Source: a virus. Taken from it: 64,000 nucleotides of DNA. Positions 1 to 64,000 of this stretch are shown here, in pieces; position 1 is the stretch's first letter; every line of letters begins with the position of its first letter. The notes below the pieces were generated by a model. That model was not told where the DNA came from. It did not search any database and saw nothing but the letters and a program-made list of their open reading frames with translations. The stretch lies in the IMG/VR virus record IMGVR_UViG_3300043446_000617, positions 4,219 through 68,218 of that record. One strand, given 5' to 3'. Position numbers and translations under genes: made by a program.

Positions 1-759
1 TGGAGAACAGTCTGTGCCGTCGAATGGGAACCCTATCCCGCAAGCGTATTGTGCGCCAGACAAAATGACGGCCTTCTCCCGCCTTTCCCGATTTGGGATG
101 ATGTACAAACCTTTGACGGAAGACCTTGGAGAGGCATTGTTGATGTCGTATCGGGCGGGTTTCCATGCCAAGACATCTCAGCCGCAGGAAAAGGGGCAGG
201 AATCGATGGAGAGCGGTCTGGAATGTGGGGAGAAATGGCGAGGATCATTCGTGAAGTACGACCCAGATACGTCTTCGTGGAAAACTCACCAATGCTCACT
301 TCTAGGGGGCTTGGACGAGTTCTCGGGGACTTGGCCTCAATGGGGTTTAATGCGAGATGGGGAGTGTTGGGAGCAGCTGACGTTGGAGCGCCACATCAGA
401 GGGATAGGATTTGGATTGTCGCCAAATGGCCTGGACACCTTCCACACGCCCAACACGACAGGATTGGACGGTGGGAGCAACAGCAGGAAAGCCTTAAAAA
501 AGAGGCAAGAAAAATGGCCCACGCCCGTATGTCAAGACTCTCGCCATGCAATCAGCCGACACCTAGACCCGAACAACACGTACTGGAAGAGCAATCTTGG
601 GGAAGTTGTAATGAGTTTAGAGCCAACCCCGAATGGCCGTCTGAACCCAACGTGGGTCGAGTGGTTGATGGGATGGCCTCAAGAGTGGACAGACTTAAAG
701 CCATTGGTAATGGACAAGTCCCATTGTGTGCAGCTACCGCATGGAGAATCTTGAAATGA
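1..759 (+). CDS. C5-cytosine DNA methyltransferase, alpha (catalytic) chain, 5'-truncated by window edge
   Basis: Motifs GGFPCQ (IV), VENSP (VI), HQRDRIW (VIII), GNGQVP (X); frame open from base 1; homologue at 32647. Confidence 0.9.
   Translation, partial: WRTVCAVEWEPYPASVLCARQNDGLLPPFPIWDDVQTFDGRPWRGIVDVVSGGFPCQDISAAGKGAGIDGERSGMWGEMARIIREVRPRYVFVENSPMLTSRGLGRVLGDLASMGFNARWGVLGAADVGAPHQRDRIWIVAKWPGHLPHAQHDRIGRWEQQQESLKKEARKMAHARMSRLSPCNQPTPRPEQHVLEEQSWGSCNEFRANPEWPSEPNVGRVVDGMASRVDRLKAIGNGQVPLCAATAWRILK
2..754 (+). CDS. Overlapping alternative-frame MTase beta chain (motif IX-like), 5'-truncated
   Basis: Frame open across the whole alpha gene; LNPTWVEWLMGWP motif; conserved in homologue 32651-33643. 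Confidence 0.75.
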   Translation, partial: GEQSVPSNGNPIPQAYCAPDKMTAFSRLSRFGMMYKPLTEDLGEALLMSYRAGFHAKTSQPQEKGQESMESGLECGEKWRGSFVKYDPDTSSWKTHQCSLLGGLDEFSGTWPQWGLMRDGECWEQLTLERHIRGIGFGLSPNGLDTFHTPNTTGLDGGSNSRKALKKRQEKWPTPVCQDSRHAISRHLDPNNTYWKSNLGEVVMSLEPTPNGRLNPTWVEWLMGWPQEWTDLKPLVMDKSHCVQLPHGES

Positions 760-1184
760 CAATGATGATAACTTTTAAAGTAGATGGCGACCCTGTTGGC
801 AAACAAAGAGCAAGGTATGCCAAACGTGGAAACTTTGTCCAAACTTACACCCCTGACAAAACCCGCAACTATGAGTCTTCAATCAAAGAAGCGGCTATTG
901 AAGCAATGGGAAGCTCGGAATGTTTAGAAACCCCTGTAAACCTGTATTTGTACATCAGAGCACCAATCCCTAAGTCATTGCCTAAAAAGCGCCTAGAAGC
1001 CTGTTTAAACGGCTCTGAGAAGCCAATTAAGAAGCCTGATGCATCTAATGTGCTGAAAAGCGTAGAAGATGCCATGAATGGAGTGGTTTACAAGGATGAT
1101 TCTCAAATTGTGAATATCCACGTTACGAAGGTTTACAGCTCCCAATCTGGGATCGATGTGTGCGTCAAAGAATGTCTGGACTAA
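756..1184 (+). CDS. rusA: RusA-family Holliday junction resolvase
   Basis: G.PVGKQRAR, KKPD..N, DD.QIV motifs; ATG overlaps MTase stop (ATGA). Confidence 0.85.
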   Translation: MTMMITFKVDGDPVGKQRARYAKRGNFVQTYTPDKTRNYESSIKEAAIEAMGSSECLETPVNLYLYIRAPIPKSLPKKRLEACLNGSEKPIKKPDASNVLKSVEDAMNGVVYKDDSQIVNIHVTKVYSSQSGIDVCVKECLD

Positions 1185-1225
1185 GGGTTTGTCCTAGTAC
1201 AAAAAGAAAAAAACAAGAGTAAATT
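1182..1225 (+). promoter_or_regulatory. Putative promoter: TAAGGGTTTGTCCTA, 23 nt, TAAATT (-10)
   Basis: Same architecture at 34910, 4831, 31285, 38299 and 39070. Confidence 0.65.
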
Positions 1226-1249
1226 AACAGTTTTTAACAGGAGTGAATC

Positions 1250-1483
1250 ATGAATACATGGGAATTTGACACAACAACAGGTGCAGGCAGCGAGATTGTT
1301 ACTGTCGTTTATGAGTATGAAAACGATGGAGAAACAACCTATAACGAGTCAATCAAGGAAATTTGGTTCAATGGTCGTGATGTCATCGGGTTACTGTCTG
1401 ATGAGCAGTTCAAAGAGCTAGACATGGAGGCGGCTATGCGATTTCAGCACCACAAACTGAACTACAAGATGGAGGACGTATGA
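1250..1483 (+). CDS. Acidic hypothetical phage protein
   Basis: Strong RBS AACAGGAG; homologue at 34978. Confidence 0.8.
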   Translation: MNTWEFDTTTGAGSEIVTVVYEYENDGETTYNESIKEIWFNGRDVIGLLSDEQFKELDMEAAMRFQHHKLNYKMEDV

Positions 1484-1776
1484 GCTTAGAGAGAACTATT
1501 GCAGAACAACAAAAACGCATTGATGACTTAATGGAGGGCAATAAAAAGCTTATTGAGAGGTCAGCAAGGGTGTTTAAACAGAATGAAGAGCTTTTCGAGG
1601 CTTGGGCAAGGCTCTGGGATGCTGATTTGCCAACAGATAAGGATAAAGAAGAGGGTACAAGTCGATTCAAGCATTACCACCATTTGAGACATGAAGTCCG
1701 TATGCAAATGATTGAAGCTGGCTATTGCGTGACTTGCTATAACTTTATTTGTGAGTGTGAAGATCAATATGACTAA
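1480..1776 (+). CDS. Hypothetical protein, coiled coil plus C-terminal Cys cluster (first unit only)
   Basis: ATGA-coupled; CVTC..ICEC tail. Confidence 0.65.
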   Translation: MSLERTIAEQQKRIDDLMEGNKKLIERSARVFKQNEELFEAWARLWDADLPTDKDKEEGTSRFKHYHHLRHEVRMQMIEAGYCVTCYNFICECEDQYD

Positions 1777-1945
1777 AGATGAAATACTCGATGCAATAGA
1801 GATGCACTTGGAAAACAAAAGACCTTGGAGAGGGCTAACCGAGCAAGAGCATATGCAACTAGCCGAGGATTGGGGTTGCCTAAGTGCTGATTGGGTTTTC
1901 TACGCTGGCGCAATAGAACGTAAGTTAAAAGAGAAAAATGCGTAA
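1769..1945 (+). CDS. Hypothetical phage protein (W.GLT.EE-type module)
   Basis: PWRGLTEQE...AIERKLKEKN pattern; overlaps neighbours. Confidence 0.65.
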   Translation: MTKDEILDAIEMHLENKRPWRGLTEQEHMQLAEDWGCLSADWVFYAGAIERKLKEKNA

Positions 1946-2396
1946 ACAAGTTAAACGCAAGGTATGGGCGTTGCTCAATCCATTGAAACACGCTATCGAG
2001 GGTGCTTGCATTACCGACAGAGACAAACTAGACAAACTCAGGGTAATGGAATACTCAGCCCTAGAAGCGATAACTAAAGGCATGGGAACAATTCAGGATT
2101 GGAATACGTTAACCGAGGTCTTAAACCTAAGCGAAACGATGGCAAGGGCTGGAGTAGGGCCAGAAGTGCTACCAGTATGCGAAAAGGCTCAAAAAGCACT
2201 CTATGAGTCAGCACTTAGATTCAAGAAAACAGGAAAATTCGGTTTAACTGGAGAGGGTATTCAATCGGTGCGTGAGTTGATCCAATACGCTGACTTGCAA
2301 CAATCAAGTATTTCTAGGTCTGAATTTGAAAGATATATTCAGAAAACTAGAGATTATCTAAAATCAAATAATAATAATGTGGTGGAGATAATATGA
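1938..2396 (+). CDS. Conserved hypothetical phage protein
   Basis: Homologue at 35214. Confidence 0.8.
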   Translation: MRKQVKRKVWALLNPLKHAIEGACITDRDKLDKLRVMEYSALEAITKGMGTIQDWNTLTEVLNLSETMARAGVGPEVLPVCEKAQKALYESALRFKKTGKFGLTGEGIQSVRELIQYADLQQSSISRSEFERYIQKTRDYLKSNNNNVVEII

Positions 2397-2575
2397 ATAA
2401 TGAAGATATTATTAAATTGGCAATAGAAAATACTATTCATGGCCTAAAGTTTGATGAAGAAGGTCTTATTCGCTTTGCAAAACTGATAGCAGAGCATGAG
2501 CGTAACGAAATAATTGAAATTTTGGACGCTTCAACTGGTTATGTTCACATGGATGCCATAAGGGAAAGAACATGA
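2393..2575 (+). CDS. Hypothetical protein
   Basis: RBS GGAG; ATGA overlaps at both ends. Confidence 0.65.
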   Translation: MNNEDIIKLAIENTIHGLKFDEEGLIRFAKLIAEHERNEIIEILDASTGYVHMDAIRERT

Positions 2576-2895
2576 ACGAACCAACTAAAGCCATTCAATA
2601 CATCATAGATACAGCGCCACTTTATGCCAAAGCCAAGGCCGACCGCATCTACTTGGAAGAGTTCAGGAAATCAAGAAAAGCTCAACTCATGGCAAACTCA
2701 AGGTTAGAGGCACTTGGAAAACAAGAAGCCTACGCCTATGCCCATTCAGAATATATCGAGATTTTGGAGGGTATAAGGCAAGCCGTAGAAATCGAGGAAA
2801 AATACCGATGGCTGATGACTGCAGCGCAGGCACGAATTGAATGCTGGAGAACTGAGCAATACTCAGCCAGAATTGAGATGAAAGCCACCACTTGA
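2572..2895 (+). CDS. Conserved helical phage protein
   Basis: Homologue at 35675. Confidence 0.8.
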   Translation: MNEPTKAIQYIIDTAPLYAKAKADRIYLEEFRKSRKAQLMANSRLEALGKQEAYAYAHSEYIEILEGIRQAVEIEEKYRWLMTAAQARIECWRTEQYSARIEMKATT

Positions 2896-3182
2896 ACAAC
2901 AAACTAAACACAAGGGAACGGCTACACCTTGCAAGGGTTAAGAGCTTGTCATGCTCAGTATGCGAAGCACCACCACCAAGCGAAGCGCATCATTTTAAAC
3001 AAGGGTTACAGTACACTTGCATAGCCCTCTGTGTTGATTGCCACCGAAACCCAGTTCTAGGCTGGCATGGGCAAAAACGTGCATGGGCTATCCATAAGAT
3101 GGATGAAATAGACGCTCTGAACGAAACTATCCGCAAATTGTGCGAGGAAATGCCCTCAAAAAGCGATAAAAGCCCGTTCTAG
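2892..3182 (+). CDS. Zn-binding HNH-like nuclease (DUF968/Ref-like)
   Basis: CSVC..EAHH..LCVDCH; homologue at 35998. Confidence 0.65.
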   Translation: MNNKLNTRERLHLARVKSLSCSVCEAPPPSEAHHFKQGLQYTCIALCVDCHRNPVLGWHGQKRAWAIHKMDEIDALNETIRKLCEEMPSKSDKSPF

Positions 3183-3253
3183 GCGTTTTTCTATGCTTGG
3201 ATGATGTAGCACTAGTAAAATGAAAATAATCGCTTAAATCGCTGATTTTAGAC

Positions 3254-3280
3254 AAAAGAAAACCCGCACAATGGCGGGTT
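3254..3280 (-). terminator. Intrinsic terminator of the leftward early operon
   Basis: AACCCGC-loop-GCGGGTT plus U tract on minus strand; compensatory change in the copy at 36378. Confidence 0.75.
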
Positions 3281-3298
3281 AAGTTAGTGGTTACTTGC

Positions 3299-3352
3299 TT
3301 ATTTTCTTTTGGTTAGTATTTGCAACAGTAGTGCCAGGGTAGCGTAAATCAT
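3299..3352 (-). CDS. 17-aa hydrophobic micropeptide MIYATLALLLQILTKRK
   Basis: Hand-translated; coupled to upstream stop; homologue at 36408-36458. Confidence 0.65.
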   Translation of the reverse strand: MIYATLALLLQILTKRK

Positions 3353-3525
3353 CAGTAACCCATGCTGTAATCTTCTAATGAAGTAACTAGGCCATCAAAA
3401 TCTTCACTTGGCCCAAGTAAATCAGCCATGGCATGGACAATCGACAATTCAATCCCTAAATTGTCGGCCAGATCTGCTAAATATTCTGAGCGATTAGAAA
3501 ATCCGTTTTCTTTATAAATTGACAT
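3352..3525 (-). CDS. Small acidic early protein
   Basis: Start motif ATAGGTGTTAATTATG. Confidence 0.7.
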   Translation of the reverse strand: MSIYKENGFSNRSEYLADLADNLGIELSIVHAMADLLGPSEDFDGLVTSLEDYSMGY

Positions 3526-3619
3526 AATTAACACCTATAAACCCTGTAAGACACAGGCAAGCCCCTACACACAATGCACAGGCCATAAGCCCCTAATTTA
3601 AGGGCTTACAGTTTATGCA

Positions 3620-3883
3620 TTAAATAGTACAGCAGCCGCAACATGGCGCATCAATACAGCGCCCTGATTTATTTCTGTAGTATTCGTGGCCACCGATACT
3701 AAACACATCGGAAACCCGTTTTTTTTGGCCTAAATAAGCCCCTGAATCAAAATTACAATCCCCTGGCTCACACAAAAAAGCTTGTTTTGTAGCTGTATCG
3801 TAGGTAATTTGATCCCCTGGCATGATAGGCGCACCAGATAGAACGCATCGGCCCTTATATTTTGCAATCATTGTTTTAAGCAT
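3620..3883 (-). CDS. Cys-rich early protein (RCIDAPCCGCC tail)
   Basis: RBS AGGGGTG before ATG 3883; overlaps upstream gene. Confidence 0.7.
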   Translation of the reverse strand: MLKTMIAKYKGRCVLSGAPIMPGDQITYDTATKQAFLCEPGDCNFDSGAYLGQKKRVSDVFSIGGHEYYRNKSGRCIDAPCCGCCTI

Positions 3884-4634
3884 AATGAACACCCCTAATT
3901 TGAACAAAGCCGCCATTGTCTTTTTTTGCTTTCCCTTTTGCATATAAAGCCACAACTACAGCTTTGGGTTCTATGTGGCGCACATCGGTATTGTCCCCGT
4001 CAATTACACGCCAGCCACGAAAATTATTAGGGATATCGCTCTGTTTTTGGAAAACTACAGCTGTTCGGGCATTGTTCGGGTTAGTCAATCCTTTAATGCT
4101 TATCGGTTTTGGGGTAATGGCTGAAAAACTATAGGTAAGATCATAATTACCCGCTGTTTTTCCATCTAATTTACGTGAGGGATGCTTCGTGTAGTCATAA
4201 AATTGCACATCTGGGAACAATTGAAAAATTGTTTTTCCATCATGCACGATAATATTTTCAAAAGCTATATCGCTTGTACCATTAGGGCGCACCAAAGGGG
4301 TTAAACCGATTCGCTTTGCTTTATTTGCAAGTGACCACACGTCAGCGCACAATGAAAGCATGAAAGCTTCCCGATTATTGTAAAAAAACTGTGTTTTTGC
4401 TTCCCTGGCTTTTTGTACGCTATTAAATGCTCCACGTCCAGCGCTCTTGAGACAGCCATAAAAGCAGCCAGCAAGCTTTGCTAAAGGGCAAATGATTTCA
4501 TCGGGTACAAGGTAGACGATACCCGTTAAATAACCGATCTTTTCGCCCTTAACTGTCTTTGCTGATGACTCCCCTAGAATTGTCTTATAGGGTAGACCAC
4601 GTGCAGCCAGGATTGTTTTGTAAGGATTTTTCAT
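3876..4634 (-). CDS. Gp88-like phage protein with Cys triad (possible Fe-S)
   Basis: CP..x..GC..GCL..AGRG, RPNGTSD and FYDYTK motifs; family recalled, not searched. Confidence 0.6.
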   Translation of the reverse strand: MKNPYKTILAARGLPYKTILGESSAKTVKGEKIGYLTGIVYLVPDEIICPLAKLAGCFYGCLKSAGRGAFNSVQKAREAKTQFFYNNREAFMLSLCADVWSLANKAKRIGLTPLVRPNGTSDIAFENIIVHDGKTIFQLFPDVQFYDYTKHPSRKLDGKTAGNYDLTYSFSAITPKPISIKGLTNPNNARTAVVFQKQSDIPNNFRGWRVIDGDNTDVRHIEPKAVVVALYAKGKAKKDNGGFVQIRGVHYA

Positions 4635-4660
4635 TGTTCACACCTATCAGTAAAAGAAAA

Positions 4661-4756
4661 TTATTTAACCAAAACATCAAAATAAGCCAGTAGACCTATG
4701 CAAAGCATTAGACCGATCACAATGGCTGCAAAGATATCTAGAAGAGTGTTTTTCAT
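4661..4756 (-). CDS. 31-aa single-pass membrane peptide
   Basis: MKNTLLDIFAAIVIGLMLCIGLLAYFDVLVK; start motif AATAGGCGTCAACATG; homologue at 38332. Confidence 0.75.
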   Translation of the reverse strand: MKNTLLDIFAAIVIGLMLCIGLLAYFDVLVK

Positions 4757-4802
4757 GTTGACGCCTATTAAATTGCACTAGTTCCGCTAGTTCGGTATGT
4801 AT

Positions 4803-4846
4803 AGAGTACCAAAGAAAAAAGAAAAAAACATAGGGATAAACCCTTA
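4803..4846 (-). promoter_or_regulatory. Putative early promoter: TAAGGGTTTATCCCTA, 22 nt, TACTCT
   Basis: Recurrent motif and spacing. Confidence 0.6.
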
Positions 4847-4891
4847 GATGATAGAATTATTTTAAATTATTTATTGGATAAGGTTCGGACA

Positions 4892-5116
4892 ATGCCAAGG
4901 CCCCCAAAATCTGACACAGTTCAATTCCGACGGAAACTAGACAACCCCAAGCTTCAGATACTTTTAGCTGCTGGACAAGGGAATATCTCTCAAGGGTTCG
5001 AGAACGTTCTAGCCCTTTACCAGTACGCCCACAGTAAAGGATACAGAACCGATACGCCATTGGAAAGCATTGAGATAGTTACGAACCTCGCGGAAAGAAA
5101 CAGGCAGCCCCAATGA
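4892..5116 (+). CDS. Small putative DNA-binding regulator (RHH-like)
   Basis: Basic N-terminus, GQGNISQG helix motif; divergent from early operon; homologue at 39129. Confidence 0.55.
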   Translation: MPRPPKSDTVQFRRKLDNPKLQILLAAGQGNISQGFENVLALYQYAHSKGYRTDTPLESIEIVTNLAERNRQPQ

Positions 5117-5226
5117 AGAGCATCTAGTAACGGATAGTGTAAGGATAGATAGAGAGAACGATAAGGGTTAGACAATGGCAAACAGTAACTCAAGTACCCT
5201 AGAAAAGCACCCGCAAAGACTCTCTC

Positions 5227-5396
5227 ACTTAACATAACAACTTAACATAATATTGCTTGAGTGTTGTAGAAATGTCACAAGGGTAAACCCTCATGTATGC
5301 CTGGACAGTACTGGACGGATCGACAGTAGGGTAAACGAGAAGTATGGGGGGGAGGGGGTAGTCGGTGGCTTAGGATATTTGTGGTACACCACCCCC
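5227..5396. promoter_or_regulatory. Cluster of protein-binding-like sites upstream of terS
   Basis: ACTTAACATAA x2, TGT-N12-ACA, AGGGTAAACCCT, TACTG-N10-CAGTA, G-rich tract. Confidence 0.55.
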
Positions 5397-5427
5397 ACAG
5401 TAAAAAGCAAAACCAAAAGGAGTACAA

Positions 5428-5799
5428 ATGGAAACGACTCTCAAACGAGGAAGAGGAAGACCTAAAGGGTCTGTGAAGATGACGATACAGAGGTTTGCTG
5501 ATAACCCGCCTGCTGTATTGCCTAAGACTGACCACCAGAGGCTCAAGGAGTTGAAGGAGTTGATGATTAGGAGTGGAGGTAAGGATGTTGCTCAGAAGGT
5601 GATAGAGATAGCTCTGAATGATGACCATCCACACCAATTGGTTGCTCTCAAGATGTGCTTAGACAGGACATTACCTATTTCTATGTTTGAGAAGGATAAG
5701 AGTCAGAGGAGTGCTGTAACAATTAACATTACAGGACTTGGTGAGCCTACTGTGATTGATACTAACCCTGCAGAAGATGTAGAGGCTAAATATGGTTAA
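5428..5799 (+). CDS. terS: Terminase small subunit
   Basis: GRGRPKGS N-terminus; position before terL; RBS AAGGAG. Confidence 0.7.
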   Translation: METTLKRGRGRPKGSVKMTIQRFADNPPAVLPKTDHQRLKELKELMIRSGGKDVAQKVIEIALNDDHPHQLVALKMCLDRTLPISMFEKDKSQRSAVTINITGLGEPTVIDTNPAEDVEAKYG

Positions 5800-5968
5800 T
5801 TGGATTCTTACTGTGAACAGGCCTGAATACTTAGAAAACAAGTCTTTGTTAGTTCCGAAAGACAAGATTGTTGAGTTGTTAACAGGAATACTTGAAAACC
5901 AAGCAGATTGGCGTGAAGGCGACACTATTACGATAGAGCCTTCGAATATGGAGTACTTTGATGGCTGA
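5792..5968 (+). CDS. 58-aa hypothetical protein inserted between terS and terL
   Basis: Hand-translated MVNWILTVNR...MEYFDG; absent from second unit. Confidence 0.6.
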   Translation: MVNWILTVNRPEYLENKSLLVPKDKIVELLTGILENQADWREGDTITIEPSNMEYFDG

Positions 5969-7220
5969 CCTTAATTTCTCTCTACTACCCTGGCAACAAG
6001 AAGTCTTCAAGGATTCCACGAGGTTTAAGGTTGTGGCTGCTGGTCGTAGGTGCGGTAAGTCTAGGATGGCTGCAGTAACGCTCTTGATTGAGGGTTTAAA
6101 GTGTCCACAAGGCTCTGCTGTGCTTTATGTGTCACCTACTATGGGACAATCTAGACAGATTATCTGGGACTTGCTGTTAGACCTTGGAAGAGAAGTAATC
6201 CAGAGCAGTCATGTAAACAACTTGGATATCACTCTGATAAATGGAGCAAGAATCTATGTTCGTGGTGCTGACAGACCTGATACCCTCCGTGGTGTGTCTT
6301 TAACTTATGCCGTACTGGACGAGGTAGCAGACATTAAGCCTGAAGCATGGGAACAGGTTATCCGAGCCTCTTTGTCTGATAAACGAGGAAGAGCTTTGTT
6401 TATTGGGACTCCTAAAGGACGTAATTGGTTCTACGACACCTTTAAACTAGGTGAGAGTGAGGATGATCCTGATTGGAAGTCCTGGCACTTCACCACTGCA
6501 GATAACCCTTTGATTGACCAAAAAGAGATTGAATCTGCCAAGAAAACGCTTAGTTCATTTGCTTTTAAACAAGAGTACATGGCGAGCTTTACCAATGCGG
6601 GTTCTAACATCTTCAAAGAAGAATGGATTAAATATGGGGTTGAGCCTCAATATGGAAGCTATTACATCGCTGTTGACCTAGCAGGATTTGAAGAGGTTGC
6701 CAAACAAGCGGCTAACTCTAAGAAGCGTTTGGATGAGTCTGCTATCTCAATAGTGAAGGTTACTGACGATGGTAAATGGTTTGTCCAGAAGATTGAACAT
6801 GGAAGATGGGATATTCGGGAGACTGCCGCCAAGATTTTGATTGCTATTAGGGACTACAGACCTTTGGCAGTAGGGATAGAGCGGGGGGCGCTAAAGAACG
6901 CTGTTTTACCCTACTTGAGTGACCTTATGCGAAAAAACAACACCTTTGCTCATATCGTGGATTTGACGCATGGAAATAGAAAAAAAGCTGACAGGATAAT
7001 CTGGGCTTTACAAGGTAGGTTCGAGCATGGCAGAATTGTGTTAAATTCGGAAGAAGATTGGGATGAGTTTGTCGACCAATTGATTCTTTTTCCTGCTCAA
7101 GGGGTTCACGATGATCTTCCTGACTCTCTGAGCTACATTGACCAACTGGCTGTTACATCGTATATGGAAGACGATGACAGTGAGGATTGGGAGCCGATTG
7201 ACGTTATTAGTGGTGTTTGA
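5961..7220 (+). CDS. terL: Terminase large subunit
   Basis: Walker A AGRRCGKS, Walker B VLDE, GTPKG, nuclease HDDLPD. Confidence 0.95.
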   Translation: MADLNFSLLPWQQEVFKDSTRFKVVAAGRRCGKSRMAAVTLLIEGLKCPQGSAVLYVSPTMGQSRQIIWDLLLDLGREVIQSSHVNNLDITLINGARIYVRGADRPDTLRGVSLTYAVLDEVADIKPEAWEQVIRASLSDKRGRALFIGTPKGRNWFYDTFKLGESEDDPDWKSWHFTTADNPLIDQKEIESAKKTLSSFAFKQEYMASFTNAGSNIFKEEWIKYGVEPQYGSYYIAVDLAGFEEVAKQAANSKKRLDESAISIVKVTDDGKWFVQKIEHGRWDIRETAAKILIAIRDYRPLAVGIERGALKNAVLPYLSDLMRKNNTFAHIVDLTHGNRKKADRIIWALQGRFEHGRIVLNSEEDWDEFVDQLILFPAQGVHDDLPDSLSYIDQLAVTSYMEDDDSEDWEPIDVISGV

Positions 7221-7221
7221 T

Positions 7222-7725
7222 GTGAAAAAATGCTCTAAGTGCCAAATTTCCAAGCCTTTATCCGACTTTCATAAACATAAGTCAAATAAAGATGGCTTGC
7301 AATTTCAATGCAAAACCTGCCGAGTTGAGGGTTGCGCTAAGTACTTTCAAAGTATTTCTGATGAAAAAAAAGAAGAGCGTCAAGCAAAAACACGAATTTG
7401 GCGTGAAAAAAATAGAAGCCTTACCAGATCATACGCAACTGAATACAAACTTAAACATCGACCAACATATACTGCCAATCAAATAAAACGACACGCAGGT
7501 AAAAAGAATCGAACACCACACTGGCTTACAGATTTTGATTTGTTGAGAATAAATTGTTACTATCAATTAGCGGCTATGCGTTCACGAGAAAGTGGCGAAA
7601 AATGGCACGTTGATCATATAATTCCATTACATGGGAAAATTGTTAGTGGTCTTCATGTTCCTAACAACCTAAGAGTAATTACCGCTACTGAAAATGAGCG
7701 AAAAAGAAACTACTATGAGGTTTGA
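7222..7725 (+). mobile_element. Free-standing HNH homing endonuclease
   Basis: CSKC/CKTC zinc finger, HVDHIIPL..GLHVPNNL..N; absent from second unit. Confidence 0.85.
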
Positions 7726-7727
7726 AT

Positions 7728-9716
7728 ATGCAAGGCATGAATGAATACAAATTTGACGAACCATCAGATTCTGATAAAGAACTTATATCATTTGTTGTAG
7801 ATCATTGCGATCGTTGGAGAGATTACAGGGATACTAATTATCTTGATGCGTGGAAGGAATATGAACGCATCTTCAATGGCGAATGGGCTGTAGAAGATAA
7901 AACCCGTGATTCCGAGCGTTCAAGAATCGTTACTCCCGCTACTCAACAAGCCGTAGAAACCCGCCATGCAGAGATCATGGAGGCTATCTTTGGTCAAGGT
8001 GAGTTTTTTGACATCCAAGACGACATCCGTGATGTCAACAACAATCCATTAGATGTTGCTGCTATCAAAGCTCAACTCATGGAAGACTTCAAGGTCGATA
8101 AGATTCGCAAGTCTATTGACCAAATTGAGTTGTTGGCAGAGATTTACGGCACTGGTATTGGCGAGATTGTTGTTAAAACAGAGAAAATCTTTGTTCCTGC
8201 TACTCAAGCAATTCCTGGTCAAGTAGGACAAGCGGCTATTGGTGTTGTCGAAAAAGACCGCATTGCAGTGAAGATTGTTCCTGTTAACCCTAGAAACTTC
8301 TTGTTTGACCCTAATGGCACATCTATTGATGACTGCATGGGTGTGGCAATTGAGAAGTATGTTTCTATCCACAAAGTCGTTAAGGGTCAGGAAGATGGTA
8401 TCTATCGCAAGGTAGAAATTGGTACTGACTCTATGGATACGGACTTAGAGCCTACTCAAGAGATTACTCAGTATGAAGACGACAAAGTTAAGCTCCTTAC
8501 TTACTATGGTCTTGTTCCTCGTGAGTATCTTGATCAACTTGAAAATGAAGAGGGTGAAGTAGAGGACTTGTTCCCTGAAGACTCTGTTCAGGACGAGTAT
8601 TCCGATCTGGTTGAAGCAATTGTTGTGATTGCCAATGATGGTGTTCTTCTCAAAGCAGAAAAGAACCCATATATGATGAAAGACCGCCCAATCCTTGCGT
8701 ATCAGGACGATACAGTTCCTAATCGCTTGTTGGGTCGTGGTACTGTTGAGAAGGCTTACAACTCACAAAAGGCTATTGATGCTCAAGTTCGTAGCCACTT
8801 AGACTCTTTGGCGCTGACTACAAGCCCAATGATGGCTATGGATGCTACTCGTTTACCTCGTGGTGCTAAATTTGAAGTTCGACCAGGTAAATCCATCCTG
8901 ACAAACGGAAATCCTAATGAGATTCTATTCCCATTCAAGTTTGGCAATACTGATGGTTCTAATCTGACTACTGCTAAAGAGTTTGAGCGTATGCTTTTGC
9001 AGGCTACTGGAACTTTAGACTCACAAGGAATGGTGTCTGCAGTCTCACGAGATGCAGGTCAAGGTGGTATTTCGATGGCTGTAGCCTCGATTATCAAAAA
9101 ATACAAGCGCACATTGGTGAACTTCCAAGAGGATTTTATGATCCCCTTCATCACCAAAGCAGCTTACCGCTATATGCAGTTCGATCCAGAGCGTTATCCT
9201 ACTGTGGACATGAAGTTTATTCCGACTGCCGCATTGGGAATTATTGCTCGTGAGCATGAACAACAACAATTCATCTCCTTGCTCCAGACTCTTGGCCCAA
9301 ATACACCTGTTTTGCCAATCATTCTCAAGGGAATCATGGCAAATTCATCGTTGTCTAACCGCTACGAGTTGATTCAGATGCTTGATAAGATGGCTACGGC
9401 TGATCCGCAAGCACAACAGGCTCAACAGATGCAACAACAATTGGCTATGCAACTGGCTCAAGCTCAAATTGCAGTCCAAACGACTCAAGCCGAGCAGAAT
9501 AAGGCAGAGGCTCAGAAGTTGTTGACAGAGGCTCAACTGATGCCTATCGAGTTGCAGGCTAAGAGCATGGCGGCTAATACTAAGAATCTACCTAAACAGG
9601 ATGATTTGGCTTCCAAAGAGTTCGATAAACGAGTCAAGATTGCTGAATTGATGCTTAAAGAAGCAGATATCAAGACTAAGGCCAAGATTGTTGACCAACA
9701 GATGACCAAACAATGA
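7728..9716 (+). CDS. Portal protein (P22-like)
   Basis: Size, position after terL, Q-rich C-terminal coiled coil. Confidence 0.85.
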   Translation: MQGMNEYKFDEPSDSDKELISFVVDHCDRWRDYRDTNYLDAWKEYERIFNGEWAVEDKTRDSERSRIVTPATQQAVETRHAEIMEAIFGQGEFFDIQDDIRDVNNNPLDVAAIKAQLMEDFKVDKIRKSIDQIELLAEIYGTGIGEIVVKTEKIFVPATQAIPGQVGQAAIGVVEKDRIAVKIVPVNPRNFLFDPNGTSIDDCMGVAIEKYVSIHKVVKGQEDGIYRKVEIGTDSMDTDLEPTQEITQYEDDKVKLLTYYGLVPREYLDQLENEEGEVEDLFPEDSVQDEYSDLVEAIVVIANDGVLLKAEKNPYMMKDRPILAYQDDTVPNRLLGRGTVEKAYNSQKAIDAQVRSHLDSLALTTSPMMAMDATRLPRGAKFEVRPGKSILTNGNPNEILFPFKFGNTDGSNLTTAKEFERMLLQATGTLDSQGMVSAVSRDAGQGGISMAVASIIKKYKRTLVNFQEDFMIPFITKAAYRYMQFDPERYPTVDMKFIPTAALGIIAREHEQQQFISLLQTLGPNTPVLPIILKGIMANSSLSNRYELIQMLDKMATADPQAQQAQQMQQQLAMQLAQAQIAVQTTQAEQNKAEAQKLLTEAQLMPIELQAKSMAANTKNLPKQDDLASKEFDKRVKIAELMLKEADIKTKAKIVDQQMTKQ

Positions 9717-9952
9717 GTCCAGAACTGCAGAAATATTACGAAGAGCGATTCTCCATGATGTCCACTCAAGGTTGGGTGGATTTGATGGAGGATGTTGACA
9801 AGATGATTGAACCTTTGAATAATATTTCAACGATTGCAGATGAAAAAAGTCTACAATTTCGTAAAGGTGAGTTATCAATACTTATTTGGCTGAAAAACTT
9901 AAAGCAAGTCAGCGAGAGAGCATTTGAGGACTTAAATGAAAAGAATGTATGA
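9713..9952 (+). CDS. Small head-module protein
   Basis: ATGA-coupled; conserved at 43270. Confidence 0.75.
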   Translation: MSPELQKYYEERFSMMSTQGWVDLMEDVDKMIEPLNNISTIADEKSLQFRKGELSILIWLKNLKQVSERAFEDLNEKNV

Positions 9953-10163
9953 ATTCGCCTGTGTAAATGGGCATAAAACAGAGAGATTTGTTGATTATGA
10001 GGCAACAAAACTCGTATGTGAGTGTGGTGAGGAAACTCATCGCATTCTTTCTGCGCCAGCCTTTAGACTAGAAGGATGGTCTGGCTCTTTTCCAACTGCT
10101 TATAGCAAGTTTGGCAAGAGTCATACTGACAAGCTAAAGGCTGAACGCAAAGCCAACTCATAA
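9936..10163 (+). CDS. FmdB-like zinc-ribbon protein
   Basis: YEFAC..GH..E...C.CG...RILSAP..L.G..F. Confidence 0.7.
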   Translation: MKRMYEFACVNGHKTERFVDYEATKLVCECGEETHRILSAPAFRLEGWSGSFPTAYSKFGKSHTDKLKAERKANS

Positions 10164-10220
10164 GCAATTGTGCCGAGTTGAATCTCCTACAACCGAAAAC
10201 GGCAGGAAAAGGAAATAAGT

Positions 10221-10964
10221 ATGTTGATTGACGATGACAAAGAGGTGTTTGGTGAACTAGAAGCTGAAGAGCAAAAGATTGAGCAAAAGTCTGAGCTTCC
10301 TGAGAAATACAGGGACAAAAGTTTAGATGAGATTGTGAGAATGCACCAAGAGGCTGAGAAGCTCATTGGTAAGCAAGCACAAGAAGTAGGCGAAGTCCGT
10401 AAGCTCGCAGATGAACTTATCAAACAGAACCTTGGGTCTAGACAACAACAGACAAAAATGGAAGAGCCTGAAGTAGATTTCTTTGAGAATCCACAGAAGG
10501 CAGTTCAACGGACAGTTGATAATCACCCTGACATCTTAGCTGCACGACAAGTGACGCTAGAGATGAAAAAGGCACAGATTCAGCAGAAGTTGGCTCAAGA
10601 ACATCCCGACTTTGGCGAAATCGCTAAAGATCAGGACTTTGCAAACTGGGTTAAATCTAGCCCTGTTCGCATTAAGTTATTTGAGCAAGCTGATGCGGGA
10701 TATGATTACGACTCTGCCAATGAATTGCTGTCTACTTACAAGCAACTTCGTAGCATGAAGACTAAGCAAGCAAGTGATGCTGGAGAAGCCACTCGCAAGC
10801 AGAATCTGAAGGCTGTTGGAGTTGATGTTGGTGGTTCTGGAGAATCTTCTAAGAAGGTTTATCGTAGGGCTGACCTTATTCGGCTGAAAATGCAAGACCC
10901 TGGTCGTTATGAAGCGCTAAGTGACGAGATCATGCAAGCGTATTCTGAAGGCCGAGTTAAGTAA
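10221..10964 (+). CDS. Capsid scaffolding protein
   Basis: Acidic and helical, PEKY..KS motif, directly before coat gene. Confidence 0.75.
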   Translation: MLIDDDKEVFGELEAEEQKIEQKSELPEKYRDKSLDEIVRMHQEAEKLIGKQAQEVGEVRKLADELIKQNLGSRQQQTKMEEPEVDFFENPQKAVQRTVDNHPDILAARQVTLEMKKAQIQQKLAQEHPDFGEIAKDQDFANWVKSSPVRIKLFEQADAGYDYDSANELLSTYKQLRSMKTKQASDAGEATRKQNLKAVGVDVGGSGESSKKVYRRADLIRLKMQDPGRYEALSDEIMQAYSEGRVK

Positions 10965-10990
10965 CTTTTTTATTTTTTGGAGATTTAATC

Positions 10991-11965
10991 ATGGCAAATA
11001 CCGCCTTTTCCCCCGCAAATAGTGTAACCACTACATCCGCAGCTAACTTCATTCCAGAGATTTGGAGTGATGAAATTGTTGCCGCCTATAAAAAGAACCT
11101 CGTATTGGCCAACTTGGTCAAGAAGATGTCTTTCAAAGGCAAAAAGGGTGACACTGTTAACATCCCTAGCCCTGCTCGTGGTTCTGCTTCTGCTAAAGCC
11201 GCTACCGATGCAGTTACTTTGATTGCCGAGAGCGACACTAACATTCAAGTGTTGATCAACAAGCACTATGAGTACTCACGCTTGATCGAAGACATCGTTG
11301 AAGTGCAAGCCCTGACATCTTTGCGTTCTTTCTACACAGAAGACGCAGGTTATGCTTTGGCAAAGCGCATCGATACTGACTTGGTTCAGTTGGGTCGTGC
11401 TTTCAATGGCGCTACTGTTGGTACTGATGACTATGCTACTAGCAACACTACTACCAAAGCCTATATCGGCTCTGATGGTACTACTGCTTACAACAGCACA
11501 TCTTCTAACGCTGCTGCTTTGACAGATGCTGCTATTCGTCGCACTATTCAGCGCTTGGACGACAACGACATTCCTATGGATGGTCGTTTCTTCCTGATTC
11601 CTCCATCAAGCCGCAACACTTTGATGGGTCTGGCTCGTTACACTGAGCAAGCCTTCATCGGTAATGGCGATGCGATCCGCAATGGTGAAATCGGTCAACT
11701 GTACGGCATGGCTGTGTTTGCATCTTCTAATGCTGACACTGGTGCTGGTAACTCTGGCGCTGACCGCATCTGCTTGATGGGCCACAAAGACGCTATGGTC
11801 TTGGTTGAGCAATTGGGCATCCGTTCACAGACTCAGTACAAGCAAGAGTACCTCGGTACATTGTTCACTGCTGACACTATCTATGGTGTGAAAGCTCTGC
11901 GTACATCTGCTACTAGCTCTGCCGCTAACGCATCTGGTGCATTTGCCTTGGCAGTTCCTGCTTAA
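10991..11965 (+). CDS. Major capsid protein (P22 coat-like)
   Basis: FIPEIWS, KGDTVNIP, YGVK motifs; strong codon bias; followed by terminator. Confidence 0.9.
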   Translation: MANTAFSPANSVTTTSAANFIPEIWSDEIVAAYKKNLVLANLVKKMSFKGKKGDTVNIPSPARGSASAKAATDAVTLIAESDTNIQVLINKHYEYSRLIEDIVEVQALTSLRSFYTEDAGYALAKRIDTDLVQLGRAFNGATVGTDDYATSNTTTKAYIGSDGTTAYNSTSSNAAALTDAAIRRTIQRLDDNDIPMDGRFFLIPPSSRNTLMGLARYTEQAFIGNGDAIRNGEIGQLYGMAVFASSNADTGAGNSGADRICLMGHKDAMVLVEQLGIRSQTQYKQEYLGTLFTADTIYGVKALRTSATSSAANASGAFALAVPA

Positions 11966-11976
11966 TGTTGCCACTT

Positions 11977-12006
11977 CTCCCCTGTCTTCGGATGGGGGAG
12001 TTTTTT
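11977..12006 (+). terminator. Intrinsic terminator after capsid gene
   Basis: CTCCCCTGTC-TTCG-GATGGGGGAG-TTTTTT. Confidence 0.85.
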
Positions 12007-12028
12007 CTTAATCTAGGAGGAATTTATT

Positions 12029-12352
12029 ATGGCAACCGCATCATCGGTAACATCACGCAGAGGTAATGACCAGTTTCGTGGTTTGTTTAGCGACACTTGG
12101 GCTGTTCGTGCTACTTTGGACGCAGGTTCATTGGTGGATGGCGCAGGCGAGACTGACGATATCACTATCCCTGGCGTAGCCTTGGGCGATATGGTCATTG
12201 GCGCATCTTTGGGTGTAGATTTGGTTGGTTTAACAGTAACAGGTTATGTTTCTGCCGCAAACACAGTCAAATTCCGTATCCAGAATGAGTCTGGCTCAAC
12301 TGTTGACTTGGCTTCTACTACCCTTCGTTTGGTCGTAGTTCGCATGGTCTAA
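12029..12352 (+). CDS. Putative head decoration protein
   Basis: Beta-rich 107 aa after coat gene; strong RBS AGGAGG. Confidence 0.55.
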   Translation: MATASSVTSRRGNDQFRGLFSDTWAVRATLDAGSLVDGAGETDDITIPGVALGDMVIGASLGVDLVGLTVTGYVSAANTVKFRIQNESGSTVDLASTTLRLVVVRMV

Positions 12353-12355
12353 TCT

Positions 12356-12379
12356 AAAGGGGGCTAATAACCCCCTTTT
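12356..12379 (+). terminator. Intrinsic terminator
   Basis: AAAGGGGGC-TAATA-ACCCCCTTTT. Confidence 0.7.
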
Positions 12380-12393
12380 CTTCGGAGATTCTT

Positions 12394-12591
12394 ATGGCAA
12401 CCTTTAAGTGCTTACAAAGTGGGCAAACAGTAACTTTCACGCTTCAACATGATATTGATAGCATGAAGGGTCATGCAGGTTATGTCAGAATAGACGAAGA
12501 AGTTAAAGAGTCTTTTGAAAAGCCTTTAATATTGTCTCAACCACAGCCTGTTAAGAAGATGGGCAGACCAAGGAAGACTGCAAATGTCTGA
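12394..12591 (+). CDS. Hypothetical virion-module protein
   Basis: KKMGRPRK tail; conserved in second unit. Confidence 0.7.
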   Translation: MATFKCLQSGQTVTFTLQHDIDSMKGHAGYVRIDEEVKESFEKPLILSQPQPVKKMGRPRKTANV

Positions 12592-12787
12592 GATTGATCC
12601 ACGAGAGTTCGGTAAGTTAGAAGCCCAAGTAGAGGCTCTACAGTCCGAAGTTCATGCTATGCGTGAAGATATTAAAGCCCTTTTAGAGATGGCAAACAAG
12701 TCCAAAGGTGGAATGTTTGTTGGAATGGCTATCGCTTCTGTTTTAGGTGGTGTAGTATCCTTTATAGCTACTAAGGTGATACGATGA
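12584..12787 (+). CDS. Coiled-coil protein with C-terminal TM helix
   Basis: Hydrophobic C-terminus; conserved. Confidence 0.7.
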   Translation: MSEIDPREFGKLEAQVEALQSEVHAMREDIKALLEMANKSKGGMFVGMAIASVLGGVVSFIATKVIR

Positions 12788-13191
12788 AACTTCTATCTGG
12801 CGATACTTGTCCTATAGCGACACAAGATGTTTCGGTCAATCTGAAGAACCGAAATAATGCCTTTAAGAAGTTTGGCTACGGCCCACCCAACCCTAATGAA
12901 CCAAATGATGCGTTTTGGCTAAAGAAAGCCAAGATGTATAACGCTCCTACCTCTGTCATCAAAGGTATGCGTTGCGGTAATTGTGCTGCTTTTATCCAAA
13001 CTCCAAAGATGATGGCCTGTATTGAAGGCGGTCTAGATAAGGATGAGGTCGAAGGAGAGCTTTCTTATGACAAGAACTTTGTTAAAGCGGCTGATCTCGG
13101 CTATTGCGACTTATTTCAGTTCACTTGTGCTTCCGCTCGTACTTGTGATGCGTGGAAATCTGGCGGCCCTATTACGAAGGAGAAACCATGA
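12784..13191 (+). CDS. HiPIP-like four-Cys protein
   Basis: CGNCAAF...GYC..F...RTCDAW. Confidence 0.55.
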   Translation: MKLLSGDTCPIATQDVSVNLKNRNNAFKKFGYGPPNPNEPNDAFWLKKAKMYNAPTSVIKGMRCGNCAAFIQTPKMMACIEGGLDKDEVEGELSYDKNFVKAADLGYCDLFQFTCASARTCDAWKSGGPITKEKP

Positions 13192-13340
13192 AAGCAACCA
13201 AGAAACCAAGCGATAAGAAGCCTAAAGGTATGCCTATCGCTATTATGATTGCCGTAGGAAAGCCTAAAATGCGTCCTATGCCTACTCGTGGTGGTCGTAC
13301 AGCCACTAACATGATGAAGAAATCTGGGAGAAGCAAATGA
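13188..13340 (+). CDS. Small Lys-rich basic protein
   Basis: RBS AAGGAG; ATGA-coupled; homologue at 46745. Confidence 0.65.
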   Translation: MKATKKPSDKKPKGMPIAIMIAVGKPKMRPMPTRGGRTATNMMKKSGRSK

Positions 13341-13510
13341 AGAAAGCCGCAGCCGCTAAGAAAGTTGGCAAAGTCATGCACGAATACAAGACTGGTATGC
13401 TTCATACTGGGTCTAAAAAAGGCCCTACTGTCACTTCTCGTAAACAGGCTATTGCCATTGCTTTGTCTGAAGCAGGTATGTCTAAGCCTAAGATGAAGAA
13501 AAAGAAATGA
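13337..13510 (+). CDS. Small basic protein (DUF6496-like, KQAIAIALSEA)
   Basis: Hand-translated 57 aa; homologue at 46894. Confidence 0.7.
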   Translation: MKKAAAAKKVGKVMHEYKTGMLHTGSKKGPTVTSRKQAIAIALSEAGMSKPKMKKKK

Positions 13511-13656
13511 AACAAGGTCTTTACGCTAACATCCATGCCAAACAAGAGCGCATCAAAGCAGGCTCTAAGGAAAAGATGCGTAAAGTTGGCTCAAAGGGCG
13601 CTCCAACAGAGGCCGCCTTTAAAGCTGCAGCTAAAACTGCAAAGAAGAAGAAATGA
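13507..13656 (+). CDS. Small basic protein (GLYANIHAK motif)
   Basis: Hand-translated 49 aa; homologue at 47058 with synonymous changes. Confidence 0.75.
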   Translation: MKQGLYANIHAKQERIKAGSKEKMRKVGSKGAPTEAAFKAAAKTAKKKK

Positions 13657-13946
13657 AAACTCCTGCTTGGCAAAGAAAAGAAGGAAAATCTCCTTCTGGG
13701 GGCTTGAATGCCAAGGGGAGAGCATCTTATAATGCAGAAACAGGTGGTAATTTAAAAGCACCAGTCAAGTCGGGAGATAACCCTCGTAGGGCATCCTTTT
13801 TAGCACGAATGGGCAATATGCCTGGCGCTGAGATGAAAGATGGAAAGCCTACCCGACTTTTACTTTCTCTTAGAGCTTGGGGGGCATCGTCCAAGGAAGA
13901 CGCTAAGGCTAAAGCCAAGGCGATCTCTAAGAGGAATAAGAAATGA
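13653..13946 (+). CDS. Basic protein (GGLNAKGRA...RRASFLARM)
   Basis: Conserved at 47204. Confidence 0.8.
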   Translation: MKTPAWQRKEGKSPSGGLNAKGRASYNAETGGNLKAPVKSGDNPRRASFLARMGNMPGAEMKDGKPTRLLLSLRAWGASSKEDAKAKAKAISKRNKK

Positions 13947-14281
13947 GAGCTAGGTCTGTCGGTGCAAATCTAACTGCTGCAACAGCAACTACGCTGTTCA
14001 CAGTGCCGACTGGCTATTACGCCAAATGCGTATTGCTCCATGCTTCAAACTCTACTTCTGCTAATAAGCATATTACCTTCGAATGGTACGATGCTAGTGC
14101 ATCTTTAACAATTCCAGTAATCTATCAGTACACAATCACGGCAAAAGCAACTTTGTCTGCCATTGATCTGACTAAGTACTTTGTAATGGAAGAGGGTGAC
14201 TATATCGTAGCCACTTCTGAATCTGCATCTACGATTTCTGTGATTGCAACATTTGAAATTGAAGGGTCACAACGAACATGA
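13943..14281 (+). CDS. Small beta-rich virion protein
   Basis: Homologue at 47494. Confidence 0.7.
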   Translation: MRARSVGANLTAATATTLFTVPTGYYAKCVLLHASNSTSANKHITFEWYDASASLTIPVIYQYTITAKATLSAIDLTKYFVMEEGDYIVATSESASTISVIATFEIEGSQRT

Positions 14282-14922
14282 CATACTTAGAACTCGTTAA
14301 TGATGTGCTTGTTCGCTTGCGTGAAAGCACTGTTTCTACTGTTGGCGAAACAACATATTCTTCTTTGATTGGCAAGTTTGTCAATGATGCCAAGCGCCAG
14401 ATCGAAGACACATACACTTGGAATTGTCTATCACAAACAGTAACAATTTCGACTACTGGTGGCACACATTCATATTCTTTGACTGGTGTTGGTCAAAAGT
14501 TCCGTGTGATGGATTCTCTGAATACAACTAGCAATGTTGTAATGGGTGATATTCCTTTCACGAGCATGAATCGTAAGTTGAACTTTGTGACTCCTGTTCA
14601 AGGAATCCCCTCTGAATACTGCTTCAATGGCGTGGATTCTAATGGTGACACAAAGATTGATGTTTACCCTATTCCTGATGGCACTTACACATTTCTGTTT
14701 GATGTGATTGTTCCTCAAGCTAATCTTTCATCTGATAGCACTACAGTAAAAGTCTTGGACTATTTGGTGACTCAGAGTGCTTATGCTCGTGCTTTGATTG
14801 AGCGTGGTGAAGATGGAGGAACTAACTCTTCCGAGGCTTATGCCATGTTCCGAGGAATGCTTGCTGATGCTATTGCTATGGAAAGCACTCGTTACCCTGA
14901 AGATAATTTTGAGGCAGTCTGA
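14278..14922 (+). CDS. Head-tail adaptor / tail tubular protein A-like
   Basis: MTYLELVN.VL.RLRE and YPIPD motifs; synteny. Confidence 0.7.
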   Translation: MTYLELVNDVLVRLRESTVSTVGETTYSSLIGKFVNDAKRQIEDTYTWNCLSQTVTISTTGGTHSYSLTGVGQKFRVMDSLNTTSNVVMGDIPFTSMNRKLNFVTPVQGIPSEYCFNGVDSNGDTKIDVYPIPDGTYTFLFDVIVPQANLSSDSTTVKVLDYLVTQSAYARALIERGEDGGTNSSEAYAMFRGMLADAIAMESTRYPEDNFEAV

Positions 14923-16466
14923 TGTCTAAGCAACTTCAAAGTTACAGTCTTTCAGCACCAGGCTTTTATGGCTTGAATACTGAAGACTCACCTCTTGATT
15001 TGGGGTCTGGCTTTGCTTTAGTTGCTACAAACTGTATCCTTGATCAATATGGTCGTATTGGTGCTAGAAAAGGTTGGACAAGGGTTAATTCTTCCTCTGG
15101 AAACCTTGGTGCTAATGATGTTGGCGTTATCCATGAGCTAGTTCAGATTGATGGAACATTGACTGTCCTTTTTGCAGGAAACAATAAGATATTCAAGCTC
15201 AATAGCTCAAATGCTGTTGTTGAATTGACCTATGGTGGGGGTGGTTCTGCTCCTACTATCTCTGCAAATAATTGGCAATGTTCGACTCTCAATGGTGTTG
15301 CATACTTCTTCCAGACTGGACACGATGCTTTGATTTACGACCCTGCAGTAAGCACTACGACTTATCGCAGAGTTTCTGAAAAATCAGGAAGTACTGGTAC
15401 TGTTCCGCAAGCCAATATCTGTTTATCAGCATTTGGTCGGTTGTGGGTTGCTAATACTTCTACTGATAAGGTAACAGTTAGCTTCTCTGATCTGATTGCA
15501 GGTCATGTTTGGTCTGGAGGCACTTCAGGCTCACTAGATGTTTCTCGTGTATGGCCTAATGGTGCTGACGAAGTGATGGGTTTGGCTGCTCACAATGATT
15601 TCTTGTTTATCTTTGGTAAACGACAGATTCTTGTTTATTCAGGCGCTTCTACGCCTGCATCTATCGTTCTGAGCGACACGATTGGCTCTATTGGATGTAT
15701 TGCACGAGATACGATTCAGAGTGTTGGTTCTGATGTAATTTTCTTGTCAGACTCAGGCGTTCGTTCACTGATGAGAACTATTCAAGAGAAGTCTGCTCCT
15801 TTGCGTGACTTGTCTAAGAATGTTCGTTTTGACCTTGCATCATCATTGGCAAGCGAAACATTGGCTAACTTGAAGTCTGTTTACTCAGAAAAAGAAGCCT
15901 TCTATCTGCTTGTTCTGCCAGCAACATTCCAAGTTTATTGCTTTGATACCAAACAATCATTGCAAGATGGTTCTTCTAGGGTTACTAAGTGGGATTCTAT
16001 TGCTCCAACTTGCTTGAAATCATTGCGAAATGGTGATTTGTATATTGGAAAGAATGGTTACATTGGTAAATATGATGGTTATTTGGATGACACATCTACT
16101 TATCGATTTGCTTACTATACGAACAATGCTGACTTAGGTAATCCTAACCAGATTTCCATTCTGAAGTCTGTTACTGCCATTGTGATTGGTGGATCGAATC
16201 AGTATTTAACAATTCTGTGGGGATTTGACTATTCTGGTGCTTACCAAGCAGAGAACGTCTACATTCCTTCACAGACAAGCTATGAGTATGGCACTGCTGA
16301 ATACAACATAGCTGAATACACAAGTGGTGTCCCTATCAAGACTCTTTCTGCCAATGCAACAGGGGCAGGAAAGATCGTCCAGACTGGTTATGAGACTACG
16401 ATCAACAATGTATCGTTCTCATTGCAAAAGATTGAAATTCAAGCCAAAGATGGCAAAATAGCCTAA
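14922..16466 (+). CDS. Tail nozzle / DNA stabilisation protein (P22 gp10 / tubular B-like)
   Basis: Beta-propeller-like 514 aa, GCIARDT motif; synteny. Confidence 0.7.
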   Translation: MSKQLQSYSLSAPGFYGLNTEDSPLDLGSGFALVATNCILDQYGRIGARKGWTRVNSSSGNLGANDVGVIHELVQIDGTLTVLFAGNNKIFKLNSSNAVVELTYGGGGSAPTISANNWQCSTLNGVAYFFQTGHDALIYDPAVSTTTYRRVSEKSGSTGTVPQANICLSAFGRLWVANTSTDKVTVSFSDLIAGHVWSGGTSGSLDVSRVWPNGADEVMGLAAHNDFLFIFGKRQILVYSGASTPASIVLSDTIGSIGCIARDTIQSVGSDVIFLSDSGVRSLMRTIQEKSAPLRDLSKNVRFDLASSLASETLANLKSVYSEKEAFYLLVLPATFQVYCFDTKQSLQDGSSRVTKWDSIAPTCLKSLRNGDLYIGKNGYIGKYDGYLDDTSTYRFAYYTNNADLGNPNQISILKSVTAIVIGGSNQYLTILWGFDYSGAYQAENVYIPSQTSYEYGTAEYNIAEYTSGVPIKTLSANATGAGKIVQTGYETTINNVSFSLQKIEIQAKDGKIA

Positions 16467-16476
16467 GAGGTAAATT

Positions 16477-19400
16477 ATGAGTAACTACACCAAAACCACC
16501 AATTTTGCTAGCAAAGACAATTTATCACCTGGCAATCCTTTGAAGATTGTTAAGGGTGCTGAGATTGACACTGAATATAATAATATTGCGACTGCTATTG
16601 CCACTAAAACTGACAATGCTTCTGCCAATATTACTGGTGGTTCAATTACTGGTATTACCGATTTGGCTATTGCTGATGGTGGTACAGGAGCTTCTACGGC
16701 TACTGCTGCTATCAATAATCTCTTGCCTTCACAGACAAGCAATGCTAACAAATATCTACAAACTGATGGAACAAATGTTTCTTGGGATGCTGTCAGTCTA
16801 TCTACTTCTGACATTACTGGCACTTTACCTGTTGCAAATGGTGGTACAGGCGTAACCACTTCTACTGGCACAGGAAGTGTAGTGTTGTCAAACTCGCCAA
16901 CACTTGTGACACCTGCTTTAGGTACTCCTGCATCAGGCGTAGCCACTAACTTAACAGGCTTACCATTAACTACTGGTGTAACAGGAACTTTGCCAGTGGC
17001 GAATGGCGGTACTGGTGTTACCACATCTACTGGCACAGGTTCTGCCGTTCTATCAAACAGTCCTACATTGGTGACTCCTGCATTGGGAACACCTGCCTCT
17101 GCGACTTTGACAAATGCCACAGGATTGCCGATCTCTACTGGTGTGAGTGGCTTGGGTACTGGTGTTGCTACTTTCTTGGCTACACCTACATCTGCTAATT
17201 TGGCTACTGCAGTAAGCGATGAAACAGGTAGTGGGGCTTTGGTGTTTGCCAATAGCCCAACATTGGTCACTCCCGCCCTTGGAACGCCCTCTAGCGGTAC
17301 TTTGACCAATGCTACTGGCTTACCTATCAGCACAGGCGTTTCAGGTCTTGGAACAGGCGTAGCAACTTTCCTAGCAACTCCATCTAGCGCAAACCTTATC
17401 TCTGCTGTAACAGATGAGACTGGCACAGGGTCTTTGGTCTTTGCAACCTCTCCTACATTAGTGACACCTGCTTTGGGTACACCTTCTAGTGCAACATTAA
17501 CTAACGCTACAGGACTTCCAATTTCAACTGGTGTTTCTGGTTTAGGAACTGGTGTTGCTACCGCTCTAGCAGGCAATGTTGGTTCTGCTGGCGCTCCAGT
17601 GGTTAATGGCGGTGTTTTGGGTACTCCATCTAGCGGTACTGCTACTAATTTAACTGGTCTTCCTTTGTCTACAGGCGTGACAGGAACTTTGCCAGTAGCG
17701 AATGGTGGAACTGGAGTAACAACATCCACTGGTTCTGGCAATAATGTACTGTCAACTAGCCCAACCCTTGTAACGCCTGCTCTTGGTACTCCATCAAGTG
17801 CAACATTGACTAATGCAACTGGTTTGCCATTGTCTACTGGTGTTATTGGAACTCTTCCAGTTGCTAATGGTGGAACAGGACAAACAACATATACAGATGG
17901 TCAACTGTTAATTGGTAATTCAACAGGAAATACGCTTACAAAAGCAACATTGACTGCAGGTTCTGGTGTAACTATTACCAATGGTGGCGGTTCAATTACT
18001 ATTGCGGCTTCTGGTGGTGGTGCTTCTGCCGCTACACCTACTGCATTGGGTACTGTTTATGGCTCAATGACCACTAGCGGTGCGTCACCGTATTTGACTG
18101 CACTTGGATATAACGCAGGCGCATCAAATACTGGCGTAAACAATAGTGCTGTAGGTTTCTCTGCGCTGAACAGCAATAGTTCAGGAACTAATAACAGCGC
18201 CCTTGGTATCTACGCTTTGAATTTGAACACTAGTGGCAGTTACAACACTGCTTTGGGTTCTTATTCAATGGGTAGCAATACCACAGCATCTGGTAACACA
18301 GGTGTTGGTTATTACGCTGTTGGCTCAAATACTACTGGTATATCTAATACAGGCGTTGGTCGAGAAGCCCTGTCCAGCAATACCACTGGCAGTTACAACA
18401 CTGCTGTAGGCGCATTAGCACTTACAGCAAACACAACTGGCGGTGAATATAACAACGCTTTTGGTTGGCAGGCACTGAAAGCAAACACTACTGGCAATGA
18501 GAACCAAGCATTTGGTATATCTGCAATGCTGTCAAATACGACTGGTTCTAATAACACGGCAATGGGTTCAAATGCACTTCGTTCCAACACCACAGGCACA
18601 GATCATGTGGCGGTTGGCTATCAAGCTCTTTATAGCAACTCAACTTCAAACAACCTTTCTGCATTAGGTAGTCAGGCTGGGTATTCAATGACAGGTGCAT
18701 CAGGCACTTTCCTTGGGTATAGGGCTGGATATAGCGTCACAGGAACAGACAATACTGTTGTTGGACATGACGCAATGTATGCCACTACAACTGGCACATC
18801 TAACACGGCAGTTGGCAAACAGGCTTTGCGCTTTAACACCACAGCATCTAACAACACTGCTGTAGGTTATCAGGCGGCATACACAAACACCACTGGTGCA
18901 AGCAACACCGCTGTAGGCTATCAATCGTTATACGCAAACACTACGGGTGACATCAGTGTTGCGGTTGGTATGAACGCATTAAAAGCACAAACTACAGCAA
19001 CACAAAATACCGCCATGGGTTATGGTGCTGGAGCAAAGCTAACCTCAAGTAGTTACAACGTGGCTATTGGTACTAGCGCATTAGGCAACATGGTAAATGG
19101 CGCTAATCAAAACGTTGCAATTGGACAAAATGCTTTATTAAGTTATGTAAACACAAGCGTTTCTGAAGGTGGTGCGGTTGCGGTTGGAGCTGGCGCTCTA
19201 CAAAACTGCACTACAGGTGGCTCTAACATTGCAATGGGGCGTAACGCTGGATTATCAATTACAACAGGCGCACTTAACACGGTAATAGGGGATAGGGCTG
19301 GCGAATCTGCCAACTCAAATTATGGTGTGTATCTTGGTTCATTCTGCGGCATTTACACAACTGGCGACTACAACACTTTTATTGGGTGGCAAGCAGGTCA

Positions 19401-19905
19401 CAATACAACTAGCACAACCACAGGATCGTCAAACATTTACATTGGCGCAGCGTCAAGAGGTAGCGCGGCAACAAATAGTTCTGAAATTGTTATTGGTGTA
19501 AGTGCTAATGGTAAAGGCTCTAGCACTGGTTTTATTAACCCAAATAGCGGTGGCGTTTACCAAGGTAACAATTCATCTTCATGGTCAACCACTTCTGACC
19601 AACGCTTGAAAAAAAATATTGCTGACAACAATGACGGCTTGGACAAGATCAATTCAATTCGTGTACGCAACTTTGAGTATCGCTTGCCAGAGGAAGTTGA
19701 CACAGAACTTAGCCCTAATGACGCAATCAAAAAATCAGGTGTGCAACTTGGCGTAATTGCTCAAGAACTGCAAGCCGTTTTGCCTGAGTGCGTAAAGCAA
19801 GAATCGACTGGCGTTCTGTCTGTTGATACCGACAACCTGACTTGGTACTTAATTAATGCGGTCAAGGAATTGTCTGCTCGTATAAAGCAATTGGAAGGAA
19901 ACTGA
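16477..19905 (+). CDS. Tail fibre with shaft repeats, YadA-like repeats and C-terminal S74 autochaperone
   Basis: SPTLVTPALGTP repeats; NTAVG..AL..NTTG repeats; SDQRLKKNI and GVIAQEL. Confidence 0.9.
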   Translation: MSNYTKTTNFASKDNLSPGNPLKIVKGAEIDTEYNNIATAIATKTDNASANITGGSITGITDLAIADGGTGASTATAAINNLLPSQTSNANKYLQTDGTNVSWDAVSLSTSDITGTLPVANGGTGVTTSTGTGSVVLSNSPTLVTPALGTPASGVATNLTGLPLTTGVTGTLPVANGGTGVTTSTGTGSAVLSNSPTLVTPALGTPASATLTNATGLPISTGVSGLGTGVATFLATPTSANLATAVSDETGSGALVFANSPTLVTPALGTPSSGTLTNATGLPISTGVSGLGTGVATFLATPSSANLISAVTDETGTGSLVFATSPTLVTPALGTPSSATLTNATGLPISTGVSGLGTGVATALAGNVGSAGAPVVNGGVLGTPSSGTATNLTGLPLSTGVTGTLPVANGGTGVTTSTGSGNNVLSTSPTLVTPALGTPSSATLTNATGLPLSTGVIGTLPVANGGTGQTTYTDGQLLIGNSTGNTLTKATLTAGSGVTITNGGGSITIAASGGGASAATPTALGTVYGSMTTSGASPYLTALGYNAGASNTGVNNSAVGFSALNSNSSGTNNSALGIYALNLNTSGSYNTALGSYSMGSNTTASGNTGVGYYAVGSNTTGISNTGVGREALSSNTTGSYNTAVGALALTANTTGGEYNNAFGWQALKANTTGNENQAFGISAMLSNTTGSNNTAMGSNALRSNTTGTDHVAVGYQALYSNSTSNNLSALGSQAGYSMTGASGTFLGYRAGYSVTGTDNTVVGHDAMYATTTGTSNTAVGKQALRFNTTASNNTAVGYQAAYTNTTGASNTAVGYQSLYANTTGDISVAVGMNALKAQTTATQNTAMGYGAGAKLTSSSYNVAIGTSALGNMVNGANQNVAIGQNALLSYVNTSVSEGGAVAVGAGALQNCTTGGSNIAMGRNAGLSITTGALNTVIGDRAGESANSNYGVYLGSFCGIYTTGDYNTFIGWQAGHNTTSTTTGSSNIYIGAASRGSAATNSSEIVIGVSANGKGSSTGFINPNSGGVYQGNNSSSWSTTSDQRLKKNIADNNDGLDKINSIRVRNFEYRLPEEVDTELSPNDAIKKSGVQLGVIAQELQAVLPECVKQESTGVLSVDTDNLTWYLINAVKELSARIKQLEGN

Positions 19906-19906
19906 A

Positions 19907-20125
19907 ATGACTGAAGTAGCAACACCAACCGCAGAAGAAATTGCTCGCCATTATTATGCCGCCATAGATAGCGTCCATCTCATCAATGCTGGCAAGCCTG
20001 AGCTGATGTCTGACGATGACTGGGCCGACTGCTTGTCACGCAACAAAGAACATCTAAAAATCATGTTAGCCAAAGACTTCTGGACAACAGAAGACTTGAC
20101 ACCCTTGCAACAGGCGGCATCATGA
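19907..20125 (+). CDS. Tail-fibre-associated small protein
   Basis: Directly after fibre; RBS GGAAGGA. Confidence 0.65.
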   Translation: MTEVATPTAEEIARHYYAAIDSVHLINAGKPELMSDDDWADCLSRNKEHLKIMLAKDFWTTEDLTPLQQAAS

Positions 20126-20262
20126 CTTTAGAGTTAACACTTGAAGAAATCAATGCGCTATTGAACCTTATGGGAAAGACTGCTACTGAGAGTGGCTTCT
20201 TTCCTTTGATGGTTAAAATTAAAGAACAGGCAGAAGCGCAACTGCCAAAAGAATCGGAGTAA
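20122..20262 (+). CDS. 46-aa fibre-associated protein
   Basis: Hand-translated MTLELTLEEIN...KIKEQAEAQ; ATGA-coupled. Confidence 0.6.
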   Translation: MTLELTLEEINALLNLMGKTATESGFFPLMVKIKEQAEAQLPKESE

Positions 20263-20268
20263 ACAATC

Positions 20269-22230
20269 ATGGCCGTAACGAATGAACAAATTTTAGGGTT
20301 TTTGAACGCAAATCCTGGCATAAGTGATGCCGAGATCGTTGCGGCTATGGAGGCTTATGGAGTTTCTCCTGCTCAAATGGCTAAAGCTGTTGGAGTATCT
20401 GAAGGGGAAGTAGCGGCTCGTGTGGCAGCTACAGTCCCTCAAGGTCAATCAGTAACACTGGGTGACACCATTGTTCAACCTCAATATCAAGTTACTGGCT
20501 CTGGTGAAGACCAACAAGTCGGTGGTATTGAGAATGTCTATACCTATAAAGTAGGTGAAAACAAGACAGGTGGGGGGTATCAGCAATATAACCCTGATGG
20601 AACTCTTGCTCGAACTGGAACACAACAAGCAGTAAGCAACTCATTGACACCATTTATCTTGGGTTCTCTGGGATTGTTTGGCGGTCTTGGTGGTGGTTTT
20701 GAGAGCCTATTTGGTGGTGGCGCAGGCGCTACTGGAGCAGGTTCTACATTTGAAGCTTTGAATGCAGGTGCAGGAGCAGGTGCTGACTATCTTGGTGGCT
20801 CATTAGCCAATGTAGGCGCTGCTAGCACTATTGGCAACACTGGAATGACATTATCTGAGTTGACTCAACTCAATATGGCTTTAGGTGGTACTGGTGGCAC
20901 TTTAGGTGCTTTGACTCTTGCTGAACAACTAGGTGGTTTGGCGGCAGGAACATTGACTGGCGCTGCGGTTTCTAATCTTGGTGGCACTACAGGAATGGGT
21001 GGTGGAACAGGGTTGCTTGCAGGTGCAGGTGGTTTAGGTCTGTCTACTACAGGTGCAGGTCTTGGTGCTGCAGGAACTGGTGCAGGCTTAACTGGTGGCG
21101 CTTTGACTGGTACTGGATTAGGTACAGGAAGCGTTCTATCAGGCTTAACAACTGGTGTTGGTACTGGTGTAGGAGCAGGCGTTGGGTCTACTTTGGCAGG
21201 TGTAGGAACTGCACTTGGTACTGGATTGACTGCAGGTGCAACAGGTTTAGGTGGATTAACTGCTGCTCAATTGGGCGCTTTGTTGTCAGGTGGTTTGACT
21301 TTAGGTGGTGGCTTGATGCAAAGCCAAACATCAAAGGATGCTGCTATTAAAGCTCAAGCCAAGATCGATGCAGAGACTGCTGCAGCTAAACAAGCAGCTG
21401 CATTCCGACCTGTTGGTATGACAACTCGATTTGGAACTTCACAATTCCAAGTTGATCCAGTTACAGGTCAATTGACAAGCGCAGGCTACACATTAAGTCC
21501 TGAAGCTAAGTATGCTCAAGACAAGTTGGCAGCTCAAGCTAATATTGGTCTTCAGCAGATTGAACAAGCACAAGGTCAATTTGCTCCATTGCAAACAGGC
21601 GCTCAAAGTTTGTTTACTTTAGGTAATAAATATTTGGCTCAAACACCAGAAGACGTTGCCAAGAACTATCTTGCTCAACAGATGGCTTTGTTGCAACCTG
21701 GTCGTGAGTTGGAATTGGCTAACTTGCAGAATAAATTGCAACAACAGGGTCGTGCGGGTCTTTCAGTGGCTCAAGGCGGTGCATTGGGTGCTACAACTCC
21801 TGAATTACAGGCTTTGTATAACGCTCGTGCAATGCAAGAGGCTCAGTTGGCTGCTCAAGCTCAACAAGCGGGTCAACAACAAGTTCAATTCGGTGCAGGG
21901 TTACTTGGTACAGGCGCTCAAACATTGGGTCAGTACTATGCAGGTCAACAAGCGGCCTATGCTCCATACACCACTGCATTGGGTCAAGTTCAGGCTCTGG
22001 AAGCCGCAGGTCAGCAACCATTCACAATGAGTACTAACCTTGCTCAACAAACTGCACAAGCAGGTGCTAATGTTGGAAAACTTGGCTTAACAGGAGCAGG
22101 TCAGAGCGTAGAGTTGGCAACTGGTCAAGCAGCCACTAACAACCCATACGCATCATTCTTGAGTGGCTTGGGTGCATCGCCAACATTTGGTACTGCTGCA
22201 GGCAATGTCATTGGCGGTTTATTCGCATAA
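20269..22230 (+). CDS. Internal virion / ejection protein with Gly-rich hydrophobic segment
   Basis: G/A/L/T-rich middle, Q-rich C-terminus; synteny; homologue at 52689. Confidence 0.7.
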   Translation: MAVTNEQILGFLNANPGISDAEIVAAMEAYGVSPAQMAKAVGVSEGEVAARVAATVPQGQSVTLGDTIVQPQYQVTGSGEDQQVGGIENVYTYKVGENKTGGGYQQYNPDGTLARTGTQQAVSNSLTPFILGSLGLFGGLGGGFESLFGGGAGATGAGSTFEALNAGAGAGADYLGGSLANVGAASTIGNTGMTLSELTQLNMALGGTGGTLGALTLAEQLGGLAAGTLTGAAVSNLGGTTGMGGGTGLLAGAGGLGLSTTGAGLGAAGTGAGLTGGALTGTGLGTGSVLSGLTTGVGTGVGAGVGSTLAGVGTALGTGLTAGATGLGGLTAAQLGALLSGGLTLGGGLMQSQTSKDAAIKAQAKIDAETAAAKQAAAFRPVGMTTRFGTSQFQVDPVTGQLTSAGYTLSPEAKYAQDKLAAQANIGLQQIEQAQGQFAPLQTGAQSLFTLGNKYLAQTPEDVAKNYLAQQMALLQPGRELELANLQNKLQQQGRAGLSVAQGGALGATTPELQALYNARAMQEAQLAAQAQQAGQQQVQFGAGLLGTGAQTLGQYYAGQQAAYAPYTTALGQVQALEAAGQQPFTMSTNLAQQTAQAGANVGKLGLTGAGQSVELATGQAATNNPYASFLSGLGASPTFGTAAGNVIGGLFA

Positions 22231-22239
22231 GGATTCATC

Positions 22240-23538
22240 ATGGCAGAAAATATCGTAGGCGGTCTTTTTGGAATAACACCTCAAATGTATGGTGAGCAAC
22301 AGAGAGTTGGCGCTTTAAATGAAGGCATCTCTTTGGCAAACCTAAATCCTGCTGCTCGTGGTGCGGCATTGACCTATGCAGGAGCTAAAGGTCTAGGCAC
22401 TGCTTTAGGTGGCGTTATGGGTGCAGAAGACCCACAACTCAAGATGATTAGTGCTCGTAATGCTATTGCTCAACAGATTGATCAAACTGATCCTAAATCT
22501 GTTTTAAGAGGCGCTCAAATGTTGGCACAGATTGGCGACCAACAAGGTGCTATTGCATTAGCTCAACTTGCTCGTCAAGCTCAAAGTGAAATGGCTTTGA
22601 CTCAACAACGCCAAGCTGCACAAATGTCTTCAATGGCTACTGCTGCTAAAACACAATTGTCTATCAAACAAGAAGAACAATTGCGTGATGAGTTGTCTAA
22701 ACTTGGTCCAGATGCTACGCAAGAACAAATCCTTTCTGTAGTGACAAAATATGGTTCTCCAGATAAGGTTTTAGCTTCTCTACAAGGCTCTGCTGATAGA
22801 CAGTTAGCTAATCAAGCACGAATTGATGCGGCTAAAGTTGCTGCAGAAGCACGAATTGATGCGGCTCGTGAGGCAGGCGCTACAAGAGTTCAAGTTGCTC
22901 AAATGCAGGCAGATGCTCGTAGAGATATTGCACAAATGGCTCAGTCATTTAAGCAGGCTCAATCTGAGCAATTATTGACTCCTAAAGAACTTCAAAAGCG
23001 TGAATCGGCATATCCACAGGCTACTTCTGCAATCAAGAGTTTTGAGACTAAATCTGATGCATTTGTTGCAGATATTGAGAAGTTGCGTGATCACCCTGGT
23101 CTTCCTGAAATTACAGGCTTTGCTGCAGGTCGATTGCCTGGCCTAACTGCCAATGGTCGTGCGGCTCAAGCTTTGTACGACAAGATTGTCGCTAAAGGTG
23201 GTTTCCAAGCACTGCAAGACTTGCGTGATGCCTCTAAAACTGGTGGCGCTTTGGGTAATGTGTCTAATCAAGAAGGCAAGCAACTTACTGCCTCATTTGG
23301 TGCTATTGACCGCAGACAAGATGTTAAGGATGTTCGTGAGGCTCTTAACCAAGCAATTGGTGACATTCAAGGCTCTAAAACACGCCTTAAAGAAGCCTAT
23401 GACATGACATACTCATACAAGGCTGAACAACCTAAAAAAGCTTTGACTGGTGAAGATCAGCAAGCCTTAGATTGGGCTAATAAGAATCCTAATGATCTTC
23501 GTGCAGCTCAAATCAAGAAACGACTAGGAGAGAAATAA
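22240..23538 (+). CDS. Internal virion / ejection protein
   Basis: A/Q-rich helical; homologue at 54585. Confidence 0.7.
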   Translation: MAENIVGGLFGITPQMYGEQQRVGALNEGISLANLNPAARGAALTYAGAKGLGTALGGVMGAEDPQLKMISARNAIAQQIDQTDPKSVLRGAQMLAQIGDQQGAIALAQLARQAQSEMALTQQRQAAQMSSMATAAKTQLSIKQEEQLRDELSKLGPDATQEQILSVVTKYGSPDKVLASLQGSADRQLANQARIDAAKVAAEARIDAAREAGATRVQVAQMQADARRDIAQMAQSFKQAQSEQLLTPKELQKRESAYPQATSAIKSFETKSDAFVADIEKLRDHPGLPEITGFAAGRLPGLTANGRAAQALYDKIVAKGGFQALQDLRDASKTGGALGNVSNQEGKQLTASFGAIDRRQDVKDVREALNQAIGDIQGSKTRLKEAYDMTYSYKAEQPKKALTGEDQQALDWANKNPNDLRAAQIKKRLGEK

Positions 23539-25574
23539 TGGCTGAATTTGACCCAGACGCATATCTTGGCAAAACTGCAGAATTCGACCCTAACAAATAT
23601 TTGGGCATTCAACCTCAAGTGGCAGATGAAACTGCTCGTTTAGCTTCAAGATATCCTGCTCCAATGTCGGAGCAAATACCAGGTTATGGCAAGCCAGTTC
23701 CTGCTTCTAAGAATCAACCAAATCTTAGTTTAAAAGAGTTGCTTTATCGCAACATCGCTAAACCAGTAGTTGCTCCAACAGTGGAGGCTCTTGGAGCAGT
23801 TGGTGGTGGTCTTCTAGGAACTCCACTTGGCCCTGCAGGTGTTGTCGGTGGAGCAGGACTTGGTTATGGAATGGCTAAAGAGGCCTTGAAGTTAGGTGAT
23901 ATCTACCTTGGTGGAATGACTCCAGAAGAAGCCAAAACAGAACCAGTCAAGAATATTCTTGAAGGTGCTACTTATGAGGCAGGAGGACGGGTAGTTGCTC
24001 CATTGCTTGCTAAAGGAATTGGCAAGGCTATTGACCTTGTTAATGCGCCTACTCAGAAAGCTGCAAGCTTGGCTCAGTTGGCATTAGGTAAAGACCTGCC
24101 AAACGTCATTTCTGCGCTTAAAAATGCACCTGCAAATGCAAGTGTTGCAGAGGTTACTGCCTCTGTAAACAATCCAACTTGGCAGGCATTGATTGATGAT
24201 GCTCTTAAGCAAGACCCACAATTCATACGCAAAATCCGTTTGTTTAACGAAGAAGAATCTTTGAAGGCTCTTTCTAAGTTGGCAGGCGGTGAGAATGCTG
24301 CAGAAGTTCGCTCTGTCGCTGAGAAGGCTAAATCTGCTCTTAATCAGATTACGACTCCATCACGAGAAGCCGCATTGGATCGGGCTAATCTTGGTAAAGC
24401 AGTAGCAGACTATGAGACTCAAGCAGGAATGCTTAGTGCAGAAGCAGCCGCTAAAGTTGCAGATGTTCGTAGGTTGATTGCAGCAGGTGATTTGGCAGAA
24501 GCTGCAGGTCGCCTTGAGTTAATCAAGAAGGGTATTCCTGTTGGATTTACCAAGTACACCTATAAGGGTGATTTGGCTCAAATGGCAGATAACTGGGCTT
24601 CTAAGGCGGCACAGGCTTCCTTGGATTTAGGTCAAGGCGCTCGTTTTGCCCAAGGCGCTGCTGATGCTTTGCGTTCTGTTGGAATCAAGCCAATTGAAGG
24701 CGCTAGTTTGTCTAGAAGCATCTCTTCTATTGCCAATAATCCTCGTTTCGCAGGCGATGATGTGTTGGTAGGTGCAGTTAAGAATGTTGCTGATGACATT
24801 GCTCGTTGGACAAACAATGGCGGTGTTGTGGATGCAGTTGCTTTGGATGCGATTCGCAAGAATTCTGTCAATGCGGCTATTCAGAAGCTTCGTCCTGGCA
24901 TTGATGCAACTTCTCAACGAAATCTTGCTTCTAAGGTTCTTGGAGACATTCGACCAATCATTATTGATGCAATTGAAGAGTCTGGTGGCAAAGGTTATCG
25001 CCAATATTTGGCTGACTACACCAAAGGCATGGAAAAGATTGCTGAACGCAAACTTACTGGTGAAGCACTCAAACTTTGGAAGACCAATAAAGATGGTTTT
25101 GTGCGTTTAGTGCAGAACGAATCTCCAGAAGAGGTGGAGAAGATTCTTGGACCAGGCAAATACAACATTGCTTCTGAATTAGCAGAAAACTCAATGAATG
25201 TCTTGCGAGATCAAGCAAATAAGCGTTTGACTCAATTGTCTGTTGCTGAACAAGTAAGCGAAGGGAAGTCTGCTTTATCTCAATTGCTGAAACAACAAAC
25301 TTCTTACATTCGATTCCCATCATATTTGAGCGTATTGGCCTCCTCTACAAATAAAGTGATTAGTGAGTTGGAGAAGGCTGTTGGACAGAAGACATTGAAG
25401 ACTTTGACAGAAGCCATGAAGACACCTCAAGGTGCTGCTGATTTGTTGTCAACATTGCCTGCTTCGGAGCGAGTTCAAGTGTTGAAAATATTGTCAGACC
25501 CAAGCCAATGGAGTCCAACAATTAGTTCATCAACTACCTTTGGTCTCAAAGGTGCAATGTCAACAGAAGAATAA
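23538..25574 (+). CDS. Large ejection protein
   Basis: FDPD.YL repeats, GGxxG hydrophobic hairpin; homologue at 55883. Confidence 0.7.
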   Translation: MAEFDPDAYLGKTAEFDPNKYLGIQPQVADETARLASRYPAPMSEQIPGYGKPVPASKNQPNLSLKELLYRNIAKPVVAPTVEALGAVGGGLLGTPLGPAGVVGGAGLGYGMAKEALKLGDIYLGGMTPEEAKTEPVKNILEGATYEAGGRVVAPLLAKGIGKAIDLVNAPTQKAASLAQLALGKDLPNVISALKNAPANASVAEVTASVNNPTWQALIDDALKQDPQFIRKIRLFNEEESLKALSKLAGGENAAEVRSVAEKAKSALNQITTPSREAALDRANLGKAVADYETQAGMLSAEAAAKVADVRRLIAAGDLAEAAGRLELIKKGIPVGFTKYTYKGDLAQMADNWASKAAQASLDLGQGARFAQGAADALRSVGIKPIEGASLSRSISSIANNPRFAGDDVLVGAVKNVADDIARWTNNGGVVDAVALDAIRKNSVNAAIQKLRPGIDATSQRNLASKVLGDIRPIIIDAIEESGGKGYRQYLADYTKGMEKIAERKLTGEALKLWKTNKDGFVRLVQNESPEEVEKILGPGKYNIASELAENSMNVLRDQANKRLTQLSVAEQVSEGKSALSQLLKQQTSYIRFPSYLSVLASSTNKVISELEKAVGQKTLKTLTEAMKTPQGAADLLSTLPASERVQVLKILSDPSQWSPTISSSTTFGLKGAMSTEE

Positions 25575-25669
25575 TGATTGACTGGGCTGAAGCAATTATT
25601 GCGTCAGTCTGCATTGCTTGCTTCATTGTCTTTGGAACATACATGATTATTTGGTGCGGAATATGGTAA
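25574..25669 (+). CDS. 31-aa membrane peptide
   Basis: Hand-translated MIDWAEAIIASVCIACFIVFGTYMIIWCGIW; positional homologue at 57940. Confidence 0.55.
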   Translation: MIDWAEAIIASVCIACFIVFGTYMIIWCGIW

Positions 25670-26373
25670 CTAAAAAACCTCCAGCTAAAGTAGCGCCTGT
25701 AAAACGAGCTATCCCTAAGACTGCTCCAAAACCAAAATCAGAGCCTTCAGTGTCTGTTACTCATGCTCGTAAAAAACCTGAGTCTTATGCTGACAAAGTA
25801 ATTGAACTGATTAAGTGGGTAGACAATCCATTCAAACTGTTCACAGTTATTTTGTTGTCGTTTATGTTCTTTGCAGGATATTTTGCTTGGGATTCACGTC
25901 AAGTTTTGTTGCAAGCAATTACAAACTCTAGTCATCAAACAGAACTTAAAGATACACCATCGCTATTGCAAGTGGCATTAGCTGTACAGCGTGATCTTGA
26001 GGCTGAGACTGTAACTGTTCACAAGGCTAGTCTAGTTGTTAATTCACGCACAACGCTATTTGCTTTGAACGCTAAAGGTCATGACAAGACAATGGATGGA
26101 CTTAATTCATCATTGTTCAACAAAGACCCACAAAGAAACCAGTCGATGATTGCTATGCTTGGTGGCGAAGTCTACTGCGATAAGTTAGTGGTTACAGGAA
26201 AGAACTCTGATTGGGAAGAAAAGCAGGGCGTTAAATTTGTTTGTCGTGGTGGGATTCCTCCGCAAATGGGCGAGTTTGATGGTTATATATCTGTAGGTTT
26301 CAGAGAGATTCCAGAAGACGCAACTGAAATCAAGACAAGAATCAATCTAGCCACTACCGAGATGAGTAAATGA
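25663..26373 (+). CDS. Membrane-anchored protein with periplasmic domain (T4 holin T-like layout)
   Basis: Basic N-terminus, one TM helix, C-terminal domain with two Cys; lysis region. Confidence 0.5.
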   Translation: MVTKKPPAKVAPVKRAIPKTAPKPKSEPSVSVTHARKKPESYADKVIELIKWVDNPFKLFTVILLSFMFFAGYFAWDSRQVLLQAITNSSHQTELKDTPSLLQVALAVQRDLEAETVTVHKASLVVNSRTTLFALNAKGHDKTMDGLNSSLFNKDPQRNQSMIAMLGGEVYCDKLVVTGKNSDWEEKQGVKFVCRGGIPPQMGEFDGYISVGFREIPEDATEIKTRINLATTEMSK

Positions 26374-26660
26374 GATGGTTAGTGCTATGCCTGTTTTCCG
26401 CATGGTTACTGGTATCGGCACAACCCAAGCAGTGTTTGTTGACAGACTTTTATGCAATTACTTGGTTAAACGATCCGACACTTAGGCATATGCAGTTGTC
26501 TAGGTGGTTAACCACTAATGGAGACAGTTGTACGGCAGAGCAGTTGGTGGTGCTTTGGAATAGATTGGCAGAATGGGCTGGCGCTGCTGATTCTGGTGAA
26601 CTAAGGGCAAAGATTCTTTACTTTTACGCTAGAGCAAGGGAAAGGGAGGATAAGAAATGA
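26370..26660 (+). CDS. Secreted small protein (antiholin-like layout)
   Basis: Signal peptide; two Cys in mature part. Confidence 0.5.
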   Translation: MRWLVLCLFSAWLLVSAQPKQCLLTDFYAITWLNDPTLRHMQLSRWLTTNGDSCTAEQLVVLWNRLAEWAGAADSGELRAKILYFYARAREREDKK

Positions 26661-26893
26661 TAGACAAAATCCGATGGTTTCCAATGGTTGATGCTTCTGG
26701 CTATCCAGATAAGACAGATGCCACTCAAAAGCGCATTGAAAAGCACCAGGACGAGTATCGAATGGCTGTTAAATCTGCCAAAGCGGAACGCAAGATTGAC
26801 GATATTTTGCTTGAGTTGTACAACAAAAGAGCAGAGCAACAGAAGCTTAGGCTTGAGATTTTCACCAATAGAAAACTAGACTTCTATGTATAA
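26657..26893 (+). CDS. Hypothetical coiled-coil protein
   Basis: ATGA-coupled; C-terminus KLDFYV resembles KVDVYV at 58791. Confidence 0.6.
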   Translation: MIDKIRWFPMVDASGYPDKTDATQKRIEKHQDEYRMAVKSAKAERKIDDILLELYNKRAEQQKLRLEIFTNRKLDFYV

Positions 26894-27092
26894 AGTACTT
26901 TTATTGGTTTTGTTGTTGTCTGGATGTAAGGATGTCTACAGGTATCCCTGCCAGAACCCTGATAACTTTATCTTGGAACAGTGCCAAAAGCCTAAATGTC
27001 TGTTTACTCAACAATGTCCTGAGTACCTGGTAGCCCCAATTCTTGAAAAAAAGGTTAATGATGTCCCAACAGAAACCAAGACCAACAATTGA
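26886..27092 (+). CDS. Small lipoprotein
   Basis: Lipobox LSGC; YRY.CQNP.N..CQKPKC; homologue at 58951. Confidence 0.75.
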   Translation: MYKVLLLVLLLSGCKDVYRYPCQNPDNFILEQCQKPKCLFTQQCPEYLVAPILEKKVNDVPTETKTNN

Positions 27093-27555
27093 AGAGATAG
27101 AAACCTATGTTTGGGGATTTGTGGTCGTTGTGGTCACATTGATTCTGTGCTTCATCGTTGTGGCTTTGCTCTACTCTGTGACATTCGTGACTCAGCCAAT
27201 CAAGAGTATGGCCCCGATTGATATGGCATATACCAAGATGCTCAATGACATCGTTTTGCTCATTGTTGGTGGAATCGGTGGAGTTATCGGTAAAAAGGGC
27301 GTAGGAAGCGCTATAAACGCCATCCAAGGCACTCCAACACCGCCTCCAGTGCAACCTAGTCCACCACCTGTTCAAACGCCTGTAGCGACTTCTACTTGGA
27401 GTCCTACAACTTCTGCGCCAAACTGGTTAAATTTCAAGAATCCTGACCTAGATGAGTCTTGGACACCACCACCTCCTCCAACCACGCCTCCTGACCACTT
27501 AGAACCTGATCACGAGCGTGAAGAGCTAGCAAAAGCAAGAAAAGAGGCTGAATAA
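27058..27555 (+). CDS. Two-TM holin-like protein
   Basis: Two hydrophobic helices, Pro-rich tail; lysis cassette. Confidence 0.55.
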   Translation: MMSQQKPRPTIEEIETYVWGFVVVVVTLILCFIVVALLYSVTFVTQPIKSMAPIDMAYTKMLNDIVLLIVGGIGGVIGKKGVGSAINAIQGTPTPPPVQPSPPPVQTPVATSTWSPTTSAPNWLNFKNPDLDESWTPPPPPTTPPDHLEPDHEREELAKARKEAE

Positions 27556-28052
27556 TGTTTGGCATTCCACTTTCTTGGCTACTTTTGGGGTTTTCTATTG
27601 CTTTATTTGGGACTTACCGAGGTGGATATCACTTTGGTTGGGCAGATAGAGATGCTGAAATGCAAATAGCCATTGCTAAGAAGAATGAAGAATCTCGTCA
27701 AATAGAGCAAAAACTCAATGAAGAGCTAAATACTACTGCCAGTAAACTCATGGAGGTTAATAATGTTGTCAATCAAAAACAGTCTGCTTTGGATAATGCT
27801 ATTAGGGCTGGTCGGGTGCGGATCAGCTCCCCAAGTTGTGTACAAGCCACCCCAAGTCCCGCCCCTACCACCACAGATTCAAAAGCAGGAAGTCAACCTG
27901 ACAGACAGGCTAACGAAGCTTCTGATGCCGAACGAGCAACCCTCCAAGCCATCGCAGAAATAGTCGCCCAAGGTGATAAGAATACTGCCGCATTGAATGC
28001 TTGCGTGGACGCATACGAGAATGTAAGGAATTTGTTAAATGGTAACAAGTGA
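27555..28052 (+). CDS. Rz: i-spanin (Rz-like)
   Basis: N-terminal TM helix, coiled coil, LNAC.D.Y C-terminus. Confidence 0.8.
   Translation: MFGIPLSWLLLGFSIALFGTYRGGYHFGWADRDAEMQIAIAKKNEESRQIEQKLNEELNTTASKLMEVNNVVNQKQSALDNAIRAGRVRISSPSCVQATPSPAPTTTDSKAGSQPDRQANEASDAERATLQAIAEIVAQGDKNTAALNACVDAYENVRNLLNGNK
27763..27963 (+). CDS. Rz1: o-spanin lipoprotein (Rz1-like) embedded in Rz
   Basis: Alternative frame, lipobox LVGC, Pro-rich; conserved at 59840. Confidence 0.75.
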   Translation: MLSIKNSLLWIMLLGLVGCGSAPQVVYKPPQVPPLPPQIQKQEVNLTDRLTKLLMPNEQPSKPSQK

Positions 28053-28638
28053 TCAACTACAAAAACTGAAGATTAGCCCTGAATGGGTTGATCCTTTAAA
28101 CGAAACATTTGCTCGTTTTGACATCTCTACGCCACTTAGACAAGCTTGTTTTATTGGTCAAGCAGCACATGAGAGTGGTAACTTTAAGAAACTCCAAGAG
28201 GGCTTGAGTTATTCTGCCGAACGACTCATGGTTATCTGGCCCAAGCGATTTCCTACGCTAGAGATTGCTCAAAAGTACGCTCGTAACGAAAAAGCATTGG
28301 CAAACAATGTTTACGCCAATCGTATGGGCAACAGAGATGAAGCCTCTGGTGATGGATTCAGGTTTTCTGGAAAAGGTCTGTTTCAACTAACTGGTCATGC
28401 AAATTTCTATCACGCAGGACAGGCTTTAGGTGTTGATTTTGTAATGCAACCAGAGTTGGTTAAAACACCGCAATATGCAGCTCTAACTGCAGGATGGTTT
28501 TGGTCTACACAGAAACTTAATCAGTATGCTGATACCCGAGACTACAAGACCATGACTAAACGCATAAATGGCGGTCTAATAGGTCTTGCAGATCGGGAAA
28601 AAGAGATAAATCACGCATTAGCAGTTCTTACTGCTTAG
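28039..28638 (+). CDS. GH19-family endolysin
   Basis: FIGQ..HESG.F, G.G.FQLTG..N, INGG..GL.DR. Confidence 0.9.
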   Translation: MVTSDQLQKLKISPEWVDPLNETFARFDISTPLRQACFIGQAAHESGNFKKLQEGLSYSAERLMVIWPKRFPTLEIAQKYARNEKALANNVYANRMGNRDEASGDGFRFSGKGLFQLTGHANFYHAGQALGVDFVMQPELVKTPQYAALTAGWFWSTQKLNQYADTRDYKTMTKRINGGLIGLADREKEINHALAVLTA

Positions 28639-28937
28639 TCCTTGTAAAAAATCCCATCAGCACCAAGTCTGCCTGTGCGTCCTTTAATCTCCTCGTAAGC
28701 GCCTTTAAAACAGTCTACAAGGTCTAAATCAGCGCAAGCGCAACCCATTACTAGGGTGACAAGAATATCGCCATAAGCGTCTTTTATTGCGTCTTTGTCA
28801 TCTTTGGAGATGGCATCGAACAATTCGTCTAGCTCTTCCTTGGTCTTCAGGGCTTGAGCAAATGGAGTGCTATTTTGTACGATTCCTCTTGCTTCACCCC
28901 ATTGGATGACCTTCATTTCAACATCTGCATAACTCAT
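28635..28937 (-). CDS. MazG-like NTP pyrophosphohydrolase
   Basis: K..EE..EL, DA.GD..V, AY.EIK.R. Confidence 0.8.
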   Translation of the reverse strand: MSYADVEMKVIQWGEARGIVQNSTPFAQALKTKEELDELFDAISKDDKDAIKDAYGDILVTLVMGCACADLDLVDCFKGAYEEIKGRTGRLGADGIFYKD

Positions 28938-29113
28938 TTCTTGCCCTTAGTATTAAGATTTTTATAAGTGATTCGTTTTGTCCAACAAGATTGACAGTTC
29001 CATTTAGAACCCATGTCAATTCCTCCTTCTGGAGGCTTCATGGATTCGCATTTATCACAGAACTTAAACTTGTTGGCAGGTGGATTACCGCCTAACTCAA
29101 TTGGTGGCATCAT
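28934..29113 (-). CDS. Small CxxC/CxxC protein
   Basis: Hand-translated; CDKC...CQSC; overlaps neighbours. Confidence 0.55.
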   Translation of the reverse strand: MMPPIELGGNPPANKFKFCDKCESMKPPEGGIDMGSKWNCQSCWTKRITYKNLNTKGKK

Positions 29114-29292
29114 TTTTTATCTCTCGCAGGACAAGTTCGTCCCTGATTGCAGTTCCCATGACAAGGTGGGCATACTTTCATGTTTCTTACATAAGTAGCA
29201 AAACTATGTGCCGTATCACCAAATGGTTTCATCTTCTCAAACTCTTTGGCAACCTCTTCTAGAGTGTCGTTTCTGGTTTGATTCTCGTTCAT
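29110..29292 (-). CDS. Hypothetical protein (RNDTLEEVA; C-terminal CHGNCNQGR.CP)
   Basis: RBS GGAGG; ATGA-coupled. Confidence 0.65.
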   Translation of the reverse strand: MNENQTRNDTLEEVAKEFEKMKPFGDTAHSFATYVRNMKVCPPCHGNCNQGRTCPARDKK

Positions 29293-29471
29293 CTTATCCT
29301 CCGCAGCGGAATATCTAATTTCTCTGGTGGTGGAGGAGTCATGTTCTCTGAAGGAGGAGTCCATCCATGCTTTCTCCAAAGGGCTTGGACATCCGATCCT
29401 GATTCCCATTTAAAGTCTTTCAAGGGAATAGATGGATAGCTAATCTTTGAATGTGGTGGTTTTTCAATCAT
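29289..29471 (-). CDS. Small Pro-rich conserved protein
   Basis: Homologue at 62535. Confidence 0.7.
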   Translation of the reverse strand: MIEKPPHSKISYPSIPLKDFKWESGSDVQALWRKHGWTPPSENMTPPPPEKLDIPLRRIR

Positions 29472-29782
29472 ACTGTCCACTCCCTTTCTGCACGACCTGA
29501 GTCTGATTTGACTGTCTTACCAGTTAATTTGATAAGTCCAATCTTCTGCATTTCTCCCAAACGCCTGGCAACCTGATTTGAGTCTAGGTTTGTCATGGCT
29601 GAGATTCCATCTTTACCAAGTGGCCCATAAGTCTGCAGGCACTCTAAGATTATTTGGAAGTGGTGGGCAACAACAGGCTTGATTGCTTCTGCCGCCTCAT
29701 GTGATGTTACAGGGTCTGTTTTCCTGACTCTAGGAAACTCAGACAAGTTAAACATTCTGTCAAAAGCACTTTTAATATCCAT
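29468..29782 (-). CDS. Winged-helix DNA-binding protein
   Basis: R.TDP.TSHEAA leader plus wHTH ending SGR.ER.W; homologue at 62714. Confidence 0.7.
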   Translation of the reverse strand: MDIKSAFDRMFNLSEFPRVRKTDPVTSHEAAEAIKPVVAHHFQIILECLQTYGPLGKDGISAMTNLDSNQVARRLGEMQKIGLIKLTGKTVKSDSGRAEREWTV

Positions 29783-29801
29783 TATTAACTCCTATTAAGT
29801 T

Positions 29802-29858
29802 GGGGGTACTTACTGTTCTTTCGCAAACTAAGGAAACTCATTGCACAGCTTTCCCCCC
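29802..29858 (-). ncRNA. Candidate cis-regulatory hairpin with loop-E (AGUA/GAA) motif
   Basis: Covaries with 63066-63127. Confidence 0.5.
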
Positions 29859-29870
29859 GAGAAAAGTTTA

Positions 29871-30110
29871 TCAGAAAGGCACGTCAGAGTCATCAAACCC
29901 TGTTGCTTTAGAGCGTTCAGAAGGCTTTGCTTGTTGTTCCTTGGGAGACACTGCCAAACCCATGAATTTACCGCCCTTACCTTCTTTGATCCAAGCAGAT
30001 AGCCAGTAATCCTGACCACCTACTGTTATGTTTCCTTTGTAATCAGGATGGTTTCCTGTTTCTTTCTTGTCATTCTTGAACAAAACACCCGAGTTATCAC
30101 GCTTTTCCAT
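29871..30110 (-). CDS. Small single-stranded DNA-binding protein (DUF736-like)
   Basis: HPDYKG...WLSAW; acidic DDSDVPF tail; next to annealase. Confidence 0.7.
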
Positions 30111-30111
30111 A

Positions 30112-30720
30112 TTAAATTTCCTTTGCCTTTTTCAAGGCGGTACGCACTTTACTAGGAAGCAAAGTCCACAATGCGATTTTTTGCTCGGCATCTAGGCTCT
30201 CTGCTTCTAACTTAACCCAAGCTTCTCTTGGATCACCTTGCTCGCACATGGCAATCAATTCGACTGCCATCTCTTGCAGGTACTGTAATTCCTCTTCAGG
30301 AATGTTATCTGTTGCACCCTGAGTAGGCGTAATCACGACTAATTTACCTTCTTCTGGGACATCTTCACCGCTATACAAATATAGACCCAATCCATGAAGT
30401 GCCAGGGCTTTTGTCATGCAGCGCATGATGGCAGTATTAACTGCAAAAGCGTCAGGTTTAGGGATTGCTTTGTTTCGGTAATCCATGACTGGCAATTGGC
30501 AAGTCATTGGTTTGTTGAACATGGTAACTGTCACAAATACCATTGCCGTACCATTGATGTCCATGAAACACTTGTCTCCGAACATTTCCACCTTGTAGGA
30601 AGCAGTAGGATCAGCCTTGAGAGCTTCTGCCCAACCCCATGCCCATGATAGGTAGGACAAACCATTTTTCTTCTCAACGTGTTCGTTGACATTGGTTTTT
30701 AGTAACGCTTCTATTGACAT
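30112..30720 (-). CDS. Sak3/DUF1071-type single-strand annealing protein
   Basis: [38 protein letters not shown]. Confidence 0.8.
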
Positions 30721-30721
30721 A

Positions 30722-30907
30722 TTAACTCCTGTAAGTATCTAACTCGTCATCGATGATTTGTTTTTGTTGATCAAGGTCTAAATCCTTGAACTGGATAAAG
30801 TCTGCTTCTTGGCAACAGACTATTTTGTTTCCTTTTGTTTTCAAACAATAAGGGCAGTACTGAATTCCTGAGAATTCTTCTATGTAGGTCTGAAATAGTG
30901 ATTTCAT
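30722..30907 (-). CDS. Small Cys-containing protein
   Basis: YCPYC...CC; coupled to neighbours. Confidence 0.6.
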   Translation of the reverse strand: MKSLFQTYIEEFSGIQYCPYCLKTKGNKIVCCQEADFIQFKDLDLDQQKQIIDDELDTYRS

Positions 30908-31107
30908 TAGTGAAGCTTGTCAAATGCCATTTCCCATAAGACATCAGATGCTAGGTTGGTTAGTTTGTCTAACTCATCTTCTGTCAATGGCGTACCATCT
31001 TCATAACTACCACTAGAGAAGTAAGCATCGCAGAAATCTGGATAATCTCTGCTATCTACTCCATCTACCTCTAGGTCTACGACCTGTTTTCCATTAAGTA
31101 TTGGCAT
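30907..31107 (-). CDS. Acidic small protein (DYPDFCDAY motif)
   Basis: Strong RBS ACAGGAG; first gene of leftward operon. Confidence 0.75.
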   Translation of the reverse strand: MPILNGKQVVDLEVDGVDSRDYPDFCDAYFSSGSYEDGTPLTEDELDKLTNLASDVLWEMAFDKLH

Positions 31108-31254
31108 ATTCACTCCTGTTGTTTACCAAATGTCCGTTTTTGCAATTCGTCCCTGTTTTACGCTTGATTCAATCAACCATGTTAGGCACAAGTTTCGATG
31201 GCATTGCAACTGTTTAGCTCGATGGACTTCGAGGAGAAAGTTGCCCAACACCTG

Positions 31255-31335
31255 TAATGTGCCACACCTTTTTAATCTTTTTAATAGGGATAAACCCTTA
31301 GTTACAAGACTATTTTGCCATGCTAGGCTACTCGT
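31255..31335. promoter_or_regulatory. Divergent promoter region centred on TAGGGATAAACCCTTA
   Basis: TGcTAGGCT 23 nt to the right; weaker -10 at similar distance to the left. Confidence 0.6.
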
Positions 31336-31521
31336 ATGAACATCGAACAAATTGAACAAACTTGCGCTGAAACACTACAGGGCTATGCTAATCGCATGGC
31401 TGTTGTCTATGTTGACGAACCTGGCGATTTCTCTGCAGCAGTAACTGCTTTGCTTGTCAGAACTCTAGAGTTGCATCTAGATCGTCCAATAAACATAAAA
31501 AAAATGCTTGACACGCATTAA
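31336..31521 (+). CDS. Hypothetical protein, probably leaderless
   Basis: ATG 6 nt after putative -10; no SD. Confidence 0.6.
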   Translation: MNIEQIEQTCAETLQGYANRMAVVYVDEPGDFSAAVTALLVRTLELHLDRPINIKKMLDTH

Positions 31522-31546
31522 ATTTGTGTAAAATAAAGTTGTTGCT

Positions 31547-31660
31547 GTGGTAGGTAACAAAATTAAGGCCGTTTGCACATACTCTCTGTCTTCCCTAAGT
31601 ACCGATAAGGGTGTATTTAGGAAAGACTACCACCAGAGAGTAGTTGCAAGCGGTTTTTTT
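31547..31660 (+). ncRNA. c4-antisense-like structured leader/terminator RNA
   Basis: Nested stems, bulged CTACCAC complementary to upstream GTGGTAG, U tract; sigma70-like promoter at 31508-31534. Confidence 0.55.
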
Positions 31661-31884
31661 ATTTCTACTTCAGCTTCCGTACTCCACACGAAAGTAGTGC
31701 ATCTGCATGGATGGCTTGGAAGAAAACACCGACATCAGGAAACACCCCCTGTTTGCCGACCAGCGTTAGTTAAGCGACTGGTAAAGCATTTGGTACATCG
31801 GTGGAAACAAGGCCAAATGTATAAGCGAATTAACTCGTCATGCGCACTTGGGGCGTTTTGTATTTTAGTTAACAGGAGTCAATA

Positions 31885-32331
31885 ATGAATACCTTAATGC
31901 TTGGAGAAGGTCGGATAGAAAGTCCTCTATCCACCCTTGGAGAACCTATGTCTAAAGGAAATAGCATGGATAACTTTGAAAGATTCTGGACAACTTGGCC
32001 TAAATCATTCAGAAAAGGTGGCAAGGCTGCCTGTCTCGTAAAGTGGAAAAAGTTTTATTGTGATACTTGCGCAGACCAGATCATCAAGCATATCGAATGG
32101 ATGAAAACAACAGATGCTTGGAGAAAAGACGATGGTGCTTTTATTCCTGCACCTCTGGTTTATCTGAATCAACAAAGATGGGATGGGGCTGAGATTCCAG
32201 AAAGCTTCGGGATCAAAAAAGAAGTTGAAATTGATCCTGCACTTGCAAAGATTGAGGCTGACAGAAAAAAAGCCGCCCCAATGCCTGAACATATAAGAAC
32301 TAGACTAGCTCAATTAAGGAATAAAACATGA
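31885..32331 (+). CDS. Replication initiator C-terminal-like protein (start uncertain)
   Basis: FERFW..WPK...K.A...W...FIP.P..YLNQQRW pattern. Confidence 0.65.
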   Translation: MNTLMLGEGRIESPLSTLGEPMSKGNSMDNFERFWTTWPKSFRKGGKAACLVKWKKFYCDTCADQIIKHIEWMKTTDAWRKDDGAFIPAPLVYLNQQRWDGAEIPESFGIKKEVEIDPALAKIEADRKKAAPMPEHIRTRLAQLRNKT

Positions 32332-32435
32332 GCCACTATCAGGCAATGATCCTGTTAGACCAAGTAAAGGATGGAAAGAATGTTCCGCTTTATCTGATAA
32401 ACAAAGCATTGGAGCTTACAGGAGACTTAGAGTAA
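32328..32435 (+). CDS. 35-aa protein (..ALELTGDL)
   Basis: Hand-translated; ATGA-coupled. Confidence 0.55.
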   Translation: MSHYQAMILLDQVKDGKNVPLYLINKALELTGDLE

Positions 32436-32441
32436 ACACCT

Positions 32442-32654
32442 ATGGTTTATTCAAGAAAAGTTGTATCAAATGTTGGAGACAGAGTTGTATTGGAAAAAGC
32501 CGAAGCAAGGGAAATATTCCGCTCTTGGCAGACAACCAGAGATAACGACTTTGTTCGTGCCAGACTTGAGCGTTGCGAAAGAATCTATGGAACTGGAGCA
32601 AGAGATCGAGTCCGTTTTTATATGCGTCAAATGAAAGAAGGACAAATTGAATGA
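32442..32654 (+). CDS. Hypothetical basic protein
   Basis: Open ORF coupled to MTase beta start. Confidence 0.6.
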   Translation: MVYSRKVVSNVGDRVVLEKAEAREIFRSWQTTRDNDFVRARLERCERIYGTGARDRVRFYMRQMKEGQIE

Positions 32655-33648
32655 GTTGGCTAATCAGCAGGGCCTTAATGAACTCGCTCTCTTCGCAGGA
32701 GCAGGTGGAGGCATTCTCGGAGGACACCTCCTTGGATGGAGAACAGTCTGTGCAGTTGAATGGGAGCAATACCCAGCTAGCGTATTGTGCGCAAGACAAA
32801 ATGATGGGTTTCTCCCGCCTTTCCCGATTTGGGATGACGTTCAAACCTTTGATGGAAGACCTTGGCGAGGAATTGTTGATGTCGTATCTGGCGGGTTTCC
32901 ATGCCAAGACATCTCAGCCGCAGGAAAAGGTGTCGGAATCGATGGAGAGCGGTCAGGAATGTGGCGAGAAATGGCGAGGATCATTCGTGAAGTACGACCC
33001 AGATTCGTCTTCGTGGAAAACTCACCAATGCTCACTTCTCGGGGACTTGGAGCCGTTCTCGGAGACTTGGCCTCAATGGGGTTTGATGCGAAATGGGGAG
33101 TGTTGGGAGCAAACGACATTGGAGCGAACCATCAGAGGGACAGGATTTGGATTAGAGGAGAACAAATGGGCAACTCCGACAACCATGGACAAACTTCCTC
33201 CGAAGTCTGCCCAAGCTTTGGAGAAAGAAGCAACACAAGCTCGACCTGGCAGAAGCAAACCTGCCAATCTAAGGGATCAGGTGAGCAATATGCAGAACTG
33301 GCCTACCCCGAACGCATGGGATGGCAAGAGAGGACCTCGGAGCGAGGAAAATCTGAAGAACAAGAAGCACCAAATCAACCTGATAACTGCAGTCAAACAA
33401 GCGGAGCGGGAGAAGCTTTTGCCAACACCAAACGCTCGGGATTGGAAGGACGGAAAGACTGCGGGAAACAGGAAGTCACCTGGACTTGGGGTGGTGGCGC
33501 ACCAATTGGAAACAGAGACTGGTGGGCAACTGAACCCAACGTGGGTCGAGTGGCTCATGGGGTGGCCGCTCGGATGGAGCGAATTAAAGCCATTGGTAAC
33601 GGACAAGTCCCCTTGTGCGCTGCCTCCGCATGGAGAGTCCTGAAATGA
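32647..33648 (+). CDS. C5-cytosine DNA methyltransferase, alpha chain
   Basis: LFAGAGG (I), GFPCQ (IV), VENSP (VI), HQRDR (VIII), GNGQVP (X). Confidence 0.9.
   Translation: MNELANQQGLNELALFAGAGGGILGGHLLGWRTVCAVEWEQYPASVLCARQNDGFLPPFPIWDDVQTFDGRPWRGIVDVVSGGFPCQDISAAGKGVGIDGERSGMWREMARIIREVRPRFVFVENSPMLTSRGLGAVLGDLASMGFDAKWGVLGANDIGANHQRDRIWIRGEQMGNSDNHGQTSSEVCPSFGERSNTSSTWQKQTCQSKGSGEQYAELAYPERMGWQERTSERGKSEEQEAPNQPDNCSQTSGAGEAFANTKRSGLEGRKDCGKQEVTWTWGGGAPIGNRDWWATEPNVGRVAHGVAARMERIKAIGNGQVPLCAASAWRVLK
32651..33643 (+). CDS. Overlapping MTase beta chain (motif IX-like, PTP repeats)
   Basis: 330 open codons in +1 frame; ATGA-coupled to upstream gene; LNPTWVEWLMGWP. Confidence 0.78.
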   Translation: MSWLISRALMNSLSSQEQVEAFSEDTSLDGEQSVQLNGSNTQLAYCAQDKMMGFSRLSRFGMTFKPLMEDLGEELLMSYLAGFHAKTSQPQEKVSESMESGQECGEKWRGSFVKYDPDSSSWKTHQCSLLGDLEPFSETWPQWGLMRNGECWEQTTLERTIRGTGFGLEENKWATPTTMDKLPPKSAQALEKEATQARPGRSKPANLRDQVSNMQNWPTPNAWDGKRGPRSEENLKNKKHQINLITAVKQAEREKLLPTPNARDWKDGKTAGNRKSPGLGVVAHQLETETGGQLNPTWVEWLMGWPLGWSELKPLVTDKSPCALPPHGES

Positions 33649-34073
33649 CATTCATGTTGACCTACATTGTCTATGGTGAGCCAGTAGGCAAAGGCAGACC
33701 AAGGTTTGCTAGAAGGGGCAAATTCACCTCTACCTATACGCCACAAAAGACAAAGACTTACGAAGATGAAATCAGGATGATGGCAAAGGCAGCTATGGGT
33801 GCTTCAGAGCCTTTAGACACGCCTATAACAGTCGCAATTTATATCAGAGTTGGAATACCCGCATCCTACTCAAAACAGAAGCGCAAAGACGCATTGTCAG
33901 GAATCATCAAGCCCATGAAGAAGCCCGATCTAGACAATGTAGCCAAGTGCTTTTTGGACTCCATGAATGAAATTGTCTATCTGGATGACAAACAGGTAGT
34001 CAATCTCCATGTGACAAAGGTTTATGCAGAAACCCCTGCAGTAGAAGTAATGGTTAAAGAGGATTTAACATGA
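33645..34073 (+). CDS. rusA: RusA-family resolvase
   Basis: GKGRPRF, KKPDLDN, DDKQVV. Confidence 0.88.
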   Translation: MTFMLTYIVYGEPVGKGRPRFARRGKFTSTYTPQKTKTYEDEIRMMAKAAMGASEPLDTPITVAIYIRVGIPASYSKQKRKDALSGIIKPMKKPDLDNVAKCFLDSMNEIVYLDDKQVVNLHVTKVYAETPAVEVMVKEDLT

Positions 34074-34912
34074 GTAACCCATTTGAGATTATTGAACCGA
34101 CCTGCATTAGCTTCTCAGGAGGCAGAACATCGGCATTCATGCTTTACAAGATACTAGAGGCTCACGACATGAGCCTGCCAGAGGAAGCAATCGTCTGTTT
34201 TGCCAATACAGGCAAGGAATGTGAGGAAACCTTAGAGTTTGTCCATGCCTGCGAAACAAATTGGGGTGTAAAGATTAACTGGCTTGAATACAAAGCTCAC
34301 GAAATCCCAAAAGAGCGTTTCAGAGTCGTTACCTATGAAACTGCAAGTCGTAATGGCGAACCTTTTCTTGAGTCAATCAGCCAACATGGGAAATTTAATC
34401 TTCCAAACCCTGTTGCCAGGTTCTGCACAATTAACATGAAGATTCGTGTCATCCATCACTTTTTAAAGTCTTTGGGTTGGCAACATAACGAAAACATGGA
34501 CTGGGTTGGCATTCGAGCAGATGAACAAAGACGAGCCGCTAAGATTGACCGAAGCAGGACACCTTTGGTTGCAGCAGGAATCACAAAGGAAGATGTTGGG
34601 AAGTTTTGGAAAAATCACTCTTTCGACCTTAAATTGCCAAATAACAATGGGGTAACGATGCATGGAAATTGTGATTTGTGCTTTTTAAAACCTGCTCACC
34701 AAATCCAGTCCCTGATCCAAGAAAAACCTGAAAGAGCATTATGGTGGATGAAAGTAGAAGAGCTTGCAAGTGATTCAAGCCAGACCTATGGCGATGGAGC
34801 AAAGTTCCGCAAAGACCGCCCAAGTTATGCAGAAATGCACAAATATGCATTGGCTCAGACAGATATGTTTGACCAAAACGAAGAGGGAATTGCTTGTTTT
34901 TGTGGTGACTAA
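34070..34912 (+). CDS. PAPS-reductase-family (PP-loop) protein
   Basis: SFSGGRTS, FANTG.E, GIRADE..R, GNC..CF; second unit only. Confidence 0.8.
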   Translation: MSNPFEIIEPTCISFSGGRTSAFMLYKILEAHDMSLPEEAIVCFANTGKECEETLEFVHACETNWGVKINWLEYKAHEIPKERFRVVTYETASRNGEPFLESISQHGKFNLPNPVARFCTINMKIRVIHHFLKSLGWQHNENMDWVGIRADEQRRAAKIDRSRTPLVAAGITKEDVGKFWKNHSFDLKLPNNNGVTMHGNCDLCFLKPAHQIQSLIQEKPERALWWMKVEELASDSSQTYGDGAKFRKDRPSYAEMHKYALAQTDMFDQNEEGIACFCGD

Positions 34913-34954
34913 GGGTTTTTCCTAATAGAAACCAATATAAAACAGGAATAAAGT
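34910..34954 (+). promoter_or_regulatory. Putative promoter: TAAGGGTTTTTCCTA, 24 nt, TAAAGT
   Basis: Orthologous to 1182. Confidence 0.65.
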
Positions 34955-34977
34955 GTAATTTTTAACAGGAGTGAATC

Positions 34978-35217
34978 ATGGAACATACATGGGAATTTGA
35001 TACAACAATCGGCCAAGGTAGCGAAGTCGTAACAGTCGTTTATGAATACGAAATAGACGATGACAAGTCCACCTATAACGAATCCATAAAAGAAGTCTGG
35101 TTTGAAGGTCGTGATGTCGTTGGAATCATGTCAGAAGAGGCTTGCGCTGAACTGGAAATCGAGGCAGCCATGCGCTTTCAACATCACAAACTGAACTACA
35201 AATACGAAGATGTATGA
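34978..35217 (+). CDS. Acidic hypothetical protein
   Basis: Homologue at 1250. Confidence 0.8.
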   Translation: MEHTWEFDTTIGQGSEVVTVVYEYEIDDDKSTYNESIKEVWFEGRDVVGIMSEEACAELEIEAAMRFQHHKLNYKYEDV

Positions 35218-35675
35218 GAAAGCGTGTTAAACGCCAAGTATGGGCATTGATTAACCCGCTAGTCCATGCGCTAGAGGGCGCTACCATTGCACCAAGGGAT
35301 AAGTTGGACAAACTTAGACTCACAGAATACTCAGCCCTAGATTCAATCACCAAGGGTCAAGGAACAATCCAAGACTGGCATACCTTGACTCAGGTTTTAA
35401 ACCTTTCAGAAACAATGGCCAGGCATGGGGTTGGTAGAGACGAGGTTCTACCAGTCTGTGAGAAAGCCCAAAAAGCACTCCATGATGCAGCCTTGCGATA
35501 TCAAAAGACAATGCGTCTTGGTTTGACAGGCGAGGGGATTCAGGCAATTAGGGAACTAATCCAATATGCTGATTTACAACAATCGAGCATTAGCAGATCA
35601 GAATTTGAAAAATATATTAAGAAAACCAAAGATTATATTAAATCCAATAACCATAATGTCGTGGAAATAACATAA
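35214..35675 (+). CDS. Conserved hypothetical protein
   Basis: Homologue at 1938. Confidence 0.8.
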   Translation: MRKRVKRQVWALINPLVHALEGATIAPRDKLDKLRLTEYSALDSITKGQGTIQDWHTLTQVLNLSETMARHGVGRDEVLPVCEKAQKALHDAALRYQKTMRLGLTGEGIQAIRELIQYADLQQSSISRSEFEKYIKKTKDYIKSNNHNVVEIT

Positions 35676-35998
35676 TGGATTATCCATCTAAAGCTATTCA
35701 ATATTTAATCGATACCGCACCTTTATATGCAAAGGCTAAGGCTGATAGAATGTATTTAGAGGAATTTAGAAAATCAAGAAAAGCCCAATTGATGTCGCAA
35801 GCAGGGACAGAAGTTCTTGGAAAACAGGAAACCTTTGCTTATGCTCATCAAGATTACATTCAGATTTTGGATGGAATTAGGGCAGCAGTAGAGCTTGAGG
35901 AAAAATATCGTTGGTTAATGACCACCGCTCAAGCAAAAATATCTGTATGGCAGACAGAACAATATAATGCTCGCATGGAAGTAAAGGCAACCCAATAG
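35675..35998 (+). CDS. Conserved helical protein
   Basis: Homologue at 2572. Confidence 0.8.
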   Translation: MDYPSKAIQYLIDTAPLYAKAKADRMYLEEFRKSRKAQLMSQAGTEVLGKQETFAYAHQDYIQILDGIRAAVELEEKYRWLMTTAQAKISVWQTEQYNARMEVKATQ

Positions 35999-36300
35999 TG
36001 CATTCTAAAAACAAAGCAAAGCCCACCAATGACGAAAAAGCCCATATTGAGCGTATCAAGGGCATGGCTTGCATTGTTTGCCAGGCATCACCACCAAGTG
36101 AATGCCATGAAATAAATCAAGGCCAATGGTTTACTTCAATGCCTTTATGCGCTGATTGTCACAGAGGATCGGTTAACGGAATACATGGACAAAAAAGGCT
36201 TTGGAATGTCTACAAAATGGACGAATTGTCTGCACTGAATGAGACGATACGCAAATTGTGCGAGACAATGCCACTAAAAGGCGATAAAAGCCCCTTTTAA
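35998..36300 (+). CDS. Zn-binding HNH-like nuclease (DUF968/Ref-like)
   Basis: CIVC..ECH..LCADCH. Confidence 0.65.
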   Translation: MHSKNKAKPTNDEKAHIERIKGMACIVCQASPPSECHEINQGQWFTSMPLCADCHRGSVNGIHGQKRLWNVYKMDELSALNETIRKLCETMPLKGDKSPF

Positions 36301-36377
36301 GCGTTTTTTTAGCCCAATGCATACTTGGGTAGCATAGACGCAAAAAAAAGCCCATAAAGGCTTAAATTTCAGATATG

Positions 36378-36401
36378 AAAAAACCCTCACAATGGAGGGT
36401 T
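36378..36401 (-). terminator. Early-operon terminator
   Basis: AACCCTC-loop-GAGGGTT plus U tract on minus strand. Confidence 0.75.
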
Positions 36402-36407
36402 CTAGGT

Positions 36408-36458
36408 TTAGCGTTTAGTGAGTATTCGTAGAATTAGGGCTAGTGCAGCATAAATCAT
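36408..36458 (-). CDS. 16-aa micropeptide MIYAALALILRILTKR
   Basis: Homologue of 3299-3352; ATGA-coupled. Confidence 0.65.
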   Translation of the reverse strand: MIYAALALILRILTKR

Positions 36459-36703
36459 GGATGCTCCAAAATTGCTTCATTGTCACGATAGCATCCACCT
36501 AAACCAACCTCAATTACATAAATATCATTTTTGTATTCAATCCACCAGTCTTGGTCAATCCCAAAATCTCGTGAATGTTGAATTAATCCCTCTTTTAACT
36601 TTTCAATTGCTTTTTGTTTTGTTTCACCATATGAGGTGAAGATAAAATTATATGAATCAAATTTAGCTTTATAAAATGTAGGGCAGCCAGTATCTTTTTT
36701 CAT
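36455..36703 (-). CDS. Early hypothetical protein
   Basis: Start motif TTAATAGGACTCAACATG. Confidence 0.7.
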   Translation of the reverse strand: MKKDTGCPTFYKAKFDSYNFIFTSYGETKQKAIEKLKEGLIQHSRDFGIDQDWWIEYKNDIYVIEVGLGGCYRDNEAILEHP

Positions 36704-36714
36704 GTTGAGTCCTA

Positions 36715-37047
36715 TTAAAACTGTTGATATACAAAAGTGCCTGAATCTGTCAAACCAATGAAAATACATTGCTCCTCAAGAAAATTGATTAAATAATCAA
36801 GCATTTCGTTCTGCTCCATTCCATCGATTTCTTTTTCTAGTTTATAACCATAAACCAGCTCAGGAATGGTTTGTTCTACATATTCACAGCAAATGGCAAT
36901 TGGGTCAAACTCAATTTCTTCGCCAATATCACGTTCGTATTGCTCGAAATACTCAAACATCATAATCAGCGCCTCACGAGAGAAATTATTTGGGCGTAAT
37001 AAATCAAATTGATTGATAAATTCGTGGCAGTTAATTGTTTGTTTCAT
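36715..37047 (-). CDS. Acidic early protein (NFS.EAL..F.Y..E.DPIAICC)
   Basis: Start motif TTAATAGGTGTAAACATG. Confidence 0.75.
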   Translation of the reverse strand: MKQTINCHEFINQFDLLRPNNFSREALIMMFEYFEQYERDIGEEIEFDPIAICCEYVEQTIPELVYGYKLEKEIDGMEQNEMLDYLINFLEEQCIFIGLTDSGTFVYQQF

Positions 37048-37077
37048 GTTTACACCTATTAAAAAATTATTGAGTTA

Positions 37078-37275
37078 TTAATGCCAGGTAATGCGGATTC
37101 GTGATGATTCCCAAACCAGTAAATCCGATCTGCGAATCAATACCTCATCATCACCTTGTCGCATGAGTCGTGCATTGTCAAAGTCTAGGACAGTTGAAAA
37201 GCCTTGTGAATAGTAATGCGCAATTGCCTCTGCTCCACTAGCAAAGGTCAAGCATTCAAGCTTTTGAGTTTTCAT
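37078..37275 (-). CDS. Early hypothetical protein
   Basis: Start motif AAAAGGCGTAAACATG. Confidence 0.7.
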   Translation of the reverse strand: MKTQKLECLTFASGAEAIAHYYSQGFSTVLDFDNARLMRQGDDEVLIRRSDLLVWESSRIRITWH

Positions 37276-37296
37276 GTTTACGCCTTTTTAATAAGA

Positions 37297-37587
37297 TTAG
37301 ACAAAAATTTCTGTTGGTGCAGCTTTCAACATATCTGATAATTTTGTACTGAAATGCTTAAAGCTTTTATATAAAACATTTATTTCGTTTTTTTCTTTAT
37401 TCTCTTGATATATGCGTTCAATAATTGCATATTTATCATGAATGCAATTTAATTGTTTAGCATGATTTGTAAAAGATAAAATATTATGTCCACTTATATG
37501 AACAAGTAACTCAAGATTATCTGTCTCAATTGTTAGAGTTGGATTTCTAAGAGTTGGGACATGGCTATATTCAATTGTATATTTCAT
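37297..37587 (-). CDS. AT-rich early hypothetical protein
   Basis: Start motif TTAATAGGTGTCAAAATG. Confidence 0.65.
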   Translation of the reverse strand: MKYTIEYSHVPTLRNPTLTIETDNLELLVHISGHNILSFTNHAKQLNCIHDKYAIIERIYQENKEKNEINVLYKSFKHFSTKLSDMLKAAPTEIFV

Positions 37588-37598
37588 TTTGACACCTA

Positions 37599-37778
37599 TT
37601 AAGAATTTTTTGCAATAAGGTTAAAAGACTTGAAATAGGCACTAGCTGCCCTGTAAGTATCGGTCATGACCTTATCAACTAGTTCACCTCGTTTGTAAAG
37701 CTTCACCACATAATAGCCACTTGGGAATGTGCGCTCAAATGTTGTATAATTTCCATTCTTTTGTTCTTTGATTTTCAT
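37599..37778 (-). CDS. Early hypothetical protein
   Basis: Start motif TTAAAAGGAGTTAATATG. Confidence 0.7.
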   Translation of the reverse strand: MKIKEQKNGNYTTFERTFPSGYYVVKLYKRGELVDKVMTDTYRAASAYFKSFNLIAKNS

Positions 37779-37814
37779 ATTAACTCCTTTTAAAAAAAAT
37801 CGATAATCAGCCAA

Positions 37815-38234
37815 TCATGCACACAAGAAATCATTATAGATTTCTGGATAACAAACCCGAACATAATCTGTAGCTTTTTCCATAGCCTCATCAAGATTAG
37901 AACTAAGAATCATTTCTGGTTGGCCTTGGTCAAACAATTGAATTGCTCCATTGGTCAACAAAACAATAGTAATAATGCCATCGCCATCACAACAGTAAGT
38001 GCCAATTTCGTAGACTGTTGGGTCATCATCTAAGGCATAACCTCCAACCCAAAAATCCCAACCCTCAAATTTTTTAGGACTATAAAAGTCTGTTGGCTTA
38101 TCGCAGAGTTTGTTGGTGTTGTAGACAAAACATTGCCCAAGTCTGGTTTCTTGGATTTTTTCGCCTGTGGTTATGTCGGTATAAATCGCCCGAATGTCTT
38201 GGAAATTTACTTCTTGTTTAACCCATTTTTTCAT
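37815..38234 (-). CDS. Early hypothetical protein
   Basis: Start motif TTAATAGGTGTCAACATG. Confidence 0.7.
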   Translation of the reverse strand: MKKWVKQEVNFQDIRAIYTDITTGEKIQETRLGQCFVYNTNKLCDKPTDFYSPKKFEGWDFWVGGYALDDDPTVYEIGTYCCDGDGIITIVLLTNGAIQLFDQGQPEMILSSNLDEAMEKATDYVRVCYPEIYNDFLCA

Positions 38235-38268
38235 GTTGACACCTATTAAAAGTTGATTAAGAAAAGAC

Positions 38269-38312
38269 ATTGTAGTCAATAGTCAATGCCTGGAAAACTA
38301 GGGAAAACCCTA
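38269..38312 (-). promoter_or_regulatory. Internal early promoter: TAGGGTTTTCCCTA, 24 nt, TACAAT
   Basis: Recurrent motif and spacing; near-consensus -10. Confidence 0.7.
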
Positions 38313-38331
38313 TGATTTGGCTGCACGCCTA

Positions 38332-38427
38332 TTATTTGAATAAAACATCAAAGTAAGCCAACAACCCTACACAAAGGGAAAGGCCAACAAGAATGGCGGT
38401 TAGGATATCTTTGTGGTTGTCATTCAT
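38332..38427 (-). CDS. 31-aa membrane peptide
   Basis: MNDNHKDILTAILVGLSLCVGLLAYFDVLFK; homologue at 4661. Confidence 0.75.
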   Translation of the reverse strand: MNDNHKDILTAILVGLSLCVGLLAYFDVLFK

Positions 38428-38738
38428 GCCCATGCTCCCCAAGTCTGATTAACTTTGTTGACAAGCTCTTCCCAAGAATCTGTAGTGAAGAGGACATTGT
38501 CATACGATTCAATGTCTAAGTCTTCATCATTGATAGGGTTCAAGCAAAGGGTGAATTGTTTGCCTCCACCCTCTCTACGATTTGGGTTTTTGAAGTTAAC
38601 CCACAAAACCAAATCATGTGTAGCATTGAATTGGCTATAGAAGCTTGGGCAAACATCGTTCCGATAAGACTTATCTGTGAAGCCCTCAAGGAATGGGATA
38701 TCAAAGTCAAAAGTTGGAAATTCCGATCTGTAGCTCAT
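38424..38738 (-). CDS. Early hypothetical protein (D.S..ND.CPSF)
   Basis: Start motif TTAAAGGTGTAAACATG. Confidence 0.7.
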   Translation of the reverse strand: MSYRSEFPTFDFDIPFLEGFTDKSYRNDVCPSFYSQFNATHDLVLWVNFKNPNRREGGGKQFTLCLNPINDEDLDIESYDNVLFTTDSWEELVNKVNQTWGAWA

Positions 38739-38740
38739 GT

Positions 38741-39007
38741 TTACACCTTTAAAGATTTGATAGTTTTCACAAGAAAAGATTTTGAGGGTTCTACACAAGG
38801 GGAAAGAACGTACTTACCCGAATAATTTGAACCTTGCCATTTGCTCTCATGCTCAAAGATGAAGTCATCATAGCCAAGGGCATTGTGAACACCTTTGGCA
38901 TTAGTCTTGAATTGCAACATAAGATCGGAAACGAAAATTGCCTTTTCTGTTTCAAGATATCTATCTAAGACGAATTGTCTGATTCTTTGGACTTCTTCAA
39001 TTTTCAT
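38741..39007 (-). CDS. First early gene, hypothetical
   Basis: Start motif AATAGGTGTAAATATG. Confidence 0.7.
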   Translation of the reverse strand: MKIEEVQRIRQFVLDRYLETEKAIFVSDLMLQFKTNAKGVHNALGYDDFIFEHESKWQGSNYSGKYVLSPCVEPSKSFLVKTIKSLKV

Positions 39008-39040
39008 ATTTACACCTATTGATTGATTGAACACACAGAT

Positions 39041-39084
39041 AGGATAGCAACAAAAAAACAAAAAACTATTAGGACAAACCCTAA
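39041..39084 (-). promoter_or_regulatory. Early promoter: TTAGGGTTTGTCCTA, 23 nt, TGcTATCCT
   Basis: Orthologous to 4803-4846. Confidence 0.65.
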
Positions 39085-39128
39085 TAAAGTACAATTATTT
39101 TAAATTAATTATCAGACGAGGGAAAACA

Positions 39129-39350
39129 ATGGCTAGACCTCCCAAAATTGATACTGTTCAGTTTCGCAGAAAACTAGACAACCCTAAACGACAAATCCTT
39201 TTAACAGTTGGACAAGGGAATATTTCCCAAGGATTCGAAAACCTTTTAGCCCTTTATCAACATCTGCATTCATTGGGATACAGAATAGATGAACCTTTTG
39301 AAAGACTAGGGTTAGTTACTAACTCTGTCGGAAATAAACAACAACCCTAA
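39129..39350 (+). CDS. Small putative DNA-binding regulator (RHH-like)
   Basis: Homologue at 4892. Confidence 0.55.
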   Translation: MARPPKIDTVQFRRKLDNPKRQILLTVGQGNISQGFENLLALYQHLHSLGYRIDEPFERLGLVTNSVGNKQQP

Positions 39351-39445
39351 ACAGAGGATTGTCTACTAAGGTTAGATAAGGATAGATAGAAGGAATAAGT
39401 AAGGGTAAGACAAGCTAGTCCAAATCCAAGTACCCTAAAAAAGGT

Positions 39446-39640
39446 GCATAAGAATCATTCGCATTTACCTAAACACAAATGAGAATTATTCGCATCTAGC
39501 TGCTTACCTGGTTATTTATACAGTAGGGAAAACCCTCATGTATGCCTGGACAGTACTGGACAGATCAACAGTAGGGTAAACGAGAAGTATGGGGGGGAGG
39601 GGGTAGTCGGTGGCTTGAGATATTTGTGGTACACCCCCCA
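39446..39640. promoter_or_regulatory. Cluster of Fur-like (x2), LexA-like (x2-3) and TAGGGAAAACCCT sites upstream of terS
   Basis: AAATGAGAATTATTCGCAT; CTGGTTATTTATACAG; TACTGGACAGATCAACAGTA. Confidence 0.62.
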
Positions 39641-39674
39641 TTCAGAAAAAGCTAAAACCATCCAAGGAGGACAA

Positions 39675-40052
39675 ATGGAAGCGCGATTGAAAAGAGGAAG
39701 AGGAAGACCTAAAGGGTCGGTGAAGATGACGATACAGAGGTTTGCTGATAACCCGCCTGCTGTATTGCCTAAGACAGACCACCAGAGGCTCAAGGAGTTG
39801 AAGGAGTTGATGATCAGGAGTGGAGGTAAGGATGTTGCTCAGAAGGTCATAGAGATAGCTCTGAATGACGACCATCCACACCAATTGGTTGCTTTGAAGA
39901 TGTGCTTAGACAGGACATTGCCTATTTCCATGTTTGAAAAGGATAAGAGCCAAAGGTCTGCTGTGACGATTAACATTACAGGACTTGGTGAGCCTACTGT
40001 TATTGATACGAATCCTGATGAACCCCAAGATGTAGAGGCTAAATATGGCTGA
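39675..40052 (+). CDS. terS: Terminase small subunit
   Basis: Homologue at 5428; RBS AAGGAGG. Confidence 0.7.
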   Translation: MEARLKRGRGRPKGSVKMTIQRFADNPPAVLPKTDHQRLKELKELMIRSGGKDVAQKVIEIALNDDHPHQLVALKMCLDRTLPISMFEKDKSQRSAVTINITGLGEPTVIDTNPDEPQDVEAKYG

Positions 40053-41304
40053 CCTTAATTTCTCTCTACTACCCTGGCAACAAGAAGTCTTCAAAGACCA
40101 AACGAGGTTTAAGGTAGTGGCTGCTGGTCGTAGGTGTGGTAAGTCTAGGATGGCGGCAGTAACGCTCTTGATTGAGGGTTTAAAGTGTCCACAAGGCTCT
40201 GCTGTGCTTTATGTATCACCTACTATGGGACAGTCAAGACAGATTATCTGGGACTTGTTGTTAGACCTTGGTAGAGACATTATCCAGAACAGTCATGTGA
40301 ACAACTTGGATATCACTCTGATAAACGGAGCAAGAATCTATGTTCGTGGTGCTGACAGACCAGATACCCTTCGTGGTGTGTCTCTAACGTATGCCGTACT
40401 AGACGAGGTAGCCGATATCAAGCCTGAAGCATGGGAACAGGTTATCCGAGCATCTCTATCTGATAAACGAGGAAGAGCCTTGTTTATTGGGACTCCTAAA
40501 GGGCGTAATTGGTTCTACGATACCTTTAAATTGGGCGAGAGTGAGGATGATCCTGATTGGAAGTCCTGGCACTTCACCACCGCAGACAACCCTTTGATTG
40601 ACCAAAAAGAGATTGAATCTGCCAAGAAGACCCTGAGTTCCTTTGCTTTCAAACAAGAGTACATGGCGAGCTTTACCAATGCGGGTTCAGACATCTTCAA
40701 GGAAGAATGGATTAAGTATGGTGTTGAGCCTCAATATGGAAGCTATTACATTGCTGTAGACCTAGCAGGATTTGAAGAGGTTGCCAAACAAGCCGCTAAC
40801 TCTAAGAAGCGTCTTGATGAGTCTGCTATCTCGATTGTGAAGGTTACTGACGATGGGAAGTGGTTTGTTCAGAAGATTGAACACGGAAGATGGGACATTC
40901 GGGAGACTGCTGCCAAGATATTGGTTGCTATTCGGGACTATAGACCTTTGGCAGTAGGGATTGAGCGGGGGGCGCTAAAGAACGCTGTTTTACCCTATCT
41001 GAGTGACCTAATGCGAAAAAACAACACATTTGCGCATATCGTTGATTTGACTCATGGAAACAGAAAAAAAGCTGACAGGATAATCTGGGCTTTACAAGGA
41101 AGGTTCGAGCATGGCAGAATTGTGTTAAATTCTGAGGAAGATTGGGATGAGTTCGTAGACCAGTTAATCCTGTTCCCTGCTCAAGGAGTTCACGATGACT
41201 TGCCTGACTCCCTTAGTTACATTGACCAACTTGCTGTTACATCTTACATGGAAGAAGATGACAGTGAGGAATGGACACCAGTAGATATTATTTCAGGGGT
41301 ATAG
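40045..41304 (+). CDS. terL: Terminase large subunit
   Basis: Walker A/B and nuclease motifs. Confidence 0.95.
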   Translation: MADLNFSLLPWQQEVFKDQTRFKVVAAGRRCGKSRMAAVTLLIEGLKCPQGSAVLYVSPTMGQSRQIIWDLLLDLGRDIIQNSHVNNLDITLINGARIYVRGADRPDTLRGVSLTYAVLDEVADIKPEAWEQVIRASLSDKRGRALFIGTPKGRNWFYDTFKLGESEDDPDWKSWHFTTADNPLIDQKEIESAKKTLSSFAFKQEYMASFTNAGSDIFKEEWIKYGVEPQYGSYYIAVDLAGFEEVAKQAANSKKRLDESAISIVKVTDDGKWFVQKIEHGRWDIRETAAKILVAIRDYRPLAVGIERGALKNAVLPYLSDLMRKNNTFAHIVDLTHGNRKKADRIIWALQGRFEHGRIVLNSEEDWDEFVDQLILFPAQGVHDDLPDSLSYIDQLAVTSYMEEDDSEEWTPVDIISGV

Positions 41305-41305
41305 A

Positions 41306-43273
41306 ATGGAATTCCAAGAACCAAGCGATTCAGATAAGGAACTGGTTTCCTTCGTTGTTGACCACTGTGATCGGTGGAGACAATACCGAGATACCAACTA
41401 TCTGGATGACTGGTTGGAATACGAGCGCATCTTTACTGGTGAATGGGCTGCTGAAGATAAGACTCGTGATTCCGAGCGTAGCCGAATTGTCACTCCTGCT
41501 ACCCAACAAGCCGTAGAGACACGCCATGCCGAAATCATGGAAGCTATCTTTGGTCAAGGTGAATTCTTTGACATCCAAGACGATATTCGTGATGTCAACA
41601 ACAATCCTTTAGATGTTGCGGCTATTAAGGCTCAACTTATGGAAGACTTCAAGGTCGATAAGATTCGCAAATCTATTGATCAAATTGAGCTTCTTGCTGA
41701 ACTCTATGGTACTGGTATCGGTGAGATTGTTGTCAAAACAGAGAAGGTCTATGTTCCTTCTACTCAACCTATTCCTGGTCAAGTTGGACAAGCAGCAATT
41801 GGTGTTGTAGAAAAAGACCGAATTGCAGTAAAGATTGTTCCTGTTAATCCTCGTAACTTCTTGTTTGACCCTAATGGCACATCTATTGATGACTGTATGG
41901 GCGTGGCAGTAGAGAAGTATGTCTCTATCCATAAGATTGTTAAAGGTCAGGAAGATGGCATCTATCGCAAGGTAGAAGTCGGCACTGACTCTATGGACAC
42001 AGACTTAGAGCCTACTCAAGAGATTACTCAGTTTGAAGACGATAAAGTCAAACTGTTGACCTACTATGGACTTGTTCCTCGTGAATATCTTGACCAAATT
42101 GAAGATGGTGCTGAAGTAGAGGACTTGTTCCCTGAAGACTCAGTACAAGACGAATATGCTGATTTGGTCGAAGCAATTGTCGTGATTGCCAATGATGGTG
42201 TTCTTCTGAAGGCAGAAAAGAACCCATACATGATGAAAGACCGCCCAATCCTTGCTTATCAGGACGATACAGTTCCTAATCGCTTGTTGGGTCGTGGTAC
42301 TGTTGAGAAGGCTTACAACTCACAGAAAGCTATTGATGCCCAAGTTCGTAGCCACTTAGACTCTTTGGCGCTGACTACAAGCCCAATGATGGCTATGGAT
42401 GCTACTCGCTTGCCTCGTGGTGCTAAGTTTGAAGTTCGACCAGGCAAATCTATCCTGACAAACGGCAATCCTAATGAGATTTTGTTCCCATTCAAGTTCG
42501 GCAATACTGATGGTTCTAATCTGACGACTGCTAAAGAGTTTGAACGTATGCTTTTGCAAGCTACTGGCACTCTGGACTCTCAAGGAATGGTATCTGCAGT
42601 CTCCCGAGATGCAGGTCAAGGTGGTATTTCGATGGCTGTAGCCTCGATTATCAAGAAATACAAGCGTACATTGGTGAACTTCCAAGAGGATTTCATGATC
42701 CCCTTCATCACCAAGGCTGCTTACCGCTATATGCAGTTTGACCCAGAGCGTTATCCTACTGTGGACATGAAGTTTATTCCGACTGCCGCATTGGGAATCA
42801 TTGCTCGTGAGCATGAACAACAACAGTTCATCTCTTTGCTACAGACTCTTGGCCCAAATACACCTGTTTTGCCAGTCATTCTCAAGGGAATCATGGCAAA
42901 TTCATCGTTGTCTAACCGCTACGAGTTGATTCAGATGCTTGATAAGATGGCTACGGCTGATCCACAAGCACAACAGGCTCAACAGATGCAACAACAATTG
43001 GCTATGCAACTGGCTCAAGCCCAGATTGCTGTCCAAACCACTCAAGCCGAGCAGAATAAGGCAGAGGCTCAGAAGTTGTTGACAGAGGCTCAATTGATGC
43101 CTATTGAGTTACAGGCTAAGAGCATGGCGGCTAATACCAAGAATCTACCTAAACAGGATGACTTGGCTTCTAAAGAGTTTGATAAGCGAGTCAAGATTGC
43201 TGAATTGATGCTCAAGGAAGCAGATATCAAGACTAAGGCCAAGATTGTTGACCAACAGATGACCAAACAATGA
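41306..43273 (+). CDS. Portal protein
   Basis: Homologue at 7728. Confidence 0.85.
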   Translation: MEFQEPSDSDKELVSFVVDHCDRWRQYRDTNYLDDWLEYERIFTGEWAAEDKTRDSERSRIVTPATQQAVETRHAEIMEAIFGQGEFFDIQDDIRDVNNNPLDVAAIKAQLMEDFKVDKIRKSIDQIELLAELYGTGIGEIVVKTEKVYVPSTQPIPGQVGQAAIGVVEKDRIAVKIVPVNPRNFLFDPNGTSIDDCMGVAVEKYVSIHKIVKGQEDGIYRKVEVGTDSMDTDLEPTQEITQFEDDKVKLLTYYGLVPREYLDQIEDGAEVEDLFPEDSVQDEYADLVEAIVVIANDGVLLKAEKNPYMMKDRPILAYQDDTVPNRLLGRGTVEKAYNSQKAIDAQVRSHLDSLALTTSPMMAMDATRLPRGAKFEVRPGKSILTNGNPNEILFPFKFGNTDGSNLTTAKEFERMLLQATGTLDSQGMVSAVSRDAGQGGISMAVASIIKKYKRTLVNFQEDFMIPFITKAAYRYMQFDPERYPTVDMKFIPTAALGIIAREHEQQQFISLLQTLGPNTPVLPVILKGIMANSSLSNRYELIQMLDKMATADPQAQQAQQMQQQLAMQLAQAQIAVQTTQAEQNKAEAQKLLTEAQLMPIELQAKSMAANTKNLPKQDDLASKEFDKRVKIAELMLKEADIKTKAKIVDQQMTKQ

Positions 43274-43509
43274 GTCCAGAACTGCAAAAGTATTACGAAG
43301 AGCGATTCTCCATGATGTCCACTCAGGGTTGGGTGGATTTGATGGAGGATGTTGACAAGATGATTGAACCTTTGAATAATATTTCAACGATTGCAGATGA
43401 AAAAAGTCTACAATTTAGAAAAGGTGAGTTATCAATACTTATTTGGCTGAAAAACTTGAAGCAAGTCAGCGAGAGAGCATTTGAGGACTTAAATGAAAAG
43501 AATGTATGA
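43270..43509 (+). CDS. Small head-module protein
   Basis: Same protein as 9713. Confidence 0.75.
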   Translation: MSPELQKYYEERFSMMSTQGWVDLMEDVDKMIEPLNNISTIADEKSLQFRKGELSILIWLKNLKQVSERAFEDLNEKNV

Positions 43510-43720
43510 ATTCGCCTGTGTAAATGGGCATAAAACAGAGAGATTTGTTGATTATGAGGCAACAAAACTCGTATGTGAGTGTGGTGAGGAAACTCATCGC
43601 ATTCTTTCTGCGCCAGCCTTTAGACTAGAAGGATGGTCTGGCTCTTTTCCAACTGCTTATAGCAAGTTTGGCAAGAGTCATACTGACAAGCTAAAGGCTG
43701 AACGCAAAGCCAACTCATAA
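43493..43720 (+). CDS. FmdB-like zinc-ribbon protein
   Basis: Identical to 9936. Confidence 0.7.
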   Translation: MKRMYEFACVNGHKTERFVDYEATKLVCECGEETHRILSAPAFRLEGWSGSFPTAYSKFGKSHTDKLKAERKANS

Positions 43721-43777
43721 GCAATTGTGCCGAGTTGAATCTCCTACAACCGAAAACGGCAGGAAAAGGAAATAAGT

Positions 43778-44521
43778 ATGTTGATTGACGATGACAAAGA
43801 GGTGTTTGGTGAACTAGAAGCTGAAGAGCAAAAGATTGAGCAAAAGTCTGAGCTTCCTGAGAAATACAGGGACAAAAGTTTAGATGAGATTGTGAGAATG
43901 CACCAAGAGGCTGAGAAGCTCATTGGTAAGCAAGCACAAGAAGTAGGCGAAGTCCGTAAGCTCGCAGATGAACTTATCAAACAGAACCTTGGGTCTAGAC
44001 AACAACAGACAAAAATGGAAGAGCCTGAAGTAGATTTCTTTGAGAATCCACAGAAGGCAGTTCAACGGACAGTTGATAATCACCCTGACATCTTAGCTGC
44101 ACGACAAGTGACGCTAGAGATGAAAAAGGCACAGATTCAGCAGAAGTTGGCTCAAGAACATCCCGACTTTGGCGAAATCGCTAAAGATCAGGACTTTGCA
44201 AACTGGGTTAAATCTAGCCCTGTTCGCATTAAGTTATTTGAGCAAGCTGATGCGGGATATGATTACGACTCTGCCAATGAATTGCTGTCTACTTACAAGC
44301 AACTTCGTAGCATGAAGACTAAGCAAGCAAGTGATGCTGGAGAAGCCACTCGCAAGCAGAATCTGAAGGCTGTTGGAGTTGATGTTGGTGGTTCTGGAGA
44401 ATCTTCTAAGAAGGTTTATCGTAGGGCTGACCTTATTCGGCTGAAAATGCAAGACCCTGGTCGTTATGAAGCGCTAAGTGACGAGATCATGCAAGCGTAT
44501 TCTGAAGGCCGAGTTAAGTAA
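43778..44521 (+). CDS. Scaffolding protein
   Basis: Identical to 10221. Confidence 0.75.
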   Translation: MLIDDDKEVFGELEAEEQKIEQKSELPEKYRDKSLDEIVRMHQEAEKLIGKQAQEVGEVRKLADELIKQNLGSRQQQTKMEEPEVDFFENPQKAVQRTVDNHPDILAARQVTLEMKKAQIQQKLAQEHPDFGEIAKDQDFANWVKSSPVRIKLFEQADAGYDYDSANELLSTYKQLRSMKTKQASDAGEATRKQNLKAVGVDVGGSGESSKKVYRRADLIRLKMQDPGRYEALSDEIMQAYSEGRVK

Positions 44522-44547
44522 CTTTTTTATTTTTTGGAGATTTAATC

Positions 44548-45522
44548 ATGGCAAATACCGCCTTTTCCCCCGCAAATAGTGTAACCACTACATCCGCAGC
44601 TAACTTCATTCCAGAGATTTGGAGTGATGAAATTGTTGCCGCCTATAAAAAGAACCTCGTATTGGCCAACTTGGTCAAGAAGATGTCTTTCAAAGGCAAA
44701 AAGGGTGACACTGTTAACATCCCTAGCCCTGCTCGTGGTTCTGCTTCTGCTAAAGCCGCTACCGATGCAGTTACTTTGATTGCCGAGAGCGACACTAACA
44801 TTCAAGTGTTGATCAACAAGCACTATGAGTACTCACGCTTGATCGAAGACATCGTTGAAGTGCAAGCCCTGACATCTTTGCGTTCTTTCTACACAGAAGA
44901 CGCAGGTTATGCTTTGGCAAAGCGCATCGATACTGACTTGGTTCAGTTGGGTCGTGCTTTCAATGGCGCTACTGTTGGTACTGATGACTATGCTACTAGC
45001 AACACTACTACCAAAGCCTATATCGGCTCTGATGGTACTACTGCTTACAACAGCACATCTTCTAACGCTGCTGCTTTGACAGATGCTGCTATTCGTCGCA
45101 CTATTCAGCGCTTGGACGACAACGACATTCCTATGGATGGTCGTTTCTTCCTGATTCCTCCATCAAGCCGCAACACTTTGATGGGTCTGGCTCGTTACAC
45201 TGAGCAAGCCTTCATCGGTAATGGCGATGCGATCCGCAATGGTGAAATCGGTCAACTGTACGGCATGGCTGTGTTTGCATCTTCTAATGCTGACACTGGT
45301 GCTGGTAACTCTGGCGCTGACCGCATCTGCTTGATGGGCCACAAAGACGCTATGGTCTTGGTTGAGCAATTGGGCATCCGTTCACAGACTCAGTACAAGC
45401 AAGAGTACCTCGGTACATTGTTCACTGCTGACACTATCTATGGTGTGAAAGCTCTGCGTACATCTGCTACTAGCTCTGCCGCTAACGCATCTGGTGCATT
45501 TGCCTTGGCAGTTCCTGCTTAA
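44548..45522 (+). CDS. Major capsid protein
   Basis: Identical to 10991. Confidence 0.9.
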   Translation: MANTAFSPANSVTTTSAANFIPEIWSDEIVAAYKKNLVLANLVKKMSFKGKKGDTVNIPSPARGSASAKAATDAVTLIAESDTNIQVLINKHYEYSRLIEDIVEVQALTSLRSFYTEDAGYALAKRIDTDLVQLGRAFNGATVGTDDYATSNTTTKAYIGSDGTTAYNSTSSNAAALTDAAIRRTIQRLDDNDIPMDGRFFLIPPSSRNTLMGLARYTEQAFIGNGDAIRNGEIGQLYGMAVFASSNADTGAGNSGADRICLMGHKDAMVLVEQLGIRSQTQYKQEYLGTLFTADTIYGVKALRTSATSSAANASGAFALAVPA

Positions 45523-45533
45523 TGTTGCCACTT

Positions 45534-45563
45534 CTCCCCTGTCTTCGGATGGGGGAGTTTTTT
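45534..45563 (+). terminator. Terminator after capsid gene
   Basis: UUCG hairpin plus U tract. Confidence 0.85.
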
Positions 45564-45585
45564 CTTAATCTAGGAGGAATTTATT

Positions 45586-45909
45586 ATGGCAACCGCATCA
45601 TCGGTAACATCACGCAGAGGTAATGACCAGTTTCGTGGTTTGTTTAGCGACACTTGGGCTGTTCGTGCTACTTTGGACGCAGGTTCATTGGTGGATGGCG
45701 CAGGCGAGACTGACGATATCACTATCCCTGGCGTAGCCTTGGGCGATATGGTCATTGGCGCATCTTTGGGTGTAGATTTGGTTGGTTTAACAGTAACAGG
45801 TTATGTTTCTGCCGCAAACACAGTCAAATTCCGTATCCAGAATGAGTCTGGCTCAACTGTTGACTTGGCTTCTACTACCCTTCGTTTGGTCGTAGTTCGC
45901 ATGGTCTAA
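45586..45909 (+). CDS. Putative head decoration protein
   Basis: Identical to 12029. Confidence 0.55.
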   Translation: MATASSVTSRRGNDQFRGLFSDTWAVRATLDAGSLVDGAGETDDITIPGVALGDMVIGASLGVDLVGLTVTGYVSAANTVKFRIQNESGSTVDLASTTLRLVVVRMV

Positions 45910-45950
45910 TCTAAAGGGGGCTAATAACCCCCTTTTCTTCGGAGATTCTT

Positions 45951-46148
45951 ATGGCAACCTTTAAGTGCTTACAAAGTGGGCAAACAGTAACTTTCACGCT
46001 TCAACATGATATTGATAGCATGAAGGGTCATGCAGGTTATGTCAGAATAGACGAAGAAGTTAAAGAGTCTTTTGAAAAGCCTTTAATATTGTCTCAACCA
46101 CAGCCTGTTAAGAAGATGGGCAGACCAAGGAAGACTGCAAATGTCTGA
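45951..46148 (+). CDS. Hypothetical protein
   Basis: Identical to 12394. Confidence 0.7.
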   Translation: MATFKCLQSGQTVTFTLQHDIDSMKGHAGYVRIDEEVKESFEKPLILSQPQPVKKMGRPRKTANV

Positions 46149-46344
46149 GATTGATCCACGAGAGTTCGGTAAGTTAGAAGCCCAAGTAGAGGCTCTACAG
46201 TCCGAAGTTCATGCTATGCGTGAAGATATTAAAGCCCTTTTAGAGATGGCAAACAAGTCCAAAGGTGGAATGTTTGTTGGAATGGCTATCGCTTCTGTTT
46301 TAGGTGGTGTAGTATCCTTTATAGCCACTAAGGTGATACGATGA
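46141..46344 (+). CDS. Coiled-coil/TM protein
   Basis: Identical to 12584. Confidence 0.7.
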   Translation: MSEIDPREFGKLEAQVEALQSEVHAMREDIKALLEMANKSKGGMFVGMAIASVLGGVVSFIATKVIR

Positions 46345-46748
46345 AACTTCTATCTGGCGATACTTGTCCTATAGCGACTCAAGATGTTTCGGTCAATCTA
46401 AAAAACCGAAATAACGCCTTTAAGAAGTTTGGTTACGGCCCACCAAATCCTAATGAACCAAATGATGCGTTTTGGCTGAAAAAAGCCAAGATGTATAACG
46501 CTCCCACCTCTGTCATCAAGGGTATGCGATGTGGTAATTGTGCTGCTTTTATCCAAACTCCAAAGATGATGGCCTGTATTGAGGGCGGTTTGGAGAAGGA
46601 TGAAGTCGAAGGAGAACTTTCCTATGATAAAAACTTCGTTAAAGCAGCTGATCTTGGCTATTGTGACCTATTTCAATTTACTTGTGCTTCCGCTCGTACT
46701 TGTGATGCGTGGAAATCTGGCGGCCCTATTAAAAAGGAGAAACCATGA
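46341..46748 (+). CDS. HiPIP-like four-Cys protein
   Basis: Homologue at 12784. Confidence 0.55.
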   Translation: MKLLSGDTCPIATQDVSVNLKNRNNAFKKFGYGPPNPNEPNDAFWLKKAKMYNAPTSVIKGMRCGNCAAFIQTPKMMACIEGGLEKDEVEGELSYDKNFVKAADLGYCDLFQFTCASARTCDAWKSGGPIKKEKP

Positions 46749-47497
46749 AAACAACCAAGAAACCAAGCGATAAGAAGCCTAAAGGTATGCCTATCGCTAT
46801 TATGATTGCCGTAGGAAAACCAAAAATGCGTCCTATGCCTACTCGTGGTGGTCGTACAGCCACTAACATGATGAAGAAATCTGGGAGAAGCAAATGAAGA
46901 AGACCAAAGCTGAAACCAAAATCTCAAAGGTTTACAAAGAATATAAGGCTGGTACTTTGCACTCTGGCAAAGGTGGCCCTGTAGTTAAATCAAAGAAGCA
47001 AGCCCTTGCCATTGCCTTGAGTTCTGCAGGCATGAGCAAACCAATGAAGAAAAAGAAATGAAACAAGGTCTTTACGCTAACATCCATGCCAAACAAGAGC
47101 GCATAAAAGCAGGTTCTAAGGAAAAGATGCGTAAAGTTGGCTCAAAGGGCGCTCCAACAGAGGCCGCCTTTAAAGCCGCAGCTAAAACTGCAAAGAAGAA
47201 GAAATGAAAACTCCTACTTGGCAAACAAAAGCAGGAAAAAACCCAAAAGGGGGCTTGAATGCCAAGGGGAGAGCATCTTATAATGCAGAAACAGGTGGTC
47301 ATTTAAAGCCACCAGTCAAGTCGGGAGATAACCCTCGTAGGGCATCCTTTTTAGCACGAATGGGCAATATGCCTGGCGCTGAGATGAAAGATGGAAAGCC
47401 TACCCGACTTTTACTTTCTCTTAGAGCTTGGGGAGCATCGTCCAAGGAAGACGCTAAGGCTAAAGCCAAGGCGATCTCTAAGAGGAATAAGAAGTGA
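46745..47497 (+). other. Four coupled small basic-protein genes (46745-46897, 46894-47061, 47058-47207, 47204-47497)
   Basis: Homologues of 13188-13946; chain of ATGA overlaps. Confidence 0.7.
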
Positions 47498-47832
47498 GAC
47501 CAGTATCAGTCGGTAAGAATCTAACTGCTGCTACAGCTACTACGCTGTATACAGTTCCGACTGGATATTACGCTAGGTGCGTTCTCATTCATGCCGCTAA
47601 CGCAACCGCTTCAAATAAACATATCACCTTGTCTTGGTACGATGCAAGTGCAAGTACAAGTATTTACATCACATTTGAGTACACATTGTCTGCTAAAACT
47701 TCACTAGCAACAATTGACTTAACAAAGTATATTGTGATGGAAGAAGGTGATTATTTAACTGCAACCTCAGAGACAGGCTCTACAATTTCTGTAATTGCTA
47801 CCTTTGAAATCGAAGGGTCACAACGAACATGA
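47494..47832 (+). CDS. Small virion protein
   Basis: Homologue at 13943. Confidence 0.7.
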   Translation: MRPVSVGKNLTAATATTLYTVPTGYYARCVLIHAANATASNKHITLSWYDASASTSIYITFEYTLSAKTSLATIDLTKYIVMEEGDYLTATSETGSTISVIATFEIEGSQRT

Positions 47833-48473
47833 CTTATCTAGAACTTGTTAACGATGTGCTTGTTCGCTTGCGTGAAAGCACAGTATCTACTGTTGGAGAA
47901 ACTGCTTATTCAGCCTTGATTGGCAAGTTTGTCAATGATGCCAAGCGTCAGATCGAAGACACATATACTTGGAATTGTCTGTCTCAAACAGTAACAATTT
48001 CTACAACTGCTGGCACACATTCATATTCTTTGACTGGTGTTGGTCAAAAGTTTCGTGTGATGGATGCCCTGAATACAACTAGCAATGTTGTGATGGGAGA
48101 TGTTCCTTTCACAAGCATGAATCGCAAGTTGAACTTTGTGACTCCAGTACAGGGTATTCCATCTGAATACTGCTTCAATGGCGTAGATTCAAGCAACGAT
48201 ACAAAGATTGATTTGTACCCAATTCCTGATGGTGCTTACACAATCTTGTTTGATGTGATTGTTCCTCAAGCAGCATTATCATCCGACTCTACATCTGTAA
48301 AAGTCTTAGACTATTTGGTGACTCAGAGTGCCTATGCTCGTGCTTTGATTGAGCGTGGCGAAGATGGCGGGACAAACTCTAATGAGGCTTATGCAATGTT
48401 TAGAGGAATGCTTGCAGATGCAATTGCTATGGAAAGCACTCGCTATCCTGAAGACAATTTTGAGGCAGTCTAA
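47829..48473 (+). CDS. Head-tail adaptor / tubular A-like
   Basis: Homologue at 14278. Confidence 0.7.
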   Translation: MTYLELVNDVLVRLRESTVSTVGETAYSALIGKFVNDAKRQIEDTYTWNCLSQTVTISTTAGTHSYSLTGVGQKFRVMDALNTTSNVVMGDVPFTSMNRKLNFVTPVQGIPSEYCFNGVDSSNDTKIDLYPIPDGAYTILFDVIVPQAALSSDSTSVKVLDYLVTQSAYARALIERGEDGGTNSNEAYAMFRGMLADAIAMESTRYPEDNFEAV

Positions 48474-50017
48474 TGGCATCGCAACTTCAAAGTTATAGTC
48501 TTTCTGCACCAGGGTTCTTTGGCCTGAATACTGAAGATTCGCCTCTTGATTTAGGCTCTGGCTTTGCTTTAGTTGCCACAAACTGTATTCTTGATCAATA
48601 TGGTCGTATTGGTGCTAGAAAAGGTTGGACTAAAGTAAACCCATCATCAGGCAATTTGGGTGCTAATGATGTTGGTGTTATCCATGAGTTAGTTCAGACT
48701 GATGGAACTCTTACAGTTCTTTTTGCAGGCAATAATAAGATATTTAAGCTTGGTAGTGCCAATGCAGTAACTGAGTTGACCTATGGTGGTGGCGGTACTG
48801 CTCCAACCATTTCTGCAAACAACTGGCAATGCGCAACTCTAAATGGAATTGCATACTTCTTCCAAACAGGACATGATGCTCTAATCTATGATCCTGCAGT
48901 AAGTACGACTACTTATCGTAAAGTTTCTGAGAAATCAGGAAGCAATGGTACTGTTCCGCAAGCAAATATCTGCATCTCTGCTTTTGGTCGCTTATGGGTT
49001 GCCAATACTTCTACTGACAAAGTAACTGTTTACTTTTCTGATCTGATTGCAGGTCATGTATGGAGCGGTGGCACTTCAGGTTCATTGGACGTATCTCGTG
49101 TATGGCCTAATGGCGCTGATGAAGTGATGGGCTTGGCTGCTCATAATGACTTCTTGTTTATCTTTGGTAAGAAGCAAATCTTGGTTTATTCAGGAGCTTC
49201 TACGCCTGCATCATTGGTTCTTAGCGACACAGTAGGCTCTATTGGTTGCATTGCTAGAGATACTATTCAAAGCATTGGTTCTGATGTTGTTTTCTTGTCA
49301 GACTCAGGAGTTCGTTCATTGATGCGAACCATTCAAGAAAAGTCTGCTCCTTTGCGTGACTTGTCCAAGAATGTTCGTTTTGACTTGGCATCATCATTGG
49401 CTGGTGAAACATTGGCTAATCTGAAGTCTGTTTACTCAGAAAAAGAAGCGTTTTACCTTCTTGTTTTACCAGAGACTTTGCAGGTTTACTGCTTTGACAC
49501 TAAGCAATCATTGCAAGATGGCGCTTCTCGTGTGACAAAGTGGGACTCAATTGCTCCGACTTGTTTGAAGTCACTTCGCAATGGTGATTTGTACATTGGT
49601 AAAAAAGGCTACATTGGGAAATATACTGGATATCTCGATGATTCATCTTCTTATCGATTCCTGTACTACACAAACAATGCCGACTTAGGAAATCCTAACC
49701 AGATTTCTATTTTGAAGTCTATTACGGCTGTTGTGATTGGTGGATCGAATCAGTTTCTCACGATTAAGTGGGCTTTTGATTACTCAGGAGCTTATCAGTC
49801 AGAGAACGTCTTTATTCCACCTCAAGGGTACTTCGAGTATGGTGTAGGTGAGTATGCCGTTGCAGACTACTCAAGCGGTATTCCAATTAAAGCATTAACA
49901 AGCAATGCCTCAAGCGCAGGTAAGATTGTGCAAACTGGTTACGAGGCCACTATCAATGGCACTCAGTTATCAATTCAGAAAATTGAACTTCAAGCCAAAG
50001 AAGGCAAGATAGGTTAA
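48473..50017 (+). CDS. Tail nozzle / stabilisation protein
   Basis: Homologue at 14922. Confidence 0.7.
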   Translation: MASQLQSYSLSAPGFFGLNTEDSPLDLGSGFALVATNCILDQYGRIGARKGWTKVNPSSGNLGANDVGVIHELVQTDGTLTVLFAGNNKIFKLGSANAVTELTYGGGGTAPTISANNWQCATLNGIAYFFQTGHDALIYDPAVSTTTYRKVSEKSGSNGTVPQANICISAFGRLWVANTSTDKVTVYFSDLIAGHVWSGGTSGSLDVSRVWPNGADEVMGLAAHNDFLFIFGKKQILVYSGASTPASLVLSDTVGSIGCIARDTIQSIGSDVVFLSDSGVRSLMRTIQEKSAPLRDLSKNVRFDLASSLAGETLANLKSVYSEKEAFYLLVLPETLQVYCFDTKQSLQDGASRVTKWDSIAPTCLKSLRNGDLYIGKKGYIGKYTGYLDDSSSYRFLYYTNNADLGNPNQISILKSITAVVIGGSNQFLTIKWAFDYSGAYQSENVFIPPQGYFEYGVGEYAVADYSSGIPIKALTSNASSAGKIVQTGYEATINGTQLSIQKIELQAKEGKIG

Positions 50018-50043
50018 GCCTAATAGGCACAAGGAGAATTAGA

Positions 50044-52326
50044 TTGTCAAATTACTCAAAATCCACGAATTTCGCATCTAAAGACAATTTGTCGCCTGGC
50101 AATCCTTTAAAGATTGTTAAGGGTACTGAAATTGATACAGAGTTCAACAATATTGCAACAGCAATAGCGACCAAGACTGATAACAGTTCTGCGACTATTA
50201 CTGGTGGAACAATCAATGGTGCAACCATTGGTGCTTCTACAGCCGCTGCAGGTACATTCACTAACTTAACTGTTAGTTCTGCTGCTACGATTGCTTCTGC
50301 CGCTATTAGCGCAGGCACTATCAATGGCGCAGTTATTGGTGGATCATCTGCAGCTGCTATTACTGGTACAAACGTAACTGCAACAACAGGCTTTAGTGGC
50401 CCATTGACAGGTGCAGTAACTGGTAACGTGACTGGTAATTTGACAGGTAATGTCACAGGTAACGTCACAGGAAACATCACAGGTAACGTGACTGGTAATG
50501 TGACTGCCGCTTCTGGCACTTCTACATTCAACAATGTGACCATCTCTGGCTCATTGGACATGGATAGTGGTACATCTGCCACTATTACTGGTTTAGCAAG
50601 CCCTACAAACGATTCTGATGCGGCTACGAAGGGCTATGTAGATGCTCTAGCACAAGGAATTGATGCCAAGGCTTCTGTGGTTGTTGCTACTACTGCAAAT
50701 ATCACATTGTCTGGCACACAAACTATCGATGGCGTGGCGGTTTCTGTTGGCGACCGAGTTCTGGTTAAGGATCAATCTACTGCTTCCCAGAATGGTATTT
50801 ACTTATGTGCATCTAGCACTTGGACTCGTACTACAGATGCTGACTCATGGACTGAGTTGGTAGCTGCTTTTACTTTTGTTGAAAAAGGCACAACAAACGC
50901 TGATTCAGGATGGGTCTGTACAGTAGATGCAGGTGGGACATTGGGAAGCACATCTGTTACCTTTGCACAATTCTCTGGTGCAGGTCAAATTACCGCAGGT
51001 GCAGGTCTTACAAAGACTGGTAACACAATAGATGTTGGTACTGCTTCTTCTAGCCGTATTGTTGTCAATTCTGACAATATTGATTTGGCTACTTCTGGTG
51101 TAACAGCAGGGACTTACAAGTCTGTTACTGCTGATGCTTATGGTCGCATTACTGCAGGAACGAATCCTACTAGCATCTCTGGTTTTGGAATTACAGACGC
51201 TTATACTAAAACTGAAATAGATTCGATTTTTGGTTCAACCACATCTGCTGCTACTTCAGCTTCTAATGCGGCTACCAGTGCTTCTAATGCCGCTACGAGT
51301 GCATCAAGTGCCTCTACAAGCGCTACAAATGCTGCTTCTAGTGCAACCAGTGCTGCCGCCAGTTACGATGCTTTTGATGACCGATATTTAGGTTCTAAGA
51401 GTTCCGCTCCAACTCTAGACAACGATGGTAATGCACTACTTACAGGTGCTTTGTACTGGAATACAACAGTATCTACCTTGTATGTTTACACTGGTTCTGC
51501 ATGGACACAGGCTGCATTTACTTCAAGTGGCTTCTTAACTGCAAGCAATAACTTGTCTGATGTTGCTAGTGCATCTACTGCTCGTAGTAACTTAGGATTG
51601 GCTATTGGTACTAATGTACAAGCATGGGATGCTGATTTAGATACATGGGCTACAAAAACTGCTCCATCGGGTACTGTTGTAGGTACATCTGACACTCAGA
51701 CTCTAACAAATAAAACTCTTACTACACCTACATTAACAACTCCAAACATTACGACTGGATTAACTATTGCAGGTTCTGCTGGCACATCTGGCCAAGTCCT
51801 AACTTCTGCTGGCTCTGGTGCTGCGCCTACTTGGAGTACGCCAAGTGCGGGGGCGATGACACTTATTAGTACACAAACAGCTTCTAGTTCTGCAAGTATA
51901 GGATGGACTGGTCTAAGTGGGTACAGCAGATATATCCTAATTTTAGATAACATTAGACCAGCTACAGCAAATGCTGAGTTGTATGTACAAATTGGAACAG
52001 GAGCAACTCCAACTTACGTAACAACTGGCTACAGTTCTGGTACTAATGTAAATGAAGGTAACACTATTGGCTTTCAAATAACCAAAGGAGATTACACAAC
52101 CGCTGCGCCGGGTTTGAATGCAACGGTAACTTTAATATCAACCGCTGGTAGTTATCCGGGATACACAGTAACTGCGGGTTGGTATGACGCTGTAAGCTCA
52201 ATAGCTAGATGGAATGCTGGCGGTGGTAGATATAACTCAACGGCAACAATCACTGCATTCAGATTGATTTTTAATACTGGCAACATAAGCGCAGGAACTG
52301 CATCACTTTATGGAATTTCATCATGA
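50044..52326 (+). CDS. Alternative tail fibre (TTG start)
   Basis: Shares ~55-aa N-terminal anchor with 16477; TGNV repeats, DAATKGYVD, GDRVLVKDQ, ATSASNA heptads. Confidence 0.88.
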   Translation: MSNYSKSTNFASKDNLSPGNPLKIVKGTEIDTEFNNIATAIATKTDNSSATITGGTINGATIGASTAAAGTFTNLTVSSAATIASAAISAGTINGAVIGGSSAAAITGTNVTATTGFSGPLTGAVTGNVTGNLTGNVTGNVTGNITGNVTGNVTAASGTSTFNNVTISGSLDMDSGTSATITGLASPTNDSDAATKGYVDALAQGIDAKASVVVATTANITLSGTQTIDGVAVSVGDRVLVKDQSTASQNGIYLCASSTWTRTTDADSWTELVAAFTFVEKGTTNADSGWVCTVDAGGTLGSTSVTFAQFSGAGQITAGAGLTKTGNTIDVGTASSSRIVVNSDNIDLATSGVTAGTYKSVTADAYGRITAGTNPTSISGFGITDAYTKTEIDSIFGSTTSAATSASNAATSASNAATSASSASTSATNAASSATSAAASYDAFDDRYLGSKSSAPTLDNDGNALLTGALYWNTTVSTLYVYTGSAWTQAAFTSSGFLTASNNLSDVASASTARSNLGLAIGTNVQAWDADLDTWATKTAPSGTVVGTSDTQTLTNKTLTTPTLTTPNITTGLTIAGSAGTSGQVLTSAGSGAAPTWSTPSAGAMTLISTQTASSSASIGWTGLSGYSRYILILDNIRPATANAELYVQIGTGATPTYVTTGYSSGTNVNEGNTIGFQITKGDYTTAAPGLNATVTLISTAGSYPGYTVTAGWYDAVSSIARWNAGGGRYNSTATITAFRLIFNTGNISAGTASLYGISS

Positions 52327-52505
52327 GTCAATACACACACAAAATGGTTAATGGCGAACGGGTTGATTTAACACCTGAAGAAATCGCTGAGTTTGAAGCC
52401 CGTGATGCGGCGTATGTACCGCCTATTGCACCTCCCGCACCAACCAAAGAACAACTGCTTGCGCAGCTCAACTCAATTGCGGCCCAAATCCAAGCACTGG
52501 CGTAA
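52323..52505 (+). CDS. Tail fibre chaperone-like small protein
   Basis: VNG..V.LTPEEIAE pattern; ATGA-coupled. Confidence 0.6.
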   Translation: MSQYTHKMVNGERVDLTPEEIAEFEARDAAYVPPIAPPAPTKEQLLAQLNSIAAQIQALA

Positions 52506-52517
52506 CACAACGAAACC

Positions 52518-52670
52518 ATGACGATCGCCTACACCTGGCAGTTTGATTCGCTTGACGTGTTCCCGACATACCAAACAGTAAAAAATATGAAAATATATAA
52601 AAAAGCATTGAGGGATGTTCCTACTCAAGAGGGATTCCCTTGGAACATTACATGGCCTGTTGAGCCATAA
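52518..52670 (+). pseudogene. Chimeric 50-aa remnant of two fibre-accessory genes
   Basis: MTIAYTWQFDSLDVFP fused in frame to YKKALRDVPTQEGFPWNITWPVEP. Confidence 0.5.
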
Positions 52671-52688
52671 TATAGTTAAGGAGCAATC

Positions 52689-54575
52689 ATGGCCGTAACC
52701 AATGAACAAATTTTAAGTTTTCTGACTGCTAATCCTGATCTGACAGATAGTCAGATTGTTGCGGCTATGGAGCAATATGGTGTTTCTCCTGCTCAAATGG
52801 CTCAAGCAGTTGGACTACCAGAGGGTGAAGTTGCTTCTCGTGTAGCGGCTACTGTTCCACCAGGTCAATCTATTACCTTGGGCGACACAATTGTTCAACC
52901 TCAGTATCAAGTTATTGGTTCTGGTGAAGACCAACAAGTCGGTGGTCTTGAAAATGTCTATACCTACAAAGTTGGTGAAAACCAAGTTGGTGGAGCGTAT
53001 AACCAATATAGCGGTACTGGCGAACTGCAACGAACTGGTACTCAACAGAAAGTTGATAGTGGATTAAAAGAGTTTGCTCTTGGTTCTGCTTTGCTTTTTG
53101 GTGGTCTAGGTGGCGGATTTGAAAGCCTATTTGGTGGTGGCGCTCCTACTGTTGGTACTACTGGTTTAACAGAGGCTCAATTAGCGCAACTTGATTTGGC
53201 CTTAGGTGGAGCAGGTGGTACTGCAGGAGCTGAATCTTTGGCCGCAGCATTGAGTACTGGTGCAGGCGTTGGAACACTAACAAACCTTACTGGTGGTAGT
53301 GGAGTTGCAGGCGGTACTGGATTGTTAACCGCTGGTGGCGGAGGCGGTACTGTAGTTGGCATGGGTGGTGGCACAGGATTAACTGTTGCAGGCGCAGGTG
53401 GTCTTGGTGGCGCTACAGGAGCGGCTGGTCTTGGTGGTGGATTAGGAACAGGACTAACAACGGCTGGGTTAGGAGGCTTGGGTGCGGCAGGCACAGGCGC
53501 AGGCATTACAGCAGGTACAGGTTTAGGTACTGGTGTTCTAACAGGCTCAAATCTTGGCACTGCTTTGGCAGGAGTTGGTTCAGCACTTGGTACTGGATTA
53601 AAAACAAGCAATCTTGCTAATTTATTCTCTGGTGGACTAGGCACAACAGGCAATCTGCTTCAGATGCAACAATCTAAAGAAGCGGCTCAACGTGCGCAAC
53701 AGATGATTGATGCTGAAACTGCTGCTGCCAAACAAGCGGCTCAGTTCCGTCCTGTTGGCATGACCACTCGTTTTGGTACTTCACAGTTCACAGTCGATCC
53801 AGTTACAGGTCAATTGACAAGCGCAGGCTACACATTGAGTCCTGAATCTAAGAATGCTCAAGACCGATTGGTAGCATTGGCTGAACAAGGTTTACAGCAA
53901 GCAGAAGGCGCTCAACAGCAGTTTGCTCCTTTGCAGACAGGTGCGCAGAACTTGTTTAACCTTGGCAATCAATACATTGCTCAATCTCCTCAAGAAGTTG
54001 CTCAGAACTATCTGAATCAACAGATGGCTTTGTTGCAACCTGGTCGTGAGTTGGAATTGGCTAACTTGCAAAACAAACTGCAACAACAAGGTCGTGGCGG
54101 TTTAGCGGTTGCTCAAGGTGGCACTTATGGCGCTACAACTCCTGAACTACAGGCTTTGTATAACGCTCGTGCAATGCAAGAGGCTCAATTGGCGGCTCAA
54201 GCTCAACAAGCAGGTCAACAACAAGTCGCATTTGGTGCGGGTCTGCTGGGTACTGGTGCGCAAACAATGGGTCAGTACTATGGTGGTCAGCAAGCGGCTT
54301 ACCAACCATACACAACTGCTTTGGGTCAGGTTCAAGGTTTGGAGGCTGCAGCACAGCAACCATTAACAACAGGCATCAACTTAGGACAAATTAGTTCTCA
54401 AGCAGGCGCAAATGTTGGTCGCTTAGGTTTGACAGGCGCTCAACTCAGCACCAACATGGCAACAAGTGCAAATGCTACTGCCAATCCTTATGCTCAAGCA
54501 TTGATGGCGGCAGGCAATCCAAATGCTATGTTTGGTCAGGCGCTTGGTAATGTGTTTGGCGGTTTATTTTCGTAA
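52689..54575 (+). CDS. Gly-rich ejection protein
   Basis: Homologue at 20269. Confidence 0.7.
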   Translation: MAVTNEQILSFLTANPDLTDSQIVAAMEQYGVSPAQMAQAVGLPEGEVASRVAATVPPGQSITLGDTIVQPQYQVIGSGEDQQVGGLENVYTYKVGENQVGGAYNQYSGTGELQRTGTQQKVDSGLKEFALGSALLFGGLGGGFESLFGGGAPTVGTTGLTEAQLAQLDLALGGAGGTAGAESLAAALSTGAGVGTLTNLTGGSGVAGGTGLLTAGGGGGTVVGMGGGTGLTVAGAGGLGGATGAAGLGGGLGTGLTTAGLGGLGAAGTGAGITAGTGLGTGVLTGSNLGTALAGVGSALGTGLKTSNLANLFSGGLGTTGNLLQMQQSKEAAQRAQQMIDAETAAAKQAAQFRPVGMTTRFGTSQFTVDPVTGQLTSAGYTLSPESKNAQDRLVALAEQGLQQAEGAQQQFAPLQTGAQNLFNLGNQYIAQSPQEVAQNYLNQQMALLQPGRELELANLQNKLQQQGRGGLAVAQGGTYGATTPELQALYNARAMQEAQLAAQAQQAGQQQVAFGAGLLGTGAQTMGQYYGGQQAAYQPYTTALGQVQGLEAAAQQPLTTGINLGQISSQAGANVGRLGLTGAQLSTNMATSANATANPYAQALMAAGNPNAMFGQALGNVFGGLFS

Positions 54576-54584
54576 GGAATCATC

Positions 54585-55883
54585 ATGGCAGAAAATATAG
54601 TAGCAGGCTTGTTTGGCATGACTCCTGATATGTATCAGCGTCAACAGTATCAACAAGACTTAAAAACAGGCTATGAACTTGCCAAACTAGACCCTGGTGC
54701 TGCTGCTCGTGCGCAATTAGGTGCAAATATTGGCCAATTAGGTCGTGGTATTGCAGGTGCTATGGGTGTACAAGACCCACAACTACAGTTGATTAGCGCA
54801 AGACAATCTATTGCCAAGCAGATTGACCAAACGAATCCAGAATCGATTCTAAAAGGCGCACAAATGTTGGCTCAAATGGGTGACCAACAAGGTGCGTTTG
54901 CTCTTGCAGATGTTGCTCGTAAGGCACAAAGCGAAATGGCTTTGATGCAACAACGACAGGCTGCTCAACAAGCTTCTTTGGCTACTGCGGCTAAGACTCA
55001 ATTGTCTATCAAGCAAGAAGAGCAATTGCGTGATGAGTTGTCTAAATTGCCACAAGATGCTACTTCAGACCAGATTTTGTCTGTTGTTACCAAGTATGGC
55101 TCACCAGATAAAGTGCTTGCTGCATTGCAAAGTTCAGCAGATAAAGCTACCGCAAATCAAGCCCGTATAGATGCGGCTAAGATTGCCGCTGATGCACGAA
55201 TTGATGCCGCTCGTGAGGCAGGTGCAAATCGTATTCAGATTGCTCAAATGCAAGCAGATTCACGCCGTGATATTGCGATGATGCAACAGGCTTTTAAAGA
55301 GTCACAGTTAAATCAGCCAATTAGTCCTAAAGACCTGCAAAAGAGAGAGGCTGCATATCCTCAAGCAACTTCTGCACTTAAAGGCTTTGAAGACAAAGCA
55401 GATTCCTTTGTTAAAGATATTGAGAAACTGCGTGATCACCCTGGTCTTTCAGAGATTACAGGTATTGCCGCAGGTCGACTGCCTGGTTTAACAGCAAATG
55501 GTCGTGCAGCTCAAGCCTTGTATGACAAGATTGTTGCTAAAGGTGGCTTCCAAGCTTTGCAAGACCTTCGTGATGCCTCTAAAACTGGCGGTGCTTTGGG
55601 TAATGTGTCTAATCAAGAGGGCAAACAACTTACTGCTTCATTTGCGGCTATTGATCGCAGACAAAATGCTAAAGATGTTAAAGAGGCTCTTAACCAAGCT
55701 ATTGGCGATATTGAAGGCTCTAAGACTCGACTCAAAGAGGCTTATGACATGACATATGCCTATAGAACTGAGAGAATTGGTAAAGCCTTATCTCCTCAGG
55801 ATCAGCAGGCTTTGGAATGGGCAAATGCTAATCCTAAAGATGCTCGTTCTGCACAAATTAAGAAACGCCTTGGAGTCCAATAA
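54585..55883 (+). CDS. Ejection protein
   Basis: Homologue at 22240. Confidence 0.7.
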   Translation: MAENIVAGLFGMTPDMYQRQQYQQDLKTGYELAKLDPGAAARAQLGANIGQLGRGIAGAMGVQDPQLQLISARQSIAKQIDQTNPESILKGAQMLAQMGDQQGAFALADVARKAQSEMALMQQRQAAQQASLATAAKTQLSIKQEEQLRDELSKLPQDATSDQILSVVTKYGSPDKVLAALQSSADKATANQARIDAAKIAADARIDAAREAGANRIQIAQMQADSRRDIAMMQQAFKESQLNQPISPKDLQKREAAYPQATSALKGFEDKADSFVKDIEKLRDHPGLSEITGIAAGRLPGLTANGRAAQALYDKIVAKGGFQALQDLRDASKTGGALGNVSNQEGKQLTASFAAIDRRQNAKDVKEALNQAIGDIEGSKTRLKEAYDMTYAYRTERIGKALSPQDQQALEWANANPKDARSAQIKKRLGVQ

Positions 55884-57940
55884 TGGCTACTTTTGACCCA
55901 GATGCATATTTAGCGCAATCAGGCGGTTTTGACCCAGACAAGTATTTGGGTGCAGAAAAGCCTGCTGAAAAGCCTATTGCTGATGAAACACAAAGGTTGG
56001 CTGCACGATATCCTGCGCCTCCTTCTGGACAAATACCAGGCTATGGAAAACCTGTTCCTGCTGCCAAGAATGAGCAAAAACTTAGTTTAAGTGAGTTGTT
56101 ATACAGAAACATTGCCAAACCTGTTGTTGCTCCTACTGTTGAAGCATTGGGAGCGGTTGGTGGTGGTCTTTTAGGCACTCCACTAGGCCCTGCTGGTGTT
56201 GTTGGTGGTGCAGGTCTTGGCTATGGAATGGCTAAAGAAGCGCTTAAATTGGGCGACATTTATCTTGGTGGAATGACACCAGAACAAGCCCAAACAGAAC
56301 CAGTAAAGAATATTCTTGAAGGTGCTACTTATGAGGCAGGTGGCCGTGTTGTAGCGCCATTGCTTGCTAAAGGTTTAGGCAAGGTTGTTGACACTGTAAC
56401 TGCATCATCTAAACAAAAAGCTGCTACTTTGGCGCAGTTAGCTCTTGGAAAAGACTTGCCAGAGGTGCTAAATACTCTTAAAAATGCACCACCAAATGCC
56501 AGTGTTGCAGAAATTACAGCATCTTTTAACAATCCAACTTGGCAAGCATTGATTGATGATGCCTTGCAAAAAGACCCACAATTCTTGCGTAAGATTCGTT
56601 TGTTTAACGAAGATGAGTCATTGAAGGCTTTGTCTAAGTTGGCAGGCGGTGAGAATGCTGCAGAGGTTCGTTCTGTTGCTGAAAAAGCTAAGTCTGCTCT
56701 TACTGCGGTTACAACTCCTGCTAGAGAAGGCGCATTGGATCGGGCAAATCTTGGTAAAGCAGTTGCTGAATATGAAGCACAAGCGGGTCAACTATCCGCA
56801 GATGCTGCAGCCAAGGTTGCCGATGTTCGTAGATTGATTAATGCTGGTGAACTGGCAGAAGCTGCAGGTCGACTTGAGTTAATCAAGAAGGGCATTCCTG
56901 TTGGATTTACCAAATATACCTACAAAGGTGAGTTGGCTCAAATGGCTGACAACTGGGCTTCTCAAGCGGCAAATGCTTCTTTGGATTTAGGTCAAGGCGC
57001 TCGTTTTGCTCAAGGCGCTGCAGATGCACTTCGCTCTGTTGGAATTAAACCAATCGAAGGCGCTTCATTGGCACAACGAATTTCTGCCATTGGCAACAAT
57101 CCTCGTTTTGCTGGTGATGATGTCCTTGTTGGTGCAGTAAAGAATGTTGCTGATGACATTGCCAAATGGACTAACAATGGTGGTGTTGTTGATGCAGTGG
57201 CTTTAGATGCTATTCGCAAGAACTCTGTGAACGCTGCTATTCAAAAGTTACGACCAGGCATTGACGCTACATCACAGAGAAACCTTGCCTCTAAGGTTCT
57301 TGGTGATATCAGGCCAATCATTGTTGATGCAATCGAAGAGTCTGGCGGTAAAGGCTATCGTCAATATCTTGCTGATTACACAAAAGGTATGGAGAAGATT
57401 GCTGAACGCAAACTATCTGGTGAAGCTTTGAGATTGTGGAAAACCAACAAAGATGGCTTTATTCGTTTGGTTCAGAATGAGTCTCCTGAAGAGGTTGAAA
57501 AGATTCTTGGACCAGGCAAGTACAACATTGCTACAGAGTTGGCAGACAACTCAATGGCTGTATTGCGTGACCAAGCCAATAAGCAATTGACAAAGATGTC
57601 TGTCAAAGAGCAAGTGAGCGAAGGCAAGACTGCACTTTCTCAGCTTCTCAAGCAACAGACTTCATTTATTCGCTTGCCTTCTTATCTAAGTGTTTTGGCA
57701 TCCTCAACTAATAAGGTAATTAGCGAGTTGGAAAGAGCGGTTGGTTTGAAGACAATGAAGACTTTGACAGAAGCCATGAAAACACCAGAAGGTGCAGCAG
57801 ATTTGTTATCTACATTGCCTACTGCTGAACGAAATCGAGTGCTAAGTATTTTGGCAAACCCAGACCAATGGAGTCCAACTGTTAGCACTTCTGCAAGCTC
57901 TACTTTGAGGGGAGCAATGCAATCTAAGGAAGAGCAGTAA
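55883..57940 (+). CDS. Large ejection protein
   Basis: Homologue at 23538. Confidence 0.7.
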   Translation: MATFDPDAYLAQSGGFDPDKYLGAEKPAEKPIADETQRLAARYPAPPSGQIPGYGKPVPAAKNEQKLSLSELLYRNIAKPVVAPTVEALGAVGGGLLGTPLGPAGVVGGAGLGYGMAKEALKLGDIYLGGMTPEQAQTEPVKNILEGATYEAGGRVVAPLLAKGLGKVVDTVTASSKQKAATLAQLALGKDLPEVLNTLKNAPPNASVAEITASFNNPTWQALIDDALQKDPQFLRKIRLFNEDESLKALSKLAGGENAAEVRSVAEKAKSALTAVTTPAREGALDRANLGKAVAEYEAQAGQLSADAAAKVADVRRLINAGELAEAAGRLELIKKGIPVGFTKYTYKGELAQMADNWASQAANASLDLGQGARFAQGAADALRSVGIKPIEGASLAQRISAIGNNPRFAGDDVLVGAVKNVADDIAKWTNNGGVVDAVALDAIRKNSVNAAIQKLRPGIDATSQRNLASKVLGDIRPIIVDAIEESGGKGYRQYLADYTKGMEKIAERKLSGEALRLWKTNKDGFIRLVQNESPEEVEKILGPGKYNIATELADNSMAVLRDQANKQLTKMSVKEQVSEGKTALSQLLKQQTSFIRLPSYLSVLASSTNKVISELERAVGLKTMKTLTEAMKTPEGAADLLSTLPTAERNRVLSILANPDQWSPTVSTSASSTLRGAMQSKEEQ

Positions 57941-58032
57941 TGAAAGACTGGCTGTTTGCATTTTGTGCAGCAGCCTGTATTTCAGCGTTTGTGATATTTT
58001 GTAGTATTGTTATTGTTTGGGCATTTCCGTGA
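57940..58032 (+). CDS. 30-aa membrane peptide
   Basis: MKDWLFAFCAAACISAFVIFCSIVIVWAFP. Confidence 0.55.
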   Translation: MKDWLFAFCAAACISAFVIFCSIVIVWAFP

Positions 58033-58142
58033 TCGCCTTTCTCTTGGCGGCAACCATAGAGTACCGATGTATTAAGTGGACTTGGACTGGTGATGTGTAT
58101 AACCGAAGGGTTGTATGCTTGAAGTGGGAGAGAAAGAAGTGA
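58029..58142 (+). CDS. 37-aa two-Cys peptide
   Basis: GTGA-coupled at both ends; YRCIKWTWTGDVYNRRVVCLKW. Confidence 0.5.
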   Translation: MIAFLLAATIEYRCIKWTWTGDVYNRRVVCLKWERKK

Positions 58143-58642
58143 TACCGATTGATCCGATAACGGCTTTAAATGGGCTACAAAGTGCCATTTCGATGGTCAA
58201 GAAGGCGAGTAAGGTCGCCAATGATTTGGGTTCTCTTGCTCCGATGTTGGGCAAGATGTTTGATGCCAAGAGTCAGGCTACCAAAGCCATGCTTCAGGCT
58301 AAAACAAGCAAGAAAGGCTCTAACATGGGAGCCGCTCTTGAGATTGAGATGGCTCTTGAGCAAGCCAGAGCATTTGAAGAAGAGTTAAAGATGCTCTTCA
58401 TGCAGACAGGTAAGATTGATGTCTGGAATAAGATTAAAGCCCGTCAAGCAGAGATGGACTTGGCTGATGCCAAAGAATTAAGTGCTTTAAAGAAGGCTGA
58501 AAAAGAAGCCAAAGCCAAAGAGCAAGAACTGCAAGAGTGGGCAATGATCATTGGCGGTGTATTCTTCGTCTTGTTTTTGATTGTTGTTGGCGTGAATGAG
58601 ATGATGGACTTTTGCCAATCCACCAGAAGGTGTGGTAGATGA
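58139..58642 (+). CDS. Coiled-coil membrane protein (IDPIT N-terminus)
   Basis: C-terminal TM helix; lysis region. Confidence 0.7.
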   Translation: MIPIDPITALNGLQSAISMVKKASKVANDLGSLAPMLGKMFDAKSQATKAMLQAKTSKKGSNMGAALEIEMALEQARAFEEELKMLFMQTGKIDVWNKIKARQAEMDLADAKELSALKKAEKEAKAKEQELQEWAMIIGGVFFVLFLIVVGVNEMMDFCQSTRRCGR

Positions 58643-58794
58643 ATGAGTACCAAAAGACATTTGATCTGGCTCTGAAGATCATTGTTTATGGTCTTGTGGC
58701 ACTTTATTTCCTTGGGTTTTTGCAGTTCTTACCCAATGATTTGTCGGACAAAATAGTCAATCTTTTGCTTGGAAAGGTAGGACTTGGGAAATGA
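58639..58794 (+). CDS. 51-aa membrane protein
   Basis: Hand-translated; ATGA-coupled. Confidence 0.55.
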   Translation: MNEYQKTFDLALKIIVYGLVALYFLGFLQFLPNDLSDKIVNLLLGKVGLGK

Positions 58795-58958
58795 GAATTA
58801 CCACTTATCAACAAAATGCTCAAATGTTGTGGGAGGCTCAAAGGGTGATCCACCAACAGAATATGCAGCGTTTGGCAGAGTTAAATCGACAAGCTGACCA
58901 ACAAAAGAAAGCCTATGAGATTAAGACTCAATGGCAAAAGGTAGATGTTTATGTTTAA
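58791..58958 (+). CDS. Q-rich small protein
   Basis: Hand-translated; ends KVDVYV. Confidence 0.55.
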   Translation: MRITTYQQNAQMLWEAQRVIHQQNMQRLAELNRQADQQKKAYEIKTQWQKVDVYV

Positions 58959-59157
58959 GTATCTACTTATATTTGTAGCTTTTATGCTACAAGGCTGTGA
59001 AGAAAAGTATCGATATTTTTGTCAGAACCCAGATAACTTTCATGCCGAACAATGCCAAAAGCCTAAGTGTCAGTTTACTCAGACTTGCCCAGAGTACTTA
59101 GTAGCACCAATCTTGGAGAAAAAAGTTAATGATGTCCCATCAGAAAATGTCCGTTGA
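58951..59157 (+). CDS. Small lipoprotein
   Basis: Lipobox LQGC; homologue at 26886. Confidence 0.75.
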   Translation: MFKYLLIFVAFMLQGCEEKYRYFCQNPDNFHAEQCQKPKCQFTQTCPEYLVAPILEKKVNDVPSENVR

Positions 59158-59641
59158 GGATTTCGAAGTAAGAATTTGGGGCTTTGTTGTGATTGCAGTC
59201 ACACTTATCCTCATGTTCATTGTTGGTGCGCTACTGTATTCTGTCACCTTTGTGACACAACCAATCAAGAGCATGGCTCCTATTGACCAAGCCTATACCA
59301 AGATGCTGAACGACATTGTTCTGTTGATTGTGGGTGGTATTGGTGGTGTTATCGGTAAAAGGGCTGTAAATGGCGCTGCAAGGGCTTTAGGAGCGCCAAA
59401 TCCACCTCAGATGATGCAACCTATGTGTCATTCAATGCAAGGCTCATACGGCTCTTCTTACGCACCCCCGCAATCTGCGTATGGTTTGCCAAGCCAACCT
59501 TTTGGTGCAATGCCTGTTTGGAAGAACCCAGAACTAGATGAATCTTGGACACCTGGCCCACCACCAACAACCCCACCAGACCATTTGGAAGACGACAATG
59601 ATCGTGTTCAATTGGCTATTGCTCGTCAGGAGGCTGAATAA
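59129..59641 (+). CDS. Two-TM holin-like protein
   Basis: Homologue at 27058. Confidence 0.55.
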   Translation: MMSHQKMSVEDFEVRIWGFVVIAVTLILMFIVGALLYSVTFVTQPIKSMAPIDQAYTKMLNDIVLLIVGGIGGVIGKRAVNGAARALGAPNPPQMMQPMCHSMQGSYGSSYAPPQSAYGLPSQPFGAMPVWKNPELDESWTPGPPPTTPPDHLEDDNDRVQLAIARQEAE

Positions 59642-60132
59642 TGATACCTTTACCTTGGTTAATCGTTGGTGTTTTGGTATCTCTCTTTGGTACATACCGA
59701 GTTGGACACCATTATGGGTGGCTAGAGCGTGATAACGACATGAAACTAGCCATTGCCAAAAAGAATGATGAAGCTCGCCAGATCGAGCGCAACATGACTG
59801 AGAAACTTAACCAACAATCTGCCAAACTTCAGGAGGCTAATGATGCTATCAACAAAAAGACTACCGCTCTTGCTGCTGCCAATCGTGCTGGCAAGTTGCG
59901 CCTCTGCCCCACAAGTAACGTATCAACCCCCGCAAATACCGCCTCTACCAGCGCAGATTCAAAAGCAACCAGTCAATCTAATGGACAGGCTGACCAACCT
60001 TCTGATGCCGAAAGAGCAACCATCGAAGCCATCGCAGAAATAGTAGCGCAGGGGGATCGCAATACTGCCGCTTTGAATGCTTGTGTGGATTCGTATCAAC
60101 AGATGAGAGATTTACTAAATGTCGGTAAATAA
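59641..60132 (+). CDS. Rz: i-spanin
   Basis: Homologue at 27555. Confidence 0.8.
   Translation: MIPLPWLIVGVLVSLFGTYRVGHHYGWLERDNDMKLAIAKKNDEARQIERNMTEKLNQQSAKLQEANDAINKKTTALAAANRAGKLRLCPTSNVSTPANTASTSADSKATSQSNGQADQPSDAERATIEAIAEIVAQGDRNTAALNACVDSYQQMRDLLNVGK
59840..60043 (+). CDS. Rz1: Embedded o-spanin lipoprotein
   Basis: Lipobox LASC; Pro-rich. Confidence 0.78.
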   Translation: MMLSTKRLPLLLLPIVLASCASAPQVTYQPPQIPPLPAQIQKQPVNLMDRLTNLLMPKEQPSKPSQK

Positions 60133-60718
60133 AGACCAACTTATACAACTTCATATCGACCCTGTTTGGGAAGGGCCGTTAAACACTACTTTTGACAGGT
60201 TTGACATCTCTACGCCACTTCGCCAAGCCGCTTTCATTGGTCAATGCTCTCATGAGAGTGGTAACTTTAAGATGTTGAGTGAAAACCTGAACTATCGTGC
60301 AGAAACTTTGATGAAAGTCTGGCCGAAAAGGTTTCCAACTCTTGAGTTTGCCAAGCAATATGAGCGCAATCCTCAAAAAATTGCCAATTCTGTTTACGCC
60401 AATCGTATGGAAAACAGAGATGAGGCTTCTGGGGACGGGTATCGCTTTCGAGGCAGGGGACTTTTCCAGCTAACTGGACACGCAGGGTACTATCACGCAG
60501 GACAAGCCCTTGGAGAAGATTTTGTGATGAATCCAGACCTAGTTGCTACACCTCAGTACGCTGCTTTAACCGCAGGATGGTTCTGGAATACCCATAAACT
60601 GAACCAATTTGCTGATTCCCGTGACTACAAGATGATGACCAAAAAGATCAATGGTGGCTTTATTGGTTTGGCAGATAGAGAAAAGCATATAAATCATGCA
60701 CTTGTGGTATTGACTTAA
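60119..60718 (+). CDS. GH19 endolysin
   Basis: HESGNF, RGRGLFQLTG, INGG. Confidence 0.9.
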   Translation: MSVNKDQLIQLHIDPVWEGPLNTTFDRFDISTPLRQAAFIGQCSHESGNFKMLSENLNYRAETLMKVWPKRFPTLEFAKQYERNPQKIANSVYANRMENRDEASGDGYRFRGRGLFQLTGHAGYYHAGQALGEDFVMNPDLVATPQYAALTAGWFWNTHKLNQFADSRDYKMMTKKINGGFIGLADREKHINHALVVLT

Positions 60719-60749
60719 AGTAGTCATATTGTTTGACTATGGTGCTGTA

Positions 60750-61124
60750 ATGCCTAACATACCCACCCCAAAAGACGTTGAAATCTTCGCTCAGTCGATC
60801 AAAAAGTGGCAAGAAGTATTGTCTCTTGGAGATTGGAGGATTGAGAAGGGCATGAAGCCTGCTAAACAAGCAATGGCTTCTGTTGAATTCAACGATGTTG
60901 CAAGACTGGCTACCTATCGATTAGGTGATTTTGGTGCTGAGAAGATCACACCAGAGAGCCTAGATAAGACTGCTTTGCATGAGTGTTTGCACATCTTTTT
61001 GCATGATTTGTTAATCGTTGCTCAAGATGCAAAGTCTTCTGAAGATGATGTTTCCATGCAGGAACACAGAATTGTTAACTTGTTAGAAAACTTGCTTACA
61101 AAGGATTCCAATGGGCGCACATAA
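60750..61124 (+). CDS. HExxH zinc-peptidase-like protein
   Basis: ALHECLH plus downstream E; likely start at ATG 60750. Confidence 0.6.
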   Translation: MPNIPTPKDVEIFAQSIKKWQEVLSLGDWRIEKGMKPAKQAMASVEFNDVARLATYRLGDFGAEKITPESLDKTALHECLHIFLHDLLIVAQDAKSSEDDVSMQEHRIVNLLENLLTKDSNGRT

Positions 61125-62097
61125 TCAAAGTTGCTCGGATGCTGAGTTTATAAAGTTATGGGCTGAATTACAGTCGGCTTCAGCAGTTGGCAAACATTTA
61201 GGAATCCATACTCGTGCCGTATTTTTGCGTAGAAGGTGGATAGAAGACCACTACAAGATTAAATTAGCATCTGCCGATGTTCGTGCTGTTTACTACGAAA
61301 AAAAGCGTCAAAAGTCTTTCTCTCCCCTAAAGCAAATAGAACTTGGCATAGAGGATGGCGTGGTCTTGGTGTTCTCTGATGCCCACTTCATACCTGGTCA
61401 ACGCTCTACAGCCTTTAAAGGGCTTTTATGGGCTATTCAAGAGTTCAAGCCTAAAGCCGTGATCTGTAATGGTGATGCCTTTGATGGTGCGTCTATATCT
61501 CGGTATGGCGCAACAGAACTGCCTCAAACTTCTGTCATTCAAGAATTGAAGGCTTGTCAGGCTATGCTTGGAGAAATTGAGGAAGCAGCCAAAGCCGAAA
61601 GACACAATGTAAAGCTAATATTTACATTTGGTAATCACGATGATCGGTTTGCCTCTAGGTTAGCCAACCATGCGCCACAATTCAAAGAGGTTCAGGGATT
61701 TAAGTTGTCAGACCATATCCCAGATTGGGAGTTTTGTTGGGCTTGTTGGCCTACCCAGAATGTGATTGTGAAGCATCGGTTTAAAGGTGGTATTCACGCA
61801 ACCCATAACAATACTGTCAACGCTGGTGTTTCTATCGTAACTGGACACCTACACTCTCTCAAAGTAACACCATTTTCTGACTACAACGGCAATCGTTATG
61901 GTGTTGATACAGGAACTTTGGCAGAGCCAGATGGCCCACAGTTCACTTATGGTGAGTTAAACCCAACTAATCACAGGTCAGGCTTTGCGGTACTGACCTT
62001 TTTTAATGGTCATCTACTATGGCCTGAACTAGTCCATAAGTTTGATGAGGGAATGGTGGAGTTTCGAGGTGAAGTGATTGATGTGAGCGAACTATGA
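61111..62097 (+). CDS. Calcineurin-like metallophosphoesterase with HTH-like N-terminus
   Basis: SDAH, GD..D, GNHD, GHLH. Confidence 0.85.
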   Translation: MGAHNQSCSDAEFIKLWAELQSASAVGKHLGIHTRAVFLRRRWIEDHYKIKLASADVRAVYYEKKRQKSFSPLKQIELGIEDGVVLVFSDAHFIPGQRSTAFKGLLWAIQEFKPKAVICNGDAFDGASISRYGATELPQTSVIQELKACQAMLGEIEEAAKAERHNVKLIFTFGNHDDRFASRLANHAPQFKEVQGFKLSDHIPDWEFCWACWPTQNVIVKHRFKGGIHATHNNTVNAGVSIVTGHLHSLKVTPFSDYNGNRYGVDTGTLAEPDGPQFTYGELNPTNHRSGFAVLTFFNGHLLWPELVHKFDEGMVEFRGEVIDVSEL

Positions 62098-62237
62098 GTT
62101 CTTGGCTCATCATTTTGACAGGAGCAATCTACGCCTACATAGCTGGTGAACAACTATGGAAAGATAACCCACATATGGCTATTGTGTACGCAGGGTACGC
62201 ATTTTCAAATGTGGGTCTTTACTTACTTGCTAAGTAA
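62094..62237 (+). CDS. 47-aa two-helix membrane peptide
   Basis: Hand-translated MSSWLIILTGAIY...GYAFSNVGLYLLAK; ATGA-coupled. Confidence 0.6.
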   Translation: MSSWLIILTGAIYAYIAGEQLWKDNPHMAIVYAGYAFSNVGLYLLAK

Positions 62238-62538
62238 CGTCCTTCTGAAATATTCCATTGGGCAATAGAGTTCCCCTACGATTCTTGATCTGATCGTATG
62301 CTACTTCCATACAGTCTACCAGATTGATGTCCTGTAGAGCGCAATAGTTGATAAGACAAACCATCACATCTCCCACGGCATCAATGACTGCTTCCCGATC
62401 TTTTTTAATGGTCGCATCTGCCAGTTCTCCCATCTCGGATACTGCTTTGAGAAGCTGAGATTCTGGGTTGCTATTGGGAATAATTCGTCTTTGCTGCGCC
62501 CAAATTATTATCTTGTTTTCTATATCTGCGTAACTCAT
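62230..62538 (-). CDS. MazG-like NTP pyrophosphohydrolase
   Basis: K..SE.GEL, DAVGD, AY.QIK.R. Confidence 0.8.
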   Translation of the reverse strand: MSYADIENKIIIWAQQRRIIPNSNPESQLLKAVSEMGELADATIKKDREAVIDAVGDVMVCLINYCALQDINLVDCMEVAYDQIKNRRGTLLPNGIFQKDVT

Positions 62539-62717
62539 CTAACTCTCCTTAAAGGTTCTTGATACTTCTCTGGTGGTGGGGCAATCATCTTTTCTGAAGG
62601 AGGAGTCCATCCATACTTTCTCCATATTGCTTGAACATCAGAACCAGATGACCATTTGAAATCCTTGTTTGGCACAGAGGGATAACTGATCTTTGAATAA
62701 GGTGGTTTTTCAATCAT
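62535..62717 (-). CDS. Small Pro-rich protein
   Basis: Homologue at 29289. Confidence 0.7.
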   Translation of the reverse strand: MIEKPPYSKISYPSVPNKDFKWSSGSDVQAIWRKYGWTPPSEKMIAPPPEKYQEPLRRVR

Positions 62718-63046
62718 TTTGCTTGCATCACTCGTTGTTTGCGACCAGAGCGACCTACTTTGACTCCAGTAATTTCAATGAATCCCTTGTCTAACAAAGC
62801 CTTGTATCTTGCTGTTATTGAGGAATATGGGTACTGCGGGAACAACTCTAAGACTTCATCTGAAATACAGCCCTCTGGGAAGCCTTTAATGGCCTCATAG
62901 ACCATTTGTTCGAGCTTGGTGGTGTCAACTACTTGAGCCGCTTCGTGACTCGTTGTAGGGTCTTCTTTTCGTACCAACTTAAATGGTGGAGAGCCAAAAA
63001 ATTTCTCTACTTGTCCACCAAACCATGTTTTATCTAATGTCATCAT
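62714..63046 (-). CDS. Winged-helix protein
   Basis: DP.TSHEAA and SGRKQRV. Confidence 0.7.
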   Translation of the reverse strand: MMTLDKTWFGGQVEKFFGSPPFKLVRKEDPTTSHEAAQVVDTTKLEQMVYEAIKGFPEGCISDEVLELFPQYPYSSITARYKALLDKGFIEITGVKVGRSGRKQRVMQAK

Positions 63047-63065
63047 TCACTCCTGTTAAATTGGT

Positions 63066-63127
63066 GAGGGTACTCGCTGCGTCCATGTTCGTCCGACATT
63101 TCTGTCCATAGCATCCGCTTTCCCCTC
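63066..63127 (-). ncRNA. Candidate loop-E hairpin RNA
   Basis: Covaries with 29802-29858. Confidence 0.5.
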
Positions 63128-63134
63128 GTAAGTT

Positions 63135-63296
63135 TTAATTGCAAGTTGTATTGCAAGTTCGGAATTGACCTTCGCCATAACAGCAGGTTGTGCAGAAAAC
63201 TGTTTTTCCACCAACTGTATAAGTGCTATATGTGCATGAAGCCCATACTATTGTTGCCACCAAAGACAACCAAACTCCAACAATTACTTTTTTCAT
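63135..63296 (-). CDS. 53-aa secreted six-Cys miniprotein
   Basis: Hand-translated; RBS AAGGA; signal peptide ending VWA. Confidence 0.7.
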   Translation of the reverse strand: MKKVIVGVWLSLVATIVWASCTYSTYTVGGKTVFCTTCCYGEGQFRTCNTTCN

Positions 63297-63305
63297 TTTG
63301 AGTCC

Positions 63306-63545
63306 TTAGAAAGGCATATCAGAATCATCAAAGTTAGTCGCTTTAGACCTCTCTGATGGCTTTGCTTGTTGCTCTTTAGGCGAGAGTGCCAGTCCCATGA
63401 ACTTGCCACCCTTACCCTCTTTGATCCATGCAGACAACCAATAGTCCTGACCATTGACTGTGATGTTTCCTTTGTAATCAGGATGGTTTCCTGTTTCTTT
63501 CTTGTCGTTTTTAAACAACACGCCTGAGTTATCACGCTTTTCCAT
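63306..63545 (-). CDS. Small SSB (DUF736-like)
   Basis: Homologue at 29871. Confidence 0.7.
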   Translation of the reverse strand: MEKRDNSGVLFKNDKKETGNHPDYKGNITVNGQDYWLSAWIKEGKGGKFMGLALSPKEQQAKPSERSKATNFDDSDMPF

Positions 63546-64000
63546 TAGATTTCCTTCGCTTTCTTTAACGCTGTACGCACTTTGCTTGGCAGAAGTGTCC
63601 AGAGGGCAATTTTCTGTTCCCCGTCTAGGTTCTGCTCTTCCAATCTCACCCAAGCTGCCTTGGGATCACCCTGTTCGCAAGTAGCAATCAATTCAATTGC
63701 TAATTCCTCTAGGTATCGTAATTCCTCTTCAGGAATGTTGTCTGTTGCACCCTGAGTCGGTGTGATAACGACAGATTTACCCTCTTCTGGGAGGTCTTCA
63801 CCAGCGTAAATGTAGAGTCCCAATCCATGTAGACTTAAAGCCTTGGTCATGCAGCGCATGATGGCTGTGTTGACCGCAAAAGCATCAGGATTAGGGATTG
63901 CTTTGTTTCGGTAGTCCATAACAGGAAGTTGACAAGTCATTGGTTTGCCAAACATGGTGGCGGTGACAAACACCATTGCCGTACCATTGATGTCCATAAA
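63545..64000 (-). CDS. Sak3/DUF1071 annealase, N-terminus beyond window
   Basis: Homologue at 30112. Confidence 0.8.
   Translation of the reverse strand, partial: FMDINGTAMVFVTATMFGKPMTCQLPVMDYRNKAIPNPDAFAVNTAIMRCMTKALSLHGLGLYIYAGEDLPEEGKSVVITPTQGATDNIPEEELRYLEELAIELIATCEQGDPKAAWVRLEEQNLDGEQKIALWTLLPSKVRTALKKAKEI

Follow-up and report, generated by a model that had tools for sequence, protein, structure and literature searches.

Co-option of host transcriptional regulators by phages is established for LexA, Spo0A and CtrA (PMC9437464). Host LexA boxes in the control regions of GIL01, CTX-phi, 186 and SPC32H replace or supplement a phage repressor, and lytic deferment operates in phi29 through Spo0A and in alphaproteobacterial phages through CtrA, virulent phages with several host-regulator sites tying their cycle to the state of the host (PMC9437464). 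Adjacent or overlapping pairs of LexA boxes are also described in colicin operons, where they seat two dimers before the cell-killing genes (PMC2994835). In staphylococcal phages, the late promoter before terS is described as controlled by RinA, a small activator encoded upstream (PMC3152322).

The locus compared here with these systems is a gap of 325 bp that separates the small conserved gene ORF73 from a terS-like gene and holds an array of binding-site-like sequences. It lies in a 64-kb window (the whole stretch of DNA that was analysed), consisting of two diverged ~34-kb phage genomes assembled in tandem (units 1 and 2). The phage resembles GIL01 in having no integrase, in line with the preliminary description: neither a tyrosine or serine recombinase nor ParB was found among its genes, and an attP-type site and a plasmid-partition site were ruled out on these respective grounds. 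Unlike in GIL01, CTX-phi, 186 and SPC32H, its LexA-type boxes lie before terS and are combined with Fur-type boxes, and neither an antirepressor nor a co-repressor comparable to gp7 was found. It also differs from phi29 and the CtrA phages, whose sites are spread over promoters, in that the putative regulators are Fur and LexA and the sites are packed in one gap and swapped as cassettes among close relatives. As in colicin operators, boxes of the CTGT-N8-ACAG type are paired 17-18 nt apart (28 of the 63 phage regions), but the phage boxes precede terminase genes, are interleaved with other palindromes and Fur-type boxes, and number from 0 to 4 per region. The layout recalls that of RinA in that a small gene directly precedes the putatively regulated region upstream of terS; however, ORF73 has no detectable relation to RinA, and no activator site or promoter is defined at the phage gap. 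Co-option of LexA by phages is already known; full-text literature searches listed no report of Fur boxes before phage structural or packaging genes.

Relatives of the terS-like protein are encoded on 554 IMG/VR contigs, 80 of which form the set studied in detail. When the window sequence was re-read, every site listed in the preliminary description was found where it had been placed (Table 1). Relatives share a common order, in which a variable cassette is followed by AGGGTAAACCCT palindromes alternating with CTGT-N8-ACAG boxes and then by an invariant G-tract about 85 nt before terS. Each cassette is dispensable and varies in number across relatives: LexA-type boxes are absent from 11 of the 63 distinct regions and Fur-type boxes from 29, none of the L, F and P modules is present in 2, and in the distant relative L083 the G-tract is kept while the array is wholly absent.

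Table 1. Features of the ORF73-terS region in unit 2 and of its counterpart in unit 1 (positions in the window).
Feature	Sequence or pattern	Position	Strand	Remarks
ORF73		39129-39350	+	Small conserved gene just upstream of the array
AAGG repeats	Purine-rich, spacing 10-12 nt	39367-39412		Same in relatives
Conserved leader	AAGTACCCTnAAAAGGTGCAT	39427-39449		Precedes the variable cassette in most relatives
Fur-type box F1	GCATAAGAATCATTCGCATTT, core TAAGAATCATTCGCA	39446-39466		Variable cassette of unit 2; absent from unit 1
Fur-type box F2	AAATGAGAATTATTCGCATCT, core TGAGAATTATTCGCA	39477-39497		Centre 31 nt from F1 centre
LexA-like box a	CTGGTTATTTATACAG; CTG-N10-CAG	39508-39523		One core mismatch; kept in some relatives
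P palindrome	TAGGGAAAACCCTC (TAGGGAAAACCCT from 39524)	39524-39537		In 51/63 distinct upstream regions; not enriched in two bacterial genomes
LexA-like box b	ATGTATGCCTGGACAG; ATG-N10-CAG	39538-39553		Left arm degenerate; CTGTATGCCTGGACAG in relatives
LexA-like box c	CTGGACAGATCAACAG	39556-39571		Inside TACTG-N10-CAGTA 39554-39573; unit-1 copy differs in spacer only
Half P site	TAGGGTAAACGA (TAGGGTAAAC from 39572)	39572-39583		
Invariant G-tract	GGGGGGGAGGGGG	39591-39603	+	One per genome; fixed anchor of the region
Post-G-tract core	GT-rich stretch, AGATATTTGTGGTAC, C-run, GAAAAAGCTAAA, ribosome-binding site AAGGAGG	39604-39674	+	From alignment of 71 distinct sequences
terS-like gene		39675-40052	+	125 aa; N-terminal KRGRGRPKG AT-hook-like motif; overlaps terL start by 8 nt
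terL, large terminase subunit		40045-41304	+	Pfam Terminase_6N 9e-16, Terminase_3 1.2e-8
Unit-1 cassette	ACTTAACATAA, two copies 13 nt apart	5227-5250		Takes the place of the unit-2 Fur-type boxes; no match in two bacterial genomes
Unit-1 P palindrome, LexA-like boxes, half P and G-tract	LexA-like boxes 5293-5308 and 5311-5326; G-tract 5346-5358	5280-5358		~96% identical to unit 2

The window's three LexA-like boxes (starting at 39508, 39538 and 39556) carry one mismatch each among the 8 core positions, and the start of box c follows that of box b by 18 nt, so that these two form a tandem pair. Three boxes with at most one mismatch in ~200 nt compare with ~0.06 per region in shuffled sequences (3.7 boxes over 63 regions). 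As the preliminary description had pointed out, the last box keeps its arms while its spacer changes, the unit-1 copy (5309-5328) and the unit-2 copy differing at two spacer positions only. Perfect CTGT-N8-ACAG is absent from the window (0 vs 1.58 expected per 64 kb). With a mismatch in the core of every box, the window's own genome may be under LexA control that is weak or in decay. Among the relatives, 53 perfect boxes lie in the arrays (14,267 nt, the array zone being the 200 nt before the G-tract, summed over 76 loci) vs none in the remaining 371,588 nt of the same loci. A comparison of terS-upstream regions with shuffles gave 98 boxes with at most one mismatch across 63 distinct regions vs 3.7 +/- 1.9; the relatives being homologous, such site counts are not independent and exceed the true number of separate events. 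Of the 63 distinct regions, 36 have one or more perfect boxes and 52 have one or more with up to one mismatch, and outside the arrays four near-complete relatives and the two units together hold 3 perfect boxes, which is about the chance rate. The positions not fixed by the search fit TACTGTAT...ACAGTA, with A5 in 31, T17 in 26 and A18 in 24 of 32 distinct boxes.

The two Fur-type boxes both have the form of a 7-1-7 inverted repeat, TGAnAAT-N-ATTnTCA, and differ from TGAGAAT-N-ATTCTCA at one position (F2) and two positions (F1). Exact matches to AGAATNATTCGCAT in the window are two, namely these two boxes, and with up to 2 mismatches there are 6 vs 2.04 expected, a number reached in 1 of 100 shuffles. 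CTG-N10-CAG shows no enrichment over the window as a whole, 14 matches standing against 21.3 expected. Across the homologous loci, Fur-type 7-1-7 sites with at most 2 mismatches number 41 in 22,110 nt of arrays vs 4 in 332,070 nt elsewhere. They occur in 34 of 67 loci, with up to 2 per region. For both types of box, the view that the sites are non-random and fit host-type consensus sequences was upheld, with the relatives contributing most of the weight.

Two Burkholderiales genomes, a Janthinobacterium and a freshwater betaproteobacterial MAG, were used as stand-ins for the host, a binned phage contig and a distant TerL match having led to them. The LexA-type pattern ACTGTA-N7-ACAGT gave 19 vs 1 and 8 vs 0 matches in these two genomes relative to reversed-pattern controls, and one of the sites precedes imuA (NF033429, 2e-59). 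The Fur-type pattern TGAGAATNATTCKCA gave 25 matches vs 1 control in Janthinobacterium and 6 vs 0 in the MAG, lying just before genes for ECF sigma factors, HemS/ChuX, and ABC-transporter binding proteins and permeases; a 15-mer from F2, TGAGAATCATTCGCA, is found 52 nt before the HemS/ChuX gene in Janthinobacterium. The sites thus exist in the phage, are confined to this one spot and strongly enriched, and match motifs found before iron and SOS genes of Burkholderiales. Of the resemblance to host-factor sites proposed for the whole array, this part stood, the Fur-type and LexA-type boxes being regulon motifs in both bacterial genomes, and the part concerning AGGGNAAACCCT and the other cassettes did not, since no host-regulon enrichment of the P, V, Q, D or M motifs was detected in either genome. 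Judged from sequence, the two motifs suggest as host a beta- or gammaproteobacterium whose Fur box is of the GAGAAT type, and the host is likely a Burkholderiales-type betaproteobacterium. This gives a host clue for a phage family without a cultured member: a DNA search returned no cultured relative, the best match of TerL among cultured phages was Thermus phage phiFa at only 27% identity, and a search of 185,579 species genomes for a prophage copy or host yielded only misbinned MAG contigs with mixed labels and a 37% match in Janthinobacterium.

We give about an even chance to the reading in which host LexA and Fur operators would gate the late/packaging operon; of the four roles suggested in the preliminary description, the best fit is late transcription gated by SOS and iron status. 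On this reading, the late operon of an uncultured freshwater phage, with its packaging and structural genes, would be controlled from the 325-bp gap as a modular region, consisting of a fixed core (the G-tract, a leader of ~70 nt and the ribosome-binding site) and, upstream of it, interchangeable binding-site cassettes that would have accumulated and been shuffled between strains. The LexA (SOS) boxes and Fur boxes would be host-repressor operators, and the 18-nt tandem LexA pairs would seat two dimers side by side; that host LexA and Fur bind here, where the promoter lies and which way the effect runs are all inferred. As long as the cell is undamaged and iron-replete, the stack would be occupied by LexA and Fe-Fur, which would repress transcription that enters or begins ahead of terS, acting as operators or as a roadblock to read-through from ORF73. 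Self-cleavage of LexA, triggered by DNA damage or by ssDNA from phage replication, would lift the block, and the loss of Fe-Fur in iron starvation would bring the same release. Phage proteins would probably bind the remaining kinds of cassette, namely D, M, Q, V and the AGGGTAAACCCT palindromes. Points against gating are the imperfect LexA-like boxes of the window, the dispensability of every cassette, the lack of a promoter at a conserved position and the use of stand-ins for the host.

As to a promoter, no sigma-70-like sequence was found on the plus strand of the window between 38600 and 40100, nor at a conserved position in 64 distinct relatives. In L085 (71% TerL identity), a sigma-70 promoter matching TTGACA-17-TATAAT at 12 of 12 positions lies at 5393-5421, 170 nt before terS, and a paralogous TTGACA-17 sequence runs into the G-tract. 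A sigma-54 promoter was rejected because its spacing is off by one (judged by eye). An intrinsic terminator after ORF73 was likewise not found on the plus strand, and a minus-strand hairpin at 39363-39340 is within chance. That no promoter can be tied to the sites would suit the view that they are decoys, by which replicating phage DNA titrates Fur and LexA and so switches on host iron uptake and SOS, the sites having been placed in the largest non-coding gap. Such decoys would be expected to match host operators, as these sites do, to occur several times per genome (up to 4 LexA-type and up to 2 Fur-type boxes per region), and to be dispensable and variable in number. However, the sites hold a strict position in relatives, the LexA-type boxes at -15 to -181 and the Fur-type boxes at -57 to -204 nt from the G-tract, and the last box adjoins the G-tract in several lineages, which suggests coupling to the core; moreover, so small a number of sites in each genome may not suffice for titration of the repressors. 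We consider titration highly improbable.

A further alternative is that all palindromes, the Fur-like and LexA-like ones included, are operators of phage-encoded regulators, with ORF73 and a winged-helix protein as candidates, and that the likeness to host boxes is mimicry or convergence, as with the LexA-like activator gp6 at the late promoter of GIL01. P is a phage-specific motif, and the distance between a P palindrome and the first LexA-like box is fixed at 15-16 nt, so that the two could form one composite site. GIL01 offers a precedent in a phage-encoded LexA homologue described at its late promoter P3 (PMC6182141). ORF73 is small, conserved and helical and lies directly before the array: it has homologues in 58 of the 63 upstream regions that were inspected, and 13 residues are invariant in 36 sequences, while the C-termini vary among relatives, the AAGG repeats being partly read there as the variable ORF73 tail. 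Its AF2 model (pLDDT 75) has an N-terminal arm and helices at residues 18-27 and 32-49, which suggest that ORF73 may bind DNA. It has no Pfam or PHROG match and no PDB fold match with E below 7, and the Atlas gave weak leads only, including RHH at 0.86. The Atlas look-ups returned viral clusters only, with AT_hook in 15% of one cluster. The winged-helix protein (62714-63046; unit-1 copy 29468-29782) shows a weak HTH_24 match for 29468-29782 (E 0.00088, below the Pfam cut-off), but it has no PDB relative by sequence. Against phage-encoded regulators, six-frame searches (E up to 1) detected no LexA DNA-binding, Fur or S24 domain in the phage, cassette type shows no co-variation with the two ORF73 clades, the Fur-type core recurs unchanged in the Janthinobacterium site before hemS, and the LexA-type boxes have the tandem format of colicin operators. 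It is quite improbable that such regulators account for the whole array. Enrichment of AGGGNAAACCCT over the whole window was rejected (22 vs 14.6 expected; 22 reached in 8 of 100 shuffles); its copies in the window fall in intergenic spots. A strain variant with the M cassette is visible in the assembled unitigs of one (X1) of four read runs examined.

The G-tract is found in 76 of 80 loci, the remaining 4 contigs starting downstream of it, and is retained in both L083 and L085; its first run consists of 6 to 10 G, once 13. An RNA element was rejected, since shuffled sequences fold as well as the 191-nt region does (z = +1.4), and RNAalifold on 71 sequences did not pair the G-run and C-run in any consensus structure; a G-quadruplex formed by the G-tract was also rejected because the fourth G-run is not conserved (judged by eye).

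The preliminary description had placed the array beside the presumed packaging start, near a genome end. The corresponding alternative is a packaging-initiation (cos or pac) site, in which terminase would recognise or cut at the G-tract core and the palindromes would be sites for TerS or for bending or accessory proteins, the likeness to Fur and LexA boxes being incidental or the host proteins acting as architectural helpers. Lambda cos consists of cosQ, cosN and cosB and uses the host factor IHF, the cosB and IHF sites being architectural. Like it, the present locus combines a site that is unique and directly precedes the small terminase gene with repeats of putative protein-binding elements and a (putative) host DNA-binding protein; unlike in lambda, the repeats lie upstream of the unique core and not between the core and terS. 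The terS-like gene owes its name to position, size and overlap with terL only: its product has no family match, a profile search against PDB found nothing, and its AF2 model (pLDDT 49) is unusable.

Several observations suit such a packaging site, and an array that adjoins genome-unique sequence directly before terS, where a packaging signal would also be, is an argument against gating. The G-tract is unique in each genome and lies ~85 nt before the terS-like gene, homology with distant relatives (L083) starts exactly there, and AAGG repeats with a 10-12-nt period lie upstream. The block 39525-39637 is ~96% identical between the two units and its flanks 74-80%, the pattern expected of a recombination hot spot at DNA ends. 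Twelve of the 80 terS-selected contigs start within ~130 nt of the G-tract. G003 (34,904 nt, 100% complete by CheckV) has the length of exactly one genome, and its two ends share 4 nt within the C-run that lies ~47 nt past the G-tract; other ends lie nearby in L173 (+10) and L191 (+1), along with an inverted junction in L010. However, contig ends of the relatives, although clustered near the region, lie at positions between -138 and +256 nt relative to the G-tract with no pile at one base, so that the proposed genome end could not be shown, and a G-run, a C-run and a boundary between conserved and variable sequence would break assemblies by themselves. The near-complete contigs G006 and G007 and the present record read through the site. 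TerL is of the Terminase_6N/Terminase_3 and not the lambda GpA type, although this is a weak pointer. The arrays are highly variable and individually dispensable, whereas the TerS-like protein is 88-97% conserved in relatives, and a packaging site leaves unexplained that, among the seven motifs, two are the same as regulon motifs of the host. Packaging initiation is an unlikely function of the array, and its suggested roles in capping, shielding or pulling in the entering DNA found no support.

Gating by host LexA and Fur can be extended to the whole set of cassettes, in an extension that we hold only tentatively and regard as rather doubtful. A family without an integrase or a repressor of its own would gate the production of particles through swappable operator cassettes, as on a plug-in sensor board, in which LexA would read DNA damage or replication stress, Fur would read iron, and D, M, Q, V and P would serve other regulators, cassettes being swapped between co-infecting strains by recombination at the G-tract block. 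If this extended reading is true, close relatives would differ in the host states that trigger or delay lysis, and the strategy of the family in abundant freshwater betaproteobacteria would be one of lytic deferment or a carrier state. Bacteria in fresh water are under major control by iron. The exchange of cassettes among near-identical genomes constitutes a natural experiment on the evolution of phage control regions, and should host Fur and LexA indeed occupy the sites ahead of the packaging operon, a widespread uncultured freshwater phage would tie virion production to the iron and DNA-damage state of its host without a repressor or integrase of its own.

Self-comparison of the window revealed two head-to-tail units of ~34 kb each, 66–92% identical, and each of them runs rightward through ORF73 (a small gene), a 325-bp gap, a 125-aa terS-like gene, terL, portal, structural genes and lysis genes. 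The window covers bases 4219–68218 of a 68,218-bp IMG/VR virus record, and an exact 110-bp repeat is found near both ends of this record. The whole record combines two diverged ~34-kb genomes, head to tail, with ~0.6 kb from a third variant. Rather than one 68-kb genome, it most likely represents an assembly path through segments common to co-occurring strains, so that the other unit serves here as a natural relative. The elements of the unit 2 gap listed in the preliminary description were all found at the positions given there (Table). The Fur-like pattern is rare in the window (6 matches with up to two mismatches vs. 2.04 expected), and its two exact matches are both Fur-like sites named there. 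CTG-N10-CAG is not enriched across the window (14 seen vs. 21.3 expected), the perfect form CTGT-N8-ACAG is absent from it, and each of the three local LexA-like boxes has one mismatch among the eight core positions. The Fur-like part is not conserved between units, unit 1 having two ACTTAACATAA repeats there instead, and an adjoining block shows 5 differences in 113 nt between flanks that are 74–80% identical. That the last box changes only in its spacer between the units was confirmed, on the basis of two substitutions.

Searching with the terS-like protein yielded 554 IMG/VR stretches, the best 80 of which were used, and their upstream regions were compared with an invariant G-tract, GGGGGGGAGGGGG, as the anchor. 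The G-tract lies at most 260 nt before the terS match in 76 of these 80; the other four contigs start downstream of it. One common grammar emerged: AAGG repeats, a conserved leader (AAGTACCCTnAAAAGGTGCATC), a variable cassette, P palindromes (AGGGTAAACCCT) alternating with LexA-type L boxes (CTGT-N8-ACAG), and then the G-tract, a conserved 70-nt core, a ribosome-binding site and terS. The cassette comprises one or more of F (a Fur-like palindrome), D (ACTTAACATAA twice), M (TAGGACAA three or four times), Q (TTATGC-N6-GCATAA) and V (GTTAT-N5-ATAAC twice). L, F and P are all present in 25 of the 63 distinct regions, L and F both in 29, and none of the three in two. The P palindrome, as AGGGNAAACCCT, is also found in other intergenic spots of the window, usually after an A/T run and including the ones that precede ORF73 and the first rightward early gene; a phage regulator may use it as its operator.

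LexA- and Fur-type sites are enriched before terS in the relatives. The 200-nt stretches preceding the G-tract (14,267 nt in total) hold 53 perfect L boxes, and the other 371,588 nt of these loci hold none. L boxes with at most one mismatch number 98 in 63 distinct regions (52 of which have them) vs. 3.7 ± 1.9 in shuffles, and F sites with at most 2 of 14 mismatches number 41 in 22,110 nt (34 of 67 loci) vs. 4 in 332,070 nt. Because all the sequences are related, these counts show conservation and confinement, not a tally of independent origins. The 32 distinct perfect L boxes give the consensus CTGTATGGATAGACAGTA, and positions left free by the search match the classical TACTGTAT...ACAGTA, with A at position 5 in 31, T at 17 in 26 and A at 18 in 24. 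Box pairs 17–18 nt apart occur in 28 of the 63 regions. Outside the arrays, just three perfect L boxes were counted in four near-complete relatives and the two units, about the chance rate. The sites could act as repressor decoys, which we consider very improbable.

Two Burkholderiales genomes served as stand-ins for the host, G001 (a freshwater betaproteobacterial MAG) and G002 (Janthinobacterium), and each motif was tested in them as a regulon motif, with the reversed pattern as control. F gave 25 hits vs. 1 in G002 and 6 vs. 0 in G001, and L gave 19 vs. 1 and 8 vs. 0; the counts in the same order were 0 vs. 0 and 3 vs. 5 for P, 4 vs. 11 and 3 vs. 14 for V, 22 vs. 22 and 20 vs. 24 for Q, 0 vs. 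0 in both for D, and 1 vs. 0 and 0 vs. 0 for M. Judged by these hits against controls, F and L are the only two of the seven motifs that equal regulon motifs of the stand-in genomes. The earlier reading of the array as Fur and LexA sites is thus well founded, but its extension to other host factors is not, P, V, Q, D and M being unenriched. Bacterial F sites directly precede two ECF sigma genes, a HemS/ChuX haem gene, and ABC-transporter binding-protein and permease genes; the 15-mer before the haem gene, TGAGAATCATTCGCA, is the core of F sites in many relatives. One bacterial L site precedes imuA (2e-59).

Each unit also encodes Sak, SSB, a replication-initiator fragment and RusA for recombination and replication, a C5 methylase, a PAPS-reductase-like protein, and a leftward cluster of small genes with low GC. 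In six frames at E values up to 1, no tyrosine or serine recombinase, ParB, LexA DNA-binding domain, Fur or S24 peptidase was detected, and the lack of a LexA or Fur homologue in the phage counts as support for operators of the host proteins. Phage-encoded mimics, comparable to GIL01 gp6, could instead be what the sites serve, a proposal we hold to be improbable. No cultured relative was found by DNA search, and the closest TerL match in the search for cultured relatives has 27% identity. In each unit, the C5 cytosine-methyltransferase region contains two long open frames that overlap, one with the N-terminal methylase motifs and the other with the C-terminal part; since both units keep this arrangement, it looks like a genuine frameshift or a pair of overlapping genes, not a sequencing error. 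The leftward cluster of unit 2 (~8 small genes, 35% GC vs. ~43% elsewhere) has almost no family matches, one PHROG of unknown function, and no DNA-level counterpart in unit 1, and probably represents accessory or moron DNA.

Table. Coordinates of features (window positions unless stated)
Feature	Position	Strand
ORF73	39129–39350	+
Main array, unit 2	39446–39580	
Fur-like sites	39446–39466; 39477–39497	
LexA-like boxes	39508; 39538; 39556	
Last box, unit 1	5309–5328	
Block conserved between units	39525–39637	
First G run of G-tract	39591–39597	
terS-like gene	39675–40052	+
AT-hook-like N-terminus	39675–39720	
terL	40045–41304	+
Other P sites	4832; 31286; 38300; 39071	
Other P sites	34912; 1184	−
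Methyltransferase frames	32647–33648; 32651–33643	
Methyltransferase frames, other unit	1–759; 2–754	
Leftward cluster	36455–39094	−
G-tract-to-terL stretch, contig L084	1933–2926 (contig)	
110-bp repeat	1–110; 67642–67751 (record)	

The conserved ORF73 keeps 13 residues invariant among 36 sequences and was modeled as an N-terminal arm and two helices (pLDDT 75); neither a family nor a fold match was obtained for it, and its two clades do not follow cassette type. The terS-like protein gave no family match and no usable structure model, and its label is putative, drawn only from size, position, the AT-hook-like N-terminus and an 8-nt overlap with terL. This N-terminus, KRGRGRPKG, is shared by all 68 distinct copies listed save for one K-to-R change, and Pfam AT_hook is annotated in 15% of members of one Atlas cluster of relatives. 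In L084, a relative with 80% TerL identity, ~1 kb lies between the G-tract and terL and holds, by eye, an HNH/AP2-like reading frame, suggestive of an inserted homing-endonuclease gene.

Nothing in the region is invariant except the G-tract block. L083 (84% TerL identity) keeps it after unrelated, array-free upstream sequence, and in L085 (71%) it is present as TAGGGGGAGGGGG, preceded by TTGACA and a 17-nt spacer, paralogous to a perfect promoter in the same gap. This promoter, a 12-of-12 sigma-70 match 170 nt before terS, indicates that the gap holds promoters in at least one relative. No sigma-70-like promoter was found in the window's own lineage or at a conserved position in 64 distinct regions, and no consensus RNA structure was found for the core. 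The first G run (equivalents in L003–L082) has 6 to 10 G among the 76 relatives, and 13 once, with 7 G in 25, 8 G in 39 and 9 G in 9, which reflects either a slippage-prone tract or homopolymer errors.

Contigs start within ~130 nt of the G-tract in 12 of the 80 relatives, and in a second, motif-based sample contig ends lie on both sides of it, from −138 to +256 nt. Small clusters of ends occur at the G-tract start and at a C-run ~47–50 nt downstream (L058, L014, L173, L191, L010, and G003 with L110 and L060); G003, a complete contig, is exactly one genome long and cut at the C-run with a 4-nt end overlap. An inverted terS fragment in L010 is joined at the same spot. These ends may be physical genome ends, G-rich reads failing on either strand, or graph branching where conserved meets variable sequence. 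The gap may also be a packaging site with accessory binding sites, which we regard as rather unlikely.

PhoB and NtcA sites are present in cyanophages. It is established that phages make use of host LexA, Spo0A and CtrA (PMC9437464), and late promoters are known that have a small activator gene directly before terS (PMC3152322). Among the papers listed by full-text literature searches, none was found to place Fur boxes ahead of packaging or structural genes of phages or to describe a cassette-swapped stack like the present array. Operators for host LexA and Fur are supported in that the sites exist, are confined and enriched, and match motifs of Burkholderiales iron and SOS genes; against them stand the lack of a located promoter, the imperfect LexA-like boxes of the window, and the absence of each cassette somewhere. 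Binding, promoter position and direction of effect are what we infer. With middling confidence, we read the gap as a modular region controlling the late/packaging operon, in which predicted operators for host LexA and Fur, stacked together with phage-specific sites, would block transcription into terS, and the block would be lifted once LexA is cleaved or Fur loses its iron.
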